Shown here one piece after another: positions 1 through 32,000 of a stretch of DNA of 32,000 bases; position 1 is the first letter of the stretch; the number at the start of each line of letters is the position of its first letter. The translations under genes were made by a program, and so were the position numbers. A model generated the notes under the pieces. That model made no database searches, was not told the DNA's origin, and worked only from the letters and a program-made list of their open reading frames with translations. The stretch comes from Geobacter metallireducens GS-15 (GTDB lineage Bacteria > Desulfobacterota > Desulfuromonadia > Geobacterales > Geobacteraceae), in NCBI RefSeq assembly GCF_000012925.1, contig NC_007517.1:780001-812000 (forward strand), written 5' to 3'.

Positions 1-502
1 CGTGGCGGTCTTCCAGGTATTTGATGAACCGGATATGCCGGTTGATGAAGGTGAGGTTGTAGCGGCTCTCGTAGAGGAGCAGCGCGCTGGCGGCGAAGAG
101 GAAGAGTCCTCCTGCCAGGGCCAGGGCCGTGGGAATCCAACTGGTGGCAAAGCTGCCGTAGGCCACGTTGAAGGCGATGGCGAGGCTCGCGGCAATGAAA
201 AACGCGGTGGCCGTGTAGAGGGCCGACAGGGCCTTCTGCATGAGACCGGCCCGGACGTGCTGGATCTCCACCTGGGTGCGGATTACGGCGAGCCGCTCCT
301 CGGCATGGGAGAGTTTCCCTGCCAGTACCGCCTCCAGCTCGCTCTTCAGGCTGTTCACCCGGTCGAAGATCCGCCCCAGCCGGTTGGAGGTGGAGAAGAT
401 GAGGGTGCCGGCGGCGGAGATGAGTACCGCCGGCGTGATCATGGAGGTGAGAATCTTGGTGCTGGCGAGGGCTTCGAGTAGTTCCTTGTCCTGAAGTGCC
501 AT
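1..502 (-). CDS. DUF2721-like membrane protein; its C-terminal part runs off the left edge
   Basis: Not in the ORF track because there is no stop in the window. The reverse complement from ATG at 502-500 reads MALQDKELLEALASTKILTSMITPAVLISAAGTLIFSTSNRLGRIFDRVNSLKSELE...LFLFAASALLLYESRYNLTFINRHIRFIKYLEDRH with no stop down to position 2. Hydrophobic helices flank an amphipathic linker as in DUF2721. It starts 5 nt after the aguB stop. Confidence 0.6.
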   Translation of the reverse strand, partial: MALQDKELLEALASTKILTSMITPAVLISAAGTLIFSTSNRLGRIFDRVNSLKSELEAVLAGKLSHAEERLAVIRTQVEIQHVRAGLMQKALSALYTATAFFIAASLAIAFNVAYGSFATSWIPTALALAGGLFLFAASALLLYESRYNLTFINRHIRFIKYLEDRH

Positions 503-507
503 GGCGG

Positions 508-1392
508 TCAGTCCCGGTACCGCTTCAGCAGATCTTGATAGGCGTCGATTCGCCGGTCCCGCAGGAACGGCCAGATGCGGCGCACCGCCTCGCTGCGGTC
601 AAGATCAAGCTCGACAGAGAGGAGTTCCTCCCGGTCGTTGGAGGCCTGGGTGAGGATTTCACCCTGGGGGCCGGCCACGAAGCTGGAACCCCAGAAGAGG
701 CTCCCCGGCAGCACGCCGGAAGGGTCGGGTTCGAGCCCCACACGGTTCACGCTCACCACCGGTATGCCGTTGGCCACGGCGTGCCCCCTCTGGATGGTAA
801 TCCAGGCCTCTTTCTGGCGTACCTTCTCCTCGTCCTCGTCCCTCGGGTCCCAGCCGATGGCCGTGGGGTAGATGAGGAGGTCGGCTCCGGCAAGGGCCAT
901 GAGGCGGGCCGCTTCGGGATACCACTGGTCCCAGCAGACGAGGACGCCGAGTTTTCCCACCGAGGTGCGTATGGGCTCAAAACCCAGGTCGCCGGGAGTG
1001 AAGTAGAACTTCTCGTAGTAGCCGGGATCGTCGGGGATGTGCATCTTACGGTATTTCCCGGCGATGGAGCCGTCTTTCTCGAAGACCACGGCGGTGTTGT
1101 GGTAAATCCCCGACGCCCGTTTCTCGAAGAGGGAAGAGACAAGCACCACGCCGAACTCCCTGGCAACGCCCCCCAGTAGTTCGGTGGTGGGGCCAGGGAT
1201 CTCCTCGGCCAGGTCGAAGTGGCCGGTGTCCTCGTTCTGGCAGAAGTAGGGGCCGCAGTGGAGCTCCTGCAGCACCACGAGTTTAGCGCCCAGGGCGCTA
1301 GCCTTGCGGATGTTCTCGATGCTTTTAGCCAGATTCAGGTCTTTATCGCTGGTGCAGCTCTGCTGCACGAGGCCGACGGTAAGCTTTGACAT
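508..1392 (-). CDS. aguB: N-carbamoylputrescine amidase (nitrilase/CN-hydrolase superfamily)
   Basis: MSKLTVGLVQQSC...VVLQELH...GVLVCWDQWYPEAAR carries the Glu/Lys/Cys nitrilase-type blocks. GAGAGG lies 7 nt upstream of ATG 1392. An alternative ATG at 1398 overlaps the aguA stop (ATGA). Confidence 0.85.
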   Translation of the reverse strand: MSKLTVGLVQQSCTSDKDLNLAKSIENIRKASALGAKLVVLQELHCGPYFCQNEDTGHFDLAEEIPGPTTELLGGVAREFGVVLVSSLFEKRASGIYHNTAVVFEKDGSIAGKYRKMHIPDDPGYYEKFYFTPGDLGFEPIRTSVGKLGVLVCWDQWYPEAARLMALAGADLLIYPTAIGWDPRDEDEEKVRQKEAWITIQRGHAVANGIPVVSVNRVGLEPDPSGVLPGSLFWGSSFVAGPQGEILTQASNDREELLSVELDLDRSEAVRRIWPFLRDRRIDAYQDLLKRYRD

Positions 1393-1394
1393 TT

Positions 1395-2450
1395 TCATAC
1401 CTCTCTGGTGACGTTTCGTGGTTCCGGTGCAAGGGTCCCCTTCGGCAGCTGCATGGTCACGCAGTGGAGCGAGCCATGTTGCAGGATGAGGGGGCGGCAA
1501 TCAATGCCGATGATCTCCCGACCGGGGAATGCCTGGCCGATGGCCGCCAGGGCGGCATCGTCGCCTGGATCGCCGTAGGTGGGAACCAGGACGGCGCCGT
1601 TTATGACGAGGTAGTTGGCGTAGGTGGCCGGAAGCCGCTCACCATCCTCGTCGTGGCAGGGGCGTGGCCAGGGGAGTGGAATCAGGCGGTAGGGGCTTCC
1701 CTCACTCGTTCGCATCGCTTTCAACTCTTTCTCCATGAGGAAGAGGGCCGGATAATGCTCGTCGGCGGCGTCGTCGCACCGGACGTAGACGATAGTGTCG
1801 TCGGGGGCGAGCCGTGCCAGGGTATCGATGTGGGAGTCGGTGTCGTCGCCAGCCAGCCAGCCGTTTTCCAGCCAGAGGATACGATCTGCGCCGAACTGCT
1901 CCTTCAGACTGATCTCGATCTGCTCCTGCGACAGGTGGGGGTTGCGGTTGGGGTTCAGGAGGCACTCGGCGGTGGTTAGGATCGTCCCATTACCGTCGCT
2001 CTCGATGCTTCCGCCTTCCAGGATGAGGCCTACGGTTTCCAGCGCGGCATTTCCGAAAGCGCCGGTCCGGTGAAGACGGCCGGTAATGAGGTTGTCGCGG
2101 TCTGCGGCGAACTTCAACCCCCAGCCGTTGAATCCGAAGTCAAGGAGCACGGGATTGCCATCACGCTCCACGGTGAGCGGGCCGAAATCCCTTGCCCAGG
2201 TGTCATTTGTGGGAATTTCCACTATTCGCACCCGCTCCATCGATGCTCCTGCTGCGGAGAGAATGGCGGAAGTCCGTTCCCCTTCGGCAGCGACAAGGAG
2301 TACGGCTTCGAAGTGGGCGATTTCTTTGACTATCTGGGCAAAGACCAGTTCCACCATGGGAAGCCAGGGGAGCCAGTCGCTTTCCGCGTGGGGCCAGGCG
2401 AGGAGGACGCCGTCCTGCTCTTCCCATTCGGCCGGGAGGCGTGTGATCAT
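1395..2450 (-). CDS. aguA: Agmatine deiminase (peptidyl-arginine deiminase-like)
   Basis: MITRLPAEWEEQDGVLLAWPH...TWARDFGP...GGSIESDGNGTILTTAECLLNPNRNP...HIDTLARL...GSLHCVTMQLP are typical agmatine deiminase blocks with a C-terminal catalytic Cys. AAGGA RBS is present. Forms an operon with aguB. Confidence 0.9.
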   Translation of the reverse strand: MITRLPAEWEEQDGVLLAWPHAESDWLPWLPMVELVFAQIVKEIAHFEAVLLVAAEGERTSAILSAAGASMERVRIVEIPTNDTWARDFGPLTVERDGNPVLLDFGFNGWGLKFAADRDNLITGRLHRTGAFGNAALETVGLILEGGSIESDGNGTILTTAECLLNPNRNPHLSQEQIEISLKEQFGADRILWLENGWLAGDDTDSHIDTLARLAPDDTIVYVRCDDAADEHYPALFLMEKELKAMRTSEGSPYRLIPLPWPRPCHDEDGERLPATYANYLVINGAVLVPTYGDPGDDAALAAIGQAFPGREIIGIDCRPLILQHGSLHCVTMQLPKGTLAPEPRNVTREV

Positions 2451-2616
2451 GTTTCATTCCTTTGGGGCTGTTGCCGGTAAAGACAAGAAATACTATAAAA
2501 AGTGGGGTGAATATACAATGGATGATTTCATGTGCCCAATGGTTCATGGGGTTGTTCGCTGAGACATCTTGTATATTAGTAGAACCGGTGTTTTGCAATT
2601 TTTTTCCATTTAACGC

Positions 2617-2643
2617 TCAAGGTGCGGAGATCCTGTCCGATAA
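2617..2643 (+). promoter_or_regulatory. Sigma-28 (FliA)-like promoter upstream of the MCP gene
   Basis: TCAA-N15-TCCGATAA versus consensus TAAA-N15-GCCGATAA, about 80 nt upstream of ATG 2722. MCP genes are commonly FliA-dependent. Confidence 0.4.
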
Positions 2644-2721
2644 GGAACGGAGTGGAGAGGATTGAATGTGAGTTAAAGCTCTTCTCATCTCTACAATATC
2701 ACTGCTGAAAGGGGTTCCTGT

Positions 2722-4374
2722 ATGAGTTTCTGGAACAATCTCAAAGTAAAGGCGAAGCTGCTGATCATGGTGTGCGGAGTGTGCCTCTCGCTCATAGTGG
2801 TCGGGGGATTCGGTCTTGTCAATATGCGAGGCTTGTCCAAGCATATGGGGAATATCAGCTCCGGTATTGAGCATATTGCCCAAGTTTCTGAAATGAAAAG
2901 TGATTTCCTGCAGATGCGGCTCGCATTGGTGTATATGCTGGCACTGACGGATGCCGACAAGATTGAGCAGAAGGAAGGCGAGTTCAAGAAAAGCGCGGCC
3001 TCGATCAAAGAGTCCCTTGACCAGTTTCTGAAATCCGGCATAACCGATGCGGAGAAGGCTCAGATTGCGGAATTCAAGAATGGGTACGATGCCTATGTGG
3101 CGGGTGGGGCCAAACTCGCAGAGATGGCGCGTTCGGCCGCTGCATCCGGAGACGCCGCTTCCCGCGCCGAAGCCGTGGCGTTTGCAACCGGGAGTGTTGC
3201 CCCGCTTTACGACAATCCGGCAAAAATCATCGCTTCCCTTGTGGACGCCAATGTCAAGGATAGCAAAGCGATGTATGCGGAAGATATGGCGTCCTATCGG
3301 CGTGCCCTTGTGGAGATGTCGGTGGTCATGATTGTCTCCATTCTCCTGGCGCTTGCCGGTGGGGGGGCCATTGCCGCCTCCATCAGCCGCCCCCTCAATA
3401 CGGTGCTCGCCATCTTGAGCCGGGTGGCATCCGGAGACCTTACCGCCCGCTCCGAAGTTGATACCGGCGATGAAATGGGAATTCTTTCCCGCCAAGTGAA
3501 CACAACGGCGGAGAAAATGAACGAGATTATCGGACATGTTACCCAGAATGCTTCCCAGGTGACTGCTGCCGCAACGCAACTCCACGCCACTGCCATCCAG
3601 ATGTCCACCGGTGCTGAGGAAGTTGCCCAGCAAGCCGCAACTGTGGCCACTGCCAGTGAGGAAATGGCCGCCACATCGGCGGAAATCGCCCAGAACTGCA
3701 CCATGGCCGCCGAGAGCTCCCGCCACGCCAACGCGCGGGCGGAAACAGGTTCGTCGGTGGTGCAGGAGACCCTTACGGTCATGAACCGGATTGCCGACCG
3801 GGTCCGCTCATCGTCCCAGGCCGTGGGGAGCCTCGGAGCGCGGAGCGACCAGATCGGAGAAATCGTCGGCACCATCGAGGATATTGCCGACCAGACAAAC
3901 CTGCTTGCCTTGAACGCCGCCATTGAAGCGGCTCGGGCCGGCGAGCAGGGCCGCGGTTTCGCCGTGGTCGCCGACGAGGTGCGGGCGCTGGCCGAGCGGA
4001 CCACCAAAGCCACCAAGGAAATCGCCCAGATGATCAAGGCCATCCAGGGAGAAACCAAAGGGGCGGTAACATCCATGGAGGAAGGGGTGAAGGAGGTGGA
4101 GAAGGGGACCACCGACGCTTCCTTGTCAGGTGAGGCACTCCAGGCGATCCTCGAGCAGATCGGCGGCGTTACCATGCAGGTGAGCCAGATTGCCACGGCC
4201 AGCGAACAGCAGACCGCCACCACTTGCGAAATCAGCGAGAATATCCGGCAGATTACCGATGTTGTCGGGCACACTGCCCGGGGAGCAGAGGAGTCGGCCC
4301 AGGCCGCGGAGCAGCTTGCCAGGCTGGCCGAGGACCTCCAGGTTCTGGTGGGGCAGTTCACGTTGGCTGCCTGA
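2722..4374 (+). CDS. Methyl-accepting chemotaxis protein (N-terminal helical sensor, TM2, HAMP, MA signalling domain)
   Basis: Contains two TM segments, a HAMP region ([22 protein letters not shown]) and the highly conserved hairpin tip [48 protein letters not shown]. Confidence 0.92.
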
Positions 4375-4437
4375 AGACCCGTTGTTCCGGCCTGAGGGAG
4401 CTGCCCCGTCGTCGGCACAGTGTTAAGGCCCTATCAA

Positions 4438-4472
4438 GAAAAGCCCGCGAATCATCTCGCGGGCTTTTCTTT
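4438..4472. terminator. Bidirectional intrinsic terminator between convergent MCP and kinase genes
   Basis: AAAAGCCCGCGA-atcatc-TCGCGGGCTTTTCTTT: a 9-bp GC stem flanked by an A-run and a T-run. Confidence 0.8.
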
Positions 4473-4492
4473 GACTGGACAAGGGCGGTAAA

Positions 4493-6412
4493 TCAGAGAG
4501 TGAAGTAGAAAGTGGCCCCTTTTCCCTTCTCTCCTTCCGCCCAGATCCGTCCGTTGTGGCGCTGGACAATTCGGGCCACCGTGGCAAGGCCGATCCCTTC
4601 CCCCTTGAAGGATGCTTCCGTGTTGAGGCGCTGGAAGGGCAAGAAGAGGCGGTGGGCGTCGGCCATGTTGAAACCGACGCCGTTGTCGCGCACGAAAAAT
4701 ACCGGTTTGCCGTCCTGCAGAATCGTACCGAATTCGATGTGGGCCGCTTCCTGTGTGCCGGTGTACTTCCAGGCGTTGCCGAAGAGATTGTCGAGGATGA
4801 TTTTCATCAGCCGTGGGTCGCCGTGGGTTGTCAGGTTGCCGGCAATGGCGAATGACACCTGCCGTTGGGGATGCCGTGCCTGAAGCTCCCCGGCCACCTC
4901 CTTCGCCAATGCGCTCAGGTCGACCGTCTCGGGGGAGATCTCGCCCCGGGAGATGTGGGCGAATCTGAGCAGCGTGTCGATGAGCCGGTTCATGCGGAGC
5001 GTCTCCCGGTGGATGATATCGACGAGTCTCCCGCATTGCGGGTCCAACTCCTGGCCGAACAGCTCCTGAATGACCTGGGCGGCGCCGTTGATGTTGGTGA
5101 GGGGGCTCCTCAGGTCGTGGGACACCGTGTAGCTGAAGGCCTCCAACTCTTTGTTGGCAGCTTCCAGTTCCTGGTTGACCGCTTCCAGCTGTTCCACCGT
5201 CACTTCCAGTTCGCCGTTGGTGTCCTCCAGCATTTGGGCCCGTTGTGTCAATTCGGCGTTGAGGAGTTTCACCTCGCGTTCGGCCCGCCTCCGTGCGGTA
5301 ACGTCCCGCACGATCCCCAGGAGGCACTTTCTGTTGTCAAGCTCGATCCCCACCGCCGAATAGAGTCCTTCGATGGTTCCTCCTTGTTTTTTGCGGAGGG
5401 TGACGTCCCGATTGAGTACCTTCTCCCCCCTCTCCAAGGTCCCCATGATCTCGTCCCGTTGTTCCTGATCGACCCAGATGCCCATTTCCCGGGAAGCGCG
5501 GCCAAGCACCTCCTCGCGCCGCCACCCCAGCGTATTCTCGAAGGCCTCGTTCACCTCCAGGTACCTCCCCTCGGCAAGAGAGGTAATAACCATGATGGTC
5601 GGGGCGGTATGGAACGCCTTGGCGAATTTTTCCTCGCTCTCCTTCAACTCCCGGAACAGGAGGTCATAGGGGCGCGTCAGGCTGGTCTCCACCGTCCCCT
5701 TGTAGATCAGGAAAACCGCCGCAACCTTGAGGAGATGTCCCACCAGGTTGCTGAGGCCATAGACGTCCTCGTAAATGGTGAAGGCCAGTTCGGCCATGGC
5801 CATGAGCACGATGGCGGCGGAGAGAATGTTCACGATGCGCCGGTCAAAGAACTCCCGCTTCCTTCTCAGGAAGGCAAGGGCGGCCAGAAATATTACCGAA
5901 ATGAAGTACTCGCTCCCGATCTTGAAGGGGGTGAGCCCGGTTCCTTCCGCAAAGCACGGGGGGAAGATTCCTCCGAAAATTGCGGCAATCAAGGTCGCCG
6001 TCACAGCCAGATAGGCTGCCAGCGTGGCCCCGGGACGAAATGTGCGTCCGATGAAAAGAGGGGCCATGAAAAGCGAGATGCTTTGGATGTAGCGGGCAGC
6101 GATCCAGAGCTGGGTGGGAAGGTTGGGGCCATTGCCGGGGAATACCCCCATCCCCTTGTATGCCATCGCGTGGAGGAGGTCGACCCCTCCCACGCAGATA
6201 TGGGCTATGCCGATGAACAGGAGATAGGGGCTGGTGGGGAAACGGCGGGCATTCCAGGCGATGACGAAAATTCCCCCCGACACCAGCACCGAGAACATCT
6301 CAGTCACCGTGTGGAAGAGGAGATAGTTGCCGCGACTCGCGATCCAGAGTCCGGCGAGGATTGCCGCCGCCATTGCGGCACTGGGCCACGGGACGGTTGT
6401 CTTCTCGGTCAT
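4493..6412 (-). CDS. Sensor histidine kinase: polytopic membrane sensor (MASE3-like, from memory), PAS, coiled coil, HisKA, HATPase_c
   Basis: The likely start is MTEKTTVPWP at 6412; the 67-codon upstream extension in the track has no support. The hydrophobic N-terminal ~250 aa include NYLLFHTVTEMFSVLVSGGIFVIAWN. H-box is FSYTVSHDLRSPL. N/G boxes are LFGNAWKYTG, VRDNGVGF, GEGIGLATV. No response regulator is adjacent. Confidence 0.85.
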   Translation of the reverse strand: MTEKTTVPWPSAAMAAAILAGLWIASRGNYLLFHTVTEMFSVLVSGGIFVIAWNARRFPTSPYLLFIGIAHICVGGVDLLHAMAYKGMGVFPGNGPNLPTQLWIAARYIQSISLFMAPLFIGRTFRPGATLAAYLAVTATLIAAIFGGIFPPCFAEGTGLTPFKIGSEYFISVIFLAALAFLRRKREFFDRRIVNILSAAIVLMAMAELAFTIYEDVYGLSNLVGHLLKVAAVFLIYKGTVETSLTRPYDLLFRELKESEEKFAKAFHTAPTIMVITSLAEGRYLEVNEAFENTLGWRREEVLGRASREMGIWVDQEQRDEIMGTLERGEKVLNRDVTLRKKQGGTIEGLYSAVGIELDNRKCLLGIVRDVTARRRAEREVKLLNAELTQRAQMLEDTNGELEVTVEQLEAVNQELEAANKELEAFSYTVSHDLRSPLTNINGAAQVIQELFGQELDPQCGRLVDIIHRETLRMNRLIDTLLRFAHISRGEISPETVDLSALAKEVAGELQARHPQRQVSFAIAGNLTTHGDPRLMKIILDNLFGNAWKYTGTQEAAHIEFGTILQDGKPVFFVRDNGVGFNMADAHRLFLPFQRLNTEASFKGEGIGLATVARIVQRHNGRIWAEGEKGKGATFYFTL

Positions 6413-6611
6413 AAGATGGATTCCGTCGTTGTTTATTGAAACGGTGGCGTCGCTGTTCGGAAAGAAACCGCTAATCCGGCTAGAGTATACAGATATGCCG
6501 CTGTCGGGCGCAACAGGGATTTTTTCACGCCGGGCCGGTGAAATGGTTATCGGTTGTTGCGTCGCCGCACGCCGGCAGGTATCCTTGAGCGAGTTCACCG
6601 GAGGTCTTCCC

Positions 6612-7508
6612 ATGCCCTATCCCGACACGGCCAATCTCCCCTTTAACGCGACGGTCATCGCTGACGGTTTCACTCCCGAACCTCCCGATTCGGGGGGAGG
6701 TGCCGGGCCGGGCGTCTGGGCCGTTCTCCGCGGAAACTCACTTGTGGTGGAAGAGCGGAGGGGAACCCTCGCGCTTCCCGAGGGTGAGCGGCCGCAATGG
6801 CTTTCCGCCGGGCGGGAGACAATCACTATCGGCCGCTGGCACGGTCGTCCCCTCAGGGTCGCCCGGATGTCGGCGCAGGACCCGCTTCCCTCCCCGTTCG
6901 TGGCCGAACCCTTCAACGCAACGGGTGAGCGTCTTGATGACGCGACTCTCACCATCGGCGGCATGGCCCAGCAGATCCTCCATTGGGAACGCGACAGCCG
7001 CTTCTGCGCCCGCTGCGGCGCTCCCCAGGAGCGCTTGCCGGGCACCTGGGGCAAGCGCTGCCCTCCATGCGGCGTCGAGCATTTTCCCCACATCCACCCC
7101 TGCGCCATCGTCCTCGTGAAGCGGGGGGACGAGTTCCTCCTCACACGCAAGCCCGACTGGGCTCCGGGGCGCTACGGGCTCGTGGCGGGATTTCTCGATT
7201 TCGGCGAATCCCTGGAGGAGTGCGCCCGTCGCGAGGTGCGGGAGGAAACCGGGCTGGAGATCGGCGCCATCCGCTACGTGGGGAGCCAGTGCTGGCCCTT
7301 TCCGAGCCAGCTCATGGCGGGGTTCGTGGCCGAGTACGCCGGGGGCGAGATATGCGTCGACCATGCCGAGTTGGAGGATGCCCGCTGGTTCAGCCCTGAC
7401 GCCATGCCGGAGTCGATCCCCCCCCGGCGGAGCATCGCCCGGTGGATCATCGATCGCTTCGCGATCGGGGACCGGGGACCGGGGACCAGGGGCCGGGAAA
7501 ACCCATAA
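6612..7508 (+). CDS. nudC: NADH pyrophosphatase (NUDIX hydrolase with zinc ribbon)
   Basis: Zinc ribbon is CARCGAPQ...CPPCG. Nudix box is GFLDFGESLEECARREVREETG, with a downstream SQPWPFP-like QCWPFPSQLM. GGAGG lies 7 nt upstream of ATG 6612. The last 13 codons read through the (GGGGACC)n repeat. Confidence 0.88.
   Translation: MPYPDTANLPFNATVIADGFTPEPPDSGGGAGPGVWAVLRGNSLVVEERRGTLALPEGERPQWLSAGRETITIGRWHGRPLRVARMSAQDPLPSPFVAEPFNATGERLDDATLTIGGMAQQILHWERDSRFCARCGAPQERLPGTWGKRCPPCGVEHFPHIHPCAIVLVKRGDEFLLTRKPDWAPGRYGLVAGFLDFGESLEECARREVREETGLEIGAIRYVGSQCWPFPSQLMAGFVAEYAGGEICVDHAELEDARWFSPDAMPESIPPRRSIARWIIDRFAIGDRGPGTRGRENP
7467..7497 (+). repeat. G-rich heptad repeat GGGG-ACC-GGGG-ACC-GGGG-ACCA-GGGG-CC-GGG followed by an A-run (G-quadruplex-type motif)
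   Basis: Read directly from the sequence. A second copy lies at 15841-15869. Confidence 0.8.
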
Positions 7509-7534
7509 TACCATTCAGATTAAGGAGGATTGCC

Positions 7535-7975
7535 GTGTCATTTTTTTCAGTTCTCTGCCGTTTGGCCGTCGCCCTCTGGGTGGGAGGCGCCGCCCTGTTC
7601 ACCTTCGTGCTCACCCCCACCATCTTCAGAACCGAAACCCGCGACGTGGCGGGACGCATCGTCGGCTACCTCTTCCCCGGCTACTTCCGCTGGGGGCTGG
7701 CCTGTGGCGCCGTGGCCCTCCTGGCGCTTCTGCTCGCGCGGGGAAAGAACTGGATGCCGGCGGCGGTCCTCCTGGTCGTGATGTTGGCAGTCACCGCGTT
7801 CCAGGCCTTCCATGTGGAGCCGAAGGCCGCTCTTATCAAACAGCAGATTCCTTCCTTCGAAACCACCCCCAAGGATCACCCCATGCGCCGGGAGTTCTCC
7901 AAACTCCACGGCATCTCCGCCGTCTGTAATCTATCGGTCATCGCCGGCGGCGTGGTGCTTATAATCTTGTTGTAA
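7535..7975 (+). CDS. DUF4149 (TMEM205-like) membrane protein
   Basis: GTG at 7535 lies 6 nt after AAGGAGG. The protein SFFSVLCRLAVALWVGGAALFTFVLTPTIF... has four hydrophobic helices and a C-terminal FSKLHGISAVCNL block. Its 3' end is duplicated at 11122-11215. Confidence 0.75.
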   Translation: MSFFSVLCRLAVALWVGGAALFTFVLTPTIFRTETRDVAGRIVGYLFPGYFRWGLACGAVALLALLLARGKNWMPAAVLLVVMLAVTAFQAFHVEPKAALIKQQIPSFETTPKDHPMRREFSKLHGISAVCNLSVIAGGVVLIILL

Positions 7976-8006
7976 CAAATTTTCAGGATATTCCTTTTTT
8001 ATGCAC

Positions 8007-8040
8007 AGCCCCCCTGGTATCTGCCGGGCGGGGCTTTTTG
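8007..8040 (+). terminator. Intrinsic terminator after the DUF4149 gene
   Basis: AGCCCC...GGGGCT stem followed by TTTTTGTTTG. Confidence 0.5.
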
Positions 8041-8071
8041 TTTGTTCGTTGATAACGAATGGTGTCTCTTG

Positions 8072-8087
8072 TGGCGCCGATTTTGCA
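8072..8087 (+). promoter_or_regulatory. Sigma-54 (RpoN) -24/-12 promoter for module copy A
   Basis: TGGCGC-cgatt-TTGCA versus consensus TGGCAC-N5-TTGCW with exact GG-N10-GC spacing, about 165 nt upstream of the lipoprotein ATG. A palindrome TTCGTTGATAACGAA (8045-8059) lies immediately upstream. Confidence 0.5.
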
Positions 8088-8256
8088 AAATAGCGCTACG
8101 TGGTGTTTTTGATTGATAATTTCGTTGAATGATTTGCGTTGTTGAGACCTTTGTTTTTCTAAGCTGTTATGAACTTGCGCCAAAAAAGTCACTATGTATG
8201 GCCATTGCCGGACACCGCCAGAAATCGAGAAACCATGGAAAAAAGGGGACACAATG

Positions 8257-8409
8257 ATGAACGGGAAATGGTTGGTGATGATCGGCATGGTTGCCATGAC
8301 CTGCGCTCTTCTCGCAGGGTGTGGTGGTGGCGGTAGCGGCAGTGGGGGAGGGGGCGGCGGAGGAGGCGGCGGCGTAACAACCGGAACAGTTACCGGGACG
8401 GCCAAGTAG
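8257..8409 (+). CDS. Mini-lipoprotein A (50 aa precursor, predicted 29-aa mature lipopeptide, Gly-rich)
   Basis: MNGKWLVMIGMVAMTCALLAG|CGGGGSGSG(G)10VTTGTVTGTAK has a classic lipobox LAG|C. It is paralogous to the 42-aa ORF at 11563. ATG 8254 is an alternative start. The longer track ORF from 8194 is unsupported. Confidence 0.65.
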   Translation: MNGKWLVMIGMVAMTCALLAGCGGGGSGSGGGGGGGGGGVTTGTVTGTAK

Positions 8410-8431
8410 GGAACAGGAAAGGATAAGGTAC

Positions 8432-10255
8432 ATGAAAAAGAAACTGCTCTCTTTTGCATCTGCCGCCGCCCTTCTGTCGACCGCTGTTGCCCCGGCGGCC
8501 TTTGCGGCAACAGCGCCATTAGCGGACGGCACCTATACGATCACGGTCAGCAAGTTCAATTCCAATGGTACGCTCTCAACGGTGTCGTCGAATTCTGCCG
8601 TTGCGACGGGGGGAAAGCTCGATTTCACCCTCCCGTCCATGCCGACCAGGAACGATGCCAATTTTCTCTTCTTCGAGTTGAAAGGTGTCAACGGAACGGT
8701 TGTGCGGCAGGGATTCGCTCCGGCACCGCCGGCGAGTGCCACCAACAAGCTCGGCATAAACGAGATGTCCGACAAGCAGGCGCAGGTAGTGAAGCAAGCG
8801 GCAGCCCTGGCAGGGAGCGATGATCCGATCCTGATGTCATACCTTCTGGTCATGCTCCGCTCTCCCGATATCAATGATGATGATATCTCCATGATTGCCC
8901 AGATGGGTAAGGCGGGAATTTTGGGTAGCGGTGGTTTTGAAGGTTTTTTGACATCCCCGTCAGGTGGAAACACAACCACCAATCAGTTGAAATCTCTCAA
9001 GGATTGCCTCATCTACAACAGCGATGGGACCCAAAAAACCCTCCGGAGCTTCACGGAAGGGTACTATGACGCTGTCAACATGATGACAGCGGACGAGCAG
9101 AAGGAAATGCAGAGGGCCGGGGGGCTGATGGGTGAAATATTCATCGATGCCGCCACCTGTGCCGGGATCAAGCCCGACCTGGTTCTTGCCGCCCACAATG
9201 CCGCAGGTGTGGCCGTTTATGACGACGAGAGCATGGCAGCCCTAACGGCCCATAATCCCAGCTTTGCCAGCGCCATGGAAAGTGCCATGACCACCTTCCA
9301 CATGAGGATTTCCGCATCGAACCTTGCCGGCGAATATTCCAAGGCGCTGACTGCCCTTGGTGCCTCCGGCAGCCAGGTAACCGATTTCCTCAATGCCAGC
9401 CGGAGCCTCATGACAAGCTTCGAGAGCCTTGACGCCCAGTATGCCGGGTTCTACGCGGATCCGGAGAGCTACGCGGCATCCAAGGGAACGACAGTGGACA
9501 TTGTCCAGACAGAACTCCAGGATGCCTTCCAGGCAGCATTCACTACTTTCCAGGGGGCCATTGCTTCCAAGGCTACCGATATCAGTGCAATGAAAACGGG
9601 TGTCCTGACGATGCTGCCGCCAGGGTCGACGTTACCCAATACCTTCGGGACCTATACGATGTTTGCCGCCCCGGACCAGGCGACGTGTAAAGCCGCCGGC
9701 GGCACGTGGGGAGGGGATTGTGTCGCCAACTGGCCCATTCCCCAGACGGTCATGGTGACGTGGCTGGCAGGCATTCTTGGCAATGGCGGCGACTTTGCCT
9801 ATACGCGGGACACGACGCCGCTTCAGTCTTTCGCCGAGGGGTTCTGGGACGGCGAGTGCACCATAGCCGCGCCGGATCAGGCCGCCTGCACCATGAATGG
9901 CGGCATGTGGACCCAGGCCAGCACCTGCGTAGTTATGACGCAGAAGGGGATGTGCGAGGGGGTAGGCACCTGGAGCGCCCGGCACACGTTCTCATCGGGC
10001 AACGCCGCATTCAATGCCTTCCAGGGGATCCAGGAAGATATCGCGATTCTGGAGATGAAGCGGCAGGCGGAACGGGAGACAATAGCAGCGAGCGAGAAAG
10101 AAGAACAATATAACGAAATGCAGGCCAAAAAGAACTTTGTCGATGGCTTGGCAACGCTCGCAGGCAAAATAACCGGCAGGACCAACGCCACAACCCCTCT
10201 CACCGAGGCGCTGAAGCAGGCGATCATCGCCCTGATGCGGCAACCGAACATGTAG
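8432..10255 (+). CDS. Secreted 607-aa protein of unknown family (beta N-domain, Ala-rich helical core, Cys-loop region); module copy A
   Basis: AGGAAAGGA RBS is present. Signal peptide is MKKKLLSFASAAALLSTAVAPAAFA|AT. It is a full-length paralogue of 11718-13682. No recognisable catalytic motif. Confidence 0.85.
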   Translation: MKKKLLSFASAAALLSTAVAPAAFAATAPLADGTYTITVSKFNSNGTLSTVSSNSAVATGGKLDFTLPSMPTRNDANFLFFELKGVNGTVVRQGFAPAPPASATNKLGINEMSDKQAQVVKQAAALAGSDDPILMSYLLVMLRSPDINDDDISMIAQMGKAGILGSGGFEGFLTSPSGGNTTTNQLKSLKDCLIYNSDGTQKTLRSFTEGYYDAVNMMTADEQKEMQRAGGLMGEIFIDAATCAGIKPDLVLAAHNAAGVAVYDDESMAALTAHNPSFASAMESAMTTFHMRISASNLAGEYSKALTALGASGSQVTDFLNASRSLMTSFESLDAQYAGFYADPESYAASKGTTVDIVQTELQDAFQAAFTTFQGAIASKATDISAMKTGVLTMLPPGSTLPNTFGTYTMFAAPDQATCKAAGGTWGGDCVANWPIPQTVMVTWLAGILGNGGDFAYTRDTTPLQSFAEGFWDGECTIAAPDQAACTMNGGMWTQASTCVVMTQKGMCEGVGTWSARHTFSSGNAAFNAFQGIQEDIAILEMKRQAERETIAASEKEEQYNEMQAKKNFVDGLATLAGKITGRTNATTPLTEALKQAIIALMRQPNM

Positions 10256-10268
10256 GCAACCGGCGGGT

Positions 10269-10290
10269 GCGGGCGGCATGATCCGCCCGC
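10269..10290 (+). terminator. Perfect GC hairpin between the large gene A and the TonB-like gene (possible attenuator or partial terminator)
   Basis: GCGGGCGG-catgat-CCGCCCGC followed by gcttctttacc. The first in-frame ATG (10278) sits in the loop. Confidence 0.4.
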
Positions 10291-10301
10291 GCTTCTTTAC
10301 C

Positions 10302-11039
10302 ATGGACACGATTCAGCGTTTCATTATAGCTTCTCTGGCGCTCCACGGGGTGATTCTCGCCGCCGTTTCCTCGTATGATTCCATGACAGCCAGGCGCCAC
10401 AGGGTTCAGACCGCCAACTGGGTTGTGGACGTTATTACGGACATACGCAGCGAGCAGGCGGGGCCCGATAACAGCGCGGCAGTTCAGGACCAGGAAGTTC
10501 TGCCATCCCAGGATGAACCGCAGTCGCAGCCGCCCCCTGAATCTGCTGCCCCTGCGGAACTCCCCCCTGACGCCCCCCCCGCGCCTGTCCCTCCCGCCAG
10601 CCAGGCCGATCCATCAGTCGGCTCAACTGGAACCGGCGGGCAGGCGAGCGCCCCTGTCAATACCGTTGCCCTGACCGGCGCCTTTCTCAGCCAAGGGTTT
10701 CGCAACACCATGAATGCCCAGGCCATAGTCGCGCAGCTGGGGAACTACCGGAGGGTTTCGGGTCTGGCTCTCAAGGGGATGGTCTCGCAGGCCCTTCCCG
10801 CCGAAGAGCGTCAGCGGCCGGACGAGGTTCGGGGTACCGTTCTGGTAACCTTCCAGGACGGCGCTGTCGCCTCCCTTTCGGTGGAGTCGGAGGACGAGCA
10901 GTTCCGCTCCCTCCTCCGTGACCGGATCGACTGGAGCCTCCTCCCGGCGCCGCGCCAGTTTTCCCTCCCCATTTCCCGTGTCGCCTGTACGGTCAGCGTC
11001 TCCAACGGCAAAATCAGGGTCGGGGTCGGTCCGATCTGA
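10302..11039 (+). CDS. TonB-like protein (N-terminal membrane anchor, Pro-rich spacer, C-terminal TonB_C-like domain)
   Basis: MDTIQRFIIASLALHGVILAAV is the anchor. QPPPESAAPAELPPDAPPAPVPP is the spacer. GTVLVTFQDGAVASLSVES...LLPAP is the tail. The start at 10302 is preferred because 10278 lies in the hairpin loop. No exbB/exbD genes are in the window. Confidence 0.6.
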   Translation: MDTIQRFIIASLALHGVILAAVSSYDSMTARRHRVQTANWVVDVITDIRSEQAGPDNSAAVQDQEVLPSQDEPQSQPPPESAAPAELPPDAPPAPVPPASQADPSVGSTGTGGQASAPVNTVALTGAFLSQGFRNTMNAQAIVAQLGNYRRVSGLALKGMVSQALPAEERQRPDEVRGTVLVTFQDGAVASLSVESEDEQFRSLLRDRIDWSLLPAPRQFSLPISRVACTVSVSNGKIRVGVGPI

Positions 11040-11056
11040 TTTTTCCTTATCACCTC

Positions 11057-11215
11057 ATGGACTCCACGGCCGACACTCTCGGCCTCCCGGTGTCGCGCCC
11101 CCTTGCCCTTGCCAACAAGCGCCCCAAGGATCACCTCATGCGCCGGGAGTTTTCCATGATCCGCCGCATGCAACCTGTCGGTCATCGTTGGCGGGGTGGC
11201 GTTGGTTATTCTACG
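11057..11215 (+). pseudogene. Duplication-junction scar: 5' fragment of the DUF2156 gene fused to a 3' fragment of the DUF4149 gene
   Basis: 11057-11120 aligns with 13857-13920 (MDSTADTLGLPVSRPLALANK versus MDPMTDIPGFPAARPLFLADK). 11122-11215 aligns with 7867-7975 (PKDHLMRREFS versus PKDHPMRREFS) and is then frameshifted. Confidence 0.8.
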
Positions 11216-11247
11216 GCAGCGATCTCTATCCGCTCCGTTTATTTTAC

Positions 11248-11283
11248 GGCCCATCCGGCATCCGCTGGGGGGCCTTTTGTTTT
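11248..11283 (+). terminator. Duplicated copy of the DUF4149 terminator
   Basis: GGCCC...GGGCC stem followed by TTTTGTTTTG, in a position equivalent to 8007-8040. Confidence 0.35.
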
Positions 11284-11562
11284 GAATGCACAGGGTCAGT
11301 GCAGTCTGGCGCTATTCATTAAGCAGTGAACGGTGTTTTGTTTTTTGTGCGGCTTGATAACGTTTGGTAACTCCTGATTGCGGTTGGTTATTTCGTTTCT
11401 GGTTTTGTACGGCGACAAGTGCGTTAACTGGAGCTGTTGTGTGTGTTTGTAACAATTTTTTTCTAAAGTTTTGCCAATATATGCCGAATCAAAATCTACA
11501 GTCATCAACTTGGAACGAAGACAACAGTTGCAGTTCAATAGCGAAAGAGGAGGTACGGAACG

Positions 11563-11691
11563 ATGAACAAGAAATGGTTGGTTATGATCAGCATGGTTGT
11601 CATGGCCTGCGCTCTTATAGCCGGGTGTGGTGGCAGTAGTGGCGGCTCGGGCGGCGGAACGACGGGAACGATTTCAGGGACTGCCAAGTAA
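11563..11691 (+). CDS. Mini-lipoprotein B (42 aa precursor, predicted 21-aa mature lipopeptide)
   Basis: Below the ORF-track size cut-off. AGAGGAGG lies 8 nt upstream. ATG 11563 to TAA 11689-11691 encodes MNKKWLVMISMVVMACALIAG|CGGSSGGSGGGTTGTISGTAK. It has the same lipobox and C-terminal motif as copy A. Confidence 0.7.
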   Translation: MNKKWLVMISMVVMACALIAGCGGSSGGSGGGTTGTISGTAK

Positions 11692-11717
11692 CGTCGCGCA
11701 CAAGGAGGGAAAAAACA

Positions 11718-13682
11718 GTGAAAAGAAATCTCATGACGTCCATTGGTGCCGCCGCCCTTGCTACTGCCCTGGTCGGGCCAGCCTCGGCCGCGCCAGCCGA
11801 CCCGTTGGCAGCCAACACTCAGTATGCCGTTTTGGTCAAAAAGATGAACAGCGACGGCTCTACGACGCTGGTTGATTCGGCTAACGCCACCACCGATGCC
11901 GATGGCAAACTCACCTTCAACTTCACCACAATGCCCACCAGGCCCGATACCAATTTCATTGTCTTCGAGGTGAAGGATACCAACAGTACCGTCCGGCAGG
12001 GAATCGCGCCGGCTCCCCCGGAAAACGACCCTAACCTTCTTGGCATCAACAACCTCTCCACAGTCCAGACGAAGGCGCTCCTGGCCGCGGCTGCCGAAGC
12101 CGGCAGTGACGACCCGATCATGATGGCCTATGCCCTGACGCTGCTCCGTTCTCCCAATGCGACGGCGGATGACACCACCATCATTGGCAAGCTGGGCAAG
12201 GGGGCAATCATTGGGGGATTCGAGGCGTTCCTCACGGACCCGGCCAAGGGGAACGTGAGCACCGAGGGATTGGCGAAGCTCAAAGAGTGCCTGGTATACA
12301 ACGAAACCGAGGGGGCCAAAACTCTCCGTGACTTCACCGAAAGCTTTTACAATGCCAACGCGGCGTCCAGCGATGCCGCTGCCGACCAAGAGATGCAGAA
12401 GGCCGGCGGGTTCATGGCCGAGATGTTCATGGATGCGGCCAAATGCGCCAATATCGACCTGGGGCTCATCAATGCGGCCCACAATGCGGCGGGAGACGCC
12501 GCCGAGGCGATTGAGGATCCTCCCGGCACTCCCATCATGACCGGCCTGAGTTCGGCGGTTCAAATTGCCATTGAGCAGGCCATGTCCACCTTCCACAAGA
12601 GGATTGCCATCGTCAAGGTGTCCGGCGAGTATAGCAAGGCCCTCGCCGCCCTGAATGCTTCCGGTGCCGAAAGAGACAGGTTCCTTGCCGCCGTTAATGA
12701 CGTGGCAACGGCCATGGGAGCGGTGGAATCACAATATGCCGGCTTCTATGTGGACCCTCAGGCCTATGCGGATGCCAATTACCCCGGGGCGGGAGATGCA
12801 AATGCGCGTATTGCCGCGGCGCAGGCGGACATAGACGCCGCATACCAGACTGTCTGGAACAATTTCATGACGGCCATGGCTTCCACCGATGATGACATAA
12901 CCGCCATGAAGGCGAAGGTGGTTGCCGGCTTCGGTTTTTCACCGGGCCAGTTGCCGTCTGATTTCGGGAAATTCATGAACTCGGAAAGTCAGAGCATCAA
13001 CTGGCCCATTCCCCAGACGGTCATGGTTTCATGGCTGGGAGACCTGATGGGGGGGGGTGGGACGTTCAGCTACCTGAACAACCGGGACGATACCCCCATT
13101 CCCAACTGGGTAACGTGGATGGGAAGTTGCACCAAGGCCGCTGATCTGGCTACGGCGTGTGCGAGTTTTGGCATGACTTGGGGCGGAAACAACTGCGTGA
13201 CGCCCATACCTGACCAGCTAACCTGCGAACAACGCTCTAATCTTTTTTGGTCGGGAAGCAGTTGCCTGGTGAGCACCGACGCGCTAGGGGCGAGTGCCTG
13301 CCAGGGCGGATCGTACTACGACGCAGCCAGTGGCAAATGCGTCGTGATGGGACAAATGCAGGACACGTGTGGTATCGCTGGAGGGACCTGGACCACCGCT
13401 CGCACCGACTACTCGTCAATGCCGGCCCAGATGGGTGCATTCCGCGATCTGCTCGCCTTGCAGGAAGACATCAATATCATTGATTTTGAACGGATGAGCA
13501 TCTGGCAGGGGGCGGGGGCAAACCCGACCGGAGCGGAAGAAGCTGCCGCAAAGCTTGCATTCGAGCAAAACCTGGCCTCCATCAAGAATAACATTGCCGC
13601 CACCACCAACGGCACCACGTCCATAACCGCCGAGCAGAAGGCAGCCATCGTCAAGCTGATCATGCAGCCCAGTATGGACTGA
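11718..13682 (+). CDS. Secreted 654-aa paralogue of the 8432-10255 protein; module copy B
   Basis: GTG start lies 8 nt after GGAGGG. Signal peptide is MKRNLMTSIGAAALATALVGPASA|AP. It is collinear with copy A and has an expanded Cys-loop region (8 Cys versus 6 in that region). Confidence 0.85.
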   Translation: MKRNLMTSIGAAALATALVGPASAAPADPLAANTQYAVLVKKMNSDGSTTLVDSANATTDADGKLTFNFTTMPTRPDTNFIVFEVKDTNSTVRQGIAPAPPENDPNLLGINNLSTVQTKALLAAAAEAGSDDPIMMAYALTLLRSPNATADDTTIIGKLGKGAIIGGFEAFLTDPAKGNVSTEGLAKLKECLVYNETEGAKTLRDFTESFYNANAASSDAAADQEMQKAGGFMAEMFMDAAKCANIDLGLINAAHNAAGDAAEAIEDPPGTPIMTGLSSAVQIAIEQAMSTFHKRIAIVKVSGEYSKALAALNASGAERDRFLAAVNDVATAMGAVESQYAGFYVDPQAYADANYPGAGDANARIAAAQADIDAAYQTVWNNFMTAMASTDDDITAMKAKVVAGFGFSPGQLPSDFGKFMNSESQSINWPIPQTVMVSWLGDLMGGGGTFSYLNNRDDTPIPNWVTWMGSCTKAADLATACASFGMTWGGNNCVTPIPDQLTCEQRSNLFWSGSSCLVSTDALGASACQGGSYYDAASGKCVVMGQMQDTCGIAGGTWTTARTDYSSMPAQMGAFRDLLALQEDINIIDFERMSIWQGAGANPTGAEEAAAKLAFEQNLASIKNNIAATTNGTTSITAEQKAAIVKLIMQPSMD

Positions 13683-13688
13683 AAGAGC

Positions 13689-13729
13689 GCGGGGGACGGC
13701 TACCACCGTCCCCCGCAAAATATATTTTC
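13689..13729 (+). terminator. Intrinsic terminator after the large gene B
   Basis: GCGGGGGACG-gctaccac-CGTCCCCCGC is a 10-bp stem followed by AAAATATATTTTCG. Confidence 0.7.
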
Positions 13730-13739
13730 GTCTCAGTGC

Positions 13740-13785
13740 CAGCGTCTCCAACGGCAATATCCGGGTCGGGGTCGGCCCGAGCTGA
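13740..13785 (+). pseudogene. 46-bp remnant of the 3' end of a second TonB-like gene
   Basis: CAGCGTCTCCAACGGCAATATCCGGGTCGGGGTCGGCCCGAGCTGA aligns with 10994-11039 (CAGCGTCTCCAACGGCAAAATCAGGGTCGGGGTCGGTCCGATCTGA), including the stop codon. Confidence 0.8.
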
Positions 13786-13856
13786 TTTCTTGCCTCACCG
13801 CCTCAGGGGAAATTTGTCCGCCGCTCTCCTCTCCGCGTCTGCTATACTCTTTCCCC

Positions 13857-14747
13857 ATGGACCCCATGACCGACATCCCCGGCTTTCCGGCGGCGCGCCC
13901 CCTTTTCCTCGCCGACAAGCCCTTCTTCGCCGCCGTTTTTGCCGAACTCCAGCCCCGGGTCTCGGAGCTTACCTTTGCCAATCTCTACCTCTTCCGGGAG
14001 GCCCATGACTATCGGCTCACCCGGGTGGGTGACTCCCCCGTGGTGCTCGGAAAGGGGTACGACGGCGAGGAGTACTTCCTCCCTCCCCTCGGTGGAGATG
14101 TGGCTGGTGCCCTCCGGGTGCTCCTTGATGCAGGGATGACCCTCTACGGGGCCGACGAGCCCTTTGTGTCCCGGTACCTGGCCGTCGGGGGGGTGGCCGT
14201 GGAGGAAGACCGGGATGCCTTTGACTACCTCCACCTCCGGCAGGCACTGGCGGAACTCCCCGGCAACCGCTTCCACAAAAAGAAAAACCGGATCAACTAT
14301 TTCACCGCTCGGCATTCCTTCAGCGTGGTTCTTTACGGCGAGGCCCACCGCGATGGCTGCCTGGCGCTCCTCGACGAGTGGCGCCGGGTCCGCAACGGTA
14401 TCGACAGCCCTTCCCTGGAACTGGAGACGAAGGCAGGGGCGGAGGCCCTCATGCTCGCGGACCGCCTCGGCCTCGAAGGGGTGGTGGTGCTCGTGGAGGG
14501 AGGGGTGGCTGCCTTCGCCCTGGGGGAGCGGCTCAATCGCGACACGTCGGTCTGCCATTTCGAGAAGAACGATCCGTTCATGGAAGGGGTTTCCCAACTG
14601 GTGGACCGGGAGTTCAACCGGCTCCTCTTCACCGACTGCACCTGGACGAACCGCGAGCAGGACCTGGGGGAACCGGGGCTGCGGGCGGCGAAGCTCTCCT
14701 ACCATCCGGATGAACTGGTGAAGAAGTATCGGGCACGCAGGGTGTGA
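13857..14747 (+). CDS. DUF2156 protein (lysyl-phosphatidylglycerol synthase C-terminal-like / GNAT-like fold)
   Basis: Contains FANLYLFR, FHKKKNRINYF and NREQDLGEPGLRAAKLSYHP blocks typical of DUF2156. Confidence 0.7.
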   Translation: MDPMTDIPGFPAARPLFLADKPFFAAVFAELQPRVSELTFANLYLFREAHDYRLTRVGDSPVVLGKGYDGEEYFLPPLGGDVAGALRVLLDAGMTLYGADEPFVSRYLAVGGVAVEEDRDAFDYLHLRQALAELPGNRFHKKKNRINYFTARHSFSVVLYGEAHRDGCLALLDEWRRVRNGIDSPSLELETKAGAEALMLADRLGLEGVVVLVEGGVAAFALGERLNRDTSVCHFEKNDPFMEGVSQLVDREFNRLLFTDCTWTNREQDLGEPGLRAAKLSYHPDELVKKYRARRV

Positions 14748-14752
14748 TCGGC

Positions 14753-15835
14753 ATGAACGACGAGCTTCGCCGCCACTACGAGCGGTGGGTCTACCCCCGC
14801 TATCCCCTCCTTGCCTCGGTTCGCCCCTGGGACACCTATGCCCTGAACCTGGACACCCTCCATGCCCGCTTCAACGGCGCGCTCCCCAGCAGCCATGCCC
14901 GACGCATCCTCCTGGCCGGGTGCGGGAGCTTTTCACCGTACCCCACCTCCCTGGCCAACCCCGGCGTCCCCATCACCGCCCTTGACCTGTCGGCCGCGAA
15001 CCTGCGGCGGGCCCGGCTCCATTGCCTGGTCCACGGCCGGTTCGGCGTCGACTTCGAGCGGGGGGACATCCTTGACCCTGCAGCAGCTTCGGGGGAATAC
15101 GGCTTCATCGACTCCTTCGGGGTTATCCACCACCTGCCGGACCCCCTGGAAGGTCTGCGCGCCCTGGAGCGGCGTCTGGCGCCGGGGGGGATTCTGCGGC
15201 TCATGGTCTACAGCCGGGGGGGCCGGCGGGAGGCTGAATCGATCCGCACGGCCCTGCGGATCCTGAAGATAGGAGATGTGGCAACGGTGAAACGCCTCAT
15301 CAGGCGGGCGCCAGCAGGGTCCCGCTTCCGGCGATACGTGGACGCTTCCAGCGAGGCAGCCTTTGATGCCGGCATTGCTGACGCCTTCCTCCATCCCCGG
15401 ACCCGCACCTACCGCATCGACGAGCTCATGGCGCTGGTGGCGGAGACGGGGCTTACCCCCCTCATGCTCGCCCATGACAGTGCCCTCCCTTCTATGTCCG
15501 AGGAGATGGCGCGGCTGCGGCGCCTTGAGCGGGAAGGGGAGGAGACACCGAACTTCATCCTCTACCTGGGACGTCAGCCTCTCGGAGAGTGCGGCCTTTC
15601 CCCTGATGCCCGCCTCATGCTCAACCCGGCCCTCCGCACGGCGGTAGGACCCTTGCGACTGGCTCCGATCGTGATACCTCCGCGGCTTGGCCGGCCCAAC
15701 TCCCCCCTCGGCTTTGCCGAAAAACGCTTCCTGCGCCGTTTCATCTCCCCTGTCCCGGTGGCTTCCCTTGCCCCGGAAGAGCGTGAACGGGCGCGCCCCT
15801 TCCTCGATGCCCTCTTTCTGGTGGCGTTTCGGTAA
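14753..15835 (+). CDS. Class I SAM-dependent methyltransferase
   Basis: Motif I is ILLAGCGSFSP. Post-I is ALDLS. GVIHHLPDPLEGLRALERRLAPGGILRLMVY is also present. ATG 14753 is preferred; GTG 14744 overlapping the upstream stop is an alternative. Confidence 0.75.
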   Translation: MNDELRRHYERWVYPRYPLLASVRPWDTYALNLDTLHARFNGALPSSHARRILLAGCGSFSPYPTSLANPGVPITALDLSAANLRRARLHCLVHGRFGVDFERGDILDPAAASGEYGFIDSFGVIHHLPDPLEGLRALERRLAPGGILRLMVYSRGGRREAESIRTALRILKIGDVATVKRLIRRAPAGSRFRRYVDASSEAAFDAGIADAFLHPRTRTYRIDELMALVAETGLTPLMLAHDSALPSMSEEMARLRRLEREGEETPNFILYLGRQPLGECGLSPDARLMLNPALRTAVGPLRLAPIVIPPRLGRPNSPLGFAEKRFLRRFISPVPVASLAPEERERARPFLDALFLVAFR

Positions 15836-15840
15836 AATCC

Positions 15841-15869
15841 GGGACCGGGGATCGGGGACCAGGGACCGG
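15841..15869 (+). repeat. Second copy of the G-rich heptad element: GGG-ACC-GGGG-ATC-GGGG-ACCA-GGG-ACC-GG followed by A6
   Basis: Read directly from the sequence. It starts 6 nt after the methyltransferase stop. Confidence 0.8.
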
Positions 15870-15885
15870 CAAAAAAGCTTAACGG

Positions 15886-15914
15886 TTGACACGGCCGGCA
15901 GGGGACGGTATCAA
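15886..15914 (+). promoter_or_regulatory. Sigma-70 promoter for ychJ
   Basis: TTGACA-N17-TATCAA, followed by a 5' UTR hairpin GGTCCG-aac-CGGACC and a GGAG RBS before ATG 15965. Confidence 0.55.
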
Positions 15915-15964
15915 TAACCCGGTCCGAACCGGACCACCAATTACACCGTTTCAAGGAGCATCCC

Positions 15965-16450
15965 ATGTCAGATTCCTGTCCCTGCGGCACCGGCCGTCCC
16001 TTCGCCGACTGCTGCGAGCCGTTCATCACGGGGAAACGAGCCCCCCTTACCGCCGAGGAGCTCATGCGCTCCCGCTACTCCGCCTACACGAAGGTGGAGA
16101 TCGGCTACATCCACGATACCACCCATCCGGAACACCGGGGAGACTTTGACGAGAAGGGGACCCGCGAGTGGGCCGAGAGTTCCCGCTGGGAGGGGCTTGA
16201 GATTGTCTCGACCCTGGCCGGCGGGGCCGACGATACGGAAGGGAAGGTGGAGTTCATCGCCCGCTACCGCGACAAGGATGTGCGACGGACCCACCACGAG
16301 CTGGCCGAGTTCAAGAAGCTGGACGGAGCCTGGTACTTCACCGACGGCGTCGGCGTGAAGGCCGCCCCGGCCACCAGCGTCAAGGTGGGGCGAAACGATC
16401 CGTGCACCTGCGGCAGCGGCCAGAAATACAAGAAGTGCTGCGGTAAGTAG
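15965..16450 (+). CDS. ychJ: YchJ-family (UPF0225) protein with SEC-C metal-binding motifs at both ends
   Basis: N-terminal CPCGTGRPFADCC, C-terminal NDPCTCGSGQKYKKCC and the central RSRYSAYT block. Confidence 0.85.
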   Translation: MSDSCPCGTGRPFADCCEPFITGKRAPLTAEELMRSRYSAYTKVEIGYIHDTTHPEHRGDFDEKGTREWAESSRWEGLEIVSTLAGGADDTEGKVEFIARYRDKDVRRTHHELAEFKKLDGAWYFTDGVGVKAAPATSVKVGRNDPCTCGSGQKYKKCCGK

Positions 16451-16480
16451 GGGATACCGTGCCCCTGAAAACCTTTGAAT

Positions 16481-18787
<2,307 letters not shown>

Positions 18788-18922
18788 GTGGTCCTCCAGT
18801 AGGAACGGCGTGGCTGCGAAAGGTGAAATGGGCCGTCACGGTGGCACTTTTCCTTGCATTTCGGGGGGTAAGGTGTGCTACTATCCGCCCATTAATGAAA
18901 GTTGTCGAAAGGTAAGGGGCCC

Positions 18923-19309
18923 ATGGCGGAAAAACGGGACATCACCAGGCACAAGAAGCGGCTGTCGCTGCGGTTCGGCACGACTACTCCCACACGCCTC
19001 GCCTACACCGAAGATGTTTCGGCCCACGGTCTCTTCATTAAAACCACCAACCTCTGCCCGCCGGGCACCCGCATCCAGATCGAACTGACCCTCCCCGACG
19101 AGGAGCCGGTTTTCCTGGAGGGGATGGTCCGCTGGACCAAGAAGGTCCCTCCTCAAATGATCCATCTCGTGAAGAAGAGCGGCATGGGGGTCATGATCAC
19201 GAAGTTCATCGCCGGCGAAATGGCCTACCGGCATTTCATCGACGAGCTTCACGCCAGAACCGGCCACTCCCTTCCTCCCGCTCCTCTCCGTTCCCCAGAA
19301 ACTCCATAA
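18923..19309 (+). CDS. PilZ-domain protein (c-di-GMP-binding type motifs)
   Basis: RHKKR (RxxxR) is followed by EDVSAHGLFI (D/NxSxxG). ATG 18923 is preferred over TTG 18902. Confidence 0.7.
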   Translation: MAEKRDITRHKKRLSLRFGTTTPTRLAYTEDVSAHGLFIKTTNLCPPGTRIQIELTLPDEEPVFLEGMVRWTKKVPPQMIHLVKKSGMGVMITKFIAGEMAYRHFIDELHARTGHSLPPAPLRSPETP

Positions 19310-20129
19310 TCGCCGCAAGGGTCTCGCGGGGACGCTCTTCGTGGGGGTTGTGGCCGCAGCCATCGATCACCGCGAGCCGGGCATCCGGCATCTCTTCCGC
19401 GAGCCGCTTCCCCTGGCCGATCCGCACGATCCGGTCCTCCTTTCCCCAGACAATCAGGGTAGGTATGTCGATCTCCCGGTAGCGGGCCGTGATCGCGCCG
19501 TAGCTGTCCGGGTCGATGGCCCGGGCGCTCCGGATCAGGACCCCTGCCATGCCCCGCCGGCCGAAGCAGTGCTCGTAACGCCTGATCCGCTCGGGAGTGA
19601 TGGCCCTCGTGTCGTGGAAGACCCGGGCGAGGGTGTAGCGGACAATGGTGCGCACCGGGATGAGGGCCATGCCGATACGTGCCAGGAACGGAATCCGGAG
19701 CCACCCCATGAGCCGCGGGAGCTTCTGGGGGTAGGCGGAACAGGCGACGAGGATGAGCCGCGCTACGAGGCCCGTGTCTCCCCGGTCCCGTGCCTGGAGG
19801 GTGACGAGGAGGGCGATGGCGCCGCCGAGGGAATGCCCGGTCAGGATGACACGCGAAAGTCCCTTTGCCTTCAGGAATGCAGTGGTCACCGCGGCCTGCT
19901 CCTCGATGGCGTAGGAGCCGGTGCGGGGCTTGGAGGAAAAGCCGAACCCTTTCAGGTCGATAAGATAGAGGGTGAAACGCTCTGCCGGGAAAAGGGGGAC
20001 GATGTCATTCCACGTGGTGCGGGCAGCCGCGAAGCCGTGGACAAAGACGACCGGCGTCGGGCCGTGGCCGACAACGCGATAGCTGATGTCGACGCCGGGA
20101 CCGTAGACGAAGGTGAGCCTGTCGCCCAT
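19236..20129 (-). CDS. Alpha/beta-fold hydrolase
   Basis: The start is MGDRLTFVYG at 20129. VVFVHGF forms the oxyanion region, GHSLGG is the nucleophile elbow, and GCGHNPHEE carries the catalytic His. Confidence 0.85.
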   Translation of the reverse strand: MGDRLTFVYGPGVDISYRVVGHGPTPVVFVHGFAAARTTWNDIVPLFPAERFTLYLIDLKGFGFSSKPRTGSYAIEEQAAVTTAFLKAKGLSRVILTGHSLGGAIALLVTLQARDRGDTGLVARLILVACSAYPQKLPRLMGWLRIPFLARIGMALIPVRTIVRYTLARVFHDTRAITPERIRRYEHCFGRRGMAGVLIRSARAIDPDSYGAITARYREIDIPTLIVWGKEDRIVRIGQGKRLAEEMPDARLAVIDGCGHNPHEERPRETLAAIMEFLGNGEEREEGSGRFWREARR

Positions 20130-20136
20130 GGCGGCG

Positions 20137-20535
20137 TCAGCAGGAGACGATCTTGAGGGCAACCTTGCGCTGGCGCGGCCCGTCGAACTCGCAGAGGTAG
20201 ATGGATTGCCAGGTGCCAAGCAGGAGCTTCCCCTCGTTGAAGAAGACCGTCAGGGAAGTCCCAGTGAGGGTCGACTTGATGTGGGCGTCGGAGTTCCCTT
20301 CCTTGTGGGTGAAGTACGGGTCGCGGGGGACGAGGCGGTCGAGGTAGGTCAGTATGTCCCGTTGGACGGCCGGGTCAGCCCCTTCGTTGATGGTCAGGCC
20401 GGCGGTGGTGTGGAGGACGAAGATATGGCAGATGCCGCAGGTGACGCCGGAACCCCGCACCTGCTCCCGTACCATGGAAGTGATGTCGATGAACTCCGCT
20501 TTAGCCCTGCTCCTGATTTCCAGGTATCTGACCAT
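20137..20535 (-). CDS. YjbQ/UPF0047-family protein (secondary thiamine-phosphate synthase-like)
   Basis: Contains MVRYLEIRSRAKAEFIDIT...HTTAGLTINE..DP....D and GNSDAHIKSTL blocks. GGGAGG lies 9 nt upstream of ATG 20535. GTG 20568 is a less likely start. Confidence 0.75.
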   Translation of the reverse strand: MVRYLEIRSRAKAEFIDITSMVREQVRGSGVTCGICHIFVLHTTAGLTINEGADPAVQRDILTYLDRLVPRDPYFTHKEGNSDAHIKSTLTGTSLTVFFNEGKLLLGTWQSIYLCEFDGPRQRKVALKIVSC

Positions 20536-20564
20536 GGCCCCGTCCCTCCCCGATGGTTTGTTCG

Positions 20565-21008
20565 TCACCTGAGTCTCAACTTTTTCATAACTATGCCGAG
20601 ATACTTGTTAATGGGGTGGTCCCGCCTGAGAAAGCCGACTACCGGCGGTTTGCGCAGGCCGATCTTGCGCAATTCCGCCTCGATGTGGCTGTTGGACTCG
20701 TACAGGAGCCCCTGGCGGAACACGTGGATGGCGTCTTTCGTGCTTCCCGCTTGGAGATACACTCGTCCCAAGTTCAGGTAGTGAACCGCGTTTTGGGGAT
20801 CTTTGCGGATCGCCTCCTGGCAAAGCTGAATTGCCCGATCGAACTGACGACGCTCCTTGGCGAGGCAGAAGGCCAGATAGGACCAGTTGGCGGGGGTATT
20901 TCTGCGTTCTACCGCCTCTTCGAAGCATTCGAGGGCAAGGGATGTCTTGCCGCTGTTGACGGCCCGGATGCCCCTGGCAATAAGCTCCTCGACGTTTGTG
21001 CCGGCCAC
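20565..21008 (-). CDS. TPR-repeat protein
   Basis: GTG start lies 5 nt after AGGAGG. Three to four TPR-like helix pairs are visible (ALECFEEAVE.., YLAFCLAKE.., AIQLCQEAIRKDPQNAVHYLNLGRVYLQAG). Confidence 0.7.
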   Translation of the reverse strand: MAGTNVEELIARGIRAVNSGKTSLALECFEEAVERRNTPANWSYLAFCLAKERRQFDRAIQLCQEAIRKDPQNAVHYLNLGRVYLQAGSTKDAIHVFRQGLLYESNSHIEAELRKIGLRKPPVVGFLRRDHPINKYLGIVMKKLRLR

Positions 21009-21188
21009 GGCTTCCTCCTGATGAAGTGTCTGGTAGTATTATAAAAGTTCACCGGGAGGTGTAAACACTTTTTCTTTTCTTTTTCTGGTGGTTATACGGA
21101 GAAGCGGTATATTGAATTTTATTCTTAACCACTGTTTTATTTTGTGGTATACCTAAAATACTTTTATTTAAACTAAAAAGGAGGGGGC

Positions 21189-22346
21189 ATGAACATTCAT
21201 GAGTACCAGGCAAAGGAGATCCTGAGCTCGTACAGCATCCCGGTCCCGCGGGGGCGGGTGGCACTCACGTCCGACCAGGTGGAGCGGGCTGCCAAGGAGA
21301 TGGGGGGGCGCTGCGTCATCAAGGCCCAGATCTACGCCGGTGGCCGCGGCAAGGCCGGCGGGGTGAAGCTGGTCCATCACCCGGAGCAGGCTCAGGATTA
21401 CGGCAAGGAGCTCTTTGGCAAGCGTCTCGTGACTCCCCAGACCGGCCCCGAGGGGCTGAAGGTCCGCCGCATCCTCGTGGAGGAGGCGGTGGAGATCGCC
21501 CGGGAGTTCTACCTCTCCATCACTCTGGACCGGGCAACCTCCCGTTATTGCCTCATCGCCTCCGCCGAAGGGGGGGTAGACATTGAGGAAGTGGCCCAGA
21601 AGTCCCCCGAGAAGATCCACGTCCTCACCATCGACCCCTACACGGGCCTTCGCCCCTACCTGGCCCGCAAGATCGCCCTGGCCCTGGGGCTCACGGGGAG
21701 CCTCTGCGAGGACTGCGTGGAGCTGATGCTGAACCTCTACAAGGTCGTGCTCGACAAGGACTGCTCCCTGGTGGAGATCAACCCCCTGGTGGTGACCCGG
21801 GCCGGCTGGCTCATGGCCATGGACGCCAAGATCAACTTCGACGACAACGCCGTCTTCCGGCACCGGGAATACCCCGACATGATGGATTACTCCCAGCTGG
21901 ACACCCTGGAGATCAATGCCGGCAAGTACGATCTCTCCTACATCAAGCTCTCCGGCAACATCGGCTGCATGGTGAACGGCGCCGGCCTGGCCATGGCCAC
22001 CCTCGACGTGCTGAAGGAATACGGCGGCGAGCCGGCCAACTTCCTGGACGTGGGGGGCGGCGCCACCCGCGAGAAGGTGGCCGAGGCCTTCAAGATCATC
22101 CTGGAGGATGCGGACGTGAAGGGGGTCTTTGTCAACATCTTCGGCGGGATCATGCGCTGCGACGTCATCGCCCAAGGGATCATCGAGGCGGCAAGCGAGG
22201 TCCACTGCACCCTTCCCATCGTGGTCCGGATGGACGGGAGCAAGGTGCTGGAGGGGAAGCAACTCTTGGTGGATTCGGGGCTCAACGTCCAGACCGCCGA
22301 CTCCCTCGGTGAGGGGGCGGAGCGGATCGTGCAGATGCTGGGCTGA
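21189..22346 (+). CDS. sucC: Succinyl-CoA synthetase (ADP-forming) beta subunit
   Basis: Contains [12 protein letters not shown]..., the ATP-grasp region and [17 protein letters not shown]...[28 protein letters not shown] is present. Confidence 0.95.
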
Positions 22347-22381
22347 CGGCCATTACATTACAGACAACACGGAGATCATCA

Positions 22382-23257
22382 ATGTCCATACTCATCAACA
22401 AGGATTCAAAGATAGTCGTCCAGGGAATCACGGGCCGCAGCGGCCTCTTCCACACCCAGCAGTGCCGGGACTATGGCTCCAGGATCGTGGCCGGCGTCAC
22501 CCCGGGCAAGGGGGGGATCCACATCGAGGGGATTCCGGTCTTCAATACGGTGGAGGAGGCGGTGCGGTACACCGGCGCCAATGTCTCCATGATTTTCGTT
22601 CCACCCCCTGGGGCCGCCGACGCCATCCTTGAGGCGGCCGACGCGGGGGTCGACCTGGCGGTCTGCATCACCGAAGGGATCCCGGTGCGCGACATGGTGC
22701 CGGTGAAGCGGATTCTCCAGGGGAGCAAGACCCGCCTCGTGGGGCCCAACTGCCCCGGCGTCATCACCCCGGGCGAGTGCAAGGTGGGGATCATGCCCGG
22801 CTACATCCACAAGCCCGGCAAGATCGGCGTCGTCTCCCGCAGCGGCACCCTCACCTACGAGGCGGTGAAGCAGATCACCGAGGCGGGGCTCGGCCAGTCC
22901 ACCTGTGTCGGCATCGGCGGCGACCCCATCATCGGCATGCAGTTCATCGATGTCCTGAAGCTTTTCAACGAGGACAAGCAAACCGAGGCGGTCTTCATGA
23001 TCGGCGAGATCGGCGGGAGCGCCGAAGAGGACGCCGCCGAGTGGATCCGGGAGAACATGAAGAAGCCCGTGGCCGCCTTCATCGCCGGGGTCACCGCCCC
23101 CCCGGGAAAGCGGATGGGCCATGCCGGCGCCATCATCACCGGCGGGAAGGGAAAGGCGGAGGACAAGATTCGCACCCTGGGCGAGTGCGGCGTGGTCGTG
23201 GCCCCGAGCCCCACGAAAATGGGGGCGGCCATGCTGGAGGCCCTTGGCAAGAAGTAA
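22382..23257 (+). CDS. sucD: Succinyl-CoA synthetase alpha subunit
   Basis: Contains [47 protein letters not shown] and the phosphohistidine loop MGHAGAII. Confidence 0.95.
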
Positions 23258-23282
23258 GGAGTTCCGTTCCGTTATTGATTGG

Positions 23283-23320
23283 GAAGGGCTATGGCCAGGA
23301 AGGCATGGCCCTTCTTTTTT
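23283..23320 (+). terminator. Intrinsic terminator after sucD
   Basis: GAAGGGC...GCCCTTC stem followed by TTTTTT. Confidence 0.7.
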
Positions 23321-23397
23321 GCCGGGATTTTGTGTATCCTCCCTGGAGGCAAACACTTCAGGTGTTTCGCAGGATGGGGTAGCGGCATGGAGGAGCA

Positions 23398-25008
23398 ATG
23401 GGGGAAGAGTCAGGCGTGATTGTCGAGCTGCAGCGGGAGATTGAAGCGTTACGCGAGCGCATCCGGGACTTCGAGGCGCGGGAAGCCGAATGCATCCTGG
23501 TACATCAGGAACTGTTCCGTGCCCGCCGCGAGTGGGAGAGTATCTTTCAGGGGATTGCCCATCCGACGGTGATCCTCGATTCCCGGCACGTGGTCGTTGC
23601 CGCCAACCGGGCCGTGGTGAAGGCCGCAGGGACAAGCGAAGGGGAAATTATCGGCAGGAAATGTTACGAGGTTTTCCACAATTCGGGATGCACCGAGCCG
23701 CCACGGGTGTGCCCCATGGAGATGATGCTCCTGTCGAACGGTGAGGAGACAATCGAGGTGGAGGCCGAGGCCTTCGGCGGTGTCTTTCTCGTGTCGTGCA
23801 CCCCTGTCTTCGACGATGGGGGAAAGGTGGACAAGATCATCCATATCGCCACCGACATCACCGCGCGCAAAAGGGCTGAGGAGTCCTTGCGGGAGAGCGA
23901 GGAACGGTACCGGATCGTGGCCGACTATTCCTCCGACTGGGATTTCTGGCTCTCGCCCGAGGGTACCCTTTCATACGTTTCGCCTGCCTGCTTGGATATT
24001 ACCGGCTATGCCCCTGCTGAGTTCTACGCTGACCCCTCCCTGAACGCGGCAATCGTTCATCCCGACGACCGGGAGATGATAGCGCGGCACAACGAGGAGG
24101 CAATGTCCTCCAACGAAAAGAGTGCAATGGAGCTGCGCATCATCACCAAGGGGGGCGAAACCCGCTGGATATTCCATGTGTGCCAGACCGTTTACGACAG
24201 TGAGGGGAAAAGCCGGGGCCGCCGCGCCAGCAACCGCGATATCACGGCTCTCAAGCGGGTTGAGGAGGAAAACCGGAGGCTCCATGCCGAACTCGAACTC
24301 CGGGTCATGGAACGGACCGCCCAACTCGAAGCGGCCAACCGTGAACTCGAATCCTTCTGCTACTCGGTTTCCCACGACCTGCGTGCTCCGCTGCGCCATA
24401 TCGAGGGGTTCTCCAGCATCCTCATTGAGGATTGCGCCGAGGGGCTCGACGAAACGGGGAAGGGGTATCTGGATCGTGTCGTCCGCGCCACCAGGCGGAT
24501 GGATGAGCTGGTGGACGCCCTTCTCAGGCTTTCCCGTTACACCCGGGACTACATGACGTTCGAGCCGGTTGACCTGAGCGACATGACCAGGGAGATCATG
24601 GGTGAGTTCACCAAGAGCAATCCTGAGCGGAAGGTAACGATCACCATTCAGGAGGGGCTCAGGGCCATGGGAGACGCGCGTCTCCTGCGGGTGGTGATGG
24701 AGAACCTTCTCGGCAACGCCTGGAAGTTCACGGGAAAGATCGAGGAGGGGGAGATCGAGTTCGGGAGGGAAGAGCGCGACGGGCGGGGCGTGTTATTCGT
24801 TCGGGACAATGGCGCGGGCTTCGACATGGCTTACGTCGACAAGCTGTTCAATGCCTTCCAGCGGCTCCATGGCAGCGATGAGTTCGAGGGGACCGGCATC
24901 GGCCTTGCCACGGTCCAGCGGATCATTCATCGCCACGGCGGCGAGGTCTGGGCCCATGCGGCGCCGAACCGGGGCGCAACCTTCTCGTTCACGCTCCCCC
25001 CGGCGTGA
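23398..25008 (+). CDS. Cytoplasmic sensor histidine kinase (coiled coil, two PAS domains, HisKA, HATPase_c)
   Basis: No TM segments. PAS1 carries a Cys/His cluster. PAS2/PAC is EERYRIVADYSSDWDFW. H-box is FCYSVSHDLRAPL. Also contains LLGNAWKFTG, VRDNGAGF and GTGIGLATV. No adjacent response regulator. Confidence 0.88.
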   Translation: MGEESGVIVELQREIEALRERIRDFEAREAECILVHQELFRARREWESIFQGIAHPTVILDSRHVVVAANRAVVKAAGTSEGEIIGRKCYEVFHNSGCTEPPRVCPMEMMLLSNGEETIEVEAEAFGGVFLVSCTPVFDDGGKVDKIIHIATDITARKRAEESLRESEERYRIVADYSSDWDFWLSPEGTLSYVSPACLDITGYAPAEFYADPSLNAAIVHPDDREMIARHNEEAMSSNEKSAMELRIITKGGETRWIFHVCQTVYDSEGKSRGRRASNRDITALKRVEEENRRLHAELELRVMERTAQLEAANRELESFCYSVSHDLRAPLRHIEGFSSILIEDCAEGLDETGKGYLDRVVRATRRMDELVDALLRLSRYTRDYMTFEPVDLSDMTREIMGEFTKSNPERKVTITIQEGLRAMGDARLLRVVMENLLGNAWKFTGKIEEGEIEFGREERDGRGVLFVRDNGAGFDMAYVDKLFNAFQRLHGSDEFEGTGIGLATVQRIIHRHGGEVWAHAAPNRGATFSFTLPPA

Positions 25009-25030
25009 CGCCCCGGTCATGCCGGAAGCG

Positions 25031-25065
25031 AAAAGAGCGATGCCCCTTCAGGCACCGCTCTTTTT
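25031..25065. terminator. Bidirectional terminator between the kinase and aminotransferase genes
   Basis: AAAAGAGCG-(inner TGCC/GGCA)-CGCTCTTTTT. Confidence 0.65.
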
Positions 25066-25085
25066 CGTGGAGTTTCCCTCCAACG

Positions 25086-26279
25086 CTATCCCCCCAGCCC
25101 CGTCTCCCGGGCCAGCTGTTGCCAGGCGGGAAGACTCCGCTCGATCATTCCCCGGTCGACGCAGTAGGCAATCCGGAAGAAGCCGGGGGCGCCGAAGCCG
25201 GCCCCGGGAACCAGCAGAATCCGGTGTTTCTGGGCCATCTTCACGAACTCCACATCGTCGGTCAGCGGTGACTTGGGAAAGAGGTAAAAGGCGCCGTCGG
25301 GCCGCACCATCTCGAAGCCCATGGCGGTGAGGCGGTCGTAGAGAAGGTCCCGCTTGGACTGGTACTCGCCGATGTCCACGGAGGCCCGCTGGAGCTTTGT
25401 CACGAGCCGCTGCATGAGGGCCGGCGCGTTCACGTAGCCGAGGACCCGGTTGCTGAAGACCGCCCCTTCCACGAACTGCTCTACTCCCCGGGCACTGGGG
25501 TTGACGGCCAGGTAGCCGATCCGCTCGCCGGGGAGTGCCAGGTCCTTGCTGTGGGAGGTGACGATGACCGAGCTCTCCACGTACCGGAAGATGTTCGGCA
25601 CATGCTTGCCGTCAAAGGCGATCCGGGCGTAGGGTTCGTCGGAGATGACGTAAATCTGTCGGTCGTAGCGCCGCTCTGCCCGCGCAAGCATTTCGCCCAG
25701 TTCCTTCAGGCTCTCTTCCGGGTAGATGACGCCGGTGGGGTTGTTGGGGGAGCAGATGATGACGGCCCGGGTTTTGTTGGTGATGGCGGCTTCGATGGCC
25801 GGGATGTTCAGCTGGAAGGTCTCCCTGTTGGTCCAGACCTCCTTCGGCACCCCGCCGTGGTTGTCGATGTAGAACTTGTACTCCACGAAGTAGGGGGTGA
25901 GGATGATCACCTCTTCGCCCGGATTGAGGATGGTCTTTAGGACCACGTTCAGGGCGCCGCCGGCCCCGCAGGTCATCACCACGTGCCCGGCTTCCACGGG
26001 GAGGCCGGACGCCTCGGCAAGCACCTCAGCCACGGCGGCCCGGGTCTCCTGGTAGCCGGCGTTGTTCATGTAGCGGTGCATGCCGGGGATGGGATTGGTG
26101 GCGAGGCGGGCGAACTCCTCCTGGAACTCCCGGGGGGGCTCCGTGTCGGGATTGCCGAGGGTGAAGTCGTACACGTTCTCGGCCCCGTGGACCTGGCGCA
26201 GCCGCTCCCCCTCCTCGAACATCTTCCTGATCCAGGACGACTTGGAGATGTGGCCGGCGATTTTTGTGGCGATGGGCAT
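25086..26279 (-). CDS. PLP-dependent aminotransferase, class I/II (aspartate/aromatic type)
   Basis: The start is MPIATKIAGHISKSSWIRKMFEEG at 26279, after GAGG. Contains NPTG and SHSKDLALPGERIGY (PLP lysine). The 118-codon track extension is unsupported. Confidence 0.88.
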   Translation of the reverse strand: MPIATKIAGHISKSSWIRKMFEEGERLRQVHGAENVYDFTLGNPDTEPPREFQEEFARLATNPIPGMHRYMNNAGYQETRAAVAEVLAEASGLPVEAGHVVMTCGAGGALNVVLKTILNPGEEVIILTPYFVEYKFYIDNHGGVPKEVWTNRETFQLNIPAIEAAITNKTRAVIICSPNNPTGVIYPEESLKELGEMLARAERRYDRQIYVISDEPYARIAFDGKHVPNIFRYVESSVIVTSHSKDLALPGERIGYLAVNPSARGVEQFVEGAVFSNRVLGYVNAPALMQRLVTKLQRASVDIGEYQSKRDLLYDRLTAMGFEMVRPDGAFYLFPKSPLTDDVEFVKMAQKHRILLVPGAGFGAPGFFRIAYCVDRGMIERSLPAWQQLARETGLGG

Positions 26280-26435
26280 GGTGACAACCTCGCTGTAAAA
26301 TGGATATGCGAATTTGTAGCACAGGACTAGATCAATGGGCAAGAATGCAGTTGTTTTAAGCTTGGAATCGTGCCAATCTTCCGATACTTCGCGGGTCGCG
26401 ATTGGCGTTTTGTCCCTTACATTCAGTGCCAGATC

Positions 26436-26451
26436 TGGAAAAAATCTTGCA
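26436..26451 (+). promoter_or_regulatory. Sigma-54-like -24/-12 promoter upstream of the CXXCH/minor-pilin operon
   Basis: TGGAAA-aaatc-TTGCA has correct GG-N10-GC spacing and lies 76 nt upstream of ATG 26527. The -24 box is weaker than consensus. Confidence 0.35.
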
Positions 26452-26526
26452 TAACTTTTCATGCATGTGGACCATACGCTGATTTTTTTGCCGATGGTCC
26501 AATACAATACCGATTGTGAGAGAAGA

Positions 26527-27240
26527 ATGAGATCCTTCCTGATAATGCTGTGTTTCATGGCGGTCATGCTTGGCAGTGTACCCTTTGTTGGGTCCGTCCA
26601 TGCCATGTCGGCTTTTTCGCGTAAATACGGCATGAAATGTGATTCATGCCATCGCCAGAGGATTCCGGAACTGAACGATTTCGGTGTGGCGTTTTACAAG
26701 AACGGTTTCATGCTGCCTGGACAGAATGGCTCAGCGAAGAAAGATACGGCCGCTTCTGCCGCTGTACCCCCAGTGACCGGCAAGGAGAGTGACAGCGCCG
26801 GCGAAGGTGCCCCCAAGGCGTCGGTTAAAGGCCCCGGAGAGGGCAAAAATGAAGAGGAGGAAGAGGAGGAGGAGGAAGAACCGCCACCTCCGCCCACGGT
26901 TGTCTATCGTCTGCCGTCACGGGACGGGAGCGTCTACTTCACCGATAATCCTATCCGGCAGGAAAGTGTTCCGGTTTTGAGAAAAAAGCAAGGTAGCCGT
27001 CCTGCGCCGTCACGTGCCGGTGTAATCCATCCAGCAAAACATCAAGGACGAGTTGCCGCCAAACAGCGAATGCTTTCCAGCGTTTCTGCGGCAGTCTCCC
27101 AAGAGCATTTCCGAAGTTATGAGGAGTGCATGGAGCAATCATTGCTTAAAGAACCGCCTCCCATTTCTGCCGAAGAAACAATGAACCGTCTGACTGCGGC
27201 TGAGAAACGCTGTTCGGCATATCAGTCAATAAAACGGTAG
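26527..27240 (+). CDS. Secreted protein with a single CXXCH haem-binding motif, poly-Glu/poly-Pro linker and DUF4124-like segment
   Basis: Signal peptide is MRSFLIMLCFMAVMLGSVPFVGSVHA|MS. CDSCH lies at 26638-26652. E10-P5 lies around 26851-26895. VVYRLPSRDGSVYFTDNP resembles the DUF4124 core. Two further Cys residues are near the C-terminus. Confidence 0.65.
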   Translation: MRSFLIMLCFMAVMLGSVPFVGSVHAMSAFSRKYGMKCDSCHRQRIPELNDFGVAFYKNGFMLPGQNGSAKKDTAASAAVPPVTGKESDSAGEGAPKASVKGPGEGKNEEEEEEEEEEPPPPPTVVYRLPSRDGSVYFTDNPIRQESVPVLRKKQGSRPAPSRAGVIHPAKHQGRVAAKQRMLSSVSAAVSQEHFRSYEECMEQSLLKEPPPISAEETMNRLTAAEKRCSAYQSIKR

Positions 27241-27267
27241 CCGTTGCGAAGGAATAGTGGGACTGTT

Positions 27268-27666
27268 ATGACCAGCCGTTTGAACCAGAAAGGGTATACC
27301 CTCGTTGAGATGCTGATTGCCATGTTTCTTCTGGTGGTTGGCTTTCTGTCGGTTTTTCTGGTGCTCTGGGCCTCTACAACGTCGGGGCGTTTCAGTCGAG
27401 ACATGACGACCGCGGCAAACCTTGGCCAGGATATGCTGGAGCGGATCGGTACCATGAAGTATGACGATTTGCCTGAAACAAGCGGATTTCAGAACTATCC
27501 GGAACCGTTCGGCGACAAGAGCCTGGCTGCCGCTGCCTTCGAGGCGCGACAGTGGCGGATATCTTCGGCCGGCAGCATGAAGATCGTGACCGCCAGGATA
27601 TCGTGGATCAAAAACGGCGCCAGGAAGACAAGGGATTTCACCATGGTCAGGCGGAAAGAGTACTAG
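27268..27666 (+). CDS. pilV: Type IV pilus minor pilin, PilV-like
   Basis: The prepilin leader and cleavage/methylation motif MTSRLNQKG|YTLVEMLIAMFLLVVG is present. The protein is 132 aa. Confidence 0.6.
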   Translation: MTSRLNQKGYTLVEMLIAMFLLVVGFLSVFLVLWASTTSGRFSRDMTTAANLGQDMLERIGTMKYDDLPETSGFQNYPEPFGDKSLAAAAFEARQWRISSAGSMKIVTARISWIKNGARKTRDFTMVRRKEY

Positions 27667-27669
27667 ACA

Positions 27670-28707
27670 ATGACGTGTGAGGCGTTGACGGCGCAGCCAA
27701 GGTCTATGGGGGGGTACACGCTTGTCGAGGTGCTTGTGGTCATCGTTATTCTGGCGGTGATCAGTGCCGGCTTGTCCACTGTGTTCATCACCGGGCAGAA
27801 AGAGTATGGCGTGCGTGAGGCTACCATCAGGATGCAGCAGCAGGCACGGCAGGCCATGAACGAGATGGAGCGGGAACTTAAAAACACCGGCTACGGCCTC
27901 ATGGATATGGGCGACCTGACTGTCAAAGTTTACAAGTCTAGCGGGGCCATTCCCTCCTGGCAGGTGGTCGAGGCGTCGGATGGCGGCACTGAGCCCGACT
28001 CGATCAAGGTCCTGTACAGCGGGGCCGAGAGCGACGTGGGATATGATTATATCGTTTCCGTGGATCACCCTACAAGTTCAGCGCTCATGCTGGTCAGCGC
28101 CGTTGGCTCCGTCCCCCCCTCGCGCACGCTCAATGACGATTTCATAAAAGGAGACCTGTTTCTCGTCTACGATCCGAGCGATCCGGGGAAGCCGGCTACG
28201 CGCTTTCAGGCGACGAATGTTACAGCTCCCGACAAGATCCATCACAACCCCGGAGGGTATAATCCTTCAGGAGGAACTCTCGACGTCGCGTACGGCGTTG
28301 GAAGCAAGGTTCTCAACCTGAGGCTGATGCAGGCGAAAAGTGTGTCATATTCAGTGGATGCCCGGCAGAACCTGATCAAGACCGTCGAAGACCTCAGCCT
28401 GATTGACCCTCCGGCAAATCAACGCACGAAAATAGTAGCATCCGGCGTCGAGGACCTTCAGATACGGTATCAGTTTAAGGACGGCACGTGGAAGAATGCC
28501 GGCGATCCCGGTTTCGTTGCGAAGGACCTTCGAGCGATTCAGGTGAGCATCATTGTCAGGACCGAAAAGCCCGATCCCCGCTATCCTGGGCAATCTCTTC
28601 AACTGACGGGCTCCTATGGCAATGGCGGAGTGAAAAATTCGGCAGGTTACCGCAGGATGGCCATGAGCACGATCATCTATGTGCGCAATCTTGGGTTCCG
28701 GGACTAG
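27670..28707 (+). CDS. pilW: Type IV pilus minor pilin / assembly protein, PilW-like
   Basis: Contains the motif ..RSMGG|YTLVEVLVVIVILAVISAG. The protein is 345 aa. Gene order matches pilV-W-X-Y1. Confidence 0.55.
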   Translation: MTCEALTAQPRSMGGYTLVEVLVVIVILAVISAGLSTVFITGQKEYGVREATIRMQQQARQAMNEMERELKNTGYGLMDMGDLTVKVYKSSGAIPSWQVVEASDGGTEPDSIKVLYSGAESDVGYDYIVSVDHPTSSALMLVSAVGSVPPSRTLNDDFIKGDLFLVYDPSDPGKPATRFQATNVTAPDKIHHNPGGYNPSGGTLDVAYGVGSKVLNLRLMQAKSVSYSVDARQNLIKTVEDLSLIDPPANQRTKIVASGVEDLQIRYQFKDGTWKNAGDPGFVAKDLRAIQVSIIVRTEKPDPRYPGQSLQLTGSYGNGGVKNSAGYRRMAMSTIIYVRNLGFRD

Positions 28708-28711
28708 TTGC

Positions 28712-29203
28712 ATGGGGGGACGGGTGCTGAATGAGCGGGGGGCTGCGCTGGTCGTGGCGATCATACTGCTGATGGTCCTCACCATCCTGATGACGGTACT
28801 GAATCATGCGACCCTGTATGAAATGATTTCAAGCCGCACTTATCAGGAATCCCAGCGGGCTTTCTACGCAGCCGAGACAGGGGTCCGCGATGCCCTGGAA
28901 TGGCTCGGAAAGCAGAATTCCCCGCCGGAAACCACCATCACCCCCCCCGGCTGGTTTTATGACGGGACCGTGGCGCGCAAGGACGCCACGTGGTGCTCTT
29001 GGCAGACAGTGGAGGATATCCATTTCCGGTACTATATCGAACACCTGAAAGACGCCCCGAATTACAACATGAGTAGCACCATCGGCAAGAACTCCAAGGG
29101 GCCGAAGAGCGTCCAGCACTACTACCGCATAACGGTCGACGGGGCCAACAGCACCTATCTGGTGCACAGGCAGGTCCAGGTCGTGACGACCGCCTACTGG
29201 TGA
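28712..29203 (+). CDS. pilX: PilX-like minor pilin (PilX_N-type N-terminus)
   Basis: MGGRVLNERGAALVVAIILLMVLTILMTVL matches the ERGxALxVALxxLxVLT PilX N-terminal pattern. ATG 28712 lies just after the pilW stop. Confidence 0.6.
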   Translation: MGGRVLNERGAALVVAIILLMVLTILMTVLNHATLYEMISSRTYQESQRAFYAAETGVRDALEWLGKQNSPPETTITPPGWFYDGTVARKDATWCSWQTVEDIHFRYYIEHLKDAPNYNMSSTIGKNSKGPKSVQHYYRITVDGANSTYLVHRQVQVVTTAYW

Positions 29204-29209
29204 CATGCA

Positions 29210-32000
29210 ATGAGAATCAGCAATTTTCATGCACGCAAAATCCTCTTGTTAGCCGCAATTCTCTGCTCTGTCGGCATTCTCGCGGCCATGTCCTTTGCGG
29301 CGATTTCCCAGTACCCTCTGTTCCTGACCGGCAGCGTGCAGCCGAACGTCATGATTCTCCTGGACAACTCCGGCAGCATGAATACGATCATGGAGCATCG
29401 GGACTACAGTCCCGGTACCGTGTATTCCGGCTCGTTCAGGGGGGGCGAAATTTACTTTAACAGAATTGACTACAGTAAAAGTGGAAATCCCTATTACCTG
29501 GTGAGCAGGGACACGGGGCACACCGTCGATGGTAACAATCAGAACCAGTACACAGTCAATGGCCGCTCGATCACGCTTCCGTTTCCCTATGTTGACACCC
29601 GCTGGAATGGCAACTACCTGAACTGGCTTTTTTTTCATGCGACTGCGGCCCAGTACGGCAGCCTAGCCACCGATGCATCGATCCGGGTGACAAGAATCCA
29701 GACGGCCAGATCTGTCATCAGCGACGTGGTTAAGAATGTCTCGGGTGTCAGGTTTGGCCTGTTCAAGCTGAACAACAGCCAGGGGGGGAGCAAGGTAAAG
29801 GATTGCGGCGCCCTGACCCCGACAACCGTCGATGCGGCGGTGGACGGGATCAATGCAGAAACCTGGACCCCCTTGGGGGAGACCCTCTCGGAAATCTGGC
29901 AATACTTCAGGGGGGGGGATTCCCTCTATAATTCGGGAACCTATACGACCCCCATTACCAACGGGTGCCAGAAGAATTACACAATTATCGTGACTGACGG
30001 GGAGCCGACCTACGACAACTGTTATCAAGGGCCGTTTGCTTCCTACGGCTGTCCCAAGGACCCCTATGACAAAGAGAACGAAAACGCTCCGAGCCATCTG
30101 GCCGATGTGGCGAAAGACATGCATGACGGCAACGCATCGCCGTTCAGTGGCAGGGTGCAGAATGTCTCCACCTACACCATCGGCTTGACGCTGGACAGCG
30201 CCCTCCTCGATCAGACAGCGGTGAACGGAGGGGGAAAATACTTCACGACGACGTCGGGAATCAGTCTTGCCACGGCCGTCCAGAATGCCCTGGCCGATAT
30301 TGTGTCCAAAATGGCGGCAGGAAGCAGCGTCGCCGTGAATACCCCGTTTCTGAACTCGAACAGCACGCTCTATCGGGCAAGATTCAAGTCACCGGACTGG
30401 AACGGTTATCTGGAGGCCTTCAAGCTTGACGCCGCCACCGGTGCTATCATCGGATATCCGAACTCTCCCGAATGGGAGGCGGGCTCTCGACTCAATAGTC
30501 GCTCATCTGCCCGGGCAATCTATACCGCCGGCGTGGATGGCGGCACGTACAAGCGGCTTGAGTACAGTACCGCCAACGGGACCAAACTGGCGGGTGCGGG
30601 ATTCATGAATTTTTCGTCCGCAAAGGCCAGCGATCTCATCGGGTATATCCGCGGTGATCGCTACGGAACAACAAACCCCGCTGGGTATCGCAACCGGACG
30701 AGCAAGCTCGGGGACATCATCTCATCATCACCCGTCGTCTACGGCCCTCCCGACGGTGTCTACACCGATGCAGCCTACAAAGCATTCAAGAGGGACTGGG
30801 CAACCCGAACATCGCTCATTCTGGCGGGGGCCAACGACGGGATGCTCCACGCCTTTGACGCCGCGACCGGTGACGAGGCATGGGCTTTCATCCCGAATAT
30901 TCTCTTAAGCAAGCTGAAGCTCCTGAGAAATGATCCCTATACGCACACAAGTTACGTCAATGGCGCGATCACGGTTGCCGACGCCTATATCCAGACGAAA
31001 AATGCCGACGGTACCACTGCCGGAACCGCGGGGTGGCGCTCCATAGCCGTCTGCGGCCTCCGCGACGGCGGCAAGGGGTATTTCGCCCTCGATATCACTG
31101 ATTCGGCCAATCCGATACCGTTATGGGAGCTTACCGCCACATCATCGGCAACACCGAACGGTCTGGGGTACTCGTTTGGAACCCCCCTGATCCTCAAACT
31201 GAGGGATGAAGCGGCAACCAGCGGATTCCGCTGGGTTGCGGCCCTTGCGAACGGCTATGAGGGACCCACAAGCAGCAAGGCCGCTTCGCTCATCATTGCC
31301 GACCTCGCCACGGGAGCGGTCATCAACGAGATCGTTGTCGACAAGTCGGCATTCAGTGGTGTCTCCCCTAATGGGCTTGCCTCTCCCGCTGCCATTGACA
31401 GGGATATGGACGGCTTCGCCGACACCCTCTATGCCGGGGATCTCAAAGGGAACATGTGGCGGTTTGACGTGAGCAGCGCCAAGATGGCCCAGTGGAAGGC
31501 TGACTGCATCTTTTCCGCCGGGGTCACCCAGCCGATAACCGCCGCTCCTGACGTGGTGGTGCGCCTCGGGTATCAGTATGTCTTCTTCGGCACCGGGAAA
31601 TACCTTGACGAGGGTGACAAGACCACATCATTCACTCAAAGCTTTTACGGGGTAAAGGATGATAATTCGACGAAAAATCTGACGCAAGCTGATCTGGTCG
31701 GTCAGACCATAACGGAGGTGACGTATTCGGGAGCCGTGTACCGGACCCTTTCAAGCTTTACGGTCGGCAGCAAGGATGGGTGGTATCTTGATCTCCCCGG
31801 TAAAGGCGAACGAGTTATCGCGGAACCTGAAGCTACCGGGACCAATGATGCCGGCAAGGTCAAATTCACAACTTTTATTCCATCCACCGATCCCTGTGAG
31901 CCGGGAGGTAAAGGTTGGCGCATGCAGGTCAATATGGAGACGGGTGGAGAGCCGAAGAAGTCGGTGTTTGTGGTGCCAGGAAGGCCGGACGGCACTGTCC
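29210..32000 (+). CDS. pilY1: PilY1-like tip adhesin with an N-terminal vWA domain and a C-terminal beta-propeller; the 3' end runs off the window
   Basis: Not in the ORF track because there is no stop. ATG 29210 opens a frame to 31999 (930 codons). Signal/anchor is MRISNFHARKILLLAAILCSVGILAAMSFA. MIDAS is LLDNSGSM plus TDGEPT. Also contains LILAGANDGMLHAFDAATGDEAWAFIP and a Ca-site-like DRDMDGFADTLYAGDLKGNMWRFD. Confidence 0.85.
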   Translation, partial: MRISNFHARKILLLAAILCSVGILAAMSFAAISQYPLFLTGSVQPNVMILLDNSGSMNTIMEHRDYSPGTVYSGSFRGGEIYFNRIDYSKSGNPYYLVSRDTGHTVDGNNQNQYTVNGRSITLPFPYVDTRWNGNYLNWLFFHATAAQYGSLATDASIRVTRIQTARSVISDVVKNVSGVRFGLFKLNNSQGGSKVKDCGALTPTTVDAAVDGINAETWTPLGETLSEIWQYFRGGDSLYNSGTYTTPITNGCQKNYTIIVTDGEPTYDNCYQGPFASYGCPKDPYDKENENAPSHLADVAKDMHDGNASPFSGRVQNVSTYTIGLTLDSALLDQTAVNGGGKYFTTTSGISLATAVQNALADIVSKMAAGSSVAVNTPFLNSNSTLYRARFKSPDWNGYLEAFKLDAATGAIIGYPNSPEWEAGSRLNSRSSARAIYTAGVDGGTYKRLEYSTANGTKLAGAGFMNFSSAKASDLIGYIRGDRYGTTNPAGYRNRTSKLGDIISSSPVVYGPPDGVYTDAAYKAFKRDWATRTSLILAGANDGMLHAFDAATGDEAWAFIPNILLSKLKLLRNDPYTHTSYVNGAITVADAYIQTKNADGTTAGTAGWRSIAVCGLRDGGKGYFALDITDSANPIPLWELTATSSATPNGLGYSFGTPLILKLRDEAATSGFRWVAALANGYEGPTSSKAASLIIADLATGAVINEIVVDKSAFSGVSPNGLASPAAIDRDMDGFADTLYAGDLKGNMWRFDVSSAKMAQWKADCIFSAGVTQPITAAPDVVVRLGYQYVFFGTGKYLDEGDKTTSFTQSFYGVKDDNSTKNLTQADLVGQTITEVTYSGAVYRTLSSFTVGSKDGWYLDLPGKGERVIAEPEATGTNDAGKVKFTTFIPSTDPCEPGGKGWRMQVNMETGGEPKKSVFVVPGRPDGTV

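Follow-up and report, generated by a model that had tools for sequence, protein, structure and literature searches.

The window analysed here, a 32,000-nucleotide stretch of Geobacter metallireducens DNA, carries two diverged tandem copies, on the same strand, of a rare and unnamed gene cassette. Each copy combines a mini-lipoprotein ORF with the gene of a large exported protein, and this pairing is obligate. Wherever the upstream DNA reaches far enough, the small ORF lies directly 5' of the large gene; this gives 61 distinct pairs, in records from Geobacter/Geomonas, other Deltaproteobacteria, Nitrospirae and Gammaproteobacteria. With a confidence that falls a little short of even, we propose that the module is a split lipoprotein encoded by two genes, possibly a cargo of type II secretion. 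The locus contains the following features.

7867..7975 (full ORF 7442-7975), plus strand: 3' end of the DUF4149 gene (Pfam DUF4149, E 5.6e-22), left boundary of the duplicated segment
8254..8409, plus strand: mini-lipoprotein A, with signal peptide, lipobox LLAGC, Gly/Ser-rich spacer and C-terminal motif TGTVTGTAK
8432..10255, plus strand: large exported protein A, 607 aa (ABB30958.1 / WP_004514621.1)
10278..11039, plus strand: TonB/TolA-like partner, 253 aa (ABB30959.1), after copy A
11053..11213, plus strand: junction of the tandem duplication, where a 5' piece of the LPG_synthase_C gene runs into a 3' piece of the DUF4149 gene
11563..11691, plus strand: mini-lipoprotein B, 42 aa (AFR42804.1), with lipobox LIAGC, spacer and motif TGTISGTAK
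11718..13682, plus strand: large exported protein B, 654 aa, GTG start (ABB30961.1 / WP_004514624.1)
13711..13808, plus strand: decayed 3'-end remnant of a second TonB/TolA-like gene, downstream of copy B

In both copies, the mini-lipoprotein ORF is separated by a gap of 22 nt (A) or 26 nt (B) from the large ORF with its signal peptide. The coordinates and gaps thereby confirm the original prediction, which described two same-strand copies of a lipobox ORF followed by a Sec-signal ORF of 607 or 654 aa. A purine-rich Shine-Dalgarno-like sequence is found upstream of all four ORFs (small A/B and large A/B). The cassette pair arose by tandem segmental duplication, as shown by remnants of the junction, which include a chimeric pseudo-ORF at 11057-11329. 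By blastn, the 3' end of the DUF4149 gene (7867-7955) matches 11122-11199 with 73% nucleotide identity, and a tblastn search with DUF4149 as query matches the junction at 11114-11213. The segment 11053-11100 corresponds to 13853-13900, the 5' end of the downstream LPG_synthase_C gene (blastn). The 3' end of the TonB-like gene (10994-11060) recurs in decayed form after copy B, at 13740-13808 with 84% identity (blastn), and tblastn places the TonB/TolA-like remnant at 13711-13779 (SVSNGNIRVGVGP). Copy B has lost its third gene, and G. hydrogenophilus keeps a 79-aa TonB/TolA-like remnant at the equivalent position. The two small ORFs share 83% nucleotide identity. No RNA elements or tRNAs were found near the module, and promoter and terminator scans at the module gave background level only. 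A search of a literature library returned no mention of the module accessions, of the presumed locus tags Gmet_0713-0720 or of the term 'lipo-invert'.

The large-protein family is rare, with about 170 clusters among 1.84 billion, and its most divergent branches also keep the small ORF upstream of the large gene. Recurrence of the pair in 61 distinct loci and four named lineage groups is more than chance. Two proteins, P0089 and P0181, are fusions in which lipobox, linker and a tail of the form TG[ST][IL]SGTAK run straight into the mature large protein at its N-terminus, and neither contains a second signal peptide. P0089 is present in two independent assemblies, and P0181 is 56% identical to it. 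The retention of the tail motif in fused forms that have no second signal peptide argues that the small product acts as part of the large protein, while the strict lipopeptide pairing and the fused lipoprotein forms together point to membrane tethering. Of 67 loci, 34 have a TonB/TolA-like third gene, 14 a GspC-like one and 19 none, and beyond the trio no gene family recurs across lineages in the genome-scan loci. The expected conservation of the trio outside this genome stood for the pair, but only in part for the third gene, which is TonB/TolA-like in just these 34 loci. The gene set is nevertheless kept well outside G. metallireducens, and the earlier description of the locus as a cell-envelope module holds. 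Three features were absent from the original prediction: the conserved C-terminal motif of the mini-lipoprotein, the fused single-gene forms and the association with type II secretion.

We postulate that the small gene encodes a Sec and signal-peptidase-II substrate, whose mature product would comprise a lipidated Cys, a flexible Gly/Ser spacer of 10-25 residues and a C-terminal motif of 7-8 residues. The large gene would encode a separately exported protein of ~550-620 residues with an Ig-like N-domain and a helical body. The terminal motif of the lipopeptide may dock as an extra β-strand beside the mature N-terminus of the large protein, tethering it by a flexible leash to a membrane, probably the outer membrane. 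Where present, the third gene would provide an inner-membrane-anchored, periplasm-spanning adaptor, either a proton-motive-force-coupled TonB/TolA-class protein or a short GspC-like HR+PDZ protein. This adaptor may couple the tethered protein to an outer-membrane machine, most likely the type II secretion secretin, in which case the pair would serve as a dedicated cargo of type II secretion that is retained at the surface. Tandem duplication of the cassette in G. metallireducens was accompanied by strong divergence of the large proteins and by loss of the TonB/TolA-like gene from the second copy. The sequences show the gene architecture and how it is conserved, the fused forms, the features of the TonB/TolA class and the genomic association with type II secretion, whereas physical docking, the place in the cell, a need for type II secretion and the biochemical activity are what we infer in this model. 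Its most specific version, which would be a hitherto unrecognised way to build a surface or outer-membrane lipoprotein, holds that the anchor is supplied in trans, that the terminal strand completes the N-terminal β-sandwich of the large protein, and that a dedicated TonB/TolA-like adaptor or, in Gammaproteobacteria, a cargo-dedicated GspC paralog delivers the pair to the type II secretion secretin or operates it there; we consider this version unlikely.

Two analyses bear on the docking step. Mutual information between the tail and the large protein placed 29 of the 100 top pairs in the N-domain against a background of 20%, a mild enrichment that is uncontrolled for phylogeny. Pfam searches with six motif-plus-N-domain constructs returned only weak Ig-like matches (FlgD_ig, Big; E 1e-4 to 0.1), so that sequence lends no support to the idea of the tail motif as strand A of a CarboxypepD_reg-type domain.

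The 253-aa partner (10278-11039) consists of a membrane helix, a Pro-rich spacer and a structured C-terminal domain. An SxxxH motif, which through coupling to ExbB/ExbD or TolQ/TolR defines the TonB/TolA transducer class, is located in the membrane helix (S19-x3-H23), and both S19 and H23 are invariant in an alignment of 10 sequences. The same motif occurs in the hydrophobic helix of 30/30 distinct partners and also in that of locus L097. Residues ~36-129 are rich in Pro, Glu, Ala and Gln, with a pLDDT below 50, and are followed by a C-terminal domain composed of a long helix and a β-β-α-β-β arrangement, predicted by AF2 with a pLDDT above 90. The best Foldseek matches of this domain are the C-terminal domains of FusB (probability 0.98), TolA, HasB and TonB, at E-values of only 0.03-0.5. 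The TolA-III domains of V. cholerae and P. aeruginosa reached probabilities of 0.90-0.92 and TM-scores on the target of 0.47-0.54, likewise with weak E-values. At the level of sequence profiles, neither the partner nor 10 family members matched any Pfam family, TonB_C and TolA included, and T2SSB (GspB) also gave nothing at E <= 1; the NCBIfam TonB model scored 14 bits (E 0.033) against a cut-off of 265. A sequence profile search of the PDB yielded nothing relevant, and GspB/OutB structures were absent among the partner's top 50 Foldseek matches. In a word-index search, the TonB/TolA-like partner family was small, with 8 clusters. The description of this protein as TonB-like was strengthened by the SxxxH motif and the best fold matches. 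The statement that exbBD genes are not nearby also agreed with the Pfam scan, in which none of the 20 other long window ORFs matched MotA_ExbB, ExbD, tolQR or a TonB-dependent receptor.

In gammaproteobacterial loci, the position of the TonB/TolA-like gene is taken by short partners of ~200 aa with a Pfam T2SSC HR region followed by a PDZ domain. GspC is a component of the inner-membrane platform of type II secretion, whose HR domain binds the N0 domain of the secretin and whose PDZ domain is implicated in substrate specificity. All eight short partners tested matched T2SSC positions ~80-140 with 19-28 bits (cut-off 27) and PDZ models with 18-27 bits. These scores lie around or just below the Pfam thresholds, and the N-terminal part of the T2SSC profile is unmatched. 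Full-length GspC proteins are represented by the partner of L030 (60 bits) and by the operon's own GspC of L003 (50 bits). In L003/L007 and L081, the cassette is situated directly upstream of gspC-D-E-F, and in L081 and L030 the gene after the cassette encodes the operon's own GspC-type protein. The cassette of L027 adjoins divergent gspE/F-like genes, and that of L026 lies 4.6 kb from gspD/E/F. In total, type II secretion core genes occur in the fetched flanks of only four independent loci; most loci with a GspC-like partner contain no gspD/E/F within these flanks, and the G. metallireducens window contains no type II secretion core genes. A comparable neighborhood is found in Caulobacter, where the lipoprotein cargo gene elpS adjoins the gspC-N type II secretion operon (PMC2996285).

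A periplasmic role, Tol-Pal-like or in uptake, would come no less naturally to a TonB/TolA-class partner than one in secretion. The lipopeptide could accordingly hold the large protein at the periplasmic side of the outer membrane, forming a Tol-Pal-like trans-envelope tether without surface export. With ExbBD or TolQR from elsewhere in the genome as its motor, the TonB/TolA-like protein would then pull on or remodel the large protein in envelope maintenance, uptake or signalling. Such a tether is consistent with the SxxxH motif in every partner, with the TolA/TonB-type fold suggested for the C-terminal domain and with the TonB/TolA-like gene being the commonest third gene (34/67 loci), as well as with a window devoid of type II secretion genes and a layout that resembles TolA-TolB-Pal (inner-membrane transducer, periplasmic protein, outer-membrane lipoprotein). 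It leaves unexplained, however, why a GspC-like HR+PDZ protein substitutes for this partner in Gammaproteobacteria and why cassettes are repeatedly found at the head of gsp operons. Moreover, we found no TolB or Pal homology, no exbBD, tolQR or TonB-dependent receptor in the scanned window ORFs, and no recurrent family around related loci. We regard the periplasmic tether as a credible alternative, though on the unlikely side. For the uptake complex that had also been suggested, the same scans and the lack of recurrent neighbors provide no specific support.

The small product of copy A begins with MMNGKW, contains LLAGC and ends in TGTVTGTAK, and the mature lipopeptides measure 29 aa (A) and 21 aa (B). 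Across the family, the tail follows the pattern G-x-[IV]-[STQ]-G-[ST]-[AGV]-x-stop; all 61 products have Gly at position -4, and 60 of them have Ser or Thr at position -3. Only the anchor and this tail are conserved, and the low-complexity spacer between them varies in length. Three variants have no Cys; they retain the hydrophobic helix and the tail. A peptidoglycan attachment of the Braun lipoprotein (Lpp) type through a C-terminal Lys was rejected, since the last residue varies: it is K in only 12/61 products, and N, S, E and D are also common. As to annotation, the accession of small ORF B (AFR42804.1) falls outside the original ABB numbering, which suggests that it was annotated later, and small ORF A, looked up in two start versions, was absent from the protein collection.

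The small product could also act apart from the large protein, either as a stand-alone small outer-membrane lipoprotein (LptM- or pilotin-like) or as an upstream ORF for translational coupling or regulation. Small-to-large gaps of ~10-45 nt, in loci with an unambiguous start of the large gene, are compatible with such coupling, and some generic small-lipoprotein models match weakly. These comprise LptM (12-16 bits) and NF058595, the 'lipo-invert putative C-terminal anchoring domain', which matched 12 small ORFs or fusions at about 14.5-26.8 bits. Every such family match is below its cut-off, which for NF058595 is 37 bits. The NF058595 matches cover only profile positions ~50-100, alongside other generic lipoprotein-signal matches. 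Membership of the small ORF in NF058595 was rejected, as the signature amounts to a generic lipoprotein signal with a Gly/Ser spacer behind it. That signal peptide, lipobox and above all the extreme C-terminal motif are conserved across four lineage groups speaks for a functional peptide, and the in-frame fusions keep the motif without a second signal peptide. An independent role for the small ORF is therefore improbable.

Large proteins A and B can be aligned over their whole length (BLASTP E 2e-122); their identity is 38%, or 43% over aligned MAFFT columns, so that the earlier estimate of roughly half identical residues was overstated. The AF2 model of protein A (pLDDT 85, pTM 0.81) contains an Ig-like β N-domain (33-112), a helical core (114-392), a mixed Cys-containing insertion (407-515) and a helical tail (525-602), and thus supports the architecture outlined before. 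A Cys region is present in both copies, with 8 Cys in A and 10 in B, whose insertion is longer; the label 'Cys-loop protein' nonetheless goes too far, as this region is a lineage-variable insertion and 21/61 homologs are free of Cys. Type I signal peptides are conserved across the family and, together with the even Cys counts of the two Geobacter copies, indicate export of the large protein. It matched no family in Pfam, NCBIfam or PADLOC, and a Foldseek search with its AF2 model found no fold match in the PDB or BFVD. No catalytic or ligand-binding site was identified. These results agree with the proposed uncharacterised family without a named domain, and neither of the computational outcomes set beforehand as contrary, a confident family or structure match and absence outside this genome, was encountered. 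An anti-phage defence role was rejected for want of PADLOC matches.

A freely secreted soluble enzyme or toxin (e.g. a helical pore-former or polymer degrader) with loosely related helper genes as neighbors, as the Sec signal peptide, the large helical body, the type II secretion genes adjoining some loci and very weak Bacillus_HBL (E 0.12) and NheA (E 0.16) matches to the same 35-residue stretch of both paralogs might suggest, is highly improbable, since these profile matches lie far below threshold, the Foldseek comparison gave no ClyA-family or enzyme fold (best TM <0.15), the invariant residues contain no recognisable catalytic motif, and the strict lipopeptide pairing and fused lipoprotein forms point to membrane tethering. 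A ClyA/HBL/Nhe-type α-helical pore-forming toxin was rejected on the same profile and fold comparisons.

Several known systems share parts of the logic of the proposed split lipoprotein. PulA of Klebsiella and SslE of E. coli are surface lipoproteins that require type II secretion and whose genes adjoin gsp operons; MtrC and OmcA of Shewanella are also type II secretion-dependent surface lipoproteins. Like PulA, SslE and ElpS, the module would provide a large exported protein with a lipid anchor through an N-terminal lipobox and flexible linker, within a single chain in P0089 and P0181, and the several cassettes directly upstream of gspC-D-E-F recall elpS beside gspC-N. In contrast to all five of these proteins, the large protein is without sequence or fold similarity to any of them. 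Compared to PulA, SslE and ElpS, the anchor is a separate gene product in 61 loci, and a type I signal peptide is found on the putative cargo. Many cassettes, those of the window included, are located away from type II secretion genes, and the putative cargo comes with a dedicated TonB/TolA-like or extra GspC-like gene.

The 253-aa partner resembles TonB, TolA, HasB and FusB in its SxxxH membrane helix, its Pro-rich spacer and the best PDB matches of its C-terminal domain, but differs in the long helix before this domain, the β-β-α-β-β topology and the absence of a Pfam TonB_C/TolA match. Furthermore, it is encoded with the lipopeptide/large-protein pair, and not with exbBD/tolQR or a TonB-dependent receptor as in TonB/TolA systems. 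The gammaproteobacterial third-gene product shares the T2SSC HR region and PDZ domain with GspC, whereas the short partners are without the N-terminal part of the T2SSC profile and mostly lie outside gsp operons in the fetched flanks. That a TonB-like protein can serve type II secretion is known from ExeB/GspB, although the Geobacter-type partner, unlike GspB/ExeB, has no T2SSB Pfam match. The Tol-Pal system combines the inner-membrane transducer TolA, the periplasmic protein TolB and the outer-membrane lipoprotein Pal. The module would follow the same logic, with an SxxxH transducer in the inner membrane, a large protein in the periplasm and a lipoprotein in the outer membrane; it departs from Tol-Pal in that TolB/Pal homology is absent, the lipoprotein is a peptide of 20-30 residues without a folded domain, and tolQR is not adjacent.

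If the split-lipoprotein reading is true, the module would represent a new principle of envelope-protein assembly, in which a micro-protein delivers the lipid anchor in trans, and another ORF of 40-50 codons, easily overlooked in annotation, would prove to be an obligate subunit. TonB/TolA-class and GspC-like partners alternate at the same position in different lineages. This alternation offers a testable handle on cargo recognition by type II secretion and on TonB/TolA-type transducers serving secretins. Should the third-gene product indeed act as an adaptor to the secretin, TonB/TolA-type energy transduction would be linked to type II secretion of a specific cargo. Even if the module is only a periplasmic tether, it would still constitute a clean new domain family with a defined set of partners. 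The hosts of the family, namely Geobacter/Geomonas, sediment Nitrospirae and sulfur-oxidising Gammaproteobacteria, exchange electrons or sulfur with solids, and from this lifestyle we conjecture that a role of the surface-tethered protein in mineral contact is plausible.

The finding of a duplicated envelope module in G. metallireducens is real and takes in more than was originally observed. It consists of two tandem copies, A and B, each combining a small ORF for a mini-lipoprotein with the gene of an exported large protein, and copy A carries a third gene. A purine-rich ribosome-binding sequence lies upstream of every module ORF.

Genes of the module in G. metallireducens GS-15
8254-8409, small ORF A: MMNGKWLVMIGMVAMTCALLAGC, then a Gly-rich run, with VTTGTVTGTAK last
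8432-10255, large ORF A: 607 aa, 22 nt past small ORF A
10278-11039, TonB/TolA-like third gene: 253 aa, after large ORF A
11563-11691, small ORF B: 42 aa, ...ALIAGCGGSSGGSGGGTTGTISGTAK
11718-13682, large ORF B: 654 aa, GTG start, 26 nt past small ORF B

Large protein A is 100% identical to GeomeDRAFT_3241 (ABB30958.1, WP_004514621.1). Counting from sucCD (Gmet_0729-0730; PMC2700814), located at 21189-23257 of the window, the module genes are probably Gmet_0716-0719. Small ORF A, in the versions starting at 8254 and 8257, is absent from a collection of 15 billion proteins; small ORF B is present there as AFR42804.1, 'lipoprotein, putative', an accession that does not belong to the original ABB series. 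The micro-ORF of copy A may be unannotated, or annotated from a different start, such as that at 8194. The module is followed, 2.9 kb downstream, by an IS110-family transposase (DEDD_Tnp_IS110 and Transposase_20; 16552-17736).

The small ORF and the large gene form an obligate pair. Scanning GTDB species genomes yielded 29 related loci and scanning JGI metagenomes 58; in these, 61 distinct large genes have sufficient sequence upstream, and targeted look-ups added more. A small same-strand ORF just precedes the large-gene start in all 61, separated by about 10-45 nt wherever that start is unambiguous, and even the branches that diverge most among those sampled (L095, L096 and L097) have it. Its product opens with a signal peptide and a lipobox Cys; a low-complexity spacer of Gly, Ser and Thr, variable in length, leads to a conserved tail with the consensus G-x-[IV]-[STQ]-G-[ST]-[AGV]-x-stop, in which the Gly at -4 is present in 61/61 and Ser or Thr occupies position -3 in 60/61. 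Once mature, the peptide has only 20-30 residues. Three variants (…LWSIVATGGGG…), at L008 (~2600-2740), L011 (~8650-8775) and L090 (upstream of 265), are missing the lipobox Cys and may be anchored via a transmembrane helix rather than a lipid. Since hydrophobic helix, spacer and tail all persist in these variants, what is conserved in the small product is a membrane anchor together with a C-terminal motif.

The relationship between the two products is most directly seen in two homologs in which they are fused. P0089 (584 aa, recovered in two independent assemblies, L035 and L036) and P0181, which share 56% identity, start with a signal peptide and lipobox (LCVTVGC or LCLMAGC), followed by a linker of about 20 residues and the motif TG[ST][IL]SGTAK, which runs straight into sequence that aligns with the start of the mature large proteins. 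Neither has a second signal peptide. Simple frameshifting or readthrough in the two-gene form cannot produce this arrangement. The existence of such fusions shows the lipopeptide and the large protein as the probable halves of one functional lipoprotein. Since the tail motif stands directly ahead of the first strand of the N-domain in the fused forms, we infer that the tail of the split form would dock there in trans, binding the N-domain through strand addition. The fused-form contig L035 also encodes a DUF1554 protein (8272-9141), a family associated with Leptospira-like organisms.

The large-protein family is real but rare. Searches of Pfam, NCBIfam and PADLOC returned nothing above noise. 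A word-index search of 5.8 billion proteins recovered 24 large-protein clusters, and an exhaustive profile search of 1.84 billion recovered 170 representatives at E <= 0.001, 104 of them at E <= 1e-30. The AlphaFold2 model, built from a 24-sequence alignment, is confident (mean pLDDT 85.4, pTM 0.81). Residues 33-112 form a six-strand, Ig-like β N-domain and residues 114-392 a large helical body, followed by a mixed insertion at 407-515 and, at 525-602, a helical tail. Foldseek found no match to this model in the PDB (best E 0.2, TM <0.15), and in BFVD only Ig-like matches to the N-domain. The Cys-rich region of the original prediction is a lineage-variable insertion; A has 8 Cys and B has 10, and 21 of 61 homologs have none at all. 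The Cys-rich insertions carry repeats of a short loop, C-x(3-9)-G-x-[WY]-x(2-9)-C, as in CKAAGGTWGGDC and CTMNGGMWTQASTC of A (9686-9721 and 9887-9928) and CQGGSYYDAASGKC of B (13299-13340), and its copy number varies among A, B and other homologs. The mature N-terminus is conserved as ALT-x-G-xx-Y-T. The extreme C-terminus is conserved family-wide as L-x-Q-P-[SN]-[ML]-x-stop with an invariant Pro (10237-10252 and 13665-13679); it could mark the protein for recognition, for instance by the PDZ domain of the GspC-like partner. The invariant residues of the large protein show no evident catalytic or cofactor motif.

The A/B pair is a tandem segmental duplication whose junction is still visible. 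At 11122-11199 stands a second copy of the final ~100 nt of DUF4149, the gene upstream (7867-7955), and at 11053-11100 one of the opening ~50 nt of LPG_synthase_C, the gene downstream (13853-13900). As both gene ends recur there, the ORF at 11057-11329 is a chimera left over from the junction; the pseudo-ORF (11053-11329) joins the first ~20 codons of LPG_synthase_C (compare 13857 onwards) to the last ~30 codons of DUF4149 (compare 7867-7972), frameshifted. The last codons of the 253-aa gene are likewise repeated 3' of copy B, at 13711-13808. From these remnants it follows that the ancestral unit contained the small ORF, the large ORF and the TonB-like gene, and that most of the third gene was lost from copy B. 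G. hydrogenophilus (L005) likewise carries both copies, with a 79-aa third-gene remnant in the matching position.

The large proteins align end to end (BLASTP E 2e-122); their identity, first judged by eye as roughly half, is actually 38%, or 43% over aligned columns. Nucleotide identity is 73-84% in the non-coding remnants (7867-7955/11122-11199 and 10994-11060/13740-13808) and the small ORFs (8253-8340/11559-11646), whereas the best-aligning stretch of the large genes (8639-9215/11931-12501) retains just ~64%. In a neighbour-joining tree, B branches below a clade of A and a Geomonas-like homolog. Together, this disparity and the position of B suggest either unusually rapid divergence of the large paralogs once duplicated, or replacement of one copy through recombination.

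The third gene is of two kinds. In 34 of the 67 loci with at least 900 nt of downstream sequence, the large gene is followed by a family member of the 253-aa Geobacter protein, and in 14 by a gene for a short GspC-like protein; 19 have no partner. The Geobacter-type partner has no sequence match in Pfam, NCBIfam or the PDB. Its membrane helix contains Ser-x3-His, the motif coupling TonB/TolA to ExbBD/TolQR, in 30/30 distinct members; the spacer is Pro-rich and disordered, and the C-terminal domain is modelled at pLDDT >90. The best PDB matches of this domain are the C-terminal domains of FusB, TolA-III, HasB and TonB, with probabilities of 0.90-0.98 for the top three, yet E-values of just 0.03-0.5. 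The label 'TonB-like' therefore holds at the level of class, although the protein falls outside the curated families. Gammaproteobacterial partners consistently match the Pfam models for the HR part of T2SSC and for PDZ, at or just below threshold.

The cassette is repeatedly located at type II secretion operons. In the Nitrospirae loci L003 and L007, the order is small gene, large gene, an insertion, TonB/TolA-like gene, gspC, gspD, gspE and gspF; at L081 it is small, large, GspC-like, gspD, gspE and gspF. Elsewhere, the divergent upstream genes are gspE/F-like and GspC-like (L027), gspD/E/F lie 4.6 kb downstream (L026), or a full-length GspC gene follows before the contig ends (L030). The insertion in L003 (9941-11492; L007 alike) separates the large gene from the TonB/TolA-like gene and gspC-F operon and comprises three toxin-antitoxin and transposase genes, whose products are proteins of 162 aa and 103 aa and a Y1 transposase of the IS200/IS605 type. 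No further neighbour family recurs across lineages around the cassette loci. Lipoprotein cargo genes beside type II secretion operons include those of PulA and SslE. The position of the cassette beside gsp operons mirrors such arrangements, among them that of ElpS in Caulobacter, whose gene adjoins a type II secretion operon (PMC2996285).

No type II secretion core genes lie inside the window. About 13 kb downstream of the module, at 27244-29203, are three consecutive minor pilin/pseudopilin-like genes (N-terminal methylation motif, PilW-like, PilX_N). A 259-aa protein encoded at 26461-27240 has an N-terminus (FSRKYGMKCDSCH...PELNDFGVAFYKNGFML) closely like that of a 439-aa protein (6983-8302; FARQTGLACMACH...PELTPFGRTFKLNGYTL) encoded 1.5 kb upstream of the gammaproteobacterial L001 cassette. 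The L001 protein presumably represents a Cyc2-type fused monoheme cytochrome-porin; in the window protein, a Glu/Pro-rich low-complexity stretch follows the N-terminus, with no barrel.

As a whole, the cassette is conserved, rare and unnamed, and its micro-lipoprotein and large exported protein are often accompanied by an inner-membrane, periplasm-spanning adaptor of the TonB/TolA class or GspC type. Its components are of known kinds, namely a lipoprotein anchor, a TonB/TolA-class transducer, a GspC-like protein and type II secretion cargo. The large-protein family, the split anchor and the alternation between TonB/TolA-like and GspC-like partners appear undescribed: no curated family matches, PDB and BFVD hold no structural match, and the literature library searched yielded no paper.

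The complex of lipopeptide and large protein would be located at the outer membrane. A Gly at lipobox position +2 routes to the outer membrane by E. coli rules, an assumption for these phyla. The adaptor may connect this complex with the secretin. Short terminal strands are bound via β augmentation by both PDZ domains and TonB C-terminal domains, and secretin N0 is a binding target of GspC HR domains; this background serves here as rationale only. A purely periplasmic, Tol-Pal-like role of the cassette is a serious rival reading. We put forward a stronger reading as a rather long shot: the cassette would constitute a trans-anchored lipoprotein with a TonB/TolA-like or GspC-like adaptor of its own, which energises or delivers it at the type II secretion system.

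Follow-up and report, generated by a model that had tools for sequence, protein, structure and literature searches.

Small lipoprotein genes with a conserved C-terminal tail are paired with genes for large exported proteins in Geobacter metallireducens GS-15 and in sediment and groundwater bacteria

The stretch of DNA analysed here (the window) comprises 32,000 nt of the Geobacter metallireducens GS-15 genome (NC_007517.1, positions 780,001 to 812,000, forward strand) and carries two copies of a small lipoprotein gene, each followed by a gene for a large exported protein, with a TonB/TolA-like gene lying between the two pairs (Table 1). Translation confirmed that copies A and B encode putative paralogous lipoprotein precursors, as had been proposed in a sequence-only reading of copy B: both have a basic n-region, a hydrophobic core, the lipobox AG/C and Gly at +2, and both end, after a Gly/Ser run, in TTGT[VI][TS]GTAK directly before the stop codon. 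The mature lengths of 21 and 29 residues and the run of 10 Gly in copy A, given in the same reading, also stood on translation. Both copies have the features that we took to define a lipoprotein precursor from sequence, namely a charged n-region, an h-region and a lipobox of the form [LVI][ASTVI][GAS]-C within approximately the first 35 residues. The two copies are 78% identical over 106 nt of DNA (repeat search), and an alternative start at 8257 would shorten the copy A precursor to 50 amino acids, compared to 51 from the ATG at 8254. The distance from the stop codon of the small gene to the start of the large gene is 22 nt for copy A and 26 nt for copy B.

Table 1. Features of the small lipoprotein genes and their neighbours in the window (positions are those of the window).
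Feature	Position	Strand	Description	Basis
Small lipoprotein gene, copy A	8254-8409	+	51-aa precursor, 29-aa mature lipopeptide (predicted); MMNGKWLVMIGMVAMTCALLAGCGGGGSGSGGGGGGGGGGVTTGTVTGTAK, then stop	translation
Copy A lipobox Cys	8320-8322	+	followed by 10 consecutive Gly	
Copy A tail	8383-8406	+	GTVTGTAK	
Large partner protein A	8432-10255	+	607 aa; Sec-type signal peptide, N-terminal beta domain, helical body, Cys-rich region	
TonB/TolA-like gene	10278-11039	+	253 aa; N-terminal TM helix with S-x3-H, Pro-rich spacer, C-terminal alpha/beta domain	
Copy B Shine-Dalgarno sequence	11547-11553	+	GAGGAGG, 9 nt 5' of the ATG	sequence
Small lipoprotein gene, copy B	11563-11691	+	42-aa precursor, 21-aa mature lipopeptide (predicted); MNKKWLVMISMVVMACALIAGCGGSSGGSGGGTTGTISGTAK, then stop	translation
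Copy B signal peptide	aa 1-21		n-region MNKK, then WLVMISMVVMACALI, then AG/C	
Copy B lipobox Cys22	11626-11628	+		
Copy B Gly/Ser/Thr tether	11629-11664	+		
Copy B conserved tail	11665-11688	+	GTISGTAK; stop codon 11689-11691	
Large partner protein B	11718-13682	+	654 aa; cognate of copy B	
TonB/TolA-like gene remnant	13740-13788	+	49 nt, 92% identical to 10994-11042	repeat search

Copy B had been described as unannotated, and this proved incorrect: NCBI and UniRef both contain an identical 42-aa sequence, and the orthologue in Geobacter hydrogenophilus, also of 42 amino acids, is deposited in NCBI as a “hypothetical protein” (WP_281415114.1). Copy A is absent from the protein collection under any of three plausible starts (giving 50, 51 or 71 amino acids), as are several of the metagenomic members of the small-gene family described below; under-calling is systematic for genes of fewer than 50 codons.

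Homologues of the large protein, in 53 clusters, were traced to their contigs, and a scan of metagenomes added 66 loci. The resulting family set comprised G. hydrogenophilus and approximately 60 metagenome loci, which together gave 53 unique small peptides. A scan of genome contigs, carried out with peptide patterns that were too narrow, returned G. hydrogenophilus alone, and the taxonomic breadth of the family rests on the metagenome loci. Essentially all loci that include upstream sequence carry a similarly built small ORF 1-61 nt 5' of the large gene, in agreement with the position just upstream of the large gene noted earlier for the window, and this pairing persists where the large proteins share only 34-45% identity. 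Scanning the plus strand of 72 sequences for the tail motif yielded 64 ORF ends, 63 of them directly 5' of a large-gene homologue and the remaining one a false positive. A profile search with the small ORFs recovered one further true member (P0055, 45 amino acids); its other matches were generic lipoprotein signal peptides or Gly-rich repeats, this approach being weak for small low-complexity proteins.

Conservation in related genomes and the pattern of coding change had both been proposed as checks on the small ORFs, and both came out in their favour. The small gene is intact 5' of the large gene in G. hydrogenophilus and in the approximately 60 metagenome loci, with its frame unbroken and its C-terminus exact throughout. 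Both small and large pairs are present in G. hydrogenophilus, where the orthologue of copy A lies at 3817-3972 of the contig (L001) and that of copy B is 95% identical, differing by 6 synonymous and 2 conservative codon changes. The glycine at position -4 from the C-terminus, invariant in the family, is written with all four glycine codons (GGA 23, GGC 21, GGG 5, GGT 5) and all three types of stop codon are used, which argues for selection on the peptide rather than on RNA or DNA. Of the 53 chosen small-ORF starts, 46 have an SD-like motif ahead of them. Taken together, these comparisons show that the small ORFs are real protein-coding genes for predicted lipoprotein precursors. The small gene was also shown to be co-transcribed and tightly spaced with the gene for a Sec-exported protein of ~560-650 amino acids, and the two to be inherited as a unit. 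The frame offset between them is 0, 1 or 2, varying by locus, and since the large gene also carries a Shine-Dalgarno sequence and encodes a signal peptide of its own, a fusion made by programmed frameshift or readthrough is ruled out. Rfam gave no matches in the window, which speaks against an upstream riboswitch or leader RNA, and the interval separating the small ORF from the large one had no reported terminator-like site.

The design of the peptide family is simple and was as anticipated from the two window copies, with the ends conserved and the linker between them drifting. Among the 53 unique peptides the mature length ranges from 19 to 33 residues, the tether is 79% Gly plus Ser, and GG directly follows the Cys in 48 of them. 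Lipoprotein features were found in 53 of 54 unique members (the single exception has no Cys), and the Cys is preceded by G, A or S in 53/53 unique members, with position -3 relaxed in some. The last eight residues have the consensus G-[TNS]-[VI]-x-G-[SNT]-[AGV]-x-stop: position -8 is G in 49/53, -7 is T, N or S and occasionally G, -6 is V or I in 51/53, -5 is variable, -4 is G in all 53, -3 is S, N or T, -2 is A, G or V, and -1 is variable (K, E, N, S, D or R), with the stop codon immediately after. All members place the motif at the same distance from the C-terminus, and this, together with the invariant glycine, fits tight packing of a terminal strand.

The large proteins A and B are 45% identical and both have Sec signal peptides. 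No Pfam or NCBIfam family was found above cut-off for the large protein, none of its 53 homologues gave a Pfam domain, a sequence-profile search of the PDB found no relative, and Foldseek against the PDB gave nothing significant. Stray matches to HBL/NheA occur in both paralogues at residues ~118-156 (E ~0.1). In the AF2 model of large protein B (mean pLDDT 83) a small beta domain begins right after the signal-peptide cleavage site, with DSSP strands at 35-43, 49-58, 80-86 and 91-98, and the conserved segment GKLxFxL (63-69) is unpaired. This N-terminal domain contains many invariant residues and is followed by an invariant P-A-P hinge and a large helical body, after which come a Cys-rich region that varies in length and, finally, conserved C-terminal helices. 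Its Foldseek matches were to macroglobulin MG4 (probability 0.84) and transthyretin (0.35), both with E >1 and with no other structural matches, and its Pfam matches were to the Ig-like families FlgD_ig, Big_6 and Big_1, all sub-threshold. The sequence-only reading had likened the tail to the strand that opens many Ig-like or carboxypeptidase-regulatory-like domains, and this comparison found partial support. A small beta domain does stand at the start of the large protein, and in an unrelated longer lipoprotein (P0061) the same string, VTGTVSGTAVKGPV, opens the body straight after a Gly/Ser linker; however, the sub-threshold Pfam matches and the Foldseek E-values above 1 leave the assignment of the N-terminal domain to such a fold without significance.

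The third gene, which had been overlooked in the sequence-only reading, encodes a protein like TonB and TolA. Its transmembrane motif in the window is SLALH, and S-x3-H is present in 26/26 unique homologues (25 by script and one, L033, by eye); these two residues correspond to the Ser and His of the Ser-His-Leu-Ser motif through which TolA and TonB engage their stators (PMC7391070). The spacer of this protein (residues ~60-125) is rich in P, A, Q and E and disordered in the model, and is followed by a C-terminal domain of ~100 residues with a pLDDT of ~90. The top Foldseek matches of this domain were the C-terminal domains of FusB, TolA and TonB/HasB (probability 0.80-0.94 for the top three), with E-values of 0.06-1 that are individually non-significant, and the Pfam matches were likewise weak and non-significant (TonB_2 with a best E of 0.018, in 2 of 16 members, and TolA_C with 0.16). 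Across loci the C-terminal domain is only 16-30% identical. The gene lies directly 3' of the pair or divergently upstream of it and was detectable in 20 of the 30 loci flanked by at least 1 kb on each side; in the other 10, all of which keep the pair, it was not found within +/-3.5 kb, and in 9 of these 10 a check found no SxxxH candidate. The TonB/TolA-like gene is thus frequent but not obligatory beside the pair. No ExbB/ExbD or TolQ/TolR genes were found among the scanned ORFs of the window, nor among the neighbouring genes called in three loci. TonB genes often occur as orphans, and a missing stator neighbour does not bar membership of the family.

Repeat scars in the window (10994-11042 with 13740-13788, 11053-11120 with 13853-13920, and 7867-7955 with 11122-11199) show that pair B arose by tandem duplication of an ancestral unit running from the 3' end of a DUF4149 gene, through the small, large and TonB/TolA-like genes, to LPG_synthase_C. 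The remnant downstream of pair B is, as judged by its repeat match, the 3' end of a second TonB/TolA-like copy that decayed while both small and large pairs were kept. A longer TonB/TolA-like fragment follows the B pair of G. hydrogenophilus (L001, 9294-9515).

Following established lipoprotein biogenesis, processing by Lgt, LspA and Lnt would convert the precursor to an acylated peptide of 19-33 residues, consisting of a lipid-modified Cys, a flexible Gly/Ser tether of ~10-24 residues and the C-terminal octapeptide G-[TNS]-[VI]-x-G-[SNT]-[AGV]-x-COOH. By the E. coli rule, Gly at +2/+3 suggests sorting to the outer membrane. The octapeptide would form an amphipathic beta-strand, with one face small or hydrophobic (G, V/I, G, A) and the other polar, and this strand may dock by beta-augmentation on a conserved surface of the large protein, the likeliest site being the N-terminal transthyretin/MG-like beta domain. 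The lipopeptide would then be a separate and detachable membrane anchor for the large protein. In approximately two-thirds of loci the TonB/TolA-like inner-membrane protein would join them, and may couple the complex to a proton-motive-force motor in a Tol-Pal-like layout. That the lipopeptide is a detachable tether, docked through its C-terminal strand onto the large protein, is our leading explanation, although we hold it tentatively and would place it a little short of an even chance.

The large protein is favoured as the docking partner because only the small and large pair is universal, because this pair outlived the duplication while the second TonB/TolA-like copy decayed, and because a nearly invariant tail would be a better match for the large protein, which is well conserved, than for the rapidly evolving C-terminal domain of the TonB/TolA-like protein. 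The candidate docking domain also speaks for this reading, being a small beta domain with four assigned strands, a conserved but unpaired GKLxFxL segment, and matches confined to MG4, transthyretin and, below threshold, Ig-like families. Against such a tether, the N-terminal domain has a first strand of its own, YTITIQK, whose sequence pattern would allow it to fill the position of “strand A”, and the domain may be complete alone, or may lack a different strand. The TonB/TolA-like partner, an equally precedented docking site, also counts against it. Appending the tail to the N-terminal domain and rescanning with Pfam gave no clear gain (a small rise in one sub-threshold Ig-like match with the tail placed first, and none with the tail placed last). 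When tail positions were compared with the columns of the large protein by mutual information over 52 pairs, the top columns were scattered and the mean for the N-terminal domain was approximately equal to that of the rest, phylogeny being the dominant signal. Among the ~53 homologues no case was found in which the small protein is naturally fused to the large one, and hence Rosetta-stone support for the tether is absent in this set.

The main alternative, though in our view an unlikely one, is that the tail is a TonB-box- or TolB-box-like strand which docks instead on the C-terminal domain of the TonB/TolA-like protein. The lipopeptide would then form the outer-membrane terminus of a connection across the envelope, with the large protein as its cargo or as a third component. 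Because the TonB/TolA family binds short peptides by beta-strand augmentation (PMC7391070), this domain is a rival docking site for the tail. The universal S-x3-H and the Pro-rich spacer of the protein argue for it, as do the FusB, TolA and TonB/HasB domains at the top of the Foldseek matches, although each of these matches is non-significant, and one shared TonB/TolA-like protein with two near-identical tails would suit the Geobacter arrangement. The tail GTISGTA also resembles the FhuA TonB box, DTITVTA. However, the proposed receptor is missing from a third of the well-flanked loci which retain the pair, its C-terminal domain is poorly conserved while the tail is nearly invariant, and the TonB and TolB boxes that are known lie at the N-terminus and lack an invariant Gly at their centre. 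We regard it as distinctly improbable that the lipopeptide is instead a substrate, cargo or ligand of the large protein, which would carry, process or export it before it acts alone in the membrane or at the cell surface. Strict gene pairing and a conserved tail could equally be explained by a recognition tag, the large protein is big, mostly helical and without relatives and so compatible with an enzymatic or carrier role, and very small lipoproteins that act alone do exist (entericidins, LptM); but no signature of a catalytic or carrier family was found in the large protein, and a Gly/Ser spacer whose complexity is low and whose length varies is more usual in a tether than in a peptide with an activity of its own.

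The two remaining explanations deny the peptide a role of its own. Its position so close to the large start, its export signal and its conserved C-terminal motif beside the stop codon would all be expected if the small ORF were a regulatory uORF, that is a secretion-monitoring or translational-coupling leader like SecM, VemP or MifM whose product has no separate role. This we consider very improbable, as the conserved lipobox Cys and the GG at +2/+3 would be needless in a leader, the spacing and frame vary, the large gene has its own Shine-Dalgarno sequence, and neither a terminator-like site nor an Rfam element lies between the ORFs; arrest peptides, moreover, typically contain Pro, Trp or Arg and the tail has none of these. 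A GC-rich genome yields many spurious ORFs, and a low-complexity Gly run could come from a repeat, so that the small ORFs might be chance ORFs or the functionless, decaying stubs of a split lipoprotein gene, but the intact frame and exact C-terminus across approximately 60 loci, whose large proteins are only 34-50% identical, and the amino-acid-level selection visible in the codons effectively refute this, and we give it almost no weight.

The small and large genes, often with the TonB/TolA-like gene, are an undescribed cell-envelope module built from known kinds of parts, found in Geobacter and in many sediment and groundwater bacteria. The small gene is a marker for a module in which neither of the two larger proteins has been assigned to a family, the TonB/TolA-like one matching its families weakly, and its near-invariant eight-residue tail demonstrates that a gene of fewer than 50 codons can rank among the most constrained elements of its locus. 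If the lipopeptide is indeed a detachable tether, then it would be a natural case of a lipoprotein divided in two, with a generic lipid anchor on one side and a body that can detach on the other, the eight-residue docking tag would be of practical interest, and the module would offer an entry point to TonB/TolA-type energy coupling beyond nutrient import and cell division. A bolder proposal, which we consider improbable, is that the three genes form an unrecognised Tol-Pal-like force-transducing envelope module, in which a 19-33-residue outer-membrane lipopeptide would hold the large periplasmic protein by a single C-terminal beta-strand “latch” and a TolA/TonB-like protein, drawing on the proton-motive force, would engage the latch or let it go, either via the tail or via the invariant Leu-containing mature N-terminus of the large protein. 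If this were true, no lipoprotein “domain” smaller than the octapeptide would be known to have a specific protein-docking function.

Among described models and systems, NCBIfam NF058595 (“invert_tail”, a lipo-invert putative C-terminal anchoring domain) matched 38/38 scanned members of the small family at sub-threshold scores, with a best E of 1.8e-07, the match spanning the hydrophobic helix, the Cys, the Gly/Ser run and part of the tail (model positions 52-90/99 of 113). Copies A and B scored 17.2 and 26.8 bits respectively, below the 37-bit cut-off, with approximately a third of the model matched; here the matched region lies in a protein of 42-51 amino acids, as its N-terminal signal peptide and tether, whereas the model describes a C-terminal domain of larger proteins, and for these reasons the two copies were not assigned to that family. 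A search of the literature on the lipo-invert model and on inverted or C-terminal lipoboxes found nothing relevant.

LptM (YifL), the entericidins EcnA/B and Lpp are alike in having precursors of ~40-70 amino acids and a short mature peptide that is functional. The LptM model gave weak matches in 14 of 38 members, below cut-off and confined to the signal peptide. The family described here has no specific sequence feature in common with these small lipoproteins, which lack a Gly/Ser tether with a G-x-V-x-G-S-A-x C-terminus and do not come as obligate partners of a large exported protein of this kind, and the variable final residue of the tail means that cross-linking through a C-terminal Lys, as in Lpp, is not conserved. 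Donor-strand assembly in chaperone-usher and type V pili offers a different parallel, in that a short strand from another polypeptide would, in the arrangement we propose, complete an Ig-like sandwich. Pilus donor strands have alternating small or hydrophobic residues and a conserved Gly, as does the tail; however, the module has no pilin, chaperone or usher genes and the donor would be a free lipopeptide.

The tail also bears what we take to be a superficial resemblance to TonB boxes. It differs from them in lying at the C-terminus of a lipopeptide, compared to the N-terminus of a barrel plug, and in its invariant central Gly, and the module contains no TonB-dependent transporter. A TonB box is a short strand of alternating residues bound by edge-strand pairing to the C-terminal domain of a TonB-type protein, and TolA too binds its partner by beta-strand augmentation (PMC7391070). 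Like the Tol-Pal system, the module combines an inner-membrane protein, a periplasmic protein and a lipoprotein, and TolA and the TonB/TolA-like protein share a transmembrane helix with S-x3-H, a long spacer and a small C-terminal domain. In contrast to Tol-Pal, the module has no TolQ/TolR or ExbB/ExbD in the parts scanned, its large protein matches no known fold and is not a TolB-like beta-propeller, its lipoprotein is a peptide of 19-33 residues without an OmpA-like peptidoglycan-binding domain, and its TonB/TolA-like gene is dispensed with in one third of well-flanked loci. By this comparison the architecture of the triad most resembles that of Tol-Pal, with every component except the TolA-like one being of a different kind.

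Three pairs of repeats, spaced about 2.7-3.3 kb apart and 77-92% identical, were found in the window and are scars left by tandem duplication of the whole unit, which ran from the DUF4149 3' end through the small lipoprotein gene, large gene and TonB/TolA-like gene to LPG_synthase_C. Only a 49-nt remnant of the second TonB/TolA-like copy is left in the window, and in Geobacter hydrogenophilus (locus L001) the second copy survives as a longer fragment (L001 9294-9515).

Repeats and neighbouring features in the window
Feature	Position	Remark
Repeat pair, TonB/TolA-like gene 3' end	10994-11042 and 13740-13788	
Repeat pair, LPG_synthase_C gene 5' end	11053-11120 and 13853-13920	
Repeat pair, DUF4149 gene 3' end	7867-7955 and 11122-11199	
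Terminator-like hairpin and T-run, TCTGCCGGGCGGG GCTTTTTGTT	8020-8042	immediately past DUF4149 gene
IS110-family transposase (DEDD_Tnp_IS110 and Transposase_20)	16552-17736	2.9 kb downstream of module
Two adjoining genes with type IV pilin-like N-terminal methylation motif (N_methyl) and PilX_N domain	27670-29203	

Because the terminator-like hairpin follows the DUF4149 gene, small gene A probably begins a separate transcription unit. A short element, TTTTTCTAA...TTGCC, is common to the upstream regions of copy A, copy B and G. hydrogenophilus. The exact product of copy A (8254-8409), with starts giving 50, 51 or 71 amino acids, was absent from a collection of 15 billion proteins, while that of copy B was present in the same collection; copy A seems either to be uncalled in public annotation or to have been given another start. 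At L067, a further locus with a large-gene homologue, a small ORF (1368-1622) about 140 nt away from the large gene lacks the lipobox Cys, although a hydrophobic segment and Gly/Ser run are present and its end, GASISASAD, resembles the tail. This ORF may have degenerated, or the missing Cys may reflect an error in sequencing. Further along the window, the pair of genes with pilin-like motifs has the appearance of a cluster of minor-pilin or pseudopilin genes.

In the large proteins, the Cys-rich region differs in length (encoded at 13100-13400 in large B versus 9800-9950 in large A), with an insertion of about 60 residues in large B, compared with large A, that carries additional Cys pairs, and the metagenomic large proteins are typically shorter overall (about 545-577 amino acids), which suggests that this stretch is a modular disulfide-rich insert.

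The TonB/TolA-like proteins (10278-11039 and its homologues in loci L001-L065) belong to an unannotated family in which the S-x3-H at the start of the transmembrane helix is strictly conserved (26 of 26), and no ExbBD/TolQR stator genes were found adjoining the gene. The mature N-terminus of large B (11718-13682), at residues about 27-36, reads (A)-L-[TNS]-x-[GN]-x-x-Y-[TS]-[IV], and large A (8432-10255) has an equivalent; the motif's invariant Leu lies directly past the predicted signal-peptidase site and, in the predicted structure, the motif lies in a low-pLDDT segment preceding strand 1. This mature N-terminus could act as an epitope for binding; one example, on the model of the N-terminus of TolB, would be binding by the TonB/TolA-like domain.

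Follow-up and report, generated by a model that had tools for sequence, protein, structure and literature searches.

Gene organization of the locus

The window analysed here is a stretch of 32,000 nucleotides of Geobacter metallireducens GS-15, and all positions are counted from its first letter. Near its end lies an ORF (26527-27240, + strand) encoding a protein of 237 aa which is read here as exported and modular, and which carries one haem-attachment motif. The gene, hereafter the haem gene, is already known in G. metallireducens as 'cytochrome c, putative'; what is new is the Cyc2-type nature of its haem module, the divergence of its DUF4124 segment and its conservation beside a pilus cassette. 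The product matches a protein of G. metallireducens RCH3 at 100%, and 30 further homologues were found. The start at 26527 was preferred over a possible longer form from the ATG at 26461, since the family alignment and the ribosome-binding site GAGAGAAG agree on it. The protein begins with a Sec-type signal peptide, read from the sequence (MRSFLIMLCFMAVMLGSVPFVGSVHA followed by MS; 26527-26604, + strand, aa 1-26), with predicted cleavage between VHA and MS. No lipobox was found in this signal peptide, and its position is kept in all full-length homologues of the alignment. The C-terminus (...SIKR) is not an aromatic outer-membrane protein signal. The whole protein gave no match in Pfam or NCBIfam, in the case of Pfam even at E ≤ 10.

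Minor pilins and PilY1 prime the assembly of type IV pili or pseudopili, and the four genes that follow on the + strand are of this kind. The first is a pilV-like minor pilin gene (27268-27666; PF07963 N_methyl, E = 1.5e-7; TIGR02523 PilV, E = 1.4e-9, below the cut-off), followed by a pilW-like gene (27670-28707; N_methyl, E = 6e-7; PF16074 PilW, E = 1.4e-4) and by pilX (28712-29203; PF14341 PilX_N, E = 1.7e-15). The longest ORF for pilX starts at 28679, and the ATG at 28712 gives a gap of 4 nt after pilW. The last gene, pilY1 (PF05567, E = 6e-43), starts at 29210 and continues past the window end at 32000; a motif scan of its product revealed an EF-hand-like calcium motif, DRDMDGFAD (aa 730-738, 31397-31423, + strand). 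The prepilin N-methylation motifs together with the PilY1 beta-propeller (PF07963, PF16074, PF14341, PF05567) mark a type IVa priming cassette, and the pilV-W-X-Y1 identities given in the sequence-only reading were borne out by Pfam and NCBIfam.

A sigma-54-like -24/-12 element, TGGAAAAAATCTTGCA (TGG-N8-TTGCA; 26436-26451, + strand), is found 91 nt upstream of the ATG. Written as TGGAAA-AAATC-TTGCA it agrees with TGGCAC-N5-TTGCW at 9 of 11 positions, with the GG and the GC correctly spaced. The proposed element is thus present with the right spacing, though the pattern is not a rare one, as the window holds five matches against 2.0 expected by chance and 10 of 100 shuffled sequences reach five. 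Among the 15 related loci described below, six (L001, L002, L007, L009 and L012 among them) carry the pattern about 91-104 nt before the gene and the others lack it, and in L015 a canonical sigma-54 promoter sits between the haem gene and pilV.

The stop of the haem gene (27240) and the ATG of pilV (27268) are separated by 27 nt, this junction holds no terminator-like site on the + strand, and the downstream gaps are 3, 4 and 6 nt, all as first described. At other loci pilV follows after 1 nt, or its start shares 4 nt with the stop of the haem gene (L010). Because of these distances and of the missing terminator, the haem gene and pilVWXY1 are very probably co-transcribed in this lineage; in the window the haem gene would head an operon, probably sigma-54-driven, that continues with pilV, pilW, pilX and pilY1. 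This part of the earlier proposal stands, but the link does not depend on co-transcription, the haem gene being convergent to the pilin cassette in 8 of the 15 loci.

A Cyc2-type haem module without a porin

The motif CXXCH is the site of covalent haem c attachment. It occurs once in the protein, as CDSCH (C38, C41 and H42; 26638-26652, + strand, aa 38-42), against a naive chance expectation of about 0.002, and its first Cys is residue 12 of the predicted mature protein, in agreement with the sequence-only reading. The motif lies in a module of 41 aa (AMSAFSRKY-GMK-CDSCH-RQRI-PEL-NDFG..F..NGF; 26602-26724, + strand, aa 26-66). C38, C41 and H42 are invariant in the alignments of 27-30 homologues, down to about 27-33% identity, and P47, L49, N50, F52, G53 and F56 are likewise invariant in the family alignments.

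An exhaustive HMMER search with the haem module returned 1,747 matches at E ≤ 1e-3 among 1.84 billion proteins, and many of these are porin-like proteins of 375-510 aa. At E = 1e-10 to 1e-8 the search reached full-length porin-like proteins that bear the Cyc2 signature of the literature, the strict signature being present in 58 of the top 147 matches, and hhalign gave 99.8% for the comparison of the module with the Cyc2 cytochrome domain. Cyc2 is a redox-active outer-membrane iron oxidase whose modules oxidise dissolved Fe2+ (Keffer et al. 2021, PMC8406198) and for which haem binding was demonstrated experimentally (PMC8406198). By these comparisons the 41-aa module and the cytochrome domain of the Cyc2-type fused cytochrome-porins are homologous, but the porin is missing, a relation that the earlier reading of the locus had overlooked. 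Since the CXXCH is both invariant and homologous to the Cyc2 haem module, it almost certainly marks genuine haem c attachment, and the protein would carry its haem in the periplasm.

Like Cyc2 and Cyt572, the Geobacter protein has its haem module directly after the signal peptide, and the shared pattern can be written as [A]xxx[F/Y][A/S]R[K/Q][Y/T]-x3-CxxCH-x3-4-PxLNxFG..F..NG[F/Y]. The differences are nevertheless considerable. When the Cyc2 criteria of PMC8406198 and FeGenie are used (signature, PxL, barrel and a length of at least 365 aa), the strict signature AxPxFAR[Q/K][T/Y] is found in none of 14-17 family representatives. In the window copy the residues upstream of CXXCH are AMSAFSRKY, so that the 'unique' AxPxFAR has degenerated to AMSAFSR with P changed to S and A changed to S. 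The PxL is present as PEL but shifted by one residue, the P being the fifth residue after the His in the window protein and the fourth in several homologues. Moreover Cyc2 and Cyt572 possess a 16-strand porin and at least 365 aa, whereas the 237 aa of the Geobacter protein contain no beta-barrel, AF2 predicting only short helices and disorder, and a PDB sequence search with the protein gave no significant match. The Geobacter module is fused instead to a DUF4124 segment and a helical hairpin, and it occurs beside pilus genes of Fe(III)-reducing Geobacteraceae, in contrast to Cyc2, which is found in iron-oxidation loci.

Linker, DUF4124 segment and C-terminal hairpin

The haem module is followed by an acidic and proline-rich linker (26725-26895, + strand, aa 67-123), assigned from AF2 disorder and composition, which ends in the E10P5 run noticed earlier (aa 109-123) and differs in length and sequence among homologues. 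After it comes a short module, VVYRLPSRDGSVYFTDNP (26899-26952, + strand, aa 125-142), in which G134 is invariant and Y127, D133, T139, D140, N141 and P142 are nearly so. Family segments recurrently match DUF4124 here: that of homologue P0041 scores 23.6 bits against PF13511 (E = 6e-5), above the Pfam gathering score of 22, and those of four other homologues reach 13.7-16.9 bits, below threshold but in the same register. As full-length proteins 5 of 30 members match DUF4124, with a best E of 0.003, and the window protein gives no match to PF13511 at E ≤ 10. The DUF4124-like character proposed for this segment therefore holds only at the family level, where the middle module is read as a divergent DUF4124; the window copy itself is undetectable by Pfam.

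The protein ends in a helical hairpin (27112-27237, + strand, aa 196-237) with invariant C201, M219, E226 and C229 and the motif YxECME; C201 and C229 are the two C-terminal Cys residues already pointed out. AF2 predicts the hairpin confidently (helices 198-207 and 215-235, pLDDT 82-95) and disorder at aa 67-113 (pLDDT below 50) and 145-189. The model of the whole protein is poor (pLDDT 61.7, pTM 0.29) and its inter-module contacts are uninformative. No relatives of the hairpin were found beyond the family.

DUF4124 is also the domain of a known pilus factor, a connection that had been missed. TfpC (NGO0783) of Neisseria gonorrhoeae is a DUF4124 protein required for type IV pili, in whose assembly and stability it acts, and it is built of a signal peptide, a Pro-rich disordered region and charged C-terminal helices (PMC7593972). 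Composition and AF2 reveal the same arrangement in the window protein, and the likeness, drawn from the published description of TfpC, comprises the Sec signal, the DUF4124-type module, the extended Pro-rich unstructured region, the charged C-terminal helical domain and the tie to type IV pili. TfpC differs in having no haem motif, in not being encoded with minor pilins and in carrying DUF4124 at the mature N-terminus, whereas this module is internal in the Geobacter protein; the Geobacter family also matches DUF4124 weakly, one homologue alone exceeding the Pfam threshold.

Conservation of the gene neighbourhood

The haem gene was found directly beside a minor-pilin/PilY1 cassette in all of 15 related loci (nine genome loci and six metagenomic or MAG loci), all of them from Geobacteraceae or close relatives within the Desulfuromonadales. 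In this set the haem gene and the minor-pilin/PilY1 cluster are conserved partners, in support of the earlier reading. These loci comprise at least five unrelated flanking neighbourhoods (sucCD/aminotransferase, selB, pqiABC/mlaD and two others) and two non-orthologous cassette types, between which PilY1 is about 26% identical; one type is co-directional with the haem gene, the second convergent to it. At L003 the chromosome on either side shares 90-98% identity with the window, but between these flanks the haem gene, at 40% identity, has been exchanged along with the pilin cassette. The haem gene and PilY1 are the sole genes common to all nine genome loci, no other cytochrome or redox gene is conserved in the neighbourhood, and in none of the 15 is a porin gene conserved. 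On this comparison the haem gene is best read as an accessory gene dedicated to the minor-pilin/PilY1 cassettes of Geobacteraceae, and as all loci come from one family the conserved adjacency may in part be inherited synteny.

The family includes the 'cytochrome C' of G. soli and G. anodireducens, and a relative 54% identical to that protein is encoded in the same layout of aminotransferase, haem gene and pilVWXY1. From position and relatives we infer that GSU1062 of Geobacter sulfurreducens, a 'putative c-type cytochrome' whose gene directly precedes the pilus genes GSU1063-1066, is the orthologue of the window gene. GSU1062 is reported to be abundant at the protein level with Fe(III) citrate; under Pd(II) reduction no cytochrome was more strongly induced, and pilA was induced with it. 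Its expression changes with the metal acceptor, and a place in a periplasmic electron path was proposed for it. The two genes are alike in lying directly upstream of pilus genes, but the literature treats GSU1062 as a generic periplasmic electron carrier, and no pilus link, Cyc2-type module or DUF4124 is noted for it in the literature searched.

Comparison with TfcP

The haem protein had been thought an unusual link to a pilus-priming cluster, but it is not without precedent. TfcP of Myxococcus xanthus (Mxan_0363) is a non-canonical cytochrome c encoded in minor-pilin/PilY1 cluster_1 (Herfurth et al. 2022, PMC8833165). Its sequence combines one CXXCH with a Pro-rich region and a charged helix at the C-terminus, its gene belongs to the minor-pilin/PilY1 operon, and its homologues were reported only in Myxococcales (PMC8833165). 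TfcP stabilises PilY1.1 by promoting its calcium binding, a role outside electron transfer in which the haem appears purely structural, and pili depend on it when calcium is low (PMC8833165). The Geobacter protein resembles it in its type I signal peptide, its single CXXCH, its Pro-rich stretch ahead of a charged, helical C-terminus, its position within or beside a minor-pilin/PilY1 cassette and its PilY1 partner with an EF-hand-like calcium motif.

However, TfcP is a full class I cytochrome c in its fold, about 100 aa long and with His/Cys91 as haem ligands, and the Geobacter protein has only the 41-aa Cyc2-type module, no Pfam cytochrome match, and in addition DUF4124 and long disordered linkers. 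Neither Pfam nor NCBIfam detects a class I cytochrome c fold in the window protein. The distal Cys of TfcP lies about 50-60 residues beyond CXXCH, and the Geobacter alignment has no conserved Cys, Met or His at that distance, nor up to about 150 residues; C201, M219 and C229, all invariant, come 159-187 residues after the motif. With no detectable homology at the sequence level, the Geobacter protein would be a functional analogue of TfcP and not a homologue. Moreover the Dx[DN]xDGxxD motif is present in the PilY1 of type-1 cassettes and absent from that of the type-2 loci L004 and L006, so that a strictly TfcP-like calcium mechanism cannot be general.

Possible role of the haem-motif protein

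Domain make-up, haem-module homology and a constant genetic setting are what the analysis shows. They describe a largely disordered exported protein, which may be pictured as 'beads on a string' with three small modules, namely a Cyc2-type monohaem module without a porin, a divergent DUF4124 and a C-terminal helical hairpin. As a Cyc2-type haem module is joined here to DUF4124 and always lies beside pilus-priming genes, the gene most likely encodes a pilus-assembly helper and not an electron-transport link. By analogy with TfcP, which stabilises PilY1.1, and with TfpC, which is needed for pilus stability, the protein would act in the periplasm on the stability, maturation or gating of the PilY1/minor-pilin priming complex, and we give this reading a probability of about 0.5. 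It would interact with PilY1 or the minor pilins, and its covalent haem would be structural or would sense redox state or Fe(II), without being a step of extracellular electron transfer.

The relation between type IV pili and extracellular cytochromes in Geobacter is actively debated, and the gene could be taken as a connection between the two. The protein might be a redox partner docked on the PilY1/minor-pilin tip and relaying electrons among carriers in the periplasm, pili and acceptors outside the cell, or might serve the secretion or assembly of cytochrome nanowires by a pseudopilus-like type IV machinery. The homology of its haem module to that of the redox-active Cyc2 iron oxidase (PMC8406198) and the strictly conserved association with pilus-priming genes are consistent with this, as are the induction of GSU1062 with pilA under Pd(II) reduction, its abundance with Fe(III) citrate and its place in a periplasmic electron path, although that placement was itself a proposal. 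A single haem on a 41-aa module with long disordered linkers, as modelled, would however make a poor wire, no other cytochrome or redox gene is conserved nearby, and TfcP, the sole characterised cytochrome of such clusters, works outside electron transport. The suggested link to extracellular cytochromes or nanowires thus found no direct support, and we consider both forms of it, taken together, unlikely. It is similarly unlikely that the haem reacts with periplasmic Fe2+ or redox state and so switches the stability of the priming complex, with DUF4124 and the hairpin as intermediaries. Dissolved Fe2+ is a substrate of Cyc2 modules, pilus genes of Geobacter that are expressed conditionally typically have a sigma-54-type promoter context, GSU1062 expression varies with the metal acceptor and a sensor module on a flexible tether joined to interaction modules would fit, but the haem of TfcP appears purely structural and the published Cyc2 motif is altered at two residues of AxPxFAR. 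So far, Cyc2-type modules were regarded as confined to fused outer-membrane cytochrome-porins and as unstable when the barrel is missing. Their recruitment without a porin in metal-reducing Geobacteraceae, as a tethered redox- or Fe(II)-reactive head docked on the priming complex or carried to the pilus tip, is a speculative and rather improbable scenario; if true it would directly couple iron or redox state to the initiation of type IV pili and bear on the dispute over the role of Geobacter pili in extracellular electron transfer.

The haem gene could also be that of an ordinary small periplasmic cytochrome which happens to lie beside the pilin cassette in one family, the synteny being inherited without function. 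All loci being from Geobacteraceae or close relatives, the gene not being co-transcribed with the pilin genes in 8 of 15, and the canonical sigma-54 promoter of L015 lying after it would agree with this, but the adjacency survives at least five neighbourhoods, two cassette types, both orientations and the replacement of a whole cassette, only this gene and PilY1 being shared by all nine genome loci. DUF4124, present in the protein, is moreover tied to pili independently through TfpC, and such functionless synteny appears very improbable. About as improbable is a split Cyc2, in which the porin-less module would insert in trans either into the beta-propeller of PilY1 or into a separately encoded beta-barrel such as a porin or the PilQ secretin. 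The strict conservation of a module without a barrel points in this direction, and so does the failure to express the isolated Cyc2 cytochrome domain without its porin, which suggests the need for a scaffold (PMC8406198). Against it, no porin gene is conserved in the 15 neighbourhoods, and the invariant hairpin peculiar to the family offers Met and Cys residues that could scaffold and ligate the haem. In the pilus-assembly helper favoured here, M219 of this hairpin (or C201 or C229) would supply the distal haem ligand, replacing the porin contacts of Cyc2.

The haem protein and its family

The haem gene (26527-27240, + strand) encodes a protein of 237 aa whose translation is 100% identical to 'cytochrome c, putative [G. 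metallireducens RCH3]'. The sequence-only reading had described this ORF accurately: the translation contains a Sec-type signal peptide (ending in VHA, before MS), a single CXXCH (CDSCH, aa 38-42) with its first Cys at residue 12 of the predicted mature protein, an E10P5 run (aa 109-123), the middle segment VVYRLPSRDGSVYFTDNP (aa 125-142) and two C-terminal Cys (201 and 229). No match was obtained when the protein was scanned against Pfam and NCBIfam. Its stop codon is separated by 27 nt from a pilV-like gene (27268-27666), after which pilW (27670-28707), pilX (28712-29203) and pilY1 (29210 to beyond 32000) follow with gaps of 3, 4 and 6 nt, all four with the Pfam and NCBIfam matches expected. 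No terminator-like site was found on the + strand at the haem gene/pilV junction, and the earlier description of this junction and of the closely spaced pilus genes is borne out. The other genes of the window are unrelated (agmatine deiminase-like, MCP, histidine kinases, sucCD).

Homologues of the haem protein number about 30 at 90% clustering and form about 15-17 clusters at 50%. All are from Geobacteraceae/Desulfuromonadales, with G. soli/G. anodireducens and G. pickeringii among the named members, plus one MAG labelled Anaerolineae. This last member (P0015, from loci L013 and L014) is accompanied by the convergent, type-2 pilin cassette; its 'Anaerolineae bacterium' deposit is probably a mis-binned Geobacteraceae contig, with horizontal transfer as a possible alternative.

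Two alignments of the haem protein with its homologues (A1 and A3) present three conserved islands with variable low-complexity linkers between them. The residues invariant in 27 diverse members are A26, C38, C41, H42, P47, L49, N50, F52, G53 and F56 and, in the middle and C-terminal parts, G134, C201, M219, E226 and C229. The AlphaFold2 model agrees with this layout. Its overall confidence is low (pLDDT 61.7): the two linkers (aa 67-113 and 145-189) fall below 50, and the islands reach 62-74 (N-terminal) and about 60-65 (middle). Only at the C-terminus is the prediction confident, for a plain hairpin of two helices (198-207 and 215-235, pLDDT 82-95).

Association with minor-pilin/PilY1 cassettes

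Scanning a single genome of each species turned up nine loci, and in all of them a pilV-W-X-Y1 cassette adjoins the haem gene. In L001, L002, L007 and L009 the haem gene, pilV, pilW, pilX and pilY1 are co-directional as in the window (type 1). Loci L003-L006 and L008 carry another cassette (type 2), whose PilY1 is only about 26% identical and whose order is pilV, pilW, pilX, small ORF, pilY1 and a fimU/GspH-like gene; it is convergent with the haem gene and ends 20-30 nt from the haem stop. The small ORF between pilX and pilY1 (119-144 aa; L003 14875-15270, - strand, with equivalents in L004-L006, L008, L012 and L013) has no Pfam match and is missing from the type-1 cassette of the window. When all ORFs of the nine loci were compared with each other, the haem gene and PilY1 were the only proteins common to all, and the flanks formed three unrelated neighbourhoods. 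Six further loci (L010-L015) repeat the adjacency in new neighbourhoods, the haem gene lying after selB (L010, L011), after pqiAB/mlaD (L012), next to an aminotransferase (L015) and on additional contigs (L013, L014). In L010 the haem gene stop and the pilV start overlap by 4 nt.

With these, a minor-pilin/PilY1 cassette adjoins the haem gene in 15/15 loci, and the link between the haem gene and the pilus-priming genes is real and conserved. A correlation between the divergences of haem protein and PilY1 (Spearman 0.64) was rejected as a sign of co-evolution, as the pairs are non-independent and the haem protein evolves faster.

The most informative locus, that of G. hydrogenophilus (L003), has an upstream flank in which sucCD, a PAS kinase and an aminotransferase are 90-98% identical to those of the window lineage, and its downstream flank also has genes in common with that lineage. 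Its haem protein, however, is only 40% identical to that of the window and its pilin cassette is of the other type and inverted (L003 10001-17253 against window 26527-32000). As the flanks are conserved and both the haem gene and the cassette differ, the two were exchanged together, which looks like the replacement of a whole cassette and recalls how pilin islands are swapped in other bacteria.

A Cyc2-type haem module

When HMMER was run with the 41-position profile of the N-terminal haem module (N-module) on the full set of 1.84 billion representative proteins, 1,747 proteins were recovered at E <= 1e-3. This exhaustive search was used because a word-indexed search with the same 41-aa profile recovered nothing, not even family members, and was uninformative. 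Besides the module's own family, many matches are proteins of 375-510 aa with the module straight after the signal peptide, and they end in F, Y or W, like outer-membrane beta-barrels. A Pfam scan of these porin-like matches gave no domain and their names are all 'hypothetical protein'.

The published criteria for the fused cytochrome-porin Cyc2 are a signal peptide, one CXXCH with PxL about 4 residues downstream, a 16-strand porin and a length of at least 365 aa, while the motif AxPxFAR[Q/K][T/Y] upstream of CXXCH was termed 'unique to Cyc2' (Keffer et al., PMC8406198). Among the 147 top N-module matches, this signature, applied strictly, is present in 58, and 24-32 of the 147 are full-length and porin-like. 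In a profile-profile comparison the modules of the Geobacter family and of the porin-type proteins matched with 99.8% probability and 53% consensus identity over 40/41 columns, a score that is partly circular as the porin-type set was retrieved with the Geobacter-family module; independent support comes from the E-values of the HMMER search of the whole database (1e-10 to 1e-8). The link to Cyc2 was made by applying the published motif, length and porin criteria to the HMMER matches, and not by alignment to the Cyc2 of PV-1 or A. ferrooxidans.

The window module reads AMSAFSRKY-GMK-CDSCH-RQRI-PEL-NDFG. Two substitutions (P to S, A to S) make its signature a degenerate form of that of Cyc2, and the protein lacks the porin. 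By these comparisons the haem module is homologous to the cytochrome module of Cyc2, and the window protein is a porin-less carrier of it, outside the Cyc2 family proper. The Cyc2 cytochrome domain thus occurs outside its fused porin context, which is also relevant to the question of how such a small haem peptide is kept stable. Moreover FeGenie drops matches below 365 aa (PMC8406198), so that this family would be filtered out, which affects how Cyc2 is recognized in metagenomes. In the same study the cytochrome domain of Cyc2 alone was not expressible when its porin was missing (PMC8406198).

A large subgroup of matches with the Cyc2 signature (P0053, P0057, P0062, P0067, P0076, P0082, P0093 and P0111) has the extended motif AIPAF[AS]RKYQTSC.TCH..[YF]PELNDFGEAFKKNGFKFPKDDE.FVKEPPV; most copies are truncated by contig ends and the full-length representative has 494 aa. 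Searches of PDB sequences with the N-module and whole-family profiles gave nothing below E = 0.1, and the weak matches reflect the CXXCH context only. One of these weak resemblances, not significant (E = 0.18), is to the N-terminus of PDB 6qvm chain A ('multiheme cytochrome cf'), a signal peptide followed by ATEQYAKDTGKNCSYCH, which might help in choosing a structural template for the surroundings of the first haem.

The DUF4124 module and the C-terminal hairpin

The middle segment had also been called DUF4124-like. PF13511 was weakly matched by 5/30 full-length members (best E = 0.003), and among isolated middle segments DUF4124 was matched in 5/10, in the same register, with that of P0041 above the Pfam gathering score (23.6 against 22 bits, E = 6e-5). 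The assignment is thus upheld through the relatives, the window copy itself being below detection, and the middle module is best described as a divergent DUF4124.

In the literature searched the sole genetically characterised DUF4124 protein is TfpC of Neisseria gonorrhoeae, which is needed to keep type IV pili assembled. In TfpC a Sec signal and DUF4124 are followed by a long unstructured region rich in Pro and, at the C-terminus, by a charged helical domain (PMC7593972). The C-terminal two-thirds of the Geobacter protein have the same layout. DUF4124, a widespread domain of unknown function with this one genetic link to pili, is now tied to pilus-priming genes by neighbourhood. Haem-less, TfpC-like relatives were sought with a profile of these two-thirds, a search limited by its word index, and only known family members were recovered. 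Nothing therefore points to an ancestor without haem, and the YxECME...M...AE..C hairpin appears specific to the family.

Proposed function

The closest precedent is TfcP of Myxococcus xanthus, a periplasmic cytochrome c with a single CXXCH, His/Cys ligation, a Pro-rich stretch and a charged C-terminal helix, whose gene lies within the cluster_1 minor-pilin/PilY1 operon (Herfurth et al., PMC8833165). Electron transfer by TfcP is improbable; it promotes Ca binding and thereby stabilises PilY1.1, and its homologues were found by these authors in Myxococcales only (PMC8833165). The genomic niche and overall logic of the Geobacter protein are alike, although the fold is different. The PilY1 of the window has an EF-hand-like Ca-binding motif, DRDMDGFAD (Dx[DN]xDGxxD), at 31397-31423 (+), and related motifs are found in most PilY1 copies of the related loci, being missing in two type-2 PilY1s (L004, L006).

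In the best-supported model, with a probability of about 0.5 and based wholly on comparative inference, the haem protein would act in the periplasm as an accessory factor of the priming complex formed by PilY1 and the minor pilins. TfpC suggests by analogy that DUF4124 and the helical hairpin may be the interaction modules; the corresponding analogy with TfcP would make the haem module a head with a structural or sensing role. The distal ligand and stability of the Cyc2 haem peptide presumably come from the barrel. In the haem protein the sole invariant Met (M219) and the sole invariant Cys beyond CXXCH (C201, C229) sit in the hairpin, which suggests that the N- and C-terminal modules may fold together around the haem.

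The electron-transfer link considered in the sequence-only reading is not evidenced, and such a role seems unlikely for this protein; action as a redox or Fe(II) sensor is equally doubtful. Inherited synteny without function would fit the restriction of all loci to one bacterial family, but the association is 15/15 across both orientations, which argues for a functional link independent of co-transcription; this explanation is very improbable. A split Cyc2, in which the haem module docks into a barrel in trans, is slightly less probable still.

As an accessory factor, the haem protein would belong to a known kind, that of haem accessory proteins of minor-pilin/PilY1 cassettes, the new element being the combination of a Cyc2-type haem module with DUF4124. 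A haem protein in this niche is thus not as unusual as had been supposed, TfcP being the precedent. The Geobacter protein would be the second c-type haem protein, evolved independently of TfcP, that is devoted to the PilY1/minor-pilin priming module, which suggests that the use of haem accessory factors by type IV pili recurs and is no curiosity. This should be surprising for specialists of both Cyc2 and type IV pili, and no prior description of the pilus association, the Cyc2-type module or DUF4124 of these proteins was found in the open-access literature searched.

The pilus biogenesis genes listed for G. sulfurreducens include GSU1063-1066 (PMC3495685). The gene directly upstream of these, GSU1062, is called a putative c-type cytochrome; it is abundant in the presence of Fe(III) citrate and, when Pd(II) is reduced, no other cytochrome is induced more strongly, pilA being induced as well (bioRxiv 10.1101/319194). 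We infer that GSU1062 is the orthologue of the window haem gene from its position, from the G. soli/G. anodireducens family member and from the identical gene layout in L015, where the haem protein is 54% identical to that of G. soli. 'Periplasmic cytochromes' of the GSU1062 type in Geobacter omics lists are then probably pilus factors, which is relevant to the debate on pili versus cytochrome nanowires.

Promoters and transcription

The sequence TGGAAAAAATCTTGCA at 26436-26451 has the spacing of a sigma-54 promoter (-24 GG/-12 GC). With 5 matches in the window where 2.0 are expected, a number also reached in 10 of 100 shuffles, the bare pattern is not significant. It recurs about 91-104 nt upstream of the haem gene in the co-directional loci L001, L002, L007 and L009, and in the convergent locus L012 it lies 91 nt upstream of a monocistronic haem gene. 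The most economical reading is that the haem gene and pilVWXY1 of the window would be co-transcribed from a sigma-54-type promoter. No sigma-54 activator gene was found among the rest of the window's genes.

In L015, which represents the G. sulfurreducens-like lineage, the canonical site TGGCACAGGGGTTGCT (TGGCAC-N5-TTGCT, 2448-2463) is located 83 nt before pilV, in a gap of 234 nt after the haem gene, which places the haem gene outside the sigma-54 pilin operon in that lineage. The transcriptional arrangement thus varies across the family. A second match in the window (TGG-N8-TTGCT, 27131-27146, +) lies within the 3' end of the haem ORF, 122 nt before pilV, and could alternatively be an internal promoter for pilVWXY1; as it is kept only in the window and its closest relative (L001) and overlaps the conserved ECME codons, it was judged probably a coding by-product. 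Elsewhere in the window, a TGG-N8-TTGCA match (TGGCGCCGATTTTGCA, 8072-8087, +) precedes by 345 nt a row of three large + strand ORFs (8432-10255, 10278-11039 and 11718-13682), which encode 607, 253 and 654 aa and have no Pfam match.
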